Of a DNA stretch of 64,000 bases, positions 1-64,000 are shown piece by piece. Positions within the stretch are counted from its first letter, which is position 1. Every line of letters begins with the position of its first letter. The notes beneath the pieces are model-generated. The model had not been told where the DNA came from and searched no databases. It saw only the letters and a program-made list of their open reading frames with translations. Position numbers and translations under genes: made by a program. The stretch comes from Heteronotia binoei (taxonomy: Eukaryota), in the NCBI RefSeq assembly GCF_032191835.1, contig NC_083238.1, forward strand, positions 49,910,001 to 49,974,000, written 5' to 3'.

Positions 1-263
1 TAGCACGTGGGTTTGGGCCACTGTGTGACACAGAGTGTGGGACTGGGTGGGCCACTGGCCTGATCCAACATGGCTTCTCTTATGTTCTTACGCCTATGGC
101 AGTAATGCTGTGTACTCTTGGTGCTTGGGGGGGCAAGAGTGGGAGGGCTTCTGGAGTTCTGGCCTCACTGGTGGACCTCCTGATGGCACCTGGGTTTGGG
201 CTGCTGTGTGACACAGAGTGTTGGACTGGATGGACCATTGGCCTGATCTAACAGGGCTTCTCT

Positions 264-737
264 TATGTGACACAGAGTGTTGGACTGGATGGGCCATTGG
301 CCTGATCCAACATGGCTTCTCTTATGTTCTTATGTGACACAGAGTGTTAGACTGGATGGGCCACTGGCTTGATTCAACATGGCTTCTCTTCTGTTCTTTT
401 GAGACACAGAGTGTTGGACTGGATGGGCCATTGGCCTGATCCAACATGGCTTCTCTTATGTTCTTATGTGACACAGAGTGTTGGACTGGATGGGCCACTG
501 GCTTGATTCAACACGGCTTCTCTTCTGTTCTTTTGAGACACAAAGTGTTGGACTGGATGGGCCATTGGCCTGATCCAACATGGCTTCTCTTATGTTCGTA
601 TGTGACACAGAGTGTTGGACTGGATGGGCCACTGGCCTGAACCAACACGGCTTCTCTTCTGTTCTTTTGAGACACAGAGTGTTGGACTGGACGGGCCACT
701 GGCCTGATCCAACATGGCTTCTCTTACATTCTTATGC
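264..737 (+). repeat. Tandem array of a 67-bp CR1 3'-terminal unit, 7 copies, alternating A/B variants
   Basis: Units start at 264, 331, 398, 465, 532, 599 and 666. The unit matches the CR1 3' end seen in reverse at about 32016-32095. Confidence 0.9.
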
Positions 738-1299
738 TATACTAACTAGGCTAGGAAGCACAAACAGGATTCCAAGACACACCAAAGCAATAGCATTTGA
801 ACTGGAAATGATGCCATGGGAGTTTTCTGTAAGAGTGGCTAAAGAACTTAGGGGGAGAGACCACGGCTCACAGAGGGCAGGGCTGTGGATCACTGGCAGA
901 GCATCAGCTTTGAATGTGCAAAGTTCAAGGTTTAACGCTTGGTGTCTCCAGTTAAAAGGACCAGACAGTATGTGGAGGGTGGGGGGGGGGGGTATAAAGA
1001 ACAACTCCAGCCCCAAACCCTGGAGAGCAGTTGATGGTCAGTGTTAGAGCAGGGGAAAAAATGTAGAAAACCAGGAGAAATAATGTAGAAAACCGGGTAC
1101 AAGACGAAATAATATTTAAGTTCTTGTAGATGTACGAGAATTTAAGTATTATTTTATTGGGTTTTCTACATTTTTTTTGCCTCCTGGTGTGGCCAATTTT
1201 GTCTTCATCAGTATACTGACCCCAACAGACCGGTGCCCTGACTCAACAGGAGGCAGCTTTCTTTCCTGTTCGCATGAACGCTTTAAAAGGGACACGTAC

Positions 1300-1426
1300 C
1301 GCTATCGTCGTAATAAATGCCAACGTCTCCAGCTGTGGTGTACATTATTTCATCCACGTCGGCAGCCAGGGCGTTCCTGTGGTCCTCCGATAGCCGAGAC
1401 AGCTTCTCTTTCAGCACCTGAAGCAT
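1300..1426 (-). CDS. MAIP1: MAIP1 coding exon 3 (127 nt); later exons lie outside the window
   Basis: Manual translation MLQVLKEKLSRLSEDHRNALAADVDEIMYTTAGDVGIYYDDS-G resembles human VLHALKEKVTSLPDNHKNALAANIDEIVFTSTGDISIYYDEK-G. Acceptor CATCAG, donor GTACGT. Confidence 0.92.
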
Positions 1427-1849
1427 CTGATGCAGGAGGAGAACTTAATGTTGAGCTCGTAGGATACGGGAGCCTTGAAACCAACCCACAGAGCCAGCTA
1501 CTGCTGCCTATCAGAATCAGAGCTTGGGGATTTTTTTAACTGGAGAAAAATTTGTTTTTATAGCATTTTATTGGTTTTTTCAAAGGGAAAGGACCTTTGG
1601 AATGGGGGTGGGGCAGCCAAGGAGAGCCCCAAGTGAGTGAGGCCTGTTTGGGCCGGCTGGATCGCTAGCCAATCCAAGCAGGCCTCGCACGTCCGGGGCT
1701 CTCCTTTCTTGCATCAGGTTGCTTTTGGCTGGGGTGGTGGTGGTAGCATATGCTAATGTTATGCTAATGAGCTCCACCACCTATTTTTCTACAAAACGAC
1801 CCCTGATCATTAATATAGCAGTGTCTACACCACCATCTGCTCTCACAAG

Positions 1850-2100
1850 TAGAAAATAAATACAAAATAAAGCACTGAAAAGCAAGTTACAAAGCCCGCT
1901 TTCACGTCTTCTCCAGCCCGTCATAAAACGGCTTCCAGAGTTCTTTTATCTCGTTTTTGCCATTTTCTCTTAAGAGTTCTGTTAAAATATCCATTCTGGC
2001 TGTCTCAGAAATTTTCATCAAATGTTCTTCCCTTGATGGTACTACAGCCTTTTCTCCAACTGGGGAAATTTTTTTAAAGACAACTCTCCTTCAGATGAGG
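1850..2100 (-). mobile_element. L1 ORF2 C-terminal fragment
   Basis: The minus frame EKAVVPSREEHLMKISETARMDILTELLRENGKNEIKELWKPFYDGL resembles reptile L1 ORF2 ends. Confidence 0.6.
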
Positions 2101-3309
2101 TCCGAAACTACAGTAGTACCCCTCCTGTCTCTCATTCAGTTGCATGCAGTCAGGGCCAGCTCGCCCACTAGGCAAACTAGGTGGCTGCCTAGGGTGCTGG
2201 GAAGAGGAGGCGCTGAATTGCCCCCCCCCAGTGCCCACAACAACTGCGTAGTTTGCTTGCCTGCCGGTCCCCTCCCTTCCCTTGTGCTTTGCCCGCCCCC
2301 TGGCACGATCAGAGGAGCACACCGAGGCTGGGTCCAACCGGCTTCGATGTGGCCGGCATGGCGTCTAATCCTTTGAAGCGTGCGCGGGAGAAGGCTTTGC
2401 TCCCCCTCACTTCCGGTTCCACGAAGCAGGGAGGAGAAGCCTTCTCCCGCGCACGCTTCAAAGGATTAGATAGCGCGTCACCCTCATCAAAGCCAGTCAG
2501 GCCCAGCCTCTGATGCGGAGGAAGTCTGACTGGGGCGCCACGGGACCTAGAGCCGGTGCTGCATGTAGTGCCGGATTAAACCCTGTGGAGGCCCCTAGGC
2601 AGTCGAAATCTTGTGGGCCTTCTTGCAAATTATCTCAGAGTCTGAGTGCCCGCCCCACCACCTACAGCTCCTGCTGAAGCCTGCAGGCACCTTCTTAAAA
2701 ATTCCCTTCTACCAAGCTGCAAGGGAGAGGCAAACTTGGCAACAACGCTAGCAGCAGCCGCACCAGGCAAGTTGGGCAAAGAGCGGCTCAGTTGCTGGCT
2801 GCGCGTGCAGGCGGGGAGGGCTGCAAGCAGGGGGGAAACCGGGGGGGGGGGGGGGAGCTGGCCTGGGGCCCCTAAAGGTGTTGGGGCCCATAGGTCAGTG
2901 CCTACTTGGCCTAATTGTTAATCTGGCTCTGGCTGCATGTGAAGGCTTCTAGAGCAATGGTCAAGCGGGGGTGGTACCCAAACTGGGAAAATAAGGAGGG
3001 ATGGAGCAGAAGGTAACAGCAGCAGCACAGGGAGGAGAAGGAAGAATCCATTCCCCGTTCTCTTTAGAAATGCAGAGGCCAGGCACCCAATCAGGTTCTC
3101 GCGGTGCTACCAACAAATGATTCCCCCTAGCGCTTTGCAGCGGAGAAAATACTGCACAAACTGTATCCAGAGCAGTCCCCCATGCCCTTTAATAGGCTTG
3201 TTTTTCTTTTTCAGATTAAGAAACAGAAGCAGATTAAAAAAACAGATTAAGAAACAGGAGGAGTTCTTTTCAACCCAGCAATGGGCATTAAGGGTTTGTG
3301 TTTTTTTAC

Positions 3310-3381
3310 CTCTTTAGATATCAATCCTTCCAGCAAATCATATTTACACTCGGAAATCAACTTCGAAACAAGAGCAAAGGC
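3310..3381 (-). CDS. MAIP1: MAIP1 coding exon 2 (72 nt)
   Basis: AFALVSKLISECKYDLLEGLISKE resembles human AFAHVSKLLSQCKFDLLEELVAKE. Acceptor TTTCAG and donor GTAAAA, phase 0. Confidence 0.93.
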
Positions 3382-4611
3382 CTGAAAGACAAGACGGGCC
3401 GGGGGGGGAGATCCAGTTATTTTATTTTCCACAAATATTGAGGAAGACGATAATGCTGATAGAATTCTTGCATATGATCTATGACTTAGAAAATATGGGC
3501 CTAAGCACATTTAAATGCACATTATTTCATTTGCCACTGATGGGATGTGTTTTCCATTTACGCTTTGATTATATCTCTGTCCGCAGGGCTTATATTTACA
3601 ACCAGTGTTCCCTCTAAGCTGAGTCAGTGTGAACTAGCTCACAGTAGTTTAGCTTCGAGCTCATACATTTTTGTCTTAGCTCAGGAAAAATGGTCCCAGA
3701 GCAAACTAATGTATGCAGGAGCTCACAATATTAATGCCCATAGCTCACAAAATAGAATCTTTGAGGCCCCTGAGCAACTGGATGTCAACTGCTTCCTTCT
3801 CCCTCTCTCTTGCTTCCTTCTGTATCTCAACTTGCTTTGCAAGGCTTGCTCAACTGCACAGGAGCTACAGAGCAAAACCTCTGTTTTCTCCATTGGCTGA
3901 GGCTCCTCTCTTGGGGAGGAAGGGGGGGGGAGGGATAGCTTCCTTTGCCAGGCTCTCTGAATCGCACAGCAGAACTACTGAGCCAAGCCTCTCTTCCTTC
4001 TATTGGCTGAGGCTCCTCCCCCTCCTTGTCCCTTGGGGAAGAGCCAGAGCTTCCTTTGCCCAGTTCCCTGGATCCCATGGGAGAGATACAAAGAAAACAA
4101 TTTAAGACCAATGAGCGCTAATGTTTTAAGCATGTTTTATTTTAAACTTTTAAAAAATCTTTGCATTTGTCTGTCTCCTTTATAAAGTTTATATTTCTGC
4201 TACCTGGCATTACATTTTATGTCATTTATGTCAGATTTGGCCCTCATAACAAATGAGCTTGATGCCCCTGGCTTAGAGGGAACACTGTTTACAACCTGTA
4301 CGATTTTAGGTGCTTTATAAATAACACCCAGCTGGAAGCCCAAAAGGGGCTGTGAGAAAGGGGAGGACAATTTGGAAATGCTACCAAACACTTCCGATCT
4401 GCAAGCTTCCAGCGGTTGAGCAGGCAGTCCCCCCCCCCCCCCCACATACACCAACAAACGACAGCTTGATACTCTCATCATTCCAATCCTTTTGGGAGAA
4501 TTTTCAGTTCTCACCAGACCCTTGTGATTAATTTGCATGCTCTCCTGCTTACTTGGGGAGTCCCGTGAGGATGTGAGAACCACTACTTCATCTGCAAGTA
4601 GACCACGGCTG

Positions 4612-5200
4612 CCAGTTTGGTGCAGTGGTTAAGTGGGCGGACTCTTATCTGGGAGAACCGGGTTTGATTCCCCACTCCTCCACTTGCAGCTGCTGGAATG
4701 GCCTTGGGTCAGCCATAGCTCTGGCACAGGTTGTCCTTGAAAGGGCAGCTGCTGTGAGAGCCCTCTCAGCCCCTCCCACCTCACAGGGTGTCTGTTGTGG
4801 GGGAGGAAGGGAAAGGAGATTGTGAGCCGCTCTGAGACTCTTGAGTGGAGGGCAGGATATAAATCCAATATCTTATCTACCTCACAGGATGTCTGTTGTG
4901 GGGGAGGAAGGTAAAGGAGATTGTGAGCCGCTCTGAGACTCTTCGGAGGGGAGGGCAGGATATAAATCCAATATCTTCATCTACCTCACTGGGGGTCTGT
5001 TGTGGGGGAGGAAGGGAAAGGAGATTGTGAGCCGCTCTGAGACTCTTCGGAGTGGAGGGCAGGATATAAATCCAATATCTTCATCTACCTCGCAGGGTGT
5101 CTTTTGTGGGGGGGGGGGAGGAGGGTAAAGGAGATTGTGAGCCGCTCTGAGACTCTTTGGAGTGGAGGGCGGGATATAAATCCAATATCTTCTTCTTCTT
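4612..5200 (+). mobile_element. Squam3-like tRNA-derived SINE with a 4-fold tandemly repeated ~103-bp 3' part
   Basis: tRNA-like head GCCAGTTTGGTGCAGTGGTTAAG..GGTTTGATTCCC. Repeat anchors at 4781, 4882, 4986 and 5090. Confidence 0.8.
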
Positions 5201-6932
5201 CGTTTATCATCAGCACAAAGGCGGGCGCCCTGACCTCGATAGCTGAGGCTAGCGCAATCTTGTGAGGTCTCCGAAGCTAAGCGGGTGGAAGGCAATTCAC
5301 CAAGGAAGTCCAGGGTGATCATGCAGAGGCAGGCAAGGACAACCCACCGCTGAACGTCTCCTGCCTTGAAAACCCCATGGGGTCACCGTAAGTCAGCGGT
5401 GACTTGACAACCAAGGGCCAGCAGACCTCCTATCAGATCTGGGAGCACAATAACATACTAAGAATAAGAGTTCAGGTCCCCACTTACCAATTACTCTAAA
5501 AGGTAAAGGTAGACCCCTGTGCAAGCATCAGTGGTTTCCAACTCTGGGGTGATGCTGCTTTCACAACGTTTTCACGGCAGACTTTTTTTTACAGGGTGGT
5601 TTACCATAGCCTTCACCAGTCATTGGGTGTTTCTACATTCAGTTTGATCCAGAGTTTTAGAGTCTTTAAATCGCCTGCCACTGTTCCGCTTTAATTATTT
5701 TCCTTTTACATTGGTGGATTTGCTCTGCTCATTTTGTGTAGCGAAACTTCTATATTTCCTGCTGAAAGCGTTTCAATTTGGGGGGGGGGGTAGTCTTTGA
5801 TCAGAGGGCAGCCGGAATACCAGTGCTTAGTTAAATGTATACGATTGCTTGGAAATCGTGTCAACACTGCAAAAACAATACAAATTTAAATTACTAGATG
5901 AGGCAAGCAATGATATGTAAAAATTTCAAGTCCTGTCAGTTCTCATGCGAAGTACTGCACCTTATGGTGGCTTTTGGAGAAGTCTTAAAATGCATGAAAA
6001 CTTCTACAATGAGTTTGAAACGCCTGTAGAGAAAAGATCAGATCAAAACTAGTGTGGAGAAAAACGTTGCAGCAGCAGCTCTGAAACTCATCTCACCGAA
6101 ACAAATGTAGATGCTTCGGGCAGCAACTATGCAAAACAGTTGTGAGAACAATAGGTAATGTAAAAGGTGAGTTTCCAATGTGATGATAGGGAGTCACAAA
6201 CTGTTCAGTGTAAAAACACCCATTTACATTTCCCCCCAAGCAAGCTGGGTACTCATTTTACAGCCCTCAGGAGGATGGAAGGCTGAGTCCACCTCAAGCC
6301 GGCCACCTGAACCCAGCTTCTGCTGGAATCAAACTCAGGTTGTGAGCAGAGAGTTTGGACTACAGTTCTGCAGCTTTACCACTCTGCGCCATGGGGCTCT
6401 TTACAAATTACTTCAGCACAGCCCTAACAAGTAGCATTGTGACAACAGACAGTTCAAGTATCATGCAGCTCCAACCAACATAAAGAAACCACCCCAAATA
6501 CAGAGAAAAGACACTAGGCGGTGTACAAAGATGAGACAGGAGTCATCTGTCCCCCCCAAAAAAATATGGAACAGGAGGGCGAAGGCCTGAAATACAAGGC
6601 AGAGCTAGAAACCAATACTGCCTCTAAACTATGGGGTCTTGTGAGCAAAAACTCTGCTGACATTAATCTTTTGAGAGAGCGATTTGGCTACTGCATAAAT
6701 TTGTTTGCTTTGGGGCCATTTTTCCTGAGCTAAGACAAAAATGTATGAGCTGGAGGCTATAAAGCTTTGAACTAGCTCACACGAACAACTTATCTTAGAG
6801 GGAACACTGCTAGGAAGTAGAACTGCCTTTTAAACCATTCAAAACCAAGAAGAGGTCTCTTTTATCGCACAATTTTTTTTTCCGTTCTGGTGAAACAGTG
6901 TGAGTAAAAATGGAGTATGAGGAAAGAAGTGG

Positions 6933-8528
6933 GTGGGCGTGGCGACTGAGCTTCAGGCTGGTTGCATCCCTCCTACTCTCCTGCTATTCCTGCAGATTAA
7001 CGACTATTCCCTGAATACACAGCCAATTTTGGAAAGAACATCAAAGTCAAGCATGAGAAGGACTAGAGCAAAAAAAGGTACTAAAAACCCTCCCTTTAGA
7101 TCTCCCAGAAAGGGTAAAACTGACTTAGAATCTGAAGATTCTGACTTGGAGACTTCTCTGTTAGAGGAAATGGCGGCCGAAGGGAGTAATCCTCCCCAAA
7201 GTGAACAGACTGAGATATTGCATGCCCTTACAGAGATAAAGAATGAAATTAAGAGTGATTTAAGGTCTCTTAGTGGAGAGGTTGGACAATTAAAAAAGGA
7301 ACTTGGACTTCTCAAACAGTCAGTTGAACCAATTAATAAGAAACTGGAAGAACTCTGCAGCGTTGAAAACAACGGATAAGAAAACTGAAGCTGCATACCA
7401 GACGGCAAAAAAGACAACAGAGGATTTGAAAAACTTTAAGGACTCTTGGGTCGAAAATAAGATTATACTCCAGGAGTTAAAATTAAGAGAAAGAAAGGCC
7501 AAACTTCATGGAATATCTGTAAATTTTGGAGAGACGGAACACCTTACTACAGCTTTAAATAGATGGCTGAGTCAGATTCTTCTCACAGAAGGAGAAGCAG
7601 AGCCTTCCCAAGACAGTGTTACCTCTGCCTTCCAATTAAATATTTCCAAGAAGGCTCCTGACAACGTTTCCCTGGATATTGTTGTTGAATTTAAACTACA
7701 GATGAAGAACAAATTGTTTAAAATCGCCAGGGAAAAACAAGGACTGCGCCTTGAAGACAATACAGTTTTTTTATTTCCTGATATCCCAGCTGAAGTAATT
7801 AATGCAAGAAGGAGATTGAGAGGAACAACAAAGATTCTTCATGACGAAGGAATTATGTATAGATGGTTACCACTAGGCCATGGAAAATCAAACTTTTACT
7901 GCTTATAATGAGGCATCTAGCAAGGAACTAATAGCGTAATTAAACTAAAGTCTGCAAGAGTTTGAATTGGGAAAGTATGTTTTGAATTGGGAAATTATGT
8001 TTTCTTGAGGAGTATTAATAGGAGAATATGTATATAGTTAGAAGATAGGCTAAAGATATGATAAATGGGAATGGAAAATGGGAAATGAATTGTTAAAGCT
8101 AATGGAGTAGCAAGGAGGTGGTGGGTGTGCCCCCCCCCCAAACCTCCAACTGTAGAGATTTTTCTGCAGCACCCAGTTCTGGAGGTAACTCTGTCCAGCT
8201 TTCTTTTGCAGGCACGAGAGAAGATAGTTAAGAGTTTTAAAAATTTAGCATGAAAAGATGGAAGTCCGTGAAGAAGTAAAGAAGCTTTGGAAACAAAAAG
8301 AAAGACTATAACTATGATTAGAATAAGAATTAGGAAAAGTGGTACAGGGATCGGGTGAAATCGGGTAAAGAAAGGAAATAAGATAAAGAGGAAGGGGTTT
8401 GTTTATTTGCTGTTAGTATTCAGTTTGATTTGTAGAACGTAATAAGCAAAAAATGAAATGTATTGATTTGAGATGTATAAATAAGTTGATATATGCACAC
8501 TTAATAAAATATTAATGCTGAAAAAAAA
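6933..8528 (+). mobile_element. ORF1-only L1 element (HAL1-like), about 1.6 kb, flanked by a TSD
   Basis: 12-bp direct repeat GGAAAGAAGTGG (6921-6932 and 8529-8540), AATAAA at 8503 and an A8 tail. L1 ORF1-like coding 7053-~7939 (coiled coil, RRM, FPDIP..RRRL..L...GI.YRW) with two frameshifts. No endonuclease or RT sequence. Confidence 0.75.
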
Positions 8529-9007
8529 GGAAAGAAGTGGAAAGAAAAATGCACCCATACTAAGAAGAAAATAAAGTGGAAGGATCTCTTAACACGCAAT
8601 ATTTTCTAGCCACAAGCCCAGCTGTTGTACGAAGTCTGTCCAATATGCCTCTTCCTTCAAGATCCACTTTCCAGTTCTAATCCCTGAAGAACACAAGACA
8701 TTTCTTTAAGCCTTGCAATCTGACTAAGAGCCAGCTGCAAAAGCTTCCAGACAAGACAGCTAAGTGGAATAACCGGAAGGTCACAATGGGAGCCAATGAA
8801 GGGAGTCCATAAACCCTGGTAAACCTGGAATTGTGAGCAAATCCCTCAGCACAGACCTCTTAATAATTAACTCTCAAAACACAGACAAAGAACTGTAGTT
8901 TTCACAGTTTCAAACAGCACTCCCATCCTGGAATCCAAATGCACACTGAAGTCCCTGTAATTGCCAGTGAAAAATCTGTATGAAAACCTACTATTGTTTT
9001 ACCCCTA

Positions 9008-9719
9008 GGAACATAAGAAGATCCCTGCTGGATCAGACCAGTGGTCCACCTAGTCCAGCATCCTGTCTTGCACAGTGGCCAACCAGTTCCTCTCCACAGC
9101 CAACAACAGGGCAGAAGCTGAGGCCTTCCTAGGAACATAACAAGAGTTCTGCTGAATCAGACCAATAGTCCATCCAGTCCAGCCTCCTGTCTCACACATG
9201 GCCAACCAGTTCCTCTGGAGGGCCAACAACAGGGCATAGAAGCTGAAGCCTTCCTAAGAACATCAGAAGAGGCCAGCTGGATCAGGCCAGTGGTCCATCT
9301 AGCCCAGCCTCTTGTCTCATACAGTGGCCAAGCAGTTCCTCTGGATGGCCAACAACAGAGCACAGAGGCTGAGGCCTTCCAAAGAACATCAGAAGAGCCC
9401 TGCTGGATCAGACCAATGGTCTATCTAGTCCAGCCTCCTGTCACACACAGTGGCCAACCAGTTCCTCTGGAGGGCCAACAAAAGGGCATAGAGGCTGAAG
9501 CCTTCCTAAGAACATAAGAAGAGGCCAGCTGGATCAGCCCAGTGGTCCATCTAGCCCAGCCTCTTGTCTCACACAGTGGCCAAGCAGTTCCTCTGGAGGG
9601 CCAACAACAGGGCATAGATGCTGAGGTCTTCCTAAGAACATAACAAGATCCCTGCTGGATCAGACCAGTGGTCCATCTAGTCCAGCCTCTTGTCTCACAC
9701 AGAGGCCAGCCAGTTCCTA
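9008..9719 (-). repeat. Tandem array of a ~125-bp CR1 3'-end unit (second subfamily), about 6 copies
   Basis: A(A/G)GAACAT(A/C)AGAAGA anchors at about 9008, 9131, 9256, 9382, 9508 and 9634. A related dimer lies at about 14040-14370. Confidence 0.8.
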
Positions 9720-10205
9720 TTAAAGCATCATTAAGTACAGCCAAAAGGATTAGCTGACTTGTGTTAATTCCTTTGGAGAAACAGCTCTTGTATAGCCCAG
9801 TACTATCCATGGTTATTCAGAAAGAAGGACAACTGCAATAAATAGCATTTACTCCCTGCAAGCTCACTGCAGCCTAAACAGACCTTGATACATTTTCTTT
9901 GGACCAAGGAAACAGATCCAGAACTTATTTTTGAGCCCTTATGGGGTTTTGTATTTTAATGACCAAACATTCTAAGGTATTGCTACCTTGAAAACAGGTC
10001 CTGATATTTGGACAATGTCTCATGTTAGTTCAACCATTACAAAAGCGCTCTTCTATATAAACATAGCTGTGAGTCTGGTTATTATAATCACAACAAAAAG
10101 CTATCCTGAAGGTCTAAGACGTCCATACTGAAGACTTCTTCAGCCACTTCTCGCAGTTCAGTATCTGGGTGGAGACAGGGGCGTCGTTCTGCACAACTTT
10201 TCACA

Positions 10206-10277
10206 AAGAGTTCAAAAGACCGCGTTTCCTGGATTTCCTACGGTTTCGTTGGTTTCACCTGTCATCAGTCTTCTCTC
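10206..10277 (-). ncRNA. Candidate type I hammerhead ribozyme in MAIP1 intron 1 (sense strand)
   Basis: Minus strand: GAGAGAAGA-CUGAUGA-CAGGUGAAACCAAC-GAAA-CCGU...GCG-GUC-UUUUGAACUCUU. Core motifs are exact, stem I has 9 bp with a GAA bulge and stem III has 5 bp. Stem II is weak. Confidence 0.45.
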
Positions 10278-11551
10278 AATGCTGTTTTAACTGGAGCCAC
10301 AGTACAAAGAATTCAATCACGGATCAATGCGTACATGCTCAAGTCTCTGCTACTGGCTCTCACACACTTTTTGTGTGTGAATGATAATTCAACCAATGAG
10401 GTTTTGAAGGATATATTGTGCTTAATACACTGGTACCTGTGCTGTTGTATTACCCCTGAAGAAAATGGCTGCTTTGAAGGGTGGACTTCATTGTACTTTC
10501 CCCTCCCTTCCCTAAACCGTGCTCTCTCCCGACTCCACCCTCAAAAGTCTCCAGGTATTTTCTAGCACACCCCTGGCCAATACTCCCTCTTAGCTGTGGA
10601 GTCTCGTGAGCAAAAATTCCACTTTGTGAGCTACTGGCATGAAAGTTGTGAGCTACAGCATCAATTACGTAGTTTGCTCTGGGGCCATCTTTCCTAAGCT
10701 AAGACAAAAATGTGTGAGGTGGGGGCTAATAAGACTGTGAGCTAGTTCACAACTTAGAGGGATCCAAGTGGGCAGCCATGTTGGTCTGAAGCAGAACAAA
10801 GTAGGAGTCCAGTAGCACCTTAATAAAAGATAATAAAAGTTGCCAATAAAAGATAATAAAAGTTGCCTGTTAACTGCTTTTGCTACAAGTCTAGGTAAAA
10901 CAAAAGAACACGTATTTCCTAGTTTAGAAGGGACACTGCACCTGGCTCACACCAGCTCACACTAACTCAGCTTCCAGGGATCCAAGTGGACAGCCGTTTG
11001 AAGCAGTAGAACAAAGTAGGAGTCCAGTAGCACCTTTAAGACCAACAAAGTTTTATTCAGAATGGAAGCTTTCATATGCATGCCGACTTCTTCAGGCGAG
11101 GGAATGCGCTGCAGTGAGCAGAACTACATACAGCTGGTGGGTTAAGAGTGTAAACTGACACCAAGTTAGGATCCAATGGCAAAATAGTGTAATAAACAAA
11201 CTGAAAGACCATTTGGTCTGGATAGCATTTGCGTGGGAAACCCATAAAAGGTATTAAAGGTTGCCTGTTAATTGCTCTTGCTACAAGTCTAAGTAAAACA
11301 AAAGGTTATGTATTTCCTAGTTTAGAGGGAACACTGCACCTGGCTCACACTAACTCAGCTTCCAGGGATCCAAGTGGACAGCTGTCTGAAGCAGTAGAAC
11401 AAAGTAGGAGTCCAGTGGCACCATTAAGACCAACAAAGTTTTATTCAGAATGTCAGCTTTCGTATGCATGCATGCTTCTTCAGATGAGGGGATGAGTTGC
11501 AGTGAGCAGAACTACATACAGCTGGTGAGTTAAGAGTGTAAACCAGGGCTG

Positions 11552-12052
11552 CATTGGAGTGAAATGGACAAACTTACAAGAATTTAAAAAGCACAAGATC
11601 TAGAAAAGTTTAAAAATGAGTGGGGAAAGTTCCAAAGGTATATTGAAAAACAATGGAACGTTAAAGGACATTTGGTGATCTTTGACAATGCTTAACTTTT
11701 AAAGAAACTACATATGGATTACAGTTTTAAAAAATGGGATTATTGGATTATAACTTTTTCGTTTCTTAGTGAATAAGAAGGACTTTCATGAAGATGGACT
11801 ATAATTATAGCCTTTGGTACTTCTTTTTCTGTTTTTTTTTATGAAGAAAGATTATTTAATAGATATAGTTTATTACCTTATAACAAATTAAATAAAATAG
11901 TAATAGGGAGTTGTTTGTTAAGGGGCTTGGCATTGCTGGGGGTCAGCAAAAGGGGGGTGGGGTGGAGAAAAGGTTATATATATGTATTAACTTTTAATAA
12001 CAAATGATATTATGCTATTACAATATATTACATTATAATAAATTGTTTTAAC
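11552..12052 (+). mobile_element. 5'-truncated L1 (ORF2 C-terminus plus 3'UTR)
   Basis: Translates as MDKLTRI*KAQDLEKFKNEWGKFQRYIEKQW. 20-bp TSD AAGAGTGTAA(A/G)CCAGGGCTG at 11532-11551 and 12053-12072. Confidence 0.75.
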
Positions 12053-12064
12053 AAGAGTGTAAGC

Positions 12065-12367
12065 CAGGGCTGGTCAAACTTGCTGAACATAAGAGCATAA
12101 ATGTCAGATGTTTGAGAGCCGCAAGACATGAACATCAGATGCTTGAGAGCTACAAGACAGAAGACAAATAGATGGGGGGGGGAGGGATAGGTGGAAAGAA
12201 AACAACTTTAAATGCATTCTCCAAGCCACCGGCTGGCTTGGCGAACTGATGTGAAGAGACAAAGGCCTTCTCCAAGCCAGCTGACAGGGTGGCGGGGGCT
12301 TTGAGAGCCACACAATGTGTGTGAAAGAGCCACATGTGGCTCCCGAGCCACAGTTTGTCCACCCCAG
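12065..12367 (+). mobile_element. hAT MITE (CAGGG(G/C)TGG(C/T)CAAAC type)
   Basis: 8-bp TSD GTGTAAAC (11536-11543 and 12368-12375; the copy at 12057-12064 has one mismatch). Confidence 0.7.
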
Positions 12368-12387
12368 GTGTAAACTGATACCAAGTT

Positions 12388-12684
12388 AGGAAAGGAAAGG
12401 TCCCCCGTGCAAGCACCAGTCATTTCCAACTCTGGGGTGACGTTGTGCAACGTTTTCAGGGCAGACTTTTTACTGGGTGGTTTGCCATTGACTTCCCCAG
12501 TCATCTACACTTTCCCCCCAGCAAGCTGGGTACTCATTTTACCGACCTCGGAAGGATGGAAGGCTGAGTCAACCCTTGATGCGGCTACCTGAACCAGCTT
12601 TCGCTGGGATAGAACTCAGGTCGTGAGCAGAGAGTTCAGATCACAGTACTGCAGTACTGCTGCTTTACCACTCTGCGCCACGGG
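12388..12684 (-). mobile_element. Sauria/Squam1-like SINE with a BovB-like tail
   Basis: Minus strand CCCGTGGCGCAGAGTGGTAAAG...GGTTTGCCATTG-type tail. TSD CCAAGTTAGGA (12381-12391 and 12686-12696). A second copy lies at 20021-20313. Confidence 0.8.
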
Positions 12685-12877
12685 TCCAAGTTAGGACCCA
12701 ATGGCAAAACAGTGTAATAAAGTGGAAGGCCATTTGGTCTGGGTAGCATTTGCGTGGGAACCCAACCAAAGGTAATCAAAGTTGCCTGTTAACTGCTTTT
12801 GCGACAAGTCTAAGAACAACAAAAGGACGTGCATTTCCTAGTTTAGAGGGCACCCTGCAGCAGCTGGCGGCTCTTAC

Positions 12878-13252
12878 CTGCTTGGCGCCCTGAGTGAACT
12901 CGTGGATGCTGAACTCCTGGTCGAAGTAGGCGCGGATGAGGAAGAAGTAGGCGCGGGTGCGGAGCCACATCAGGGGGTTGGGGACGCCCACCACCACCAC
13001 GCTCCGCTTCCCGCGGCCCCCGCCGCTGCCCCCTTCTTCGCCGCCGCTGCTGTAGGGCCGGGCGGGGGGCTGCAGCGGGGGCAGCCGGAGGGAAGAGCCG
13101 GGAGCTGCCGGCCGCGGAGGAGGCGGAAGGCCGAGCCAGCCGGACTGGGTCTGAGGCGCGGCCGAGAGGAGGAGGAATTGACGGGAACGGGCAGCGGCGG
13201 GCACAGCCCGGCTGCAGCAGAGCCCCGCCGCGGGCAGCAGCGGCAGCGCCAT
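12878..13252 (-). CDS. MAIP1: MAIP1 (C2orf47; m-AAA protease-interacting protein 1) coding exon 1
   Basis: MALPLLPAAG...VVVVGVPNPLMWLRTRAYFFLIRAYFDQEFSIHEFTQGAKQ matches the MAIP1 N-terminal region. Donor CAG|GTAAGA at 12878/12877; lies in a CpG island. An in-frame upstream ATG exists at 13279. Confidence 0.93.
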
Positions 13253-13420
13253 CGCCGCCCGCCTCAGCCCGCCCGTCATTCCCCCTGCGACGCCTCCACC
13301 GAGGTCCGTCCTTCAAATGAGCCCCGCCGGGAACTGGAGCCCCGCGAGGAGGGTTCCGCCTCTTAAAGGTTCCGCGCGCCTGCTTCTGGCTGGGCTCGAA
13401 AGGAAGCCCCGCGGACTGAC
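13253..13420 (-). promoter_or_regulatory. MAIP1 5' CpG island / promoter half
   Basis: CpG-rich sequence immediately upstream of the MAIP1 ATG, ending abruptly at a SINE (about 13420). Confidence 0.55.
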
Positions 13421-13830
13421 GCCTCCACTTGCAGCTGCTGGGATGGCCTTGGGTCAGCCACAGCTCTGGCAGAGGTTGTCGTTGAAAGGGCAGGTGCTGG
13501 GGGAGCCCTCTCAGCCCCACCCACCTCACAGGGTGTCTGTTGTGGGGGGAGAAGATAGAGGAGATTGTAAGCCTTGAAAGGGCAGCTTCTGCGTGAGCTC
13601 TCTCAGCCCCACCCACCTCACAGGGTGTCTGTTGTAAGCCTTGAAAGGGCAGCTGCTGGGAGAGTCCTCTCAGCCCCACTCACCTCACAGGGTATCTGTT
13701 GTGGGGGGAGAAGATAGAGGAGATTGTAAACCTTGAAAGGGCAGCTTCTGCGTGAGCTCTCTCAGTCCCACCCACCTCACAGGGTGTCTGTTGTGGGGAG
13801 AGAAGACAGAGGAGATGGTAAGCCTCTCTG
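13420..13830 (+). repeat. Squam3-like SINE body with 4 tandem internal repeats
   Basis: ACCTCACAGGG(T/TA)..TGTTGT recurs at about 13523, 13613, 13682 and 13774. Confidence 0.75.
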
Positions 13831-14751
13831 AGTCGAAAACGACTGGTGCTTGCACAGGGGACTACCTTTTTTACCTTTTAAGTTTTTTTTCAGGGTACGA
13901 GCTTTGGTGTGCACGCATCCTTTTTCAGTCAGATATAATGAAATGGAAGAAAACCATTCAGACTTATAGAGAGAGCCTGAACAGCAAATTAATGTGATGC
14001 CATGAAGAAGGATCCAGAAGTGTGCCTGAATACTTGTCAGCATCAGGTCTTACTAAGTGGCCAACAAGTTCTTCTGGAGGGCCAACAACAGGGCAGAGAG
14101 GCTGAGGCCTTTCTAAGAACATCAGAAGAGCCCTGCTGGATCAGACCAGTGGTCCATCTAATCCAGCATCCTGTCTCACAATGGCCAACCACTTTCTTTG
14201 GAGGTTCAGCAACAGGGCACAGAGGCTGAGGCCCTCATAAGAACATACGAAGAGCCCTTTTAGATCAGACCAGTGGTCCATCTAGTCCAGCATCCTGTCT
14301 CACACAGTGGCCAAACCAGTTCCTCTGGAGAGCCAACAACAGGCCATAGAGGCTGAGGCCTTCTCCCAATGTTGCTTTGACCCCTGATTCTGGTAGTCAG
14401 AGGATTGGTGCCTCTGACTCTGGAGGTTCCATTTTGTCACCATGGCTAGTAACCATTTATAGGTTGGTAGGCAAGATCACTTTGGGAGAGAAGGAGAGAG
14501 AAGTTGAAGTGGGGGGGAAGGAAAGAAAACAGCCTATCCTTAAAACAGAACCAAACAGTGTTCCCTCTAAGCTAAGTTAGTGTAAGCTAGCTCACAGATT
14601 TTTAGCCTCCAGCTCACACATTTTCATCTTAGCTCAGGAAGGAGGACCCCAGAGCAAACTAATCGATGCAGGAGCTCACAACTTTAATGCGAGTAGCTCA
14701 CAAAGTAGAATTTTTGATCACAAGACTCTGCAGCCATGAGGGAACATTGCA

Positions 14752-14764
14752 TGCCACCTAGCGG
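14752..14764 (-). promoter_or_regulatory. Candidate CTCF site between MAIP1 and TYW5
   Basis: The minus strand reads CCGCTAGGTGGCA, matching the CTCF core CCRCNAGRKGGCR. Confidence 0.45.
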
Positions 14765-15129
14765 TACCAACTGGGTAGGGAAGTCCCTGGAGAGGAGGGA
14801 TCAGTAGCAGTGTTCCCTCTAAACTGAGTGAGCGTGAGCTAGCTCACAGATTTTTAGCCTCCAGCTCATGCATTTTTGTCTTAACTCAGAAAGGATGACC
14901 CCCCAGAGCACAATAATTTTTGCAGCTTGAATGCCAGTTGCTCACAATTATAATACCAGTAGTAGCTCACAAAGCAGAATTTTTGCTCATAGGGAACATT
15001 GGTCAGTAGTACCTGGAGAGGGACTACCTGGAAGTTGGCAACCCTAGCAGCTATTCCAAAAAGCATTCACCAGACAGCAAGGCCCACTGAACAGCAGGCT
15101 TCCGAGCAGACCTGTTGGGGGGCGCTCTC

Positions 15130-15499
15130 TTTCCACGCCTGCCAGCTGGCGCGAAGCAGCCGCAGCGCGCAAAGCCTGAGCTCAAGATCTATTCGGAAGT
15201 CCACACCCACCGCCGCATCCGGCGCCGCTTACTCCCGGGGAGGAGGCGGTGCGCTTGCGATCCCAACCCCAGGACGCTTATGAAAGGGATCCCTGCTTTG
15301 AATTCTTCGCTTGGTGTTGGATTCAGCCCTGATCCTGCTGCATCTCCAAATCCACCAGCGTCTCCAAATCCACCAGCAAGGGGAGCTGAACAAGATATTT
15401 TTACTCTCTGGAAGCTGCATCCCCGAGCCCGGAGGCCGCTTCTGGAGAGGCCCGGTGGCCAGCAGGAGGAAGCCCCGAGAGCGGCGGGCCGCGGAGGAG
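15130..15499 (+). promoter_or_regulatory. TYW5 5' CpG island / promoter half
   Basis: CpG-rich sequence upstream of the TYW5 ATG, bounded on the left by MITE-like repeats. Confidence 0.55.
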
Positions 15500-15625
15500 A
15501 TGGGCGAGAGGCCGGCGGAGACGGGCGCCGCGGGGGTCCTGGAAAGGCAGCCGGTGGTCACCGTCCCCTTGGCTCGCTACGATGGAATCACCCGGGAGCG
15601 CTTCCTGCAAGAGATCTATCCGCTG
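15500..15625 (+). CDS. TYW5: TYW5 (tRNA-yW synthesizing protein 5, JmjC hydroxylase) exon 1
   Basis: MGERP...VPLARYDGITRERFLQEIYPL resembles human VPRLEGVSREQFMQHLYPQ. Donor GTAGGA; CpG island. Confidence 0.9.
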
Positions 15626-15689
15626 GTAGGAAAAGACTGGAAGGGCCTAAATTCATTCCCGCAATGGAGGGATCACCTCTAACCACTGC

Positions 15690-16200
15690 AGAACAGGATC
15701 TGTATGCGATTAGGGCTGCCAATCCTCAGGTGGGGGCAGGGGATCCTCTTCAGGGTCAACAGAAAGCCGGGGAGGGGGGGGGGGAGGGAAATGGCTGCTG
15801 GGAACTCGGTTATTCCCTATGGAGACTTATTCCCATAGGGTATAATGGAAAATTGATCTGTGGGTATTTGGAGCTCTCAAGGGGCTGTTGTTTGAGGTAG
15901 AGGCACCAATTTTTCAGTATAGCATCCGATGCCTCTCCCCAAACTACCCTCCAAGTTTCAAAAAGATTGGACCAGGGGATTCAATACTATGAGCCCCCAA
16001 GAAGGTGACCCTATCCTTCATTATTTCAGAAGAGAGAAGGCGTTTAAAAGGTGTCCGGTCCCTTTAAATGTGGTGTTCAGTTGTGCTTGTCACAACCTTG
16101 CTCCTGGCTCCACCCCCAATGCCTTCTGGCTCCACCCCCAAGGTCTCCTGGCTCCACCCCCGAAGTCCCCAAATATTTCTTGAATTGGACTTGGCAACCA
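15690..16200. mobile_element. AGGGTTGCC-terminated MITE family, possibly PIF/Harbinger-derived (representative copy)
   Basis: Shared internal sequences and GGCAACC/GGTTGCC ends recur at about 17450-18025, 45760-45950, 46140-46330, 49820-50120, 51250-51450, 55220-55430, 57090-57530 and 59810-59990. Confidence 0.55.
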
Positions 16201-16561
16201 ACCCTCATTTAATATAAAGCAGCTTCATATGTGAGAATCATGTAGTTCCCTGTGATCACTTCAGAGGGATGTCATGAGGGAAAACGAGATAAAGTTGATT
16301 AAGGTACTATGCTAATGGCTATATAACTGATGCTGATACTGACAGTGATGTAATACAGAATCTTACAATGCAGACTCTTTTGAATGAGAGCCTCTGCTTT
16401 AAAGCAAGCGCCTGTATTTCTATTATACTACCTGATGCTAGATCAATTAAGTATTGGACTGATCACATTTAAGAATAGTGCGTGGGTCAAGAGATGGGCA
16501 AAGGGAGTAGAAAGGAAGCTCTATGATGCAGTGATTCTATTTTTCTCCCTTCCCTTCTCAG

Positions 16562-16716
16562 AGAAAGCCAGCAGTCCTGAAAGGAATAGATTTGGGCCCC
16601 TGCACAGCCAAATGGACCGTGGATTACCTTAGTCAAGCTGTAGGAAACAAAGAAGTCAAAGTCCATGTCTCCGCTGTACCGCAGATGGATTTCCTCAGTA
16701 AGAACTTTGTGTATAG
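16562..16716 (+). CDS. TYW5: TYW5 exon 2 (155 nt)
   Basis: [52 protein letters not shown], with AG/GT boundaries. Confidence 0.95.
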
Positions 16717-17246
16717 GTATTTCATTCCAAGCCTTATTCTGTTTTAGTGGAACACGTCTAACAGCTAGAGATTCTGTATTTACGACTGGAGCTTTTTGTG
16801 GCATTAATTATTTTCTTTTCCAAAAGGGAGCTGGGTTACCATCTCGCTCTGCCAGGCAAGTTTTAGAAGAAGATGATATTGGATATATATCCCACCCTAT
16901 AAGCTGAATCGCAGAACGGTCACAGTCTCCTTTACCTTCTCTCCCCTCCCCTCAACAGGCACCCAGTGAGGTGGGCGGAGCTGAGAGCTCTCACAACAGC
17001 TGCCCTTTCAAGGACAACTCTGCGAGAGCTATGGCTGACCTAAGACTATTCCAGCAGCTGCAAGTGGAGGAGTGGAGAATCAAACCTGGTTCTCCCAGAT
17101 AAGAGTCCTTGCACTTAATCACTACACCAAACCATCCTGTGCAGAGCAGCTTGGTACAGCAGTGTTAGCTGGATACAGGGGCAGTTCCTTGATACCATTC
17201 TGCAGAATATTTTATGTTTGAGGGCAGTTGATGGTATATCAATGTT

Positions 17247-17429
17247 CAGGGCTCATTTTGTAGCAGGAGCTCCTTTGCATATTAGGCCGCACCCCCCTGA
17301 TGTAGCCAATCCTCCAAGAGCTTACAAGGCTTTTTATTACAAGGCCTACTGTAAACTCTTGGATGATTGGCTACATCAGGGAGGTGTGGCCTAATGTGTA
17401 AAGGAGCTCCTGCTACAAAATGAGCCCTG
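17247..17429. mobile_element. Palindromic ~180-bp MITE (CAGGGCT...AGCCCTG)
   Basis: Near-perfect fold-back sequence. Related copies at about 19355-19530, 24500-24670, 25480-25655, 34425-34550 and 54600-54720. Confidence 0.75.
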
Positions 17430-18051
17430 TGATTTTATTTTATTGGTAATAGACCAGGATTGCCTGATCTCCTCAGATCTTGGAAGCGAAACAGACCACC
17501 TCTCTTCATTCCTTGCATGGTTGCCAGGTCTAATTCAAGAAATATCTGGGGACTTCGGGGGTGGAGCCAGGAGACTTTGAGGGTGGAGCCAGGAGACGTT
17601 GGGGGTGTAACCAGGAACAAGGCCGTGACAAGCAAAATTGAACTCCAAAGGGAGTTCTGACCATCACATTTAAAAGGACTGCACATCTGTTAAATGCCTT
17701 TCCTCCATTGGAAATGATGGATAGAGGCACCTTCTTTTGGGGCTCATAGAATTGAACCCCCTGGTCCAATCTTTTTGAAACTTGGAGGGTCTTTTGAGGA
17801 GATGCTATGCTGCAAATTTGGTGCATCTACCTAAAAAAACAGCCCCCCAGAGCCCCAGATACCCATAGATCAATTCTCCATCATGTCCTATGGAAATGGG
17901 TCTCCATTGGGACTAATGGAGCACTCAGCAGACATTCCCCCCCCCCCCGCTTTCTGATAACCCTGAGGCGGGGGGAGGGCCTCCAAACCGGGATCCCCTG
18001 CCTCCACCTGGGAGTTGTCAACCCTAATTCCTTGTCTTAAAAACTCACGTT

Positions 18052-18679
18052 CAGGGGTGTCAAATATGTGGCCCGGGGGCCGAATCAGGCCCTCAGAGGG
18101 CTCCTATCAGGCCCCCAAGTAACTGGCTGTCATCTGCTTCCTTCTCCCTCTCTCTGGCTTCCTTCTGCATCACAGCTTGCTTTGCTGGGCTTGCTCAATC
18201 GCACAGGAGCTATAGAGCAAAGCCTCTATTTTCTCCATTGGCTGAGGCTCCTCTCTTTGGGAGGAAGTGGGGGAGGCAGAGCTTGCTTTGCTAGGCTTTA
18301 TCACAAAGCAGAGCTACTGAGCCAAGCCTCTCTTCCTTCTATCGGCTGAGGCTCCTCCCCCGCCTTGTCCCCTGGAGAAGGAAGGAAAGAGCCAGAGCTT
18401 CCTTTGCCCAGTTCCCTGGATCCCATGGGAGAAATACAATGAAAGCACCTTTAAGACCAGCAAGTGCTAATATTTTAAGCATGTTTTAAGGGTTTTTTAA
18501 AAAACAAAAACAAAAAAAACTTAATTGTGTTTGTCTGCCTCTTTTATAAAGTTTATATCTTTACTGCCTAATCTTAAATAGGTGCACACATGGCCCAACC
18601 CAACATGGCCCGGCCCAGCCCAACATGGTCTCATTTATGTCAGATCCGGTCCTCATAACAATTGAGTTCGACAGCCCTG
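18052..18679 (+). mobile_element. hAT MITE, same family
   Basis: Same termini and internal sequence as 21050-21565; TSD not preserved. Further related copies at about 3730-4270, 27396-27833 and 62580-63225. Confidence 0.7.
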
Positions 18680-20823
18680 CTCTAGTGGGTTGCCATGGGA
18701 GCTGCACGCACGCACACACACGACCTGAAAAGAACAGACTGAGAGTTCTCCAAAGTGTTGCTGGCCAGCCCCCTCTCCCACCATGCACCACTACGATTGC
18801 TAAAAGGAAGAAGGCAGATTCTTTTTAAAAAAATTGTTTGGCATCAGTGTTGAGAAGCACAGTGCCACCGTAACATCTCCTCAATTAGTTGGGACTGTTT
18901 TCTAAAGCCTTATTGTCAGACGTTTTCCCTTTGATTCACAGACCTGTTTTGTTTCTCTGCGGCTGTGAAGAATTGTGCCTCTTGTTTTCTGTTGAACCGA
19001 AATATTTTTCCGTTGAACCGATGGGACTAACAGAATTCAGGACATCCAGTTGTCTTCTATCATTTGCCTGTGAAAATTCCTTGGCTGTCTTCCCCAATGT
19101 CTTTCCTCTTGTCTAAACCATGACCAGTTTGAACCCCCAGTGGGGGCAGCATGGGCTCTGGCTTACACTGCAGGCTTATAAAGAGTCAGTGGTCTACGTA
19201 GAAGAAACGTGAAAGCAGTACTTCTATGCTAAGGCATGAGCAGAAATTAAAGCCACCAACTAGTTTTAGGGTGGTTAGTGGGATTAACAATCAGACCTTC
19301 TGCAAATATGCTTGGGAAGTTAAGTCCCGTTGGAGTTCAGCATGGCATACGTGCAGGGCTTTTTTTGTAGCAGGAACTCCTTTGCATAATAGGCTGCACC
19401 TCCCTGATGCAGCCAATCCTCCTGGAGCTTACAGTAGACCCTGTACTAAGAGCCCTGGAAGCTCTTGGAGGATTGGCTATGTCAGGGGGGCGTGGCCTAA
19501 TATGCAAAGGATTTCCTGCTCCAAAAAAAAAGCCCAGCATATGTGACCTAAAAGAAACATAAAAACAGTAATATCATGCAAAGTTAATATGGTGTCATGG
19601 TTAGTGGGAGATCCAAGTTCAAATCCCCAGTCTGCGGTGGAAGTTCACTGGGTGACCTTGGGCCAGTCACACTCAGCCTAACCTACCTTGCAAGGTTGTT
19701 GTGGGATCAAATGGAAGAGTGCAGAATGATGTATGCCAGTTTGGATTTCCATTGGGTAGAAAGGTGTGGTATAAATGAATTAAATAAAGTAAGCCATGAA
19801 GCAGTGAAGCTGTCTTAGCCCAAGTAGGTACCATTGATTTTAGGACTTACAGATACAGCTTTTAGGACTTAACTGTGTTTAGGATTGCTGTGTCGATCAG
19901 TAGCATTTAGATGGAAAGGTTTCTGCTTTGCATGGAACTGAACAATCCAAAAGCAAACTGCAAAGACAAAAGAATAAATAAATTCCATATATTCTGTTTG
20001 TGTGTATTCTATTTTAGTATAGGAAAGGAAAGGTACCCTGTGCAAGCACCAGTCATTTCTGACTCTGGGGTGACGCTGCTTTCACAACGTTTTCACGGCA
20101 GATGCTTTACAGGGTGGTTTGCCATTGCCTTCCCCAATCATCTACACTTTCCCCCCACCAAGCTGGGGACTCATTTTACCGACCTCGGAAGGATGGAAGG
20201 CTGAGTTAACCTTGAGCCGGCTACCTGAACCAGCTTTTGCTGGGATCGAACTCAGGTCATGAGCAGAGCTTAGGACTGCAGTACTGCAGCTTTAACCCTC
20301 TGCGCCACGGGGTTCTTTTATTTTAGTATAACAATAAAGTTAATAGTGCATTTTATCAATATAAATTTGCAATTCGATCTCTGTATAAAGTCTCAGGTTT
20401 GTACAATGTGCTGTATTCAAAGTCCATTCGATATAAATAACCAGCACAATGAATGGTTGAGAAGGACCCTGTGTTGCAGACACTACTCAACTTCTGATGC
20501 ATAAATCTTGCTTTAAACAACACATGATGACAGGAAGCTGGCTAAAATTAGCCTGTTTTGGAGAACTCCTTCTTCAAGGTTGAAGAACACACTTTTCCCT
20601 CATAAATAACAGTCAGTCGAGCATATCAGAGGTATAAATTACTTCACAGTCATTCCTCAGTGAAGAAGGCACAGCCCTCCACCTCCCATATGGAACTGAA
20701 GCAGGAAGTCTGGAGAGCATTGATATCACAGTATTTAAAAAAAAAACAGTTCCTTTCCTTGTGAAATGCATTGTTAATTCTTTTATTCGTGCCTCTTGAA
20801 TATATTTCTTGTTTTCATTTCAG

Positions 20824-20893
20824 AACATTGCCCTTTGATGTATTTGTGAAGAGAGCAGCTGAAGCCAAACACACAGAGTACTACATTTCTGAG
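20824..20893 (+). CDS. TYW5: TYW5 exon 3 (70 nt)
   Basis: R-TLPFDVFVKRAAEAKHTEYYISE; acceptor TTTCAG, donor GTAACT. Confidence 0.94.
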
Positions 20894-21049
20894 GTAACTA
20901 TGCAGTGTCTTGACTGGTACTGAAATTGCCTTGGAAGTTAAATTTTTGTGAGGAAAAATGTAGTTGTAATTCAGAAGATGAACCCCAGTTCAGCACTCCC
21001 CAGATGAAGTTATATGGGCAATACAATCATAAATGTGTATACTTTAAAG

Positions 21050-21565
21050 CAGGGGTGTCAAACATGCAGTTCGGGGGCCGAATCTGGCCCCCAGAGGGTT
21101 CCAATCAGGCCCCCAAGCAACTGGCTGTCATCTGCTTCCTTCTCCCTCTCTCTTGCTTTCTTCTTCATCTCAGCTTGCTTTGCAAGGCTTGCTCCATTGC
21201 ACAGCAGAACTACTGAGCCAAGCCTCTCTTCCTTCTATTGGCTGCAGCTTCTTGCACCCCCAGTCCCCTGGGGAAGGAAGGAAAGGGCCAGAGCTGCCTT
21301 TGCCCAGTTCCCTGGACCCCATGGGAGAAACACAAAGAAAGCATCTTTTAAGACTTTAAGAGTACCAACATTTTAAGCATGTTTTAAGTTTTTAAAAAAT
21401 ATATATTTGTGTTTGTATTCCTTATAAAATTTATATCTCTGCTACCTAATCTTAAATAGGTACACACATGGCCCGGCCCAACATGGTTCGGCCCAACCCG
21501 ACATGGTCCGGCCCATCAAGGTCTCATTTATGTCAGATCTGGCCCTCATGAGCTCGACACCCCTG
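21050..21565 (+). mobile_element. hAT MITE, same family
   Basis: CAGGGGTGTCAAAC ... GACACCCCTG with an 8-bp TSD CTTTAAAG. Confidence 0.85.
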
Positions 21566-22506
21566 CTTTAAAGTAAATCCAAATGAGGTCAGTGGAGTTT
21601 GAACCCACTTAAATGGGCATTTGTATAGCCTTTGTAGCTCCATCTTTGTTACTGGCTGGTGCTTGCCTTGAGTCCAAGAGAATATCCTCCTCTCTCATGC
21701 ATCTTGGCAGCTCTTCTTTTCAAAGCCTGATTTGTTTCCTCTCACAACTAGATGCCAGATGTGAGATGGCCTAGCTTTATCCTAGTGTTTGAGATAGCTT
21801 GCTTAATTTATTTATTTACCTTGGGTTTATACGTCGCCTGCTCCGCAAGTAGTGGCTTACAGTCCTAATAAAAACAATTTCAGTTATCCAGTTATTTCCT
21901 TGACTGGTACTCAGCATAATTAAACTCCAAGATGGATTGGGATAAAAGCTCCCTCTAACTGTGGAGTCTTTTTTTTTTAAACTTTATTTAAAATTAGAAT
22001 ATACAAGTTGTGAAGTCTTCTAAAAACAAAAATTCTACTTCGTTCGCGACTGGGATTATAGTTGTGAGTGAGTGATTCGGCTACTGCGTAAATTAGTTTC
22101 CTCTGGGGCCATCCTTCCTCAGCTAAGACAAAACAAAATATACGAGCTGGAGGTTAAAAATCTTGCACCCTTGATTTCTAGGTGATCAATTCATCGTTTA
22201 AAAACAGTATAAATCAGGGGTGGCCAATGGTAGCTCTCCAGATGCTTTTTGCCTACAACTCCCATCAGCCCCAGCCATTGGCCATGCCGGCTGGGGCTGA
22301 TGGGATTTGTAGGCAAAAAAAAAATCTGGAGAGCTACCGTTGGCCACCCCTGGTATAAATGTAAAACAAACAAAACTTAGTGGAATTGGACAGGTTCTTC
22401 TGTTGAGCTTTTTAAAGTTCCCCCCAAATGTAGATGCGTCCTTGGTTTAGCAAGATGGTTAGCCCTGCACACCGTTTATATAGTTTGTGGTGTTTTTGTT
22501 TTTGAG

Positions 22507-22551
22507 GATGAAAAATATTACCTACGCTCTCTTGGAGAAGACCCTCGGAAG
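22507..22551 (+). CDS. TYW5: TYW5 exon 4 (45 nt)
   Basis: DEKYYLRSLGEDPRK matches the human peptide as recalled. Acceptor TTTGAG (unusual -3 G), donor GTGAGT. Confidence 0.94.
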
Positions 22552-22684
22552 GTGAGTGATGTTCTCTCACGTCATCAACGTTTTATTTCCAAAAACAGAA
22601 CAAAGTTTGAGTCTGGTGGCACCTGTAAGACCAACGAAGTTTTATTCCGGGTATAAGCTTTTGTGTGTGTGTGCATTTCTTCAG

Positions 22685-22968
22685 ATCTGAAGAAGAAGAT
22701 GATATTGGATTTATATCCCGCCCTATACTCTGAGTCTCAGAGCGGCTTACAATCTCCTTTACCTCCCCCCGCCCCCCCACACAACAGACACCCTGTGAGG
22801 CAGGTGGGGCTGAGAGAGCTCTCATAAAAGCTCTCCTTTCAGGGACAACTCTGCGAGAGCTATGGCTGACCCAAGGCCATTCCAGAAACTGCAAGTGGAG
22901 GAGTGCGGAATCAAACCTGGGTCTCCCAAATAAGAGTCTGAACACTTAACCACTACACCAAACTGGCT
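22685..22968 (-). mobile_element. Squam3-like SINE (representative copy)
   Basis: Same family also at about 16860-17135(-), 23860-24080(+), 24675-24950(+), 30376-30610(+), 38445-38620(-), 54790-55070(+), 60315-60590(+) and 61545-61825(-). Confidence 0.8.
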
Positions 22969-24299
22969 AGAGCATGTACATGAAAGCTTATACCCAGAAG
23001 GAAATTTTGTTGGCCTTAAAAGTGCCACAGGACTCTGTTCTGCTGCTTCAGACCAACACGGCTACCCCACCTGAATCTTTCCAAAAACATAAATTTAAAT
23101 ACATGGGAACAGAGCAACATAGCTCTGGGGCAGGAAACAGTGGTTAAGTACTCAAGCGTCTGAGAGGGAACGGTGGCAGAGTTAGTTTGTTACTCCAGCT
23201 TAGACCAGGAGTTGGTTGTTTTAAAGGAGCCATCTTACAAAATGCAAATTCCTTCCTCCAGGCCTTGAATTCAGCAGGCGCTCACAGGAGCGCAGTTCCT
23301 GAATCTTTCTGAGGGTTCTCCCTCTTCCTCCCCACCTACCTTGTCCATTGAATAGTAGGTGCAGCTGCATAACATTCCCTGGATTAGGAGACCGGGCAGC
23401 CAGCCACCAGGGGCTTTGCCACGCCCCCAACAGCCGTCATTAACCTCTGGAGAAGCCCACACCACCCTTTCTCCACTTCTTATGTGATTTTGGGAGACGG
23501 GTGGCTTGCTGGCCTTTTGACCATGGAGGGGGCAGCTAAGGAGAGCCCTAGGTGAGTGAGGCCTGCTTGGGCAAGGCCTCGCTTGCCCGGGGCTCTCCTA
23601 TCTTGCATCAGGTTGCTTTTGGCTGGGGGGGCGGCATATGCTAATGAGTTATACTAATGAGTCCCACCATCTATTTTTCTACAAAACGACCCCTCCCTTT
23701 CTCTCAGAAAACAGGACAGCTCTTTTTCTGGCCTCACAGCCAATTATGTAGAATAATGAGATGGTGTCTGAGAGGATTGATAGGCTCCAGTTAACCACTA
23801 AAAACCAGGAGCACCTTTACAGAGGAGACAACTAGAAAGTGCATGTAGCAAAGCGAAAACTGAATCTGGTAGTGTGTTCCCACTCCTCCACTTGCAGCTG
23901 CTGGAATGGGTTAGACATAGTTCTCGCAGGAGTTGTCCTTGAAAGGGCAGCTGCTATGAGAGCCCTCTCAGCCCCACCCATCTCACAGGGTGTCCATTGT
24001 GAAGATATAGGAGATTGTAAGCCACTGAGTCTCTGATTCAGAGAGAAGGGTGGGGTATAAATTTGCAGTCTTCTTCTCCTCCTCCCTCCCTCCCTTCCTG
24101 TCTTGTGGTTCTCAAACATCTGACGTTCCTGTCTTGCGGTTCTCAAGCATCTGATGTTTTATTCAATATGGCTCTTATGTTAATCAAACTTGGCCACCCC
24201 TGATATAGAGCTTCAATACATTTGCCTTTGAATGGACTCTTCTCTCTTCAAAAGATGTAGCACCATTTAGGCAGTCTGAACGTGGTCTTCTCTTTTCAG

Positions 24300-24437
24300 G
24301 ATATTGCTGATCTCAGAAAACAGTTTCCCCTGCTGGCGGAAGACATTTGGATCCCCGAATACTTTGAGAAGGAGCAGTTCTTCTCCACGGTTTTCCGCAT
24401 CAGCTCAGCAGGAATACAGCTTTGGACGCATTACGAT
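24300..24437 (+). CDS. TYW5: TYW5 exon 5 (138 nt; contains the HxD Fe(II)-binding motif)
   Basis: [46 protein letters not shown], with AG/GT boundaries. Confidence 0.96.
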
Positions 24438-25682
24438 GTAGGCAGCACTCCTCTCAACATTTTGTAGCAGAGAATAACGCCGAGCTCGCTTATATGCAGG
24501 GGTGGAATTCTAGCAGGAGCTCCTTTGCATGTTAGGCCACACACCCCTGATGTAGCCAATCCTCCAAGAACTTACAAGGCTCTTTTTGGTAAGCTCCTGG
24601 AGGATTGGCTACATCAGGGGTGTGTGGCCTAATACGCAAAGGAGCTCCTGCTGGAATTCCACTCCTGCTTATATGAGTAGTTTGGTTTGGTGGTTAAGTG
24701 CGCGGACTCTTATCTGGGATAACCAGGTTTGATTCCCCATTCCTCCACTTGCAGCTGCTGGAATGGCCTTGGGTCAGCCACAGCTCTCGCAGGAGTTGTC
24801 CTTGAAAGGGCAGCTGCTACAAGAGTTCTTTCAGCCCCACCCACCTCACATAGGGTCTGTTGTGGGGGAAGAAGATAAAGGAGACTGTAAGCCGCTGAGT
24901 CTCTGATTCAGAAAGAAAGGCAGGGTATAAATCTGCAATTCTTCTTCTTCATTGTGGACAAAGAGCTCCTTGCTGAGTTTTGCACTTTGGTTCAGTGTTC
25001 TTCCTATCGATGCTGGGCTAGAGGTTTCAGGCCGAAAGCCCTGGATGTTTTTCATTCTGCTTCTGGTATCTGTTCTGCACTCTGGGTGTCAGTACTCTTC
25101 ACTGGTGAAATGGATTGGTTTGCCAATGAATGCCTGGTCAAGCGCTCCACTCCAAAGCCAGCTTCGTGTAGCGGTTAAGGGCAGTGGGCTCTAATATGGA
25201 GAATCGGGTTTGAGTCCTTGCTCCTCCGCATGCAGCCTGCTGTGCGATCTTGGGGCAGTCACAGTTCTCTCAGAGCTCTCTCAGCCCCACCTACCTCTCA
25301 GGGTGTCTGCTGTGGGGAGAGGAAGGGGATTGTAAGCTGCTCTGAGACTCCGAGTGAAGGGCAGGGCACTGACCAAGGTCCCGCAGGGCCCTCACCTCTT
25401 CCGGCAGCTGATTCCACCATGTAGGGGCCATAACAGAGAAGGCCCTTTCTCTGGTGGATGTTGGGTTTTTCCTGCAAAAAAGCCCTGTGCGAAACCATGG
25501 TGATGCCTGGGGTGTGGCCCAATATGCAAATGAGTTCCTGCTGAACTTTTCCTAGGAAAAAGCCTGCTGTGAAACAATGGTGATGTCAGGGGGTGTGGCC
25601 TAATATGCAAATGAGTTCATGCTGGGCTTTCCCTACCAAAAAAAAAAGCCCTGGCCAAACTTATCACTTTTCTTTCTTGCAG

Positions 25683-25770
25683 GTAATGGATAACTTCTTA
25701 ATTCAAGTGACAGGGAAGAAACGGGTTGTGCTATATAGTCCTCGGGATGCCCCTTATTTGTATTTGTCAG
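25683..25770 (+). CDS. TYW5: TYW5 exon 6 (88 nt)
   Basis: [30 protein letters not shown]; acceptor TTGCAG, donor GTCCGT. Confidence 0.95.
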
Positions 25771-27113
25771 GTCCGTGGCATTTTTATTTATGATTGAATG
25801 TTGAGTACTGGGCATGGGCAGGCTTTTAAAAAACTCAGCACCGCCTGGAGGGGACGTATTGAAAAGAGAGAGTTGGCGGCTTATGAGAAGCCCTCCCAAG
25901 GGCTTTTTCAGTCCTGGCTCCGACTTGGTGGAACGCTCTGCCAGAAGACATCAGGGCCCTGCAGGATCTTTTAGAGTTTCGCCGGGCCTGTAAGGCAGAG
26001 ATGTTCCGCCAAGCCTTAGTGTGAGGACAGTGACGGTTGCCGTGCTGGCACCTCTTTCCTCCCCACCTCCTCTTGGGGGGATCCCCCCCGCCCCTGATGT
26101 GATCCAATAACCGAATAAGAGCACTTTAAAGGTGCCATCAGGGTTTGTAATTTTTTAACGTAACTGATTTTATATATATGTATTTTTTAATGTTGTACAT
26201 CGCCCTGAGCCTGCCGCTAGCTGGGATAGGGTGATTCATCAAATGTAAATAATAATAATAATAATACAGAGCAACTGAAACATGTCCAGAGCTGGAATCT
26301 TCTGTAGATATTTATTTTTTAGTCAATTTATATTCCGTTCTCCCCCTCGATCGTGGAGCTTAGAGCAGATCACAACGTATAATAAGCAGTTTAGAATACA
26401 GTTAAGATCTATAACATACGAATTCAAACATTGAACAGATGGCGCATAAACTGTTAACACTGTTCCACAGGGAAGAAAGGGAGGAGAAGCAGCAGCAGGC
26501 TAAATAGGAGCTCTCCTGGTCTCACCCATAAGCTTGGTGATACAGTTCTGGTTTGCAGAGCCACAGAGGTTGCCCAGAGACCTAGAATGGAGAAAGAGAG
26601 TGCAAGAGTCGAGGGAGCCTCTGGAAGGAGGGACAGAATTAAAGAGCGCTGCACAGCGTTCCCCCTGTTTCATAGCTTTTGTAGGAGCTGTATTTACTAA
26701 CTTTAGTGTCAAGGCGAAGAGAGATGCATGATGATGCAACTGGAGGTCAGTGATTTATATGGTACACGTGTGTTTCCTTCTCCCACTGGTGCCACAAAAT
26801 AATTCCTTAACCTTCCCCTATGCTGTTCTTATGGGGACCGCTATTCCCAGCTTTTGTTTTTTAAAAAAGTCTGCTTTTAGCATGGTCATGTTGTAAAGTG
26901 CATACATATTTATTTTATCTTTCTGTGCAAAGAAAGTATTAAGAGTTTTAATAAAGATGTGTGTAATGTTTGTTCATGTCTTGCAGCTCTCAAACATCTG
27001 ACATGTGGCTCTTACATAAAGCAAGTTTGGCCACCCCTGGCATATCTGGTGGGCAGCCACGACACCAGTGTCACTTAACAGAAGCAATAATAGCCATTGT
27101 TTATCTTTCGTAG

Positions 27114-27230
27114 GCACCAAGTCAGAGGTGCTGGATGTGGAGAAGCCAGACTTGAAGAGATATCCTCTCTTTGCTAAGGCCAAACGTTTTGAGTGTTTTC
27201 TCAATGCAGGAGAAGTTTTGTTCATACCAG
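27114..27230 (+). CDS. TYW5: TYW5 exon 7 (117 nt)
   Basis: [40 protein letters not shown]; acceptor CGTAG, donor GTGAGA. Confidence 0.95.
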
Positions 27231-29589
27231 GTGAGATGATGCATGCAGTTGTAGGTTTGTGTCCTCCTGTTCCAATCTGCGTAGTTTCAAGTCTTCTTCC
27301 ACTGGAAGCAGCTCTTTGAGCAGAGAAAGGCTTTAAACTTTGTTGGACATCGTTGTAGGCATTGATTCCACCCCCCTTTAAAGTATTATTGTATACAGGG
27401 GTGCCAAACTCATGCAGGCCACATCTGACATAAATGTGACCTTGTTAGGCCAGACCACATGTATTATAAAATGTAATGCCAAGTAGGGAGATATATAAAT
27501 TTTATAAAGGACACAGACAGGCACACACAAAAACACAAAACTTGATAAAGGACAAACACACCTCAATGGCTTATTCAGCCTCAGCCAACAGAAGAAAGGG
27601 AGGCTTAGCTCAGTAGCTCTGCTGTGCAATTGAGAGAGCCTGGCAAAGCTAGGTCTCCTTCCCCCACTTCCTTCTCAAGGGAGGAGCTTTGCTGTGTAGC
27701 TCCTGTGTGATTGAGCAAGCCTGGCAAAGCAAGCTGTGATGCAGAAGGGAGCAAGAGAGGGAGAAGGAAGCAGATAACAGTGAGTTGCTTGAGGGCCTGA
27801 TTTGGCCCCCGGACCGCATGTTTGACACCCCTTTGTCCATCTTCGATCTGATTTATACATGGTAACTGAGTGAGACATTTGATTCGTTTGTCTCCCTGTT
27901 GTTGCCTTCTGCCAGTGGTTAGAGAACTTTTTGTTTCACTTGGTGTAGCCCCAATAATGGTTGCCCTGATATATGTTTCCTACCTTCTGATTCCAACTGA
28001 CTCACCACTCTTTGGATGTGGGAACTCTCCTGCTGCACCCTCTCTCTAGCTCAGATTTTCCAGAGAGAACACAGTTCCCTCTCTAGCTAGTCCTTTTATT
28101 GCTTCCTTCCAGGTCCCACCCCCTTTCTTCATTGGGCAAGTGTTCCCCCTCCAAAACTTCTGCCCAACCAATCAGCGAGCCAGAAGGGATTCTGAGAAAT
28201 GTAGGCCTGGTTGCTACTCTAACACAGGCTTCCCTGGAGCCTGTAGGCCACAGTAGGCCTAAGATCTTGACAGTATTGATCATCTTCTTCTTGAATGCCC
28301 TTGGCTTTTAGAAGTTAGAAATGAGTTATTTCCTTGATTGGAAAGAATTTTGTTTCTGCGGAGGTGAACGTTTCACAGTTGCTAAGTGGCAAAGAACAAC
28401 AAAATAACTTGGCAGGTCCCAAAATATTTGATAGTAGCCATGGCTCGTTGGACTGCTAAATCCCACCAGTATTTTGTTTGCATGTCCTGTTCATGATGTT
28501 GGTTGAATGAATGTCAAATAAGTAAATATGGGGAAAGGAGGAAGAAAAAAATAGACTTTGACCCTCCCCCCCCCCCCCCAAAAAAAAAAAAAATTAAACC
28601 AATCCTTTGCACCACTGGCTACAGCACACATGCTGGCAATTCTTCGATTCATGCAAGGAAGCATTTTGTGGCCGTCCTTTGTGTCTTCTGTGGCACGTTT
28701 AGACACCTGTGTTCTTTTTGTTCAGCCTCCCCGAGTTCTTCTCTGAGCTTGTCAGCAATTATTTTACAATTAGCAATAGGAACAAAAGCATTGTTGGCCC
28801 AGTCACGTGCTGAGTACAGCTGTCCAGTTCATCCATATGATGCAGCTTTTTGCTCTCGGCCTGAATTTGATTTGTTGTGACCCATGCTGAATCAACAGAA
28901 ATAGCTCTAGAGATGCAGCGGTATGGAAAAGTGTTCACTGGATTAAGTGTGAGTCTGGTGGCACCTTTAAGACCAACAGTGTTTTATTCAGGGTAAGCTT
29001 TCATGTGCAGGCTGACTTCACCAGACAGTGGTACATATAGGTAGTGAGTTAGCATGCAAAATAGTGAAAATGTCTTTAACAGATTAAAAGAATAACAAGT
29101 TTGGTCTCTGGTTATTATCTGCATGGGCTCAATTGGGGAGAACAGCAAAGGCAATAAACATGCCAGAAGTGGAGAATGATGGTGAATCTTTGGCATAAGG
29201 TTACTTAGTTGTAAGGAGTAATAAGTTTAGAGTCCTTAATATAGAGAAAGTGGGCAGTGAATTAGTATGCAAAATCATGGAAATGTTTTTTAGCAGATTA
29301 AAAAAAACCCCACAAGTTGGGGTCTTGTGATTGTTCGTTTGTGTTGACCGGGCTGAAACAACAACGAAGGTAATATAAGTCTGTTATCGTGCAAGTGTGG
29401 GTTAAACTAACAACATCTTTCTCTTAAGAGGTTTTTCATGATTGAACCTCATTTATCTTATGGGAGAATGTGTAAGTTGGGCTGTTATCAACCCAGCCCT
29501 CATCTTTCTTGGAAAATGGGTTTCTATAACAGAACAGTCTCTCCTCAACAGCATGTAGCCTGGAATATAAAATACAGTAGAACCAATTT

Positions 29590-29782
29590 TAGCCCTGACC
29601 TGGCTGGCCCCAGTCTTGTCAGATCTCGGAAGCTAAGCAGGATCAGTTTTGGTTAGCATTTGAGGGAGACCACCAAGGAAATCCAGGGTCACTACACAGA
29701 GGCAGGCAACGTTAAATCACCTCTGAATGTCTCTTGCCTCAAAAACTCTGAGGTTGCAATAAGTCACCTGCAACTCGACGGC
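29590..29782 (+). mobile_element. 5S rRNA-derived SINE (SINE3-like) with an RTE/BovB-like tail
   Basis: CTTGTCAGATCTCGGAAGCTAAGCAGGATCAG..TGGTTAGCATTTGAGGGAGACC aligns to the 5S rRNA internal promoter region. A second, more degenerate copy lies at about 5222-5410. Confidence 0.65.
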
Positions 29783-29964
29783 GTTGTCCCATTCGGTCAC
29801 TCTGAAATGCTCTTGCTAATCAATTCGTTTTCTGATTACAAAACTAAGCTGCATTTTTAGAAGGCAAGCGTAAACCGCCTTTTGATAACATACAACTTCA
29901 CCCAACACCACCTTCCTGCATTTTTTGCCCGACAGTTTCTTTCAGCGGTATCTTCTCCTTGCAG

Positions 29965-30221
29965 CTCTGTGGTTCCACAACGTGACTTCGGAAGAGTTCG
30001 GGGTTGGAGTCAATGTTTTTTGGAAACACCTTCCTGCCGAGTGTTATGACAAGACAGACACTTATGGAAACAAAGACCTTGCTGCGGCCTCAAGAGCAGC
30101 TCAGATTTTGGAGAGGGCGTTGAAGACACTCGACGACTTGCCCGAGGAATACAAAGACTTCTACGGCCGCAGAATGGTTTTACGTATCCAAGAAAAAACA
30201 TATAGCGCGAACTATGAATAA
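29965..30221 (+). CDS. TYW5: TYW5 exon 8 (last coding exon, distal His in WFHN)
   Basis: [24 protein letters not shown]...YSANYE*. The eight exons sum to 996 nt (331 aa plus stop) with consistent phases. Confidence 0.96.
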
Positions 30222-30624
30222 AGGAGAATGCTGGATCTTCAGACCTTGTCTTATGTACAAACACTGCACATAGTTACAGAACTTATCTTTCATTTTAGTT
30301 GACTATTTCATAATTGGGAAATGTACAGCCAGTATAATATTCTCCTGACTGTGCACTGAGAACCTTATTTCTTTAGCCAGTTTGGTGTAGTGGTGAAGGG
30401 CAGTGGACTCTAATCTGGAGAACTGGGTTTGATTCCACGCTCATCTTCCACATGCAGCCAACTGGCTGACCTTGGGCCAGTCACTGCTCCCTCCAAACTC
30501 TCAGCCCCACCTTCCTTACAGGGTGTCTGTTATGGGGAGAGGAAGGGAAGGCAATTGTAAGCCGCTCTGAGACTCCTTCACATAGTGAAGGGCAGGGTAC
30601 AAAACCAATTCTAATAGTCTAAAG

Positions 30625-31107
30625 CAAGGGTGTCAAACTCATTTAAGAGGGCCGGATCTAACATAAATGAGACCTTGTCAGGCCAGTCTGGGACATGTTG
30701 GGCCAGGCCATGTGTGTACTATTTAAGATTAGGTAGCAGAGATATAAACTTTTTAAAGGACAAAACACAACTAAAGATTTGTTAAAAAACTTTAAAAGCA
30801 TGCTTAAAACATTAGCACTTTTTGATCTTAAAGGTGCTTTCTTTGTATTTCTCCCAGGGGATCCAGGGAACTGGGCAAAGGAAGCTCTGGCTCTTTCCCT
30901 CCCTCCCCAGGGGACCAGGAAGGGGAGGAGCCTCAGCCAATGAAGAAAAAAGAGGTTTTGCTCTGTAACTCCTGTATGATTGAGCAAGCCGTGCAAAGCA
31001 AGTTGAGATGCAGAAGGAAGCAAGAGAGAGGGAGAAAGAAGCAGACAAGGGCCAGTTGCTTGGAGGGGGCCTGATTTGGCCCCTAGGCCACATGTTTGAC
31101 ACCCCTG
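30625..31107 (-). mobile_element. hAT MITE, same family
   Basis: TIR-like ends with an 8-bp TSD GTCTAAAG. Confidence 0.85.
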
Positions 31108-32010
31108 GTCTAAAGTATGTTAGAACCAGTGTTCCCTCTAAGCTGAGCTAATGTGAGCTAGCTCATGATTTTTTAACTTCCTGCTCACACATTTTTGTCT
31201 CAGCTCAGGAAAAATGGCCCCAGAGCAAACTAGTTTATGCAGTAGCTCACAAATAGAATTTTTGCTCAGTTTAGGGGGAACTTTGGTTAGAACACAATTT
31301 GTTTAATAGATTCACATAACAGATTCTAAGCCTTACAGAATGGTAGAATAACTGCTATGTTAATATGACTGTGGAAGAGGTAAAGTAAGAAACATTTACA
31401 CAATTGCATAACAAAAATACATCCAATTGCAAGGCTTTTGATTTTGCACAGTTCGGAAGAATAAAAACTTACAGGGCAAAATGATTCCCCAATACTGCTC
31501 TGTTCAGCCTGCCCTTTTCTAAAGGACACAGGAATGCAGTTTATCAAGAGTTGTGAAACTTACCTAAAAAACTCTTGCAATATGGGAGAGATCATTAAGC
31601 CCATTCTTTTGTGAGTGGGAGCAGTTTAGGGAAAATGAACACCTATCAGAGGAATAGGTAACAATACTCTAATGCAAGCGTGTCAAACTCACTCGTTATG
31701 AGGGCCAAATGTGACATAAATGAGACCTTGTTGGGCCAAACCATGTCGGGTTGGGCTGCGCCATGTGTGTATCTATTTATGATTAGGTTAGCAGAGCTAC
31801 AAACTTAAAAGACACAAAAGATTTTTTAAAAACCTTGAAATACCCTCAAAACATCAGCACTCGGTCTCTATGTATTTCTTCCTTGGGATCCGGGGAACTG
31901 GCAAAGGAAGCTGTGGCTCTTTCCTTCCTTCCCCAGGGGACCAGGAGGGAAAGGAACCTCAGCCAACAGAAGGAAGAGCGACTTAGCTTAGTAGCTCTGT
32001 TGTGCGATTG

Positions 32011-32097
32011 AGACAGCATAAGAACATAAGAGAAGCCATGTTGGATCAGGCCAATGGCCCATCCAGTCCAACACTCTGTATCACACAGTGGCCAGAA

Positions 32098-32164
<67 letters not shown>

Positions 32165-33217
32165 TACACTGTGACTAATAGCCACTAATGGACCTCTGCT
32201 CCATATTTTTATCTAACCTCTTGAAGCTGGCTATGCTTGTAGCTACCACCACCTCCTGTGGCAGTGAATTCCACATGTTAATCACCCTTTGGGTGAAGAA
32301 GTACCTCCTTTTATCCGCTCAGCAATTTCATTGAATGCCCATGAGTTCTTGTATTGTGAGAAAGGGAGAAAAGTACTTCTTTCTCTACCTTCTCCATCCC
32401 ATGCATAATCTTGTAAACCTCTATCATGTCACCCCGCAGTCGTTTCTCCAAGCTAAAGAACCCCAAGCGTTTTAACCTTTCTTCATAGGGAAAGTGTTCC
32501 AAACCTGTAATCATTCTAGTTGCCCTTTTCTGCACTTTTTCCAGTGCTATAATATCCTTTTTGAGGTGTGGTGACCAGAATTGCACACAGTATTCCAAAT
32601 GAGACCGCACCATCAATTTATACAGGGGCATTATGATACTGGCTGATTTGTTTTCAATTCCCTTCCTAATAATTCCCAGCATGGTGTTGGCCTTTTTTAT
32701 TGCAATCACACACTGTCTTGACATTTTCAGTGAGTTATCTACCACGACCCCAAGATCTCTCTCTTGGTCAGTCTCTGCCAGTTCACACCCCATCAACTTG
32801 TATTTGTAGCTGGAATTCTTGGCCCCAATGTGCATTACTTTGCACTTGGCCACATTGAGCCTCATCTGCCACGTTGACGCCCACTCACCCAGCCTCAACA
32901 GATCCCTTTGGAGTTCCTCACAATCCTCTCTGCTTCTTACCATCCTGAACAATTTAGTGTCATCTGCAAACTTGGCCACTTCATTGCTCTCAACTCCAAA
33001 TCATTTATGAACAAGTTAAAGAGCATGGGACCCAGTACTGAGCCCTGCGGCACTCCACTGCTTACCGTCCTCCACTGTGAAGACTGCCCATTTATACTCA
33101 CTCTCTGCTTCCTATTAATTAGCCAGTTTTTGATCCACAAGAGGACCTGTCCTTTTACTCCATGACTCTTGAGCTTACTAAGGAGCCTTTGATGAGGAAC
33201 TATCAAAAGCTTTCTGG
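32011..33217 (-). mobile_element. 5'-truncated CR1 LINE (RT C-terminus plus 3'UTR) nested in a hAT MITE
   Basis: ORFs with [22 protein letters not shown] and PYEERLKRLGFFSLEKR. CR1 (TTCTTATG)-type tail at the left end. The MITE sequence resumes on both sides. Confidence 0.9.
32097..32167. repeat. Compound (TG)n(TA)n(CA)n microsatellite within the CR1 3'UTR
   Basis: Read directly from the sequence. Confidence 0.95.
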
Positions 33218-36122
33218 CAAAGGAAGTTTTTGCAGAAGGAAGCAAGAGAGGGAGAAGGAAGCAGATGACAGCTAGTTGTTCAGAGGCCTGATTCAGCCCG
33301 TGGGCCACATGTCTGACACCCCTGCTCTAATGGACTTAAGATGGGACATCTTTCTACCAGTGTGCTTGCCCAGTGGGGTACCATTCTAGAACAGAACAGA
33401 TTTTTGTATGTTTTCCTTTGAATATTACAGGGATCTTTACCTTGTATTATGGAGATAAGAGGCACCCTCATTAGACCTCAAGCTTTGTGACAACATTGCA
33501 ATGTGGAGCCATAATGAATGCCTAAAATGAAGCCCCGAGTCCTCCCACAAAGGCCAAAATAGTCCTGAAAAGGGCCCTGCCTCCAGTTTTTTAGTAGGAA
33601 AAAACTTCAAGCTGGTTATTAAGATAAATTTATTTTTCAGATTTAACTATAACACTGAATTAAAAGATTATAAGCAAATATTTAGATAATTCTGAAATCT
33701 CAAAACATTACATTTGTGGACATTGGCAAAATATCAAAACAATTTATTAATATTTCATTCTTCTTACATTCATGGTATTTATATCCAAGGATCTCGACTT
33801 TTTGTATTTGCGTATTTCTCTCATACATCATAATAAGAAGCACAATCCAACCTTCCTCCATCTAGCTCAAGAAACTGAACTTCATAGCTAGCTGTACTCT
33901 GGAAAAAATTAACTTTAGAGCAACCATTTCAAAAAGGTCAATACCTACTGCTGGAGAAAAGTGCTTATGTACTTTAAAAAAAACCCCAGGGTCACAAAAC
34001 TTTCGAAGGCCAACAGTAGTTGCTGTATGCCATATGTCTTGGCAAAGAAAACAGCTTCATCTCTCTGAAACAATTTTCCTAATGAAAGGTACTCCCTTAT
34101 GCAATCACTGTTCTGTCCAGCTCTCAGTCTCCATATTCAAGCTGATACTAAAACTGTGATTGCTAAAAAGCTAAGGATTTTGGTCACAGGATGGATAATT
34201 AAGCTACCTCCAATCAAATTTGTATTTTTTTTTTAAAAAAACCTAGCTCCTCAAACTGAAGTGGAAAAACCTCTGCCTGTTATCTCTCATGTAATTCAAA
34301 GTGCAGCAGAAATGTGACTGGAATGTGTTATGACAAAGGTATAGTTCACGTCCAAGAATGCACACTAGTATAGTGACTTCAAACGCCCCGAGGCAGAGGT
34401 TCGCATGTACTTTGAGGAATACCCAGGGCTTTTTTTGCAGCAGGAACTCCTTTGCATATTAGGCCACACCCCCAATGTAGCCAATCCTGTAAGCTCTTAG
34501 AGGATTGGCTACGTCATGGGGGCATGGCCTAATATGCAAAAAAGTCCTGGGCGTACCTAAAGCACCTGCATGAGCTAGGTTCTCTTTTCCCTTCAACAAG
34601 TATGTCCCTTTGTGTGCAGGCCTGAACTTAAGTGAACGTGACTCTGGTCCAGCAAATAATTGCTAGATAAGGACCAAGTGTCTGCGTTGAACAGACAGGA
34701 ATTCAGTCTCACATTTTCATGAAAGCCCCTCTCGCTCCTCCCCAAAAAACAACCTGATTTCATCTCTTTCTGATGCATGATGCTGTTTTGTCCCTTCTAT
34801 GGCTTATGCTCTCTATATCGTATTTATATCGTTGGCTTATTAAAGATGAGAGGACTGCATAGCTTTTGTTCACAGTTCCAATTTGATTACCGTTTCCTGC
34901 CACCAATATCTTCCACAGTGCAAACTGCCTGCAGAGTTAGGGCCAAATTATATGTGACTGTTAAGTCCCTTAAAAGTTTAGACTGATTCTGTGTTCCAGC
35001 AATCCCGTTACAATATGAAGGGCTTTTCGGGGGCGGGGGGAGACTGAGAATAAGGCCATTTATGCGCTTCTGATAATCTCAGGTAAATTCTGGCATTGAA
35101 GGTTTATGCTATGGAACTTTTGCAGTCTTCTCCAAGGACATGTTTTATATAGAAAACTACATCTCTTTCTGTTTTGTTTATCAAACCTGTTTCAGTGTAT
35201 TTAACAGATGGCAATCACTCTGTTAGGAACTTTACCAAACACCTCTGCAAGTAAAGCTATTCTAAGATTTACTCTAATCTAAACTATATCAACCTCTTGT
35301 AGATGTCTGCTGTTCAATTTTTAAGAAAAGGTCAACACACAGTTGTTTCCAAAGGGTCCAACAGTCTCAAGATACAAAATTTTTAAAATGTGTTAGAGAG
35401 TTAATCAGCTTCAGTATTAATAGGGAATGTTGAACAGGGGTTAGATTACGCAATCTTGGTCACTTAAGAAATGTCTAATATTTGTTAAGTTTCCAACAAA
35501 AGCTAGTAACAGATGTTTAGTAATGGTTAGAAAATTGCACAACACCTTGCTGAATCTCAGCCCCTAAGGAAAGTTTTCACTGTACATACACTTAGATGGT
35601 GCCAATATAACCAACATTGCATTTCTTGTGCTATGCCAAAGTGCTAGAAACCAATCTTATTAATGCAGCCCAAATACCTGTGTTTCACAGGTCTTCACCT
35701 GAGGCTTCTCTGCATATGCTTTCCCCAGATCCTGAACACCTAGAACTTCTAGAAAGCTATTTCTAGAGACTGGCTGTAAAGGTTTGGCCACAAATTACAT
35801 CCGTAGTTAAAAGCAAGTATTAAGCCAGCATTTCCTCTGACGTCACAAAGAGTATTTTCAGAGAAACCCGTGTTGCTTTCCGTCAGCAGTCATACCAATC
35901 CCAACAAAAATCCTCATCTTTAAGCCATAGATACGAGGCTGTCAAGGTGCAAATGCAACACAGACTTTGATTAAAGCCCAGTCCTACTTTAAAAAAGTAA
36001 ACATTAGTACACGTTATAGTACTTTCCCTTTCCAGGGTTTAGAAGCCAGCGTCTCAGCCTGTCAAGTCGCAGCCCAAGGTGTGCTTTTGCAGTTGATATA
36101 ATACTGCAATACATTCACAGTG

Positions 36123-36956
36123 TCAGAATACTTCGTGGACTCTGAAGTGGTTCTCTAAGGAAGGGGGTTCGTCAGCAAAATGAAGCTGGCTGTGGACGTT
36201 CACGCCGAACTCCTCAAGAACTTGTACAAATCTCTTGTGCTCTTTTCCAATCCATGACCTCATCATATCGAATACTTGGTATGGTGTGACGTGAGTGTTA
36301 GCGGCAATGCCGGTCTGTGCAAATCCTTCCAGCACGTCAGGACAGGTCACCCAGGTATTGCTTCCTCCAGAATGACCACCATCCAGCCAGTAAATTGCTT
36401 GTATGTTTTTTACGAAGGCAGCAAGGTCCTTGTCCTGTTTTGCTTCCTCGAGTTCATAAAGCAACTGGTTCAAGACAACACAACCTTTGCTGAAACCTAT
36501 TAAAGTGAACGATGCTCCGCCGATGACAGAAGGTTCGATAAAGTTCATGGTTGAGTTGCTGAAAGGCTCACAGTCTGGCTCCTTTCCCACCGCTGGGCAT
36601 CCGTTGGTAGTAGGAGCATCAGGGGATTTGTACAGGGTGGCCTTTTCATCCTTGCTAAATCCATGGGTGGTCTTCTGAGATAGCAGAAAATTCTGTGCTG
36701 TTTTGAAGGCGTTGACCAATAGCGCGTGGAGGTGCCTGAAGGCTCCAAAGTCAGTGCTGTGTTCAGGCGCTCCAAACATATTGCTGGCCACAAAATTGTC
36801 ATAACAGCTGAACTTGTGCAAATGCATGCGAGAGCATTTTATAACCCAAATGTAACTGCCGGGGAAACGATGGCCGAGAATAGCAGCAATGTTTTCCAAG
36901 CACCAGCGCTCCCACTGGAAATTTTCTGGATGGCAAACCATAATTTCATGATAGCT
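36123..36956 (-). CDS. C2orf69: C2orf69 (mitochondrial protein) exon 2
   Basis: SYHEIMVCHPENFQWERW...GFSKGCVVLNQLL...LDGGHSGGSNTW...ENHFRVHEVF*; acceptor TTTCAG at 36958-36957. Confidence 0.96.
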   Translation of the reverse strand, partial: SYHEIMVCHPENFQWERWCLENIAAILGHRFPGSYIWVIKCSRMHLHKFSCYDNFVASNMFGAPEHSTDFGAFRHLHALLVNAFKTAQNFLLSQKTTHGFSKDEKATLYKSPDAPTTNGCPAVGKEPDCEPFSNSTMNFIEPSVIGGASFTLIGFSKGCVVLNQLLYELEEAKQDKDLAAFVKNIQAIYWLDGGHSGGSNTWVTCPDVLEGFAQTGIAANTHVTPYQVFDMMRSWIGKEHKRFVQVLEEFGVNVHSQLHFADEPPSLENHFRVHEVF

Positions 36957-39900
36957 CTGAAATGAGACAACAGATAAATCTTAGCACAGAGTCTGGACAT
37001 GTCTTGTAAAGCCATTAATGATAGCTCCAATTTTTTCCAATTCCAAAAGCCTTTATTGGCATAACCACTAATGATATTTTTTCTTACTACATGCGACAGG
37101 TTATTCGCTGCCTAAAAAAACTATAATAAAAAGATATTAAGGCAGACAGCATTAAATCGGTGAATGAGAATTGTATTCAAAAGAAACTGAAGATGTTTGT
37201 CTTTAAGAAGGGGGCTAAAAGTAGGTCAATTATCACACTGCCATTATAGTTTATAGAACAAAGCTTGAGTCCTGTGACACCAATGAAGACCAACAAAGTT
37301 TAATTCTGGGCATAAGCTTTTTGAAAGTTTTGAAGAAATGTGCATGCACACAAAAGCTTATACCCAAAATGAAACTTTATTGGCCTTAAAGGTCCCACTA
37401 GACTCAAACTTTGTTCTATTGCTTCAGACCAAAAAAGCTGCCCACTCGAATCTATTATAATCTATAGTATGGCTGTATCTGAGTTACTCTGGCTATCTCA
37501 TTTCAAAGAGATATTGAAAGCAGAAACAGAAAAAGGGCAGTTAAAGCAATGAAATCTTATACAATATTCCATGCGATAAAAGAAAGATTATGCTACAGCT
37601 TTTTCCTTTAGCAAAGGGCAACTAAAAGGGAGCACATGAAGATCTGCCTGATACTGAATCAAACCCTTGATCCATCAAGGTCAATACTGTCTACTCAGAC
37701 TTGCAGCAGCTCTCCAGGGTCTCAGGCAGAGGTCTTTCACATCACCACCCCTCTGCTCCTTTAAACTTGAGATTTCAGGGATTGAATCTGGGACCTTCTG
37801 CATGCATAGGAGAGGCTCTTCCATTGAGCCAAAGCCGTGACTGATATATATTGTTATGAATAACAGTGTATTTTTGTCTTATAACTTCAGAAGTTTCAAA
37901 AACAGTTAAGCAAGTTAATGGAATACAGTTCTACCAACAGCCATGACAGTTCAATTGAACCTCTACATTAACCTCACAGTGCATCTAAATTAAAAGGGCT
38001 AGCTTTCACCATCATGGTACCTACGGATCTTCCTAGAACAACTGCACTAAGTGTGGTAACTGCACTAAGTGCTGCACTAAGTGTGGTAAGACCTGGAAAG
38101 CCATTCCTCCCCCACAACTCTTACACCATTATCGGGACACCCTCCCCGCCCCAACCAAGAGGAGGAGGAGGAGGCAGCCATGATGCCATCCCTGGTGGAT
38201 GCTTGTCTGCCTCGTGACACCTTCTGTGCCTTGTGGTGCTGGTCATGCTTCTGCTTGGCTGTCGGGGGCCTCCTTGCTGCCTCCTCCTCCAAGCTGCTGG
38301 GATCACCGGTGATCAAGCCATTGCCTGTTCTTAGCTGGGTCCAGCCCCAAAATGTAGGAGCGGGATTAATTTCTCAGCCTTCAGAATTTTGTATTTTAGC
38401 AACCAAATTTTCTAATCTGCAAAACCTAACCCCCAGCCTCTTGAAGAAGAAGAATTGTAGATTTATACCCTGCCCTACAATCTCCTTCCCCCACAACAGA
38501 CACCCTGTGAGGTGGGTGGGGTTGAGAGGGCTCTCACACCAGCTGCAAGTGGAGGAGTGGGGAATCAAACCCGGTTCTCCCAGATAAGAGTCCACGCACT
38601 TAACCACTACACCAAACTGGCTTTCTATCAATCCCTGAAATCTCTTGTTAATTTCACTACAACTATGACAAAAGTGCTGTGGTATAGAACCACTGGGGTA
38701 ATCCTGATTATCACAAAAACAAAAAGCCTGCTGCTAAGCTCAGCCTAACTTCTCGCCAGTTTCTCCAGATTCCATTACTGCTTTAAAAACTGACATTTAA
38801 CTGAAAATCAGAGCACCAGTAAAGAAAGCAACTGCCTAAAAAATGAATTCCTCTGCTGCCACTGAAGGGTATAAAGTTAAATTTACATACAAACAAGCAA
38901 TGGCAATGAACATCATGCAAGCTGGTTTTTATGTCATACCACAAAACACGCTGATGCGAAACAATAAAGGAGCTTTGGGTTGGATCTGGCCCACTTTTTC
39001 ACACTCTCACCCAATTCCCCTCCTTATTTCAGCCCCCCCGTTTCACGTGGCTTTGGTCTATGCAGATCCCATAATCCTCCAAAAAGCCTCCTTTGGTGGT
39101 CAAAGAAAACCCCTCCCTCCCTTTTCTCACCAGCACAAAAAACTGGCTGGATCCTGCCCTTTGGGCTGCCCCCGGGAACTGCAGAGAGACACCACAAGAA
39201 AATCCTTGATGAAAAACAATAGGTGCTGCAATGAACTTTCTAAGCACCATGACAACCTGGGATTTGTCCAGCCTTGCTTTGTACACTCTCTCTGAGGACA
39301 ACTAGTCCACTGTTAATTCCCCATGAAAGCAATTCACTTCATGAAAAAATGGGAGGGGCAATACTAGCAATTCTTCACTTTCTACCCTGTCCAGAGGAAC
39401 TGACCAACCACTATAAGAAAAGATGCTAGACTTAGATGGACCACTGATCTGATCCAGCAGGGCTCCTCTTATGTTCTTTGAAGGTCTCAGCCTCAATGCC
39501 CGTTTGTTGGCCCTCCAGAGGAACTGGTTGGCCACTGTGTGAGACAGGACTCTGGACTAGATGGATCATTAGTCTGATCCAACAGGGCTCTTCATATGTC
39601 CTCCCCCCCAAAAAACCCAAACTAGTCAGCCCCTTCAACATATTAAACCAAAAGGCCTTACAATTATTTTTTCACTAGCCCACAGAGCTTAAATTTGAAG
39701 GCACATTGACGGAACATCCACCATGATGTGTTACTTGCCCTCTAAGCCAGCCTTTGCCAAAAACATTTTTTTTTTGTTGCTCCACCCCAAATGTTGCTCC
39801 AATATTTTTGTTGCCCACCCCAAATATTTAGGAGCTGGTCTCCTTTCACTCTGCAGGAACTGATATTTCAATTTTTTATTCCTAGATGCCAGAATGAAAT

Positions 39901-41419
39901 TTCTAGGCACCATGGTGAGCTGATATTTGTTCAGCCTCGCCTTAATGTAAACTGTGCAGAGAAGTGGACTCCCTCCATGGAAATCAATACGCTAAGATTG
40001 GAGCAATTCTGCACAGGTGCCAACAGACTCTTGTGCAGCCTGGTCCTCAGCATGCTTACTCAGAAGTCCCCCCATCCCAAATGGAAACTGCTCTATAATC
40101 AAGACCAGTTTTGGGACTTCACTGACACAACCTACATCAATAGTGGACACACCTGCACTGCTACTCTTATTATGTAGATAACTATTTATCAGCAATCTAC
40201 ATGCAGCAAACTGGGCTACAGTTTCACAAAAATCAATAAACCCACAGACACCTGAAATACACACATTCCTCTCACAGCAGAACAAATATTGAGTCCAGTG
40301 GCACCTTTAACACAGTTTAATTCTGGGTGTAAGCTTTTTTTCTGCCTGTATACTTCTTCATACAAAAGATTACACCCAGAATTAAATTCTGTGGGGCTTA
40401 AAAGGTGCCACTGGCCTCAAACTTCATTCCATTGCTTCAGAACAATATGGCTCCTACTTGAACCTCTCTAAGTAGACATTTTAACCTCCCCAGCCTTCTC
40501 AAATTACTCCTCTGTTTTGGTTACTCTGTCCTGCAGCTTCACAGTTCCTCTTTAGCATCTGATAAAGGAGGTACGCCCCTTCAGAAAATGCTTTTAAAAA
40601 AGAAATAATGTCAGAGCATAACTCTATGCATGGCTATGCAAAACCAATCCCCACTACGGCCAATGGCGCTGACTGCCAAATTGCATGCGTCCAGGATGGG
40701 TTACAGTGCAATCCTACACAGCGCTGTGCCACTCGAAGCCTTAATGAAGCGACTGGGTGGTGGAGCATCTGATTGGTATGCAGGAGATCCCTGGTTCTAA
40801 CCCTGGCATCTCTCGTTGGGAAATGTGAATGACCCATCTGAGCTGAACCCTGGGGAGCTGCTGCCCATCAAGTCGACAATACTGACTTTGAGGGACTCAG
40901 GGTCTGACCCAGAATAAAGGAGTTTCATGTGAGTAACTCTGCACAGGAGTTAGATCCAGGTGGGCAGCCAGCTGCGTTGGTCTGAAGCAACAGAACAATG
41001 TTAGAACCCAGTGGCACCTTTAAGACAAAGTTTTATTCAAGGTATGAGACTGTGTGCACACACGTTTTATCAGTTACAATGAAACAGAAACAACAGTCAT
41101 ACATATATGACAAACATATAGAGAATGGGAAGTAAAATTGTACACAGAAAAATGAAGATGTTTTTAACAGATTAAAAGCTTAGTTATATGGCTATTATCT
41201 GTTTGGGTTCAGCTCATGGGGGAAAACATAGCAATCCAATAAATATGAGCAGAACAAAGATGTGACCCCAGTATAAGTAAGTAACTGCACAGAAGTATTC
41301 TCTGCCCTGTCCAGTCGGCTTAGAATCACAGAGTTAGAAAGGACCTCCAGGGTCATCTAGCCCAGGGGTGGGTGGCCAAACTTGCTTAACATAACAGCCA
41401 CATACAATAAATGTCAGAC

Positions 41420-43250
41420 GTTTGACAGCTGCTCCTAGGTACCTCTCCCATGCAATTTAAATCATGGGGGAGAGCTGGCAACCCCCAGCTCCTCAGATTG
41501 AAGGAAAGGTTAAGAACATAATAGAAGCCATGTTGGATCAGGCCAATGGCCCATCCAGTCCAACACTCTGTGTCACAGTGGCCAAAAAACACAGGTGCCA
41601 TCAGAAGGGCCAGGTAGTCAGAGAACAGGGTACCCAACAGGAAGTCAGAGGGCAGGGCCCCCACAGGCCCCCCTGTAGCTATAGCTCTAAAGTTCCCATC
41701 ATCACCACTTGAGGGCCCTTCAAACAGCACCAGGGGCGGGGGGAGGAAGCAGCTGCTCCTGGGTACCCCCTCCCATACCATTTAAATCACGGGGGCGGGA
41801 AAGGGCAGGGAAGGTTGGGGGTATCAGACGGGAAGTCAGGAGGCAGGGCCCCCACAGGTCCCCTGTAGCTATAGGCCTGAAGTTCCTTCATCACCTTAGG
41901 ACCCTTTAAATGGCACGGGGGGGGGGGGCAGCAGCTGCTCCTGGGTACCCTCTCCCATGCCATTTAAATCATGGGAGAGGGATGGGGCAAGGGGATGGGA
42001 GGGAGAGAAGCTACCAGACAGGAAGTTCCCCCATCACCTTAGAATCCTTTAAATGGCACGGGGGGGGGGTGGCAGTTGCTCCTGGGTACCCCCTCCCATG
42101 CCATTTAAATCATGCGGGAGGGCAAGGGGATGGGGGGAATGGAAGCTACCAGACAGGAAGTCAGGGGACAGGGTGGGGGGGAGAGCAGCTGCTCCTGGGT
42201 ACCCCTCCAATGCAATCTAAATCATGGGGGCGGGAGGAGGCAGGTTGGGGTACCAGACAAGAAGTCAGGGGGCAGGGCCCCCACAGCCCCCCTGTAGCTA
42301 CAGGCCTGAAGTTCCCCCATCACCTTAGGATCTTTTAAATGGCAGGGGGGGGAGCAGCTGCTACTGGGTACCCCCTCCCATGCCATTTTAAATCATGGGG
42401 GAGGGCAAGGAGATGGGGGGGAGGGAAGCTATCAGACAGCAAGTCACTGTAGCTATAGGCCTGAAGTCCCCCCCCCCCCATCACCACAACTCAAGGACCC
42501 TTTAAATGGTGGGTGGGTGGGGGAGAGCAGCTGCTCCTGGGTACCCCTCCAATGCAATCTAAATCATGGGGGCGGGAGGAGGCAGGTTGGGGGTACCAGA
42601 CAAGAAGTTAGGGTGCAGGGCCCCCACAGCCCCCCTGTAGCTACAGGCCTGAAGTTCCCCCATCACCTTAGGATCTTTTAAATGGCAGGGGGGGGAGCAG
42701 CTGCTACTGGGTACCCCCTCCCATGCCATTTTAAATCATGGGGGAGGGCAATGAGATGGGGGAGAGGGAAGCTATCAGACAGGAAGTCAGGGGGCAGGGC
42801 CCCCACAGCCCCACTGCAGCTATAGGCCTGAAGTCCCCCCCCCCAATCACAACTCAAGGACCCTTTAAATGGTGGGTGGGGGAGAGCAGCTGCTCCTGGG
42901 TACCCCTCCAATGCAATCTAAATCATGGGGGCGGGAGGAGGCAGGTTGGGGGTACCAGACAAGAAGTCAGGGTGCAGGGCCCCCACAGCCCCCCTGTAGC
43001 TACAGGCCTGAAGTTCCCCCATCACCTTAGGACCTTTTAAATGGCATGGGGGGGGGGGGAGCAGCTGCTACTGGGTACCCCCTCCCATGCCATTTTAAAT
43101 CATGGGGGAGGGCAATGAGACGGGGGAGAGGGAAGCTATCAGACAGGAAGTCAGGGGGCAGGGCCCCCACAGCAGCTATAGACCTGAAGTCCCCCCCCAT
43201 CACCACAACTCAAGGACCCTTTAAAGGAGAGCAGCTGCTCCTGGGTACCT
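41420..43250. repeat. G-rich ~175-bp minisatellite (11 units, dimeric ~350-bp higher-order period) in C2orf69 intron 1
   Basis: GCAG(C/T)TGCT(C/A)CTGGGTACC anchors at 41426, 41749, 41931, 42072, 42185, 42354, 42527, 42697, 42886, 43061 and 43231. Confidence 0.85.
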
Positions 43251-43315
43251 AAACCTTGGGGCGGGAGGGGGCAGGGAAGGCTTGCAGCGTGGCGCAGCGC
43301 CCCTCCGGGCCTCAC

Positions 43316-43672
43316 CTGGACGTCGCCGGGGAAATAGATCACGTGATGCTGCGGCGGCGGCGGGGGCTCCGGGCGCGGGGGCAGGAAGAGCAGCACGTCG
43401 TTGCCGCGGGAGGGCTCGGCGCCCGGGACAGCGGGCAGGCGCAGCCAGGGCAGGTCCAGGCGGGGGGCCGACGCGGACGAGAGGCGGGCGGGGGAGGAGG
43501 TGGCGTCGGCGAAGTGGTTGCGGTTGCCGCCCCCTCCGCCGCTCGAGGGCCCCGCCAGGCAGGCAGCCGGCCCCCCGCGCAGGCTCATGTTCCGCGCCAG
43601 GCAGAGGAAAGCGGAGCCGAGGAGCCCCCTCAGGACGGAGGCGACGGGCGGGCAGCGCCGGCCGCCGCTCAT
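43316..43672 (-). CDS. C2orf69: C2orf69 exon 1
   Basis: MSGGRRC...VPGAEPSRGNDVLL...PPPQHHVIYFPGDVQ resembles human TVPGADPQRSNELLL...PPPQHHVLYFPGDVQ. Donor CAG|GTGAGG; 357 nt, phase 0. Confidence 0.92.
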
Positions 43673-43679
43673 GGAGGCT

Positions 43680-44010
43680 CTCGCACACCTTCCCTCAGGC
43701 GCCTCACGCACCACCGCGCAGCCGCGGAAAGGCAGGGGCGGGGCTGGACGGAGGAGCGAGAGGGCGCGCGGACGCCGCCTCCTCTCTCGTGATTGGCTGG
43801 CGTGCTCGGCGCTCTTTCTGTAGCCTTTGAGAGAGAGAGAGAGAGAGAGAACGAGAGCGGGAAGCTTAGAGGCTCGGGGTTGGCTGAGGGGGGAGACGAG
43901 GCTGGCGCGCGGAGTGGCGCATGCGCGTTGCTGGGCGCGCGTAACGGATTTTTAACGGCTCGCGCTGTCGGAGCGTTCTGTCGCTTCGTGAGAAGTAGCT
44001 TTGACCAGCC
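43680..44010. promoter_or_regulatory. CpG-island bidirectional promoter between C2orf69 and the septin retrogene
   Basis: CpG-dense segment between divergent ATGs (43672 and 44011). Contains ATTGG (CCAAT box) at 43792-43796, (GA)n at about 43828-43849 and a perfect NRF1 palindrome GCGCATGCGC at 43917-43926. Confidence 0.75.
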
Positions 44011-45303
44011 ATGACCGACTCCACCCCCGCCGCGGGTGTCATGACTCTGCCAAAGACTCCTGAAAGATATGTGGGGTTTGCCAATCTCCCCAATCAAATT
44101 TACAGGAAGGCTGTGAAGAGAGGGTTTGAATTTACCCTCATGGTCGTCGGGGAATCTGGACTGGGGAAATCGACGCTCGTCAATTCCTTGTTTCTGGCAG
44201 ACTTCTATTCTCCAGAGTATCCGGGACCTTCCCAGAGAATTAAAAAGACGGTGCAGGTTGAACAGTCGAGGGTTCTCCTGAAAGAAGGGGGTGTCCAGCT
44301 GTTGCTAACCATTGTTGACACCCCAGGATTTGGAGATGCCCTGGATAATAGCAATTGCTGGCAGCCTGTAGTGGACTGCATTGACAGTCGTTTTGAAGAC
44401 TACCTCAGGGCCGAGTCACGGGTGGACAGACGGCAGGTGGTGGACAACAGAGTGCACTGTTGCTTATATTTCATTTCTCCTTCAGGACGTGGGCTGAAAC
44501 TGCTGGATGTTGAGGTTATGAAGCGCCTACATGAAAAAGTGAATATCGTTCCGCTTATTGCCAAAGCAGACACGCTGACTCCTGAAGAGTGCCAGTGGTT
44601 TAAGAAACAGATCATGAAAGAAATTCTAGAGCACAAGATTAAAATATATGAATTCCCCGAAACGGGTGATGAAGACGAAAACAAGCTGGTTAAAAAGATA
44701 AAGGACCGTTTACCTCTTGCTGTAGTAGGTAGCAATACCATAGTTGAAGTCGGAGGCAGGAGAGTTAGGGGAAGGCGGTATCCTTGGGGAGTTGCAGAAG
44801 TTGAAAATGATGAGTACAGTGACTTCACAGTTCTCAGGAACATGTTGATAAGAACCCACATGCAAGACTTGAAGGATTTCACTAATCATATCCACTATGA
44901 GAACTACAGAAGCAGGAAATTGGCAGCGGTTGCATACAGTGGAGCAGACAACAGCAGAAACAAAGGACAGGTAACAAAATTTGACAGAGTAGAAGGCATG
45001 AGCCCTCAAGCACAAATAGAAGAACGGAGAGAGTACCTGCCAAAGATGAAGAAAATGGAAATGGAAAAGGAGCAGGACTTTGAAATGAAGTACAATGAAA
45101 AATGGCAGAAACTGAGGGACACTGAAGCAGAGCTCCAGCGGCGTCATGAGCAAATGAAAAAGAACTGGGAGGCCCATGACAAAGAACTGGATGAAAAACG
45201 CCTCCAGTTTGAGGAGGAGAAAGCAAACTGGGAAACCCTACAACGTATTTTGGAAAAACAGAATTCTCCAAGAACTTTGGAACAGAACAGGAAGCTGTTT
45301 TAA
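44011..45303 (+). CDS. SEPTIN7-like: Intronless septin-7-like retrogene, intact 430-aa ORF
   Basis: Single uninterrupted ORF with G1 GESGLGKST, switch-I Thr80, G3 DTPG, G4 AKAD, YPWG and a C-terminal coiled coil. About 87% identical to human SEPT7 over the G domain (hand alignment from memory). The downstream sequence resembles the SEPT7 3'UTR, followed by ATTAAA/AATAAA. Confidence 0.93.
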
Positions 45304-45530
45304 ATCCACCAGTTAATGTTTGTTGCCAGTATTCTAGCCTGGACATCGGTGTGTGTTGGATCTGTTTGACCAGTCTTGCAGCAGTCTATGTTAAATTATT
45401 AATATTAAATTGTTTATGTTAAATATATGAATTTAATACCATGACAAAAATGTTTTAAATTTTGATGACAATTGTGTTGCCTTGAATTGTTTAGGTTGTA
45501 TGCTTGGAACAGAACAGTTCTAAGTACCGT

Positions 45531-45542
45531 ATTAAAAATAAA
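45531..45542 (+). terminator. Overlapping poly(A) signals ATTAAA/AATAAA of the septin retrogene
   Basis: ATTAAAAATAAA about 230 nt after the stop, followed by a degenerate A-rich tract (45560-45590). Confidence 0.6.
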
Positions 45543-46616
45543 AGTTATCTTAATTTTTAAAAAAGATTGGGGGCACTTAAAAAACAAAAACAATTTTAAG
45601 TTAAATGGAACAATACGTTGACTTTTATTCTTGACAAGAAGACGACATTGGATTTATATTCCACCCTCCACAGAGTCTCAAAGCGGCTCACAATCTCCTT
45701 TATCTTCCTTCCCTACAACAAACACCCTGTGAGGTAGGTGGGGCTGAGAGATCTCTTTCAGAAGCCTCCGGGTGGGACCTGAGGATCTCCTGTAATTGCA
45801 GTTTACCTCCAGACTACTGAGATCAATTCCCCTGGAGAAAATGTATGCTTTGGAGGGTGGACTCTGGCATTGTACCTCACTGAGGTCCCTGTCCTCCCCA
45901 GGCTGTATCGCCAGATCTCCAGGAGTTTCCCAACTTGAATCTGGCAACTCTACCCCATCATCCTCTATCAGTGACCAAGGGGGACCTAGCAACCCTACTT
46001 ATGTTCTTATGAGGGGTTGAGAGGGAAAAGCATATGGGAATCCAATTATTTTAGTAATCTTGACCTCAGACCTGAATGATTATTTTATTTATGATAACTG
46101 GGTTACAGACAAAGGAACACCCATTTTGTCGGTTATCATTTAGAGCTGCCAATCTCAAAGTAGGACGTGGAGCTCTCCTAGAATTACAACTGATGTCTGG
46201 ACTACTCTGATCAGTTCCCCTGGAGATATGGCAGCTTTGGAAGGTAGGCAGTGTGGCACTACTCATCTGAGGGCCCTCCCCAGGCTCTATACCCAATTCT
46301 CCAGGGATTGTTCAAACCCAGAACTGACAACACTAGATACCACAATCTACTTGGGATTGTGCTGTCAGAGGCCATTAGGTGTGGGATTGTGCTGTCAGGG
46401 GCCATTAGGTGCATTTGTATGTTGGCTGCAACCAAGAAAGTGAATCTGTAAAGCTTAATACATGTTTTCATTCAGTAGCTAACTTTATTGCCTCTCCTCC
46501 TGCTGAGGGTTGATGGTCACATGATAGGATTCCACTGCCAGCTATTACAACTGATTTCCAGGTGACAGACAATTCATTTGGAGAAAAATGGTCACTTTGG
46601 ACGGTAGACTCTATAG

Positions 46617-49600
46617 CAGGGGTCCTCAAACTTTTTAAATAGGGGGCCAGTTCACTGTCCCTCAGACTGTTGGAGGGCCGGACTATAGTAAAAACAAAAA
46701 CTATGAACAAATTCCTATGCACGCTGCATATATCTTATTTTGAAGTGAAGAAACAAAACGGGAACAAATACAATATTTAATATGAAGTAAAGTTAAATCA
46801 ACAAACTTACCAGTATTTCAATGGGAACTATGGGCCTGCTTTTGGCTAATGAGATGGTCAATGTCTGGTTCCGTATTTGTCACTGCTAGTCGTAACAAGT
46901 GATGCAAGTGTGCATCCGTTAGTCTTGATCTGGTTGGAGATTTCAGATGTTTCATTCTAGAAAAAGTCTGTTCACAGACATAAGTGCTGCCAAAGATGGT
47001 TGCCATTTTGAGTGCATGGTTCCTGAGATGAGGATATATCTCAGAGGGGAGAGATGCATAGAAATTATGAAGGCTGCTTGACTTGAATGCGTCTTTCAGA
47101 GAGTCACAATTCTGCAGTTCAGCCAGTTCCATTTGGTAAATTGTATCCACATTTTCAGTGTCAATAGAAAATGGGTTACGGAAAAGCTGTATGTCCTGTT
47201 CATGGAGATGAAGCTCTTTAAATCTAAATTAGAACTCCTTTTGCAATTTTTCCAGTGAATCCACACGTTTTGTTTGGGAATGCAATCAGCGGTTTTTCCG
47301 CTAACAGATTTTGAGTTGTGGGGAGATGGCAGAAGTTTTCCTCCTTCACTTGTTTGATGAGGAGGCCTAATTTTACTTCAAATGCTTTGACATGTGATTG
47401 CATATCACAGATGAGCTTCCCCTTTCCTTGAAGTTGCATATTGAAATTGTTGAGTAGCTCTGTTACATCTGTCAGAAAGGCAAGGTGCCATTTCCATTCT
47501 GCATCATTGAGCTCTGGTACTTCTTTGTTTTTTGAAAGCAGAAAAGTTGTAATATGTGGAAGTAAGTCATAGAAACGTTCCAAAACTCTCCCTTGATTCA
47601 GCCAACGGACTTCTGTGTGATATAGAACATCTTCATACTCAACATTTAGCTCAGACAGAAATTCCTGAAATTGTCTGTGATTTAGTGCATTAGCTCTAAT
47701 GAAGTTAACACAAGATACCACAATTTTCATAACAGAGTCCAAATTCAGTGATTTACTACACAGCGCTTGTTGGTGGATGAGGCAGTGTATGGCTATTGGA
47801 TGAGAATGGTTATGTTTGTCCATCTCTTGGTTAATGCAAGCAATTACTCCTTTCTTAGACCCCACCATGCTAGGAGCACCATCAGTTGTCACACTGGCTA
47901 GTTTAGCCCAGTCCAGCTCCAAACCATTCATAGTTTGGCAAACCTTTTCATAGATATCCTCTCCTGTAGTTGTTCCTTTGATGCTTTGCAGTGCAGCAAG
48001 CTCTTCTATGACTTCAAAATAATCATTCGTCCCACGAATAAAAATTAGAAGTTGTGCAGAATCACGAACATCATTGCTTTCGTTGAGTGCCAAGGAAAAA
48101 TATGACATTTTTTTTGTGGAGTTTTGCAAATGCTGATGCAGATTGTCTCCCATTTCTTCAATCCTCCATGTAATTGTAGGTCCGGAAAGACTCACTGTAC
48201 TAAATAAATCGGCCTTCTCTGGACACATCTCTTTGGCAACAGAAAGAAGGCATTCTTTAACAAATTCTCCCTCCACGAATGGTCTGCCAGTGCGTGCTAT
48301 TAGCTTGGCAACGTGAAAACTTGCTCGCAGTGATGAAATATTTAGCTGCTTCTGCTTCACAAAAATATTTTGCTGAGTTGTCAATGTATTTTTCAGTTTT
48401 AATATTTTATCTTTTCTCACTTCTCCAACCAAACAATCATATTTATCTTTATGTTGAGTTTCATAGTGTCGATGTAAATTATATTCTTTGAACACAGACA
48501 CTATATTCTGGCATATCAGACATACAGCTCTTTCCTTGTACTGCATGAAAAAGTAATCATAAGTCCACTGTTCTTTGAATATCCTACACTCCGAGTCAAT
48601 TTTTCTTTTTCTTGACATCATTATTTCCTAGGGATTCCAAATTGCTATTAGTAAAATACCAAAATATATATACAGCGCTACAAAAACAATATACCAGCAA
48701 TAACTTTGCCCACACAGAGACATACAGACTGCAATGCCCAACTTCCTCCAAGCTGCCTCTGCGCTGTGATGCCTCCGTTTCCGGCACTCTCTCTCCCGCT
48801 CTTCACGCTCCCGCTTCTGACCTTCACTGCACACAAGTCACCGCTCAGGCGGCCCTCCCAAATGCCCTGGCTTCCTCTGAATCCTGGGATCAATTCTCAA
48901 GATCCAGCACTGCATGATCGTATGTGCTGCACTCGTAATTTATCATAATCGCAGGCAAGACTGTGCATATATGTATATAACTGTGCGATATATTGTATGT
49001 GCAGAATGAGCTTCAGTGACAAATCGTACATTGGGGCTTCCGGGGGAGGTCATCATGTGACTTGAAGCTGCACAAGTGTATGGGGACCTTAAGAATCTGG
49101 AGGGGGATGAAGAAGTACACCAGCTCTGCACCCCTTCATACTCAGGATAAGTGGGGGGCACTAAGGTCAGACCCCCAGTGATTATAAGGTGATGACATGT
49201 GTTAGCAATATTCCATCTCTTTATGAAACAACACACACACAATGATAAAACTGATGACCACAACACCCAGACATGAGGTCACTATGGATACAGGGCCACG
49301 GCCTGGTACCAGGAACCTCACTCTGGGTGACAATAGCAGTCAGTACCGCAACATGCGCTAGAGAGGAAGCCGTTACATTGTCATTACAGCATAATGACAA
49401 TGATAAGGTCAAGCTGGGACTTGTAGTACTAACTGTTACTATACCCGCGCACCAGACACAGCCCATCTATTCCCCTGCAGTGGCCGTGACATGCGCAGCA
49501 TGCACTGTACATCCCCTGTGCCTGTCTGTTGTGGTGGCTGTCGTTACTGTACAAGGCCGTGGGCCATCAGTTCTCTGTCTTCTGCATCTCTCTCCCTTCC

Positions 49601-49812
49601 CCACACCACACACCCCGGCCTGGGAACTCACCTCACCTCGGTATCGCCTCACACTCTGTCTCCGCCGCCTCAGCCCAGTGCCGGAAGTGTGCGTTGCTAA
49701 CGAGTTTAGGTCGAACGTCACTTCCGGTCTAATTTTGTCATAACCCGGCAGGCCGCATAAACGTCCTCAACGGGCCGCATCTGGCCCGCGGGCCGTAGTT
49801 TGAGGACCCCTG
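46617..49812 (-). mobile_element. Full-length hAT (Charlie group) DNA transposon, OC1/OposCharlie1-like, 3196 bp
   Basis: 16-bp TIR CAGGGGTCCTCAAACT at both ends. Perfect 8-bp TSD CTCTATAG (46609-46616 and 49813-49820). Internal hAT transposase. Confidence 0.93.
46818..48621 (-). pseudogene. Disabled hAT transposase (BED-like N-terminus, DDE core, C-terminal dimerisation domain)
   Basis: ORFs 47224..48621 and 46818..47150 join into one ~600-aa transposase across a frameshift near 47265 and an in-frame TAA at about 47226. The first catalytic Asp reads Asn (LALNES). TDGAPSM, HCLIH, VRWL and GSTYVCEQTFS are retained. Confidence 0.9.
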
Positions 49813-52161
49813 CTCTATAGCATTATACCCCATTGAAGTCTCTCCCTCCTCAAATCCTACCCTCCTCAATCTCCACCCTCAAAATCTCCAGGATGGTATT
49901 TCCTAGCTTAGAACTGGGAACCCTAGCAAGCATCTGTAGGACCTGGAGATCTCAGAGAATTACAACTGATCTCTAGGCAAGATCAGTTCCCCTGGAGAAA
50001 ATGTCTATTTCAGGAGGGTCGGCTCTATGCCATTATACCCCACTGAGCTCTTGCCCCTCCCGTGGTTCTACCACCAAAAGCTCCAAGTATTTCCTAGCTA
50101 TAAGTTGGCAACCCTCTCAAGTGAGGACCCTTTTCTCTGCCTTGGTCTCCCTTTGCCTCAGCATGAGGTGATCAAATGAGTTGAAGGCATCATCAGCTTC
50201 TTAACTTTGTTCCAGGTAAAGACTCTTAGCAAGTATTTTTTTTAATACACTTGGGAGAAAGATGACGGTATCTGTCTATGAGTTACCGGGAGTTCTTAAT
50301 ATAGTGGAGCCTTGAATGATGCAATTACTCACTTGCAGTTCATCTGCTGGCAAATATCATCTCCTGCAGTCCCAAAAGAGTCGAGACAGAGCACATCCCC
50401 TCAGGATTTTGCTCCCACAAACCATGGAAAAGAATGGAACAATCAGGGCTTATTGATTGGCATTAACTCCCAAAGGAGCCTTCATGGCTTCAGTTATTTG
50501 GAAGCAAATCCCCTTGAAATTAACTGGATTTTTGCTTTACACGCACAAACGTTTCAAGGTTTAGTCCTCAGCTTCTTAAGTTAAAGCATCACAAGTAGCA
50601 GGACTGGGTTGGGATCAGTGGACCAGGATTGAAGTAGCTTGACAAAAGTATCTCAGTACAAAGTAACTTCCATGTGTTCATATGAAGACAGTGTTGTGTA
50701 GTGACTAAAGTAACCCTGCGTCCAGATGCCTCTTCTCATTCAGTGGCCCTGAGCAGTCACAATCTCTCTGCCCATCTTACATCACTGGGTGGTTTCGAAC
50801 TGGAATTATACAATCCTTAGGAAAGGTCAATATTGAAGAAATAAACCTGTTGCATTTCTGAGTATCAGGGTGCAATTTAACACCAAAACAGTGGAACCAT
50901 AACCTCCTACTATTGCCTACTACTGTGGAAAACACTCGAACTGACCTTGGGCAGCCAATCTCCAGGTGAGCTGGGAACAGGCAACAATGCTCCTTGCCAA
51001 AAACACCTCTCGATCTATTGTACCGAAGAAAGTGATCTTTATAATAAAATTCAAAGTGATTACAAAATGTTCCGTGGGAATTGATATTCAACAAATAAGA
51101 ATCTGAAACATTTTGTAATCACTTTGAACTTTATTTTAAAAAATCACTTTATTTGGTACAAGAGACTCAAGAGGTGTTTTTGGCATGGAGCGGTATGGCT
51201 TGTTCCCAGTTCTCCAGTCCGTGTGTGACTCTTCTCAGGTTTTGCCGTTTAAACCTCCAGGTGAGGCTTGGAGATCTGGAATCTTTCATCTGATCTCCAG
51301 ATGAAAGAGATCCATTCTCTGGAGAAAATGGCCGCTTTGGGTGTGGAATATATGGCACTGTGTTGAGTTCCTTCCTCTCCGAAACCCTATACCCCCAACT
51401 TCCTCCCCCAGGTCTCCAGGATTTTCTCATCCCAGAGTTGGCAACTCTTCATGGTCACTTATATATGCTAATTTGAACATATGAAGATTTATTATAATTA
51501 CTTAACAACTGAACTTTAATGGGACAAAAGTGCTGAAAAATAATGTCAGTCACCAATACCCAACTTCATAGCAAACCAAGTTAATATACAAAATGATCAG
51601 GATGCTAATTTTTAATGAAAAAAAATCTATGTGTGTCTTGCATTCAAGTACTCTATATGATGAATATCACTAATTTCTTGTGCATCAGGTGGAATTAGGA
51701 TTGCTAGCTCTGGGTTGGGAAAGGCCTGGAGATTTTGGGGGTGGAGGCTCTGGAGGGCAGGGTTTGGGGAGGGGAGGGGAAGGGCCTCAGCAGAATATAA
51801 TGCAGGGATGGCCAAACTGCAGCTCATGAGCTGCATGCAGCTCTTTTACACATATTGTGTAGCTCTTGAAGCCCCCCACCCCACCCCATTGGCCAGCTTG
51901 GAGAAGGCATTTCTCTCTTTGGATCACATTGCCAAGCCAGCTGGTGGCTTGGAGAATGCATGTAAAGTTGCTTTCCTTCAAGCACACTTTGTCAGTGCTT
52001 GACACATGAAAGCTAACACCCAGAATTAAACTTTGTTGGTCTTGGACTCGAAGTTTGTTTAGTTGCTTCAGACCTGCATGGCTACCCACCTGGAAGGTGC
52101 GACTGCACTCGATTTGGACATCCAACTGGTATTTCTAAAACAGAGAAATGGCCTTTGGACA

Positions 52162-52175
52162 CCACCAGATGGCGC
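52162..52175 (+). promoter_or_regulatory. Candidate CTCF site
   Basis: CCACCAGATGGCGC is a near-perfect CTCF core in apparently non-repetitive sequence. Confidence 0.55.
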
Positions 52176-53214
52176 TGCAGAGTCTAGCATGAATCTGCAA
52201 ACTTCAAGAGCATGTCTTTCACCGTCCGGCTCTTTTTCACCGCTAGGGTTTCATTGATTGCATAAGCTATCCAGCCTTTCTTATGGTCTTTATTGTGGGG
52301 TTAACGTAGACAGCACAGCTTCAAAATGAACTTAGAAGAGTTTTTTGGTTTTGGACGCAACAATTGTCTCTGCCGCTTTCTGAAGTTCGCAACTGGGCTC
52401 TCTAAACAGAAGGAAGAATGATTGATTTGCTCCAAGCATTACCTCCTTGGTGTATGCTGTGCTTGACAGGTCCAAGTTTAACCATTTGGCACTGGTGTTT
52501 TAGGAAAGTTGGTGAGGCCAGGTGCAGGGTGCAGGTGAGGCCAGGTGCATTTGCCTAGGGCACTGGCGGGGTATGTGTGACGAATTCGGCCCTCCCCAAA
52601 CTCTTAGGCAAATCCCTCATTTGCCTTGAAGTCTGCCCTCCCCAGCCTCGTCCTCCCTTCCTTCCCCACCATTTCAATGCCCTGGATCACATGGGAAGGA
52701 AGGGGGGGAGGAGGAGGCAGTGGTGGTGGCCACTCTTTCAGTGGCTCTCTCGTTCTTCCCGCTGCTGCTGCCCCCTCAACCCCACACTGATACTGATTAC
52801 GCTGGAGGGCCGGCATAGGAGCAGTGGGCCTCCGGCGCCCTTTTACCCAACAATCAGCTGATTGGTGGGGGGCTCTTTAAACAGCCTAGGAATCGTGGTG
52901 CTCCACCACCCCTCTCCGGGCATTGAAATGGTGGAGAAGAGAGGGAGGAGGCTGGGGAGCTAGGAAAGGGCCACCAGCAGCTTGTCACCCGTGCCAGCGG
53001 TGGGGTGTGCCACCGTGGAGGACGGCAGTGGGCCATGAGTCTGCCTGGGGTGCCATGCGCCCTAGGGCCGGCCCTGGCCTGGTGAAGCTTTCTCCCAGCA
53101 AGGTTTTTGATTGGCCATGGAAGATTTGATTGACTGTACAGATCTTTAAAAAACACTGCTTTGGCAGCAGCTGCAGCCACAACACAAAAGTCTTCACTGC
53201 CTGACTGAAGCTCA

Positions 53215-53335
53215 GCTGTGGTGGCCATTTTGTGGCTGGTTCTGCCTGCTGTGGCAGCCATTTTGTGGCTGGTTCTTCCTGCTGTGGCAGCCATTTTGTG
53301 GCTGGTTCTGCCTGCTGTGGCAGCCATTTTGTGTC
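53215..53335. repeat. 33-bp minisatellite (GCAGCCATTTTGTGGCTGGTTCTGCCTGCTGTG), about 4 copies, inside a MITE
   Basis: Read directly from the sequence; produces the spurious MAATAGRTSHK repeat ORF. Confidence 0.8.
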
Positions 53336-55815
53336 AGAATGCCAAAGGTGCTCAGAGCCTCAGAAAGGTTGGGAACCACTGTCCTAAAATATAGGTGCTA
53401 GTAAGTGTTTCCCAGATGGACTCTTCCTGTCTGTTGATATTCAGATTTACAAGGGATGTATCATGCAGATTTTGTGTCCTTAAAACATCTATTTACTTTT
53501 TCAAGAGCTTTCTCTCCCCGACCCAAGTAATACACTATTTTCACGAAGGGTAAACTCGTTTTGGAATTATTGCTGAATTGGAGACCACCATAACAGGTGC
53601 TTTCTTTTGTCTGTTTTCCTTGGAACAAACACCGTGTATAGATGTTTGCGGTGGGAGTCAAAAGCAGGTTCATATGACCAAGTTAGCAGAGGAAGATGTC
53701 AAGTGGTCGCAAATATTAACACTGCTGCATCGAGCACTTGAGCACAAATAATGCTTTGTTGAGCTTGATTCAGCAGCAGAGGCGGCCAGATGACAAGTAT
53801 CTTTGTAGCGCATCACTACATTTCACACTCCCTTTCAGGGTAGGTTTGTTAGAAAGACTTGCCAGACCTTGAAATTTCTCACAAAAAAAAAAAAATGTTT
53901 CAAGTCAACCAGAGTGGGAGGACTTTCTCAATGCTGCAAGGAGAAGCTGGGAAACGGTTATTCTCCTTTCCCTTTCTTTGTGTTTTTCTTAATTAAAACT
54001 TTATTGTGTTTCGGACAAGGGTGACTGAACTTCGTTCGCATTTAGTAAGCAATGCATAACTGAATCCCCCTTGCCCCTTTTTGTTGGAAAACTGTGTTGT
54101 ACTGTTTTTGATGTGTTTGAAGCGCCGTCGATTTGCTTCTGACTTGTGGCCAATTGTTGTATATATGAACTAAAGCTGTGTGTTAGTCCTGGCTCATTGG
54201 AGCCTTTAGGACTGATCTTGGGGTCTCAGGAACAATGGGCAGTAGGATCCAAATCCCTGCTGCCCTGCTCCAATCACGGCCCCCTGCTGGTTTGAATGAT
54301 CCAATAGTGTCCTTAGGCGGGAACCTTGATGTGTATATAGTTGGCCCTGTTGGCCCAGTTCTACAGTCTTCGAGTTCAGCCCTTGCCATGCTATGCTTAC
54401 TAAAAGAGCTATGGTCACTACCACCTCGCTTCTTCCTTGCGTCGAACCCACTATATTATACCAACCTATGGATTAATGCCTTCTTGCAACAGTTCTTGCA
54501 AACTGAGGGGCCTCGCTTCCTTGATTGAGTCCATCTCTCTCATGTTGGGTCATCCTTTCTTCCTCTTGCCTTCAACTTTTCCTAGCATGATTGTCTTTTC
54601 TCAGGGCTTTTTTTTTGCAGAAAAAGCCCAGCAGGAACTCATTTACATATTAGGCGCACCCACGAAACCACCATTGTTTCACGCACTGCTTTTTTTTGTA
54701 GAAAAAGCCCAGCAGGAACTCATTTCCACAACCCCTGACACCAAGCCAGCCGGAACTGGTTTGGTGTGAGACCCTGTTTGAGAGAGTTTGGTATGAGAGC
54801 CAGTTGGGTGTAGTAATTAAGTTTGCGGACTCTTATCTGGGAGAACCGGGTTTGATTCCCCACTCCTCCACTTGCAGCTGCTGGAATGGACTTGGGTCAG
54901 CCATAGCTCTGGCAGAGGTTGTCCTTGAAAGGGCAGCTGCTGTGAGAGCCCTCTCAGCCCCAGCCACCTCACAGGGTGTCTGTTGTGGGGGGGAGAAGAT
55001 ATAGGAGATTGTAAGCCGTTCTGAGTCTCTGATTCAGAGAGAAGGGCGGGATATAAATCTGCAGTCTTCTAAAGAAAAAGCCCTTTCTTTTCTAGTGACT
55101 CTGGTCTTCTTGGGATGCTTTGGCGCAGTCGATTAGAAGCCCATTTACCTTCTGCCAAGATGTAGCAGTTTTAGTTCTGAGGATATTTCCACTTTTTCCA
55201 TAAGCTGGGGTCTCACAAGGGTTGTCAACTTCTAGGTGGCACCTGGAGATCTCTTGCTATTACAACTGAGCTCCAGACTACAGAGATCGGTTCCCGTGGA
55301 GAAAATGGCTGCTTTGGAAGGTGGGTTCTATGGCATTGTACCCTGCTGTGGTCCCTATCTTTCCTAAACCCTGCCACCCCTGGTTCCATCCCCAATATCT
55401 TCAGGTATTTCCCAGCCTACAGCTGGCAACCCTATGTCTCACGTTCAGGGTCTGGGCAGTGCCACCGTAAGCAGAGTTTTGCCCTTCAAGTAAATTCCTT
55501 AGGATGGCACTGAAAGACACAGAAGCGAAAAAGCAGTTTTGGCTGACTCTTGGTTTCACGTCACATGCAAATCAGTACAGTAGACTTACAAGGCAATCCA
55601 AAATGGAGTCCTGTCCTTCTGTGCCCATTGATTTCCATGGACTTAGGTCCAAAGCCAAACTAAATATTACTGTTTCTAAAGAGCTGGGTCCAGAATCCCA
55701 AGCTGTAGGCAGAGTTGCCAGTGAAGGGCGAGATATAAATCCAACTCTTCTTCTTCTTCATCATCTTCTTCTTCATCTCCTCCGCCTCCTGCTGCTGAAG
55801 AAAATTAACTCTATG

Positions 55816-56600
55816 TATTGATTTAGACTCCCTGGCTAACTCCAATGAAACCTATATATTCCAAACAATTCAAAGGAGAATCCTGGACATTGATTTACAA
55901 CTAATAAAAGCCGGAGCAGAGGCGACATGTTCCCCCCATTTCCTGGGCCTTGCCTTCCGGCAAAACTCTACAGCTCAGTACTTTTCCAGCTTAACAATAT
56001 CTTCTCAACGCAGAGCATTTTTGCTGGCCAGACTCAACATATTCCCTTCAGCTGTGGTTACAGGCAGATACGAGAGTATCCCCTATGAGGAAAGACCCTG
56101 CAGATGTCTGTGTAATGAACCCGAATCTGTTCAGCATATCTTCTTAAACTGCCCGCTGTTTACTCGGCTACGTTTATATTTGATTAGTCCTCCTTTTCAA
56201 CTCTCTAAGACTGCGACCAATGGAGGCATTGAGTTCTTGCTAGCAGACAAAACCCCTCAAGTTCCTGAACAGGTGGCAGAGTTCCTGACAAATGTACTCA
56301 GGGGCCAAGAAAAAGTGGAAAGAAAAGAAGGAAGGGCGGGAAGAGCAAGTGAGAGAAATAAGGTGTATCTATGATTCCTCTTTGGATAGTTACCGTAAGC
56401 TTTTTACTATAACCATTTTAATTACTGTACTATTTGAGATTATTGTTCCAAACTTTTATCACTTTGTCCTATTATTATTACTACACATAATGCTACCAAT
56501 CGGTGTGCTTTGATTGTTTCTCCTTGTTGACATATAGGCTGATTTGCACTGCTACTTTTTTTTTTTAAATTGTTATGCCAATAAAGGTTTTTGGAATTGG
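55816..56600 (+). mobile_element. RTE-X-like LINE 3' fragment
   Basis: RRAFLLARLNIFPSAVVTGRYESIPYEERPCRCLCNEPESVQHIFLNCP (C-terminal Cys/His knuckle), ending in an AATAAAGGT...GGAATT tail. Confidence 0.65.
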
Positions 56601-59600
56601 AACTGGAGAGCCTTCCTGACCTCCTCAGGGAAGGTGTTCCACGAGGTGGGGAGCCACAACAGAGAGAGCCCTGTCCCAGCAATTGTTGATTTTGTCCATT
56701 CAGAGGCACCTGCAGAAGACTTTGCTCAGATGACCTGACAATGCACAGGGGGAGAGTCAGTCTTGCAGATACGAGGGTCTGAGGTCGTGAAGGGCTTTGT
56801 TTCATATGAAACGGAGCTTTCTCCAAACCTGCTGCCTAATTGGGATGCTGCTGTGCAATGGCAAACATCAGGTTTCCACATCAGGAACGGAAAATCACGT
56901 ATTCAAAGTGCAGAACTGGATTTCAGCCCCCACCTCCACTGTGTATTTCTCACTTCAGCCAGAATACCTCTTTGTGTGTGGCTAATTTTAAGTCCAGTAG
57001 CCCCTAAGAGACCAAAAAGATTTTTGGGGGTATAAGCTTTCAAGAGTCAACATGCCTTTAATCAAAGAAGAGGGTGACCTGGGCCCCTTCTAGGGTTGCC
57101 AGCCTCGAGGTGGGGCCTGGAGATCTCCTGCTTTTACAACTGATCTCCAGCTGGCAGAGATCAGCTCCCCGGGAGAAAATGGCTGCTTTGAAGGATGGAC
57201 CATGGCACCCTCCGTGTTCCAAACCGCATCCTCTCCTGGCTCTACCCCCAAAGTCTCTGGGTATTTTCTAACCCAGACCTGGCAACCCTAGTCCCTTTGG
57301 CTGCCAGTTGTCTAGGATTTCCACATCAGAGTTGGGAAATACTTGAATATTTGGGAGTAGAAACTGGGGAGAGTAGGGTTTAAGGAGGGGAGAGATCTGA
57401 GCGGGTTATAGCCCCAGAGAGTCCGCCCTCCAAAGCAGCCATTTTCTCCCGGGGAAACTGATCTCTGTAGCCTGGAGATCAACTCTAATTCTAGAAGATC
57501 TCTAGGTCTCCCCTGGAGGTGGAAAACCCTATTATCTTTTCCTGGATTGTGCCTAACTAACCATGCAGTTTTAAGAACACTTTTGAACCAAGCCTCATGC
57601 AGTAGCCTTCAGTAAGAACCCTAGATATCGGCAGAACTCAAACAGAACACAGTATCTTATTCCAAGACACTATAATACGAGACAACACATCCAGTTACTA
57701 TGTTAGATTACACAGAGAAGCCATCCATAAACTTAAACACAAATTCAACAGGAAGGAAGTTTAAAAATGAATAGGGCATGGCTTCCAGTCCTGAAAAACA
57801 CAAAATGCCTTACAACTTACAACAGCACTACAGAGAAGATTAGAATTTCAATAGCTAATCCATATACAAAAGAACCCCCTCAGGTAAGCTCCTCTATTAG
57901 CATGTCAAAGCCCAGGAAGCTCCTACAAGACAATGACTCAGTCCTACCCCACCTGCCTGAGTCGATATAAATTACCTGCCTACCAACTTCTTCTCAATTT
58001 GACCCAGAGAGAACTCCAGTTTTCTGGGGATGCCAGTCACAGTTGCTGGTGAAACATCAGCTCTCACAATGCCAAGACCACAGCCACACACCCCGGAAAA
58101 TCTACAACAACAATTTAGATATTTATTTATTTATTTAAAAAGCTAGCAGTGTCTGCTTATATTTGATTAAAAAAAAAAAAACTTTGGGCGCCTTTCCTTT
58201 GATTGAAAATGGCAGCGCTTGGATCCAGAGCAATTACGATATGTGAATAAAATGCAGAGGGGGAAAAAACCACCACCATTTCATGTTCTGTGATCACCGC
58301 TTTCTATGTTTCTAATGGGCTTTTCACCATTGTTTTGTCTGAATCTATTATTTCTCCCCCCCCCCCGCTTTGTGTTTCTTGAGACGTCACCCCCGCCACA
58401 AGAATCCTTAAAACAGACTTAATAGTAGAGTTCACAGCCATTATTGCAAAGGCTGTAACACAAATACTACATTTATGTCTGAGGGGAGAGGCAGGGGGAG
58501 AAAAAAGAATACACACCAGATGTTAATTAGCGCATTTGTTTTTATTTTTTCCTCTACCTCAGCAATCTGGCATTATTCCTCTGTTCACTGTAAAGATCTT
58601 TGTTTCTTTCCAGAGTCTCTGGATCATAAACTGTAAAGACAATGAGTCAGATATTCTAAAGGGGGCAGGGGAGGCAAAAACCTCAGAGAAACATTAAACC
58701 CTTTCTCTCGTCCATAGTATATATTAAGTAGAACATTTTGCAGCGCTTATTTATCCTAAGTGAGTTCTTCCCACCCCCTTCTCTTGAATTGTTTACGAGC
58801 AGGACGGTTTTTCGAAGAATTCGCGTTCATTGGAGGGCAGGCGCCGAACTCATGGGCTGGTTGTGCCGACACAGGGCCGGTGGGCTACTGCTAGGCCTCT
58901 CTCCTGAGGTAGCTCAGGATTTGGTTGCCTGGTCCCTCTTGGCAACCGGCAGGGGATGGGAGGGTGGACTTACCGGGAGCAGGAGGGAGACCCAGCCGAT
59001 GTTTCAGTGATGTGCCTACATCACTTCCAATGTGACCCGGAAGCATCACATTGGGGAATGCTCTGGGATTTAGGTAAAAACTCTATGGTCAACGTGGCTT
59101 CTACGGTAGAGTTTTTGCCAAAATACCAGAGCATCACCCTAATGTCTCTGGAAGTAACACGGGCACATTGCTGAAATGTTGGCTGGGCCTCCTTTTTCGG
59201 AGTAACTTCTCCACACTTTCCAGCTGATCAGTGGGGGGCCGCAGGGCCTGGTAGGGGACCCCTGCCTCCACTGGGGTGCTGGAACTCTCAAGAGGGCAAT
59301 GAAGGAGAAACACCTGGGTGCCCCTCATGAACTTTTAAACATTTTTTGAGGATTTTGTTTCCACAAAGAGGTTCCAGAACTCCATTCTACTGTGTTCCCC
59401 CCGGGGGAGGGGGGAAAGCGCTGTTTATATCTCACAACTAAGCAGGTCTTCCAGATGAGTCAGAGGGGCAGTGAGGGGGGGGTCCCCTCAGTTTCAAGAA
59501 CAGTCCTGTCACAATGGTAATTCTGTTCTGAGGTTGTCTGCATTCTTTGGTCTCCATCCTGCAGCCTCAGATCCTGTGCTCTGAAGAGGCGGGGTGGTTG

Positions 59601-61209
59601 TGGCTGTGGGGTGGGCTTTGTGTCCTGGCAAAGGCTTCTGTCGGCTGCCTGTTCATTTTGGCCTTTAAAAACAAACAAACACCTGACTATGTTCTAAGAT
59701 TCAGAAATGGCTGCCACGTCACAGCTGACATATGGCGATCCCCTCGTGGTGAGAGACATTGAGAGGCGGTTTGCCATTGCCTGCCTCTGTGGCACAGCCC
59801 TGGGCTTCCTTTAGGGTTGCCAAGTCCAATTCAAGAAATATCTGGGGGCTTTGGGGGTGGAGCCAGGAGACTTTGGGGGTGGAGCCAAGAGCAAGGTTGT
59901 GACCAGCATAATTGAACTCCAAAGGGAGTTCTGGTCATCCCATTTAAAGGCACCGCACACCTTTTAAATGCCTTCCCTCCATTGGGGCTGAAAGAGCTCT
60001 CCCAGTACTGCATTTGAGCAGAACAGCTTTTGAGAGAGTTTTGACTGTCTGGCGGTCACTCCAGCGGGTGCATGTGGAGGAGTGGGGAATCAAACCCAAT
60101 TCTCCCAGATAAGAGTCTGTGCACTTAGCTGTGACACCAAACTGGCTCTCTGGAAGGGCACTGAGGTGTAGCTAATGATGGAAGTTATAACTATGCTACG
60201 TACAAATAGGACTACCAAGTCCAGGTTGAGAAATTCCTGTCGATTTGGGAGTGGAGTTTGGGGTGGGGAGAATTGGGAGAGGGGAGAGGCCTCGGCAGCG
60301 TATAATGACGTACAGCCAGTTTGGTGTAGTGGTTAAGTGTGTGGACTCTTATGTGGGAGAACCAGATTTGATTCCCCACTCCTCCACTTACAACTGCTGG
60401 AATGGCCTTGGGTCAGCCATAGCTCTCGCAGAGCTGTCCTTGAAAGGGCAGCTTCTCGGCGAGCTCTCTCAGCCTCACCTACCTCACATGGTGACTGTTG
60501 TGGGGGAGGAAGGTAAAGGATATTGTAAGTCACTCTGAGATTCAGAGTATAGGGTGAGGTATATATCGAATATCATCATCTTCTTCTTCATCATCATCCC
60601 AAAAGAGCCTTTTCCTCCTGTGGAACTGATCTCTGTAGTCTGGAGGTCAGTTGTTAATTCCAGGAGATCTCCAGACCTCACCTGGAGGTTAGCAACCCTA
60701 CATATGAACAATGTCGGAAACCACAGCTTCATAATAGATAGAGTGGGTCGGCCGTTTCCTGTTTCAGGTGTCTGTTTAAAAATGGTACCTTGGTGTCTTT
60801 AAAAACCCCCTTCAAAACGAGCAGTTAAAAATGCCACCTTGAGAAAAAGTTGAAATACACAATTTGGGGTTTCTTAGCACTTGCCTTTCTTTGTGGGTTC
60901 ACCAGAGAGCAGTGTAACTGCTGCCTTGCAAAGAGCTTCCTTAGAACTAAGGTTTTAGCTTTTGCTTGACTCTTGTTTTTTTGCCACCCAGTGGCCGATT
61001 GGGGGACTACACAACACAACACAAAAAGTTCTTTTTTCCAGATCAAAGAATATGCTATTGGTAGTATACGAATATTACTGCTTTGTTTTGTGCAGTGTAA
61101 TGGTCTCCATTTATTAATTTGTGTGTGTAAGCAATAGTATGTGCAGATTTATATAGTCTCCGAATGCACAATAATTACTCTGGCCAGCTGCTGTATACTC
61201 AAGAGCCAG

Positions 61210-61440
61210 TGGAATCATAGAATCATAGAGTTGGAAGGGAACTCCAGGGTCATCTAGTCCAACTCCCTGCACAAGGCAGGAAACTCACAAATAACTCCCC
61301 CCCTATACATCCCCAGTGACCCCCTGCTCCATGCCCAGAAGATGGCAAAAAAACCCTCCAGAATCCCTGGCCGAACTGACCTAAAGAAAAACTGCTTCCT
61401 GAACCCAAAGTGACAGTCAGCATTTCTCTGTAGGTGTAAG
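61210..61440 (-). mobile_element. CR1 3' fragment with an (ATTCTATG)n tail
   Basis: AATCATAGAATCATAGAGTTGGAAGGG..GGTCATCTAGTCCAAC. A further CR1 RT fragment lies at about 63850-63935 (+). Confidence 0.7.
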
Positions 61441-64000
61441 AAAGAGAACTTTGGAATGCTACCTTTTGAAACAAATTCAGGAGCATTGTGTTGTCAGTTC
61501 TATGTTGGGCAATTCCTGGAGATCTGGAGGGTGGGTAGGGCTTGAAGAAGAAGAAGATATTGGATTTATATCCCACCCTCCACTCCGAAGAGTCTCAGAG
61601 TGGCTCACAATTTCCTTTACCTTCCTCCCCCACAACAGACACCCTGTGAGGTGGGTGGGGCTGAGAGGGCTCTCCCAGCAGATGCCCTTTCAAGGACAAC
61701 CTCTGCCAGAGCTATGGCTGACCTAAGGCCATGCTAGCAGGTGGAAGTGGAGGAGTGGGGAATCAAACCCGGTTCTCCCAGATAAGAGTCCGCACATTTA
61801 ACCACTACACCAAACTGGCTCTCCACTGGGGAGGGGAGGACCTTGGTGGAATATAATGTCATAGAGTCTGCCCTCCAAAGCAGCCATTTTCTCCAGGGGA
61901 AATGGGCTCTGTAGCCTGGAAATCAATTGTAGTTCTAGGACAGGGGTGGGGAACTTCTGTCCCGAGGGCCATATATGGCCCTCGAGGTCACTTGGTGTGG
62001 CCCTCAAGGATTGCTGGACTGAACCAAGTCATGTGGCAGCCCCTCTGGGGCCTGGCTGGCCAGTGAGGATCGTGGAGCCCAGCTGCCCTGTGTGGCTGCC
62101 TCCCCAGGGCCAGGCAGGGATCACAGGGCCCAGTTGTACTGTGCGGCAGCCTCCCTGAGGCCTGGCTGGCCAGCCAGAATTGCTACAGGGCCTGGAAAAG
62201 TTACTGTCACAGTTCAGTTTGCACTTGATTATCCCAGATGGTGTGGCCTCGTAAGCTAATGAGTGTGTGATCTAATATGCTAATATTACGGGATGTGGTC
62301 TAATATGCTACTGAGTTCCTGCTGGGCTTTTTCTACAAAAAAGCCCTGGACCTATGCATTTGCCTAGGGCAGTAGGCTGTGTGTGTTTGTGTGCGCGCCA
62401 GATTAGGCTGTCCCCGCATGACTTCAAATAGAAAAACAATTTTTTGCATTAATTTTGCTGGCCTGAATCATTCTCCCTCGGCGAAGCACTATTTTTAAAG
62501 TTTTTTATGGCCCGCGAGTGATGTTATAAATATTCATATGGTCCTTGGCAGAAAAAAGGTTCCCCACCCCTGTTCTAGAACAAGGGTGTCAAATATGCAG
62601 CCTGAGAGCCAGATCAGGCCCCCGAAGAGCTTCTATCAGGTCCACAAGCAACTCAATGTCATCACCTTACTTCTCGCTTGCTTCCTTCTGCATCACAGCT
62701 TGCTTTGCCAGGCTTTCTCAGTTGCACAGGAGCTACACAGCAAAGTCTTTATTTTCTCCATTGGCTGACCATTGCATGAAGAAACTTATGTACAAAAGCT
62801 CACAATGCCCAGCCACTTCATGTTTTCCCCAGGTCAGGCTCAAAGCATTGACCACGAAATTGCTGTAATCAAAAGTAGGTTTGCAACTTACAGGCACACA
62901 CCTGAACAACGCCTGAACAACGCCTGAACAGCATACTCAAGATTGCTACAGCACAGACAATGTCTCCAGATTTTGATGCAATAATTCAGAGCAAGAGGTA
63001 TTAGTTATCAGAAACTGTTAAATAAACAAAATAAACTCAAGAGTGCTAATCTTGTAAGCATGTTTTAAGTTTTTTAAAGAATCTTTAATTGTGTTTGTCT
63101 GTGTCCTTTATAAAGTTTACAGTATATCTCCACCACCTGGGATTGCATTTTATGACACACATGGCCTGGCCTGACATTTATGTCAGATCCGGCCCTCATA
63201 ACAAATTAGTTTGACACCCCTGTTCTAGGAGGTCTCCAGGCAATACCTAGAGGTTAGCAATCCTTTTTTTGTGTGTGTGGGGGGGTGGCTTTTAAAATGG
63301 TAGCTGGCCCCCTGCTTGAAGGTGATGTCAACTGCAAGATCAGCCGCTCTGAGTGAAAAACGACAGTCTGGTTCTAAAACAAGCAAGGAAAGATCGCATA
63401 CAACTCGGAGACACAGATGAGGTTAAACTCTCCTGGGTGGCCAGATGCACTTATTGAGCTCGTTTTGGCACTGGTGACGTGTGGGATGTATGCCAATTAA
63501 TTAGGCTAAGAGCGCAGTAGAAAATTGCCCAATGAGCTTTGCGGCCGGTTGACTGGCACAAAAAGAAGGATTGTGTCAGCTGGTGGTTTGGAGCCAGAAT
63601 CAGGGGTCATGTCCCATCCAGGACTTGTGCTGTATCCTTGCATACAGAGATGGATCCTGGTGAGGGGGTGGGTGTTTTGCTCGTACCTGTAAAAACCTGC
63701 AGTGATCCCAAGGAAATGGCTTTCTCCATACCTAAAATAATTTCCATTTAGACTCAAGGGCTTGCCCCAGATTGTCACCCGTTTTTGAAAATGTCCAACG
63801 AAGAATGTTTAGCCAATTGTTTATGCCCGCTTCTTTGTGTCCTCCAAGGGGTATTTAAGGCATCTATGAAGAAAGGTTAAAGAGGTTAGGGCTCGTTAGC
63901 TTGGAGAAATGATGACTGTGTGGTGACATGATAATAGGGTTGCCATGCTTCTGCCAGGGGTGGGCGATCACCTGGTCTGGAGGGTCCCAACCCACTGGCA

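Follow-up and report, generated by a model that had tools for sequence, protein, structure and literature searches.

Two described situations come closest to the locus reported here. In mammals, some expressed retrocopies lie head to head with a gene less than 2 kb away, recruit its bidirectional promoter and are co-expressed with it (Carelli et al. 2016, PMC4772013). Among septins, Drosophila Sep5 is a retrogene of Sep2 (SEPT6 subgroup) and has been retained as a functional gene (O'Neill and Clark 2013 as cited in PMC4938648; PMC3690201). The gecko retrogene considered below also lies less than 2 kb from a protein-coding neighbour, head to head with it and at its CpG-island promoter; however, co-expression was measured in the mammalian retrocopies, whereas the squamate case is known from sequence. 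Like Sep5, the gecko retrogene arose by retroposition from a septin gene and was retained; it belongs, however, to another subgroup and another phylum, and function was demonstrated genetically in Drosophila, whereas in the gecko it is selection that points to it.

The remaining comparison is with vertebrate SEPT7, which is, to our knowledge, the sole member of its septin subgroup in amniotes. The retrogene resembles it in the septin G domain with the G1, G3 and G4 motifs, in the polybasic N-terminal region and in the C-terminal coiled coil. It differs in that it is intron-less, lies on another chromosome, has a different promoter and begins at a new N-terminal start; omega, which is about 0 in SEPT7, has climbed to about 0.25 in the retrogene, and the copies show G-interface histidine losses (Heteronotia) or a P-loop S>A replacement and a C-terminal truncation (Gekko). 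We hold with good confidence that a SEPT7 retrogene was inserted at the C2orf69 promoter, is likely transcribed divergently from it and has been selected as a protein-coding gene in both genera. The retrogene is real, selected, clade-specific and of SEPT7 type; the mechanism of its origin is textbook.

The window is the whole 64-kb stretch of Heteronotia binoei DNA that was analysed, and positions are counted from its first letter. The features used below are as follows.

36126..36941, minus strand: open frame with C2orf69 exon 2, the last exon (Pfam C2orf69, 2.9e-98).
43316..43672, minus strand: C2orf69 exon 1, 119 codons, donor CAG/GTGAGG, matching the annotated 396-aa protein.
43673..43978, no strand: putative shared CpG-island promoter region, CpG observed/expected 0.9-1.3.
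43792-43796: CCAAT box (ATTGG) in the intergenic CpG island, conserved in Paroedura.
About 43829-43851: (GA)n run in the intergenic CpG island.
43917-43926: palindrome GCGCATGCGC, conserved in Paroedura.
43979..44010, plus strand: approximate 5' end of the insert, a plausible remnant of parental exon 1 (5'UTR); flank homology with Paroedura ends near 43978.
44011..45303, plus strand: SEPT7-derived retrogene CDS, 430 aa, stop included (intact ORF, Pfam, structure match, exon alignment).
45304..45554, plus strand: retrogene 3'UTR, homologous to the last exon of parental SEPT7.
45555..45564, plus strand: what is left of the poly(A) tail, decayed to TTTTAAAAAA; A15 stands here in the Gekko ortholog.
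45565..45638, no strand: pre-insertion flank, colinear with the empty site of Paroedura from 45569 on.

The initial annotation had described an intact single-exon ORF for a septin of 430 aa, and this description is accurate: there are 0 stops and 0 frameshifts across the 430 codons of 44011..45303 on the plus strand. Residues 37-307 of the protein match Pfam Septin (PF00735) with E = 7.4e-119 and 396.6 bits (cut-off 26.2); the best match among solved structures is human SEPT7 (743 bits, with SEPT2 at 382 bits), and the top matches of a database search are all SEPT7. The GTPase motifs G1 (GESGLGKS), G3 (DTPG) and G4 (AKAD) are intact and can be read directly in the alignment, and every indel relative to the parent is in frame, which agrees with the earlier reading on both points. 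The GTPase motifs of the Gekko ortholog are intact as well, its P-loop reading GEAGLGKST (S>A). Identity to the parental SEPT7 protein is 82.6%, with replacements at 75 of 418 aligned codons; 36 of them fall in the 260-aa G domain, the earlier count being approximately 38 substitutions for a domain of ~287 aa. The start ATG at 44011, common to the Heteronotia and Gekko copies, is new and arose within the former 5'UTR; the parental start codon is kept as Met11 in the Heteronotia copy and is lost in the Gekko copy.

The septin ORF derives from a SEPT7 mRNA by retroposition. A six-frame search of the gecko's own genome places the parental gene, which is multi-exon, on another chromosome (G000:C10:79.85-79.91 Mb). 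The retrogene aligns end to end with 13 separate parental exons, the borders of which are GT/AG with one GC donor, and all 12 coding-exon junctions are collapsed and abutting. The copy includes a 21-nt parental microexon, which encodes FDTVEGM in the parent; the FDRVEGM segment was therefore inherited from a parental isoform, and the earlier suggestion that FDRVEGMSP is a unique segment has to be withdrawn, its source being this alternative microexon. Over 415 aa the parental gecko protein does not differ from sheep SEPT7 (100% identity), and therefore all 75 replacements occurred on the retro lineage.

At the 3' end, the homology with the parental last exon extends over 252 nt (87% identity over aligned bases, 11 indel events), and the poly(A) signal AATAAA occupies 45537-45542, 12 nt before this homology ends. 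A SEPT7-like 3'UTR, a poly(A) signal and an A-rich tail had all been proposed; the 3'UTR and the AATAAA stand, as does a tail at 45555-45564, but the rest of the A-rich stretch, up to 45590, is pre-existing flank, since it is also present at the empty site of Paroedura. The left boundary of the insert is uncertain by ~20 nt. In an alignment anchored on the exon 1/2 junction, the 30-40 nt that precede the junction ATG show some similarity to parental exon 1, although not significantly (106/1000 shuffles), and neither genome search nor blastn detected homology between 43880-44052 and that exon; an exon-1 origin of the first ~40 nt of the insert is thus plausible only. No target-site duplication was found at the insert, the one 8-mer match being at the wrong position and at chance level; erosion of such a duplication is expected at the insert's age. 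The SEPT7 mRNA that was reverse-transcribed contained the 21-nt microexon and stopped at a proximal poly(A) site.

The C2orf69 neighbourhoods of Gekko japonicus, Paroedura picta, Sphaerodactylus and Eublepharis were compared with that of Heteronotia. In Gekko japonicus the sequence upstream of C2orf69 contains an intron-less septin, encoded on the other strand; it aligns to 43876-45640 of the window at 80% identity, its frame is open over 407 codons from the homologous ATG, and RefSeq annotates it as 'septin-7-like'. The Heteronotia and Gekko copies are orthologs: they have in common 18 derived residues, a 3-nt deletion and the start ATG, and the tail positions correspond, A15 in Gekko standing where Heteronotia has TTTTAAAAAA. 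The Gekko copy lacks the last ~22 residues, a 12-nt deletion having created a TAG. In Paroedura picta the orthologous site is empty, with about 30 nt separating its two colinear flanks (up to window position 43978 and from 45569); this bears out the suggestion that the septin is lineage-specific. In Sphaerodactylus and Eublepharis, the 10 kb upstream of C2orf69 contain neither a septin nor any assembly gap.

An occupied site in Heteronotia and Gekko and an empty one in Paroedura imply a single insertion in the Heteronotia/Gekko ancestor; this event followed the separation of the Paroedura lineage. Gekkonid phylogeny groups Heteronotia with Gekko to the exclusion of Paroedura; within this analysis, the sole evidence for that grouping is the presence/absence pattern.

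Placement within SEPT7 used the CDS from Gekko, Phrynosoma, Crotalus and one bird mRNA. Of 29 gekkotan synapomorphies the window copy shares 23, and at 1 it agrees with the outgroups; it is mostly ancestral at the sites that differ between the two gecko SEPT7 genes. Maximum-likelihood nucleotide trees make the two retrocopies sisters (100% support) and nest them within gekkonid SEPT7, with support of 100% when all sites are used and 99% for third positions, so that derivation from SEPT7 and not from another paralogue, as initially claimed, is confirmed. Database searches with the whole protein and with its C-terminal half had given no closer relative than ordinary SEPT7; this result was misleading, the Gekko ortholog being placed in a large SEPT7 cluster represented by a falcon sequence, and the ortholog was found only through the C2orf69 neighbourhood.

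RefSeq gene models exist for both gecko retrocopies. Exact look-ups found neither the window protein nor the 407-aa Gekko frame in the records; the 369-aa Gekko model is confined to the genome record, and no RNA-derived contig with the exact Gekko protein was retrieved. A full-text literature search returned no paper that combines septin, gecko and retrocopy. As a separate observation, sequencing runs X6 and X7 (47 and 64 Mb) contain 76% of the words of the stretch; they are enriched libraries, of either capture or cDNA type, because this proportion far exceeds random shotgun coverage at 0.02x. RNA runs from the species (X1-X3) are also on record.

The neighbour is C2orf69, the frame at 36126..36941 (minus strand) being 100% identical to the annotated C2orf69 protein. 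The C2orf69 start codon is at 43672-43670 on the minus strand, and the two ATGs are head to head with 338 bp between them, exactly as first noted. CpG observed/expected is 0.9-1.3 over 43251-44000. The palindrome at 43917-43926, which we take to be an NRF1-type site, occurs once in the 64-kb window (0 expected by chance), and the insert begins about 50 nt beyond it. The CpG island and the NRF1 and CCAAT motifs were already part of C2orf69 when the copy was inserted, because they are conserved at Paroedura's empty site; this gives indirect support to the earlier proposal of a borrowed housekeeping promoter. Rfam gave no match in 43000-46500.

The copy was inserted ~300 bp upstream of the C2orf69 start codon, antisense to this gene and at the edge of its CpG-island promoter. 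The retrogene may well share the promoter with C2orf69 and is presumably expressed; most likely the NRF1/CCAAT promoter that was already there drives its divergent transcription, and its own AATAAA ends the transcript. The copy has gained a new upstream ATG.

The pairwise omega between the retrogene and its parent is 0.24, and 0.5 is the expectation for a neutral copy set against a frozen parent; the latter value was rejected (2dlnL 16.4), and this test was superseded by outgroup polarisation and a control for the W>S spectrum, because the synonymous rate is very unequal between branches. From the inferred ancestor to the window copy, omega is 0.27 (bootstrap 0.18-0.40; 2dlnL 46 vs omega = 1). 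Since the spectrum is strongly W>S biased (97 W>S vs 35 S>W substitutions in the window copy) and third-position divergence declines along the copy (0.30 at its 5' end, 0.07-0.15 at its 3' end), synonymous and non-synonymous changes were recounted against the opportunities within each mutation class. For all codons of the window copy, 82 non-synonymous changes are observed and 123 expected relative to the inferred ancestor (z = -7.9); in the same comparison omega is about 0.2 in the first 240 codons (z = -8.3) and about 0.5-0.7 in the last 182 (z = -1.7). After W>S control the non-synonymous deficit holds on each branch: the stem (omega 0.31, z = -3.8), Heteronotia (0.31, z = -5.7) and Gekko (0.24, z = -6.0).

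The two orthologs compared with each other give omega 0.24 over all codons (dN 0.10, dS 0.415; 2dlnL 61.9, p = 4e-15 vs omega = 1); raw dS overstates the age of the retrogene, because the GC-biased process discussed at the end inflates the synonymous rate near the CpG island, and plain omega needs the spectrum control. By region, the same comparison yields 0.18 for the N-terminus plus G domain (p = 4e-16 vs omega = 1) and 0.49 for the C-terminal part of 137 codons, which is not significantly below 1 (p = 0.07). Other counts are consistent with these values. After 158 random substitutions the frame would still be free of stops with a probability of 0.0014; some 28 CDS indels are expected at half the 3'UTR rate, and 3 are seen, all in frame; and replacements affect 9.9% of the sites invariant among 118 SEPT7 proteins vs 31% of the variable ones.

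Purifying selection therefore acts on the retrogene at the codon level, and the C-terminal coiled-coil region is weakly constrained. The initial annotation spoke of an old, selected retrogene; an ortholog dN/dS of 0.24, far from 1, supports it, and its selection claim holds well for the G domain (0.18) but only weakly for the C-terminal part (0.49). Two findings had been named in advance as speaking against that reading, namely orthologs with stops and a dN/dS near 1, and placement outside SEPT7; both comparisons were made, and the synteny check at C2orf69 gave a Gekko ortholog open over its 407 codons and not full of stops, at the dN/dS just quoted, while the trees gave SEPT7. The retrogene has most likely been kept as a protein-coding gene in both genera under strong purifying selection on the GTPase domain and weak selection on the C-terminal coiled coil.

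An internal neutral control was available in the same genome, again from the six-frame search.

G000:C7:99771419-99771998, minus strand: dead SEPT7 retrocopy.

This copy is 87% identical to the parent and 77% to the window copy, and was therefore processed from the parent and not from the window copy. It has 653 nt remaining, with three frameshifting deletions and stops, and shows 10 gekkotan states and 1 outgroup state. Its changes by codon position number 27/24/18, vs 19/13/58 in the same region of the window copy, and its spectrum is AT-biased (W>S 0.060, S>W 0.110 per site). Thus the two copies are alike in their SEPT7 parent, similar divergence and gekkotan synapomorphies; the dead one, unlike the retrogene, is shortened, frameshifted, evenly changed over codon positions and AT-biased.

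Some replacements in the retrogene may bear on septin function. Heteronotia alone has H63Q, H148R and H257Y; Gekko keeps all three histidines. H257 aligns with SEPT2 His270. H148 is the trans-loop-1 histidine, equivalent to SEPT2 His158 and highly conserved, and the trans-loop-1 histidine contacts the partner across the G interface (PMC7056273). Its loss in Heteronotia could mean that the protein no longer forms the usual interface with its partner. At coiled-coil sites invariant in SEPT7, Heteronotia also has the radical changes V345D, V350Y and M342K, and the branches carry 39 (Heteronotia) and 23 (Gekko) replacements.

These replacements are what would be cited in favour of the view that the gene, after being functional over most of its existence, recently lost its function in Heteronotia, where it would be intact by inertia: the Heteronotia branch has more replacements than the Gekko branch, H148R and H257Y affect histidines that Gekko keeps, and the three coiled-coil changes are radical. 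We consider such a loss unlikely, since the Heteronotia branch taken alone still has omega of about 0.31 (z = -5.7), with 0.24 in the G domain, and its frame is fully open with the GTPase motifs intact. A neutral processed pseudogene, its frame surviving by chance, might be suggested on general grounds, most retrocopies being dead and a dead SEPT7 retrocopy of similar divergence being present in this very genome. The observations already contradict it: a frame free of stops has a chance of about 0.001 in one lineage and is seen in two, omega between the orthologs is 0.24 at p = 4e-15, the third-position excess differs from the uniform pattern of the dead copy, and the CDS has in-frame indels only vs 11 events in the 252-nt 3'UTR; the probability that we leave to it is close to nil.

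It is very improbable, too, that the locus is selected not for a protein but for a non-coding transcript running divergently from the C2orf69 promoter, or for a decoy of SEPT7 mRNA. Divergent CpG-island promoters commonly yield non-coding upstream transcripts, and the 3'UTR is fairly well conserved with the parent (the 87% over aligned bases given above); the constraint, however, tracks codon position and amino-acid change, both genera keep the reading frame and start ATG, and the replacements avoid SEPT7-invariant residues.

The protein-coding reading, which we prefer, gives Heteronotia and Gekko geckos a rare second SEPT7-type septin. The retrogene probably encodes an extra SEPT7-group subunit of septin complexes, and its product may be incorporated into them. 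The role in testis or sperm annulus that the initial annotation mentioned is speculative. A further step, which we propose only tentatively and with somewhat less than even confidence, is that this gekkonid clade has had a second, independently evolving subunit at the SEPT7 position for tens of millions of years, with altered assembly rules. If this were true, the G interface would be re-tuned in Heteronotia (the trans-loop-1 His changed to Arg, the SEPT2 His270 equivalent to Tyr), the C-terminal end of the septin would be shortened in Gekko, and hexamer or octamer types found in no other amniote would exist in these lineages.

SEPT7 being almost invariant, a selected copy with 18% of its residues changed is a natural mutational scan of the positions that tolerate change, and the diverged copy permits testing whether a non-canonical subunit can fill the central position of septin oligomers. 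The locus is also a clean, datable non-mammalian case of a retrocopy that probably owes its viability to insertion at a bidirectional CpG-island promoter, a view supported because the site is occupied in two genera and empty in a third.

The substitution spectrum of the insert is of interest in its own right. In both gecko lineages the W>S rate of the retrogene falls from 0.17-0.20 near the CpG island to 0.07 at the 3' end, and S>W is depressed; beside the island W>S is about three times the neutral rate, which it reaches by about 1 kb, again in both lineages. A gradient of this kind is what GC-biased gene conversion, or some similar process centred on the promoter, would be expected to leave. 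The insert would thus record a promoter-centred GC-biased process, which may be useful in studies of biased gene conversion and hotspot location in squamates.

The substitutions in the retrogene are strongly biased toward GC in both gecko lineages (window 44011-45303; Gekko japonicus ortholog, L042:1851-3071), and the bias weakens the farther a site lies from the CpG island of C2orf69. GC-ward (W>S) substitutions number 0.17-0.20 per site at first and only 0.07 some 1.2 kb further on, and GC3 of the first 200 codons has risen from 0.36 to 0.53-0.56. Such a gradient resembles what biased gene conversion centred on the promoter would leave. A second SEPT7 retrocopy on contig C7 of Heteronotia (genome G000) was used as the neutral control; its coordinates are listed here together with those of the parental exons on contig C10.

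G000:C7:99771419-99771998 (locus L027, about 4368-5004), minus strand: second, truncated SEPT7 processed pseudogene
G000:C10:79822677: end of Heteronotia SEPT7 exon 1
G000:C10:79847816: start of Heteronotia SEPT7 exon 2 (Gekko counterpart at about 2900 of L040)

The C7 retrocopy (653 nt, 87% identity with the parental CDS) contains stops, and deletions of 4, 10 and 2 nt shift its frame at three places; its substitutions are AT-biased and uniform across codon positions.

Concerning the parental gene, the sequence at the start of exon 2 is ...TCTTAG|CAACAG in both geckos, compared with ATGG|TAGCTCAACAG in a bird mRNA; as a result, when the exons are spliced by hand, the canonical exon-1 ATG (ACCATGG|gtgagt) of gecko SEPT7 does not share the reading frame of exon 2. 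Translation of gecko SEPT7 may instead begin by way of a different first exon or acceptor.

In Gekko japonicus, an assembly gap (L042:3471-3533) separates the retrogene from C2orf69, and the C2orf69 gene model (272 aa) lacks exon 1; together these mask the distance between the two genes.

A repeat (window 45636-45700) starts just 3' of the retrogene insert. It is probably an interspersed element, since the introns of SEPT7 on C10 contain several copies of it (73-78%); further matches were found in L042 and L044. Downstream of the C2orf69 coding sequence, the ORFs at window 32311-33308 (minus strand) have RVT_1 (reverse-transcriptase) matches; this is a retroelement fragment.
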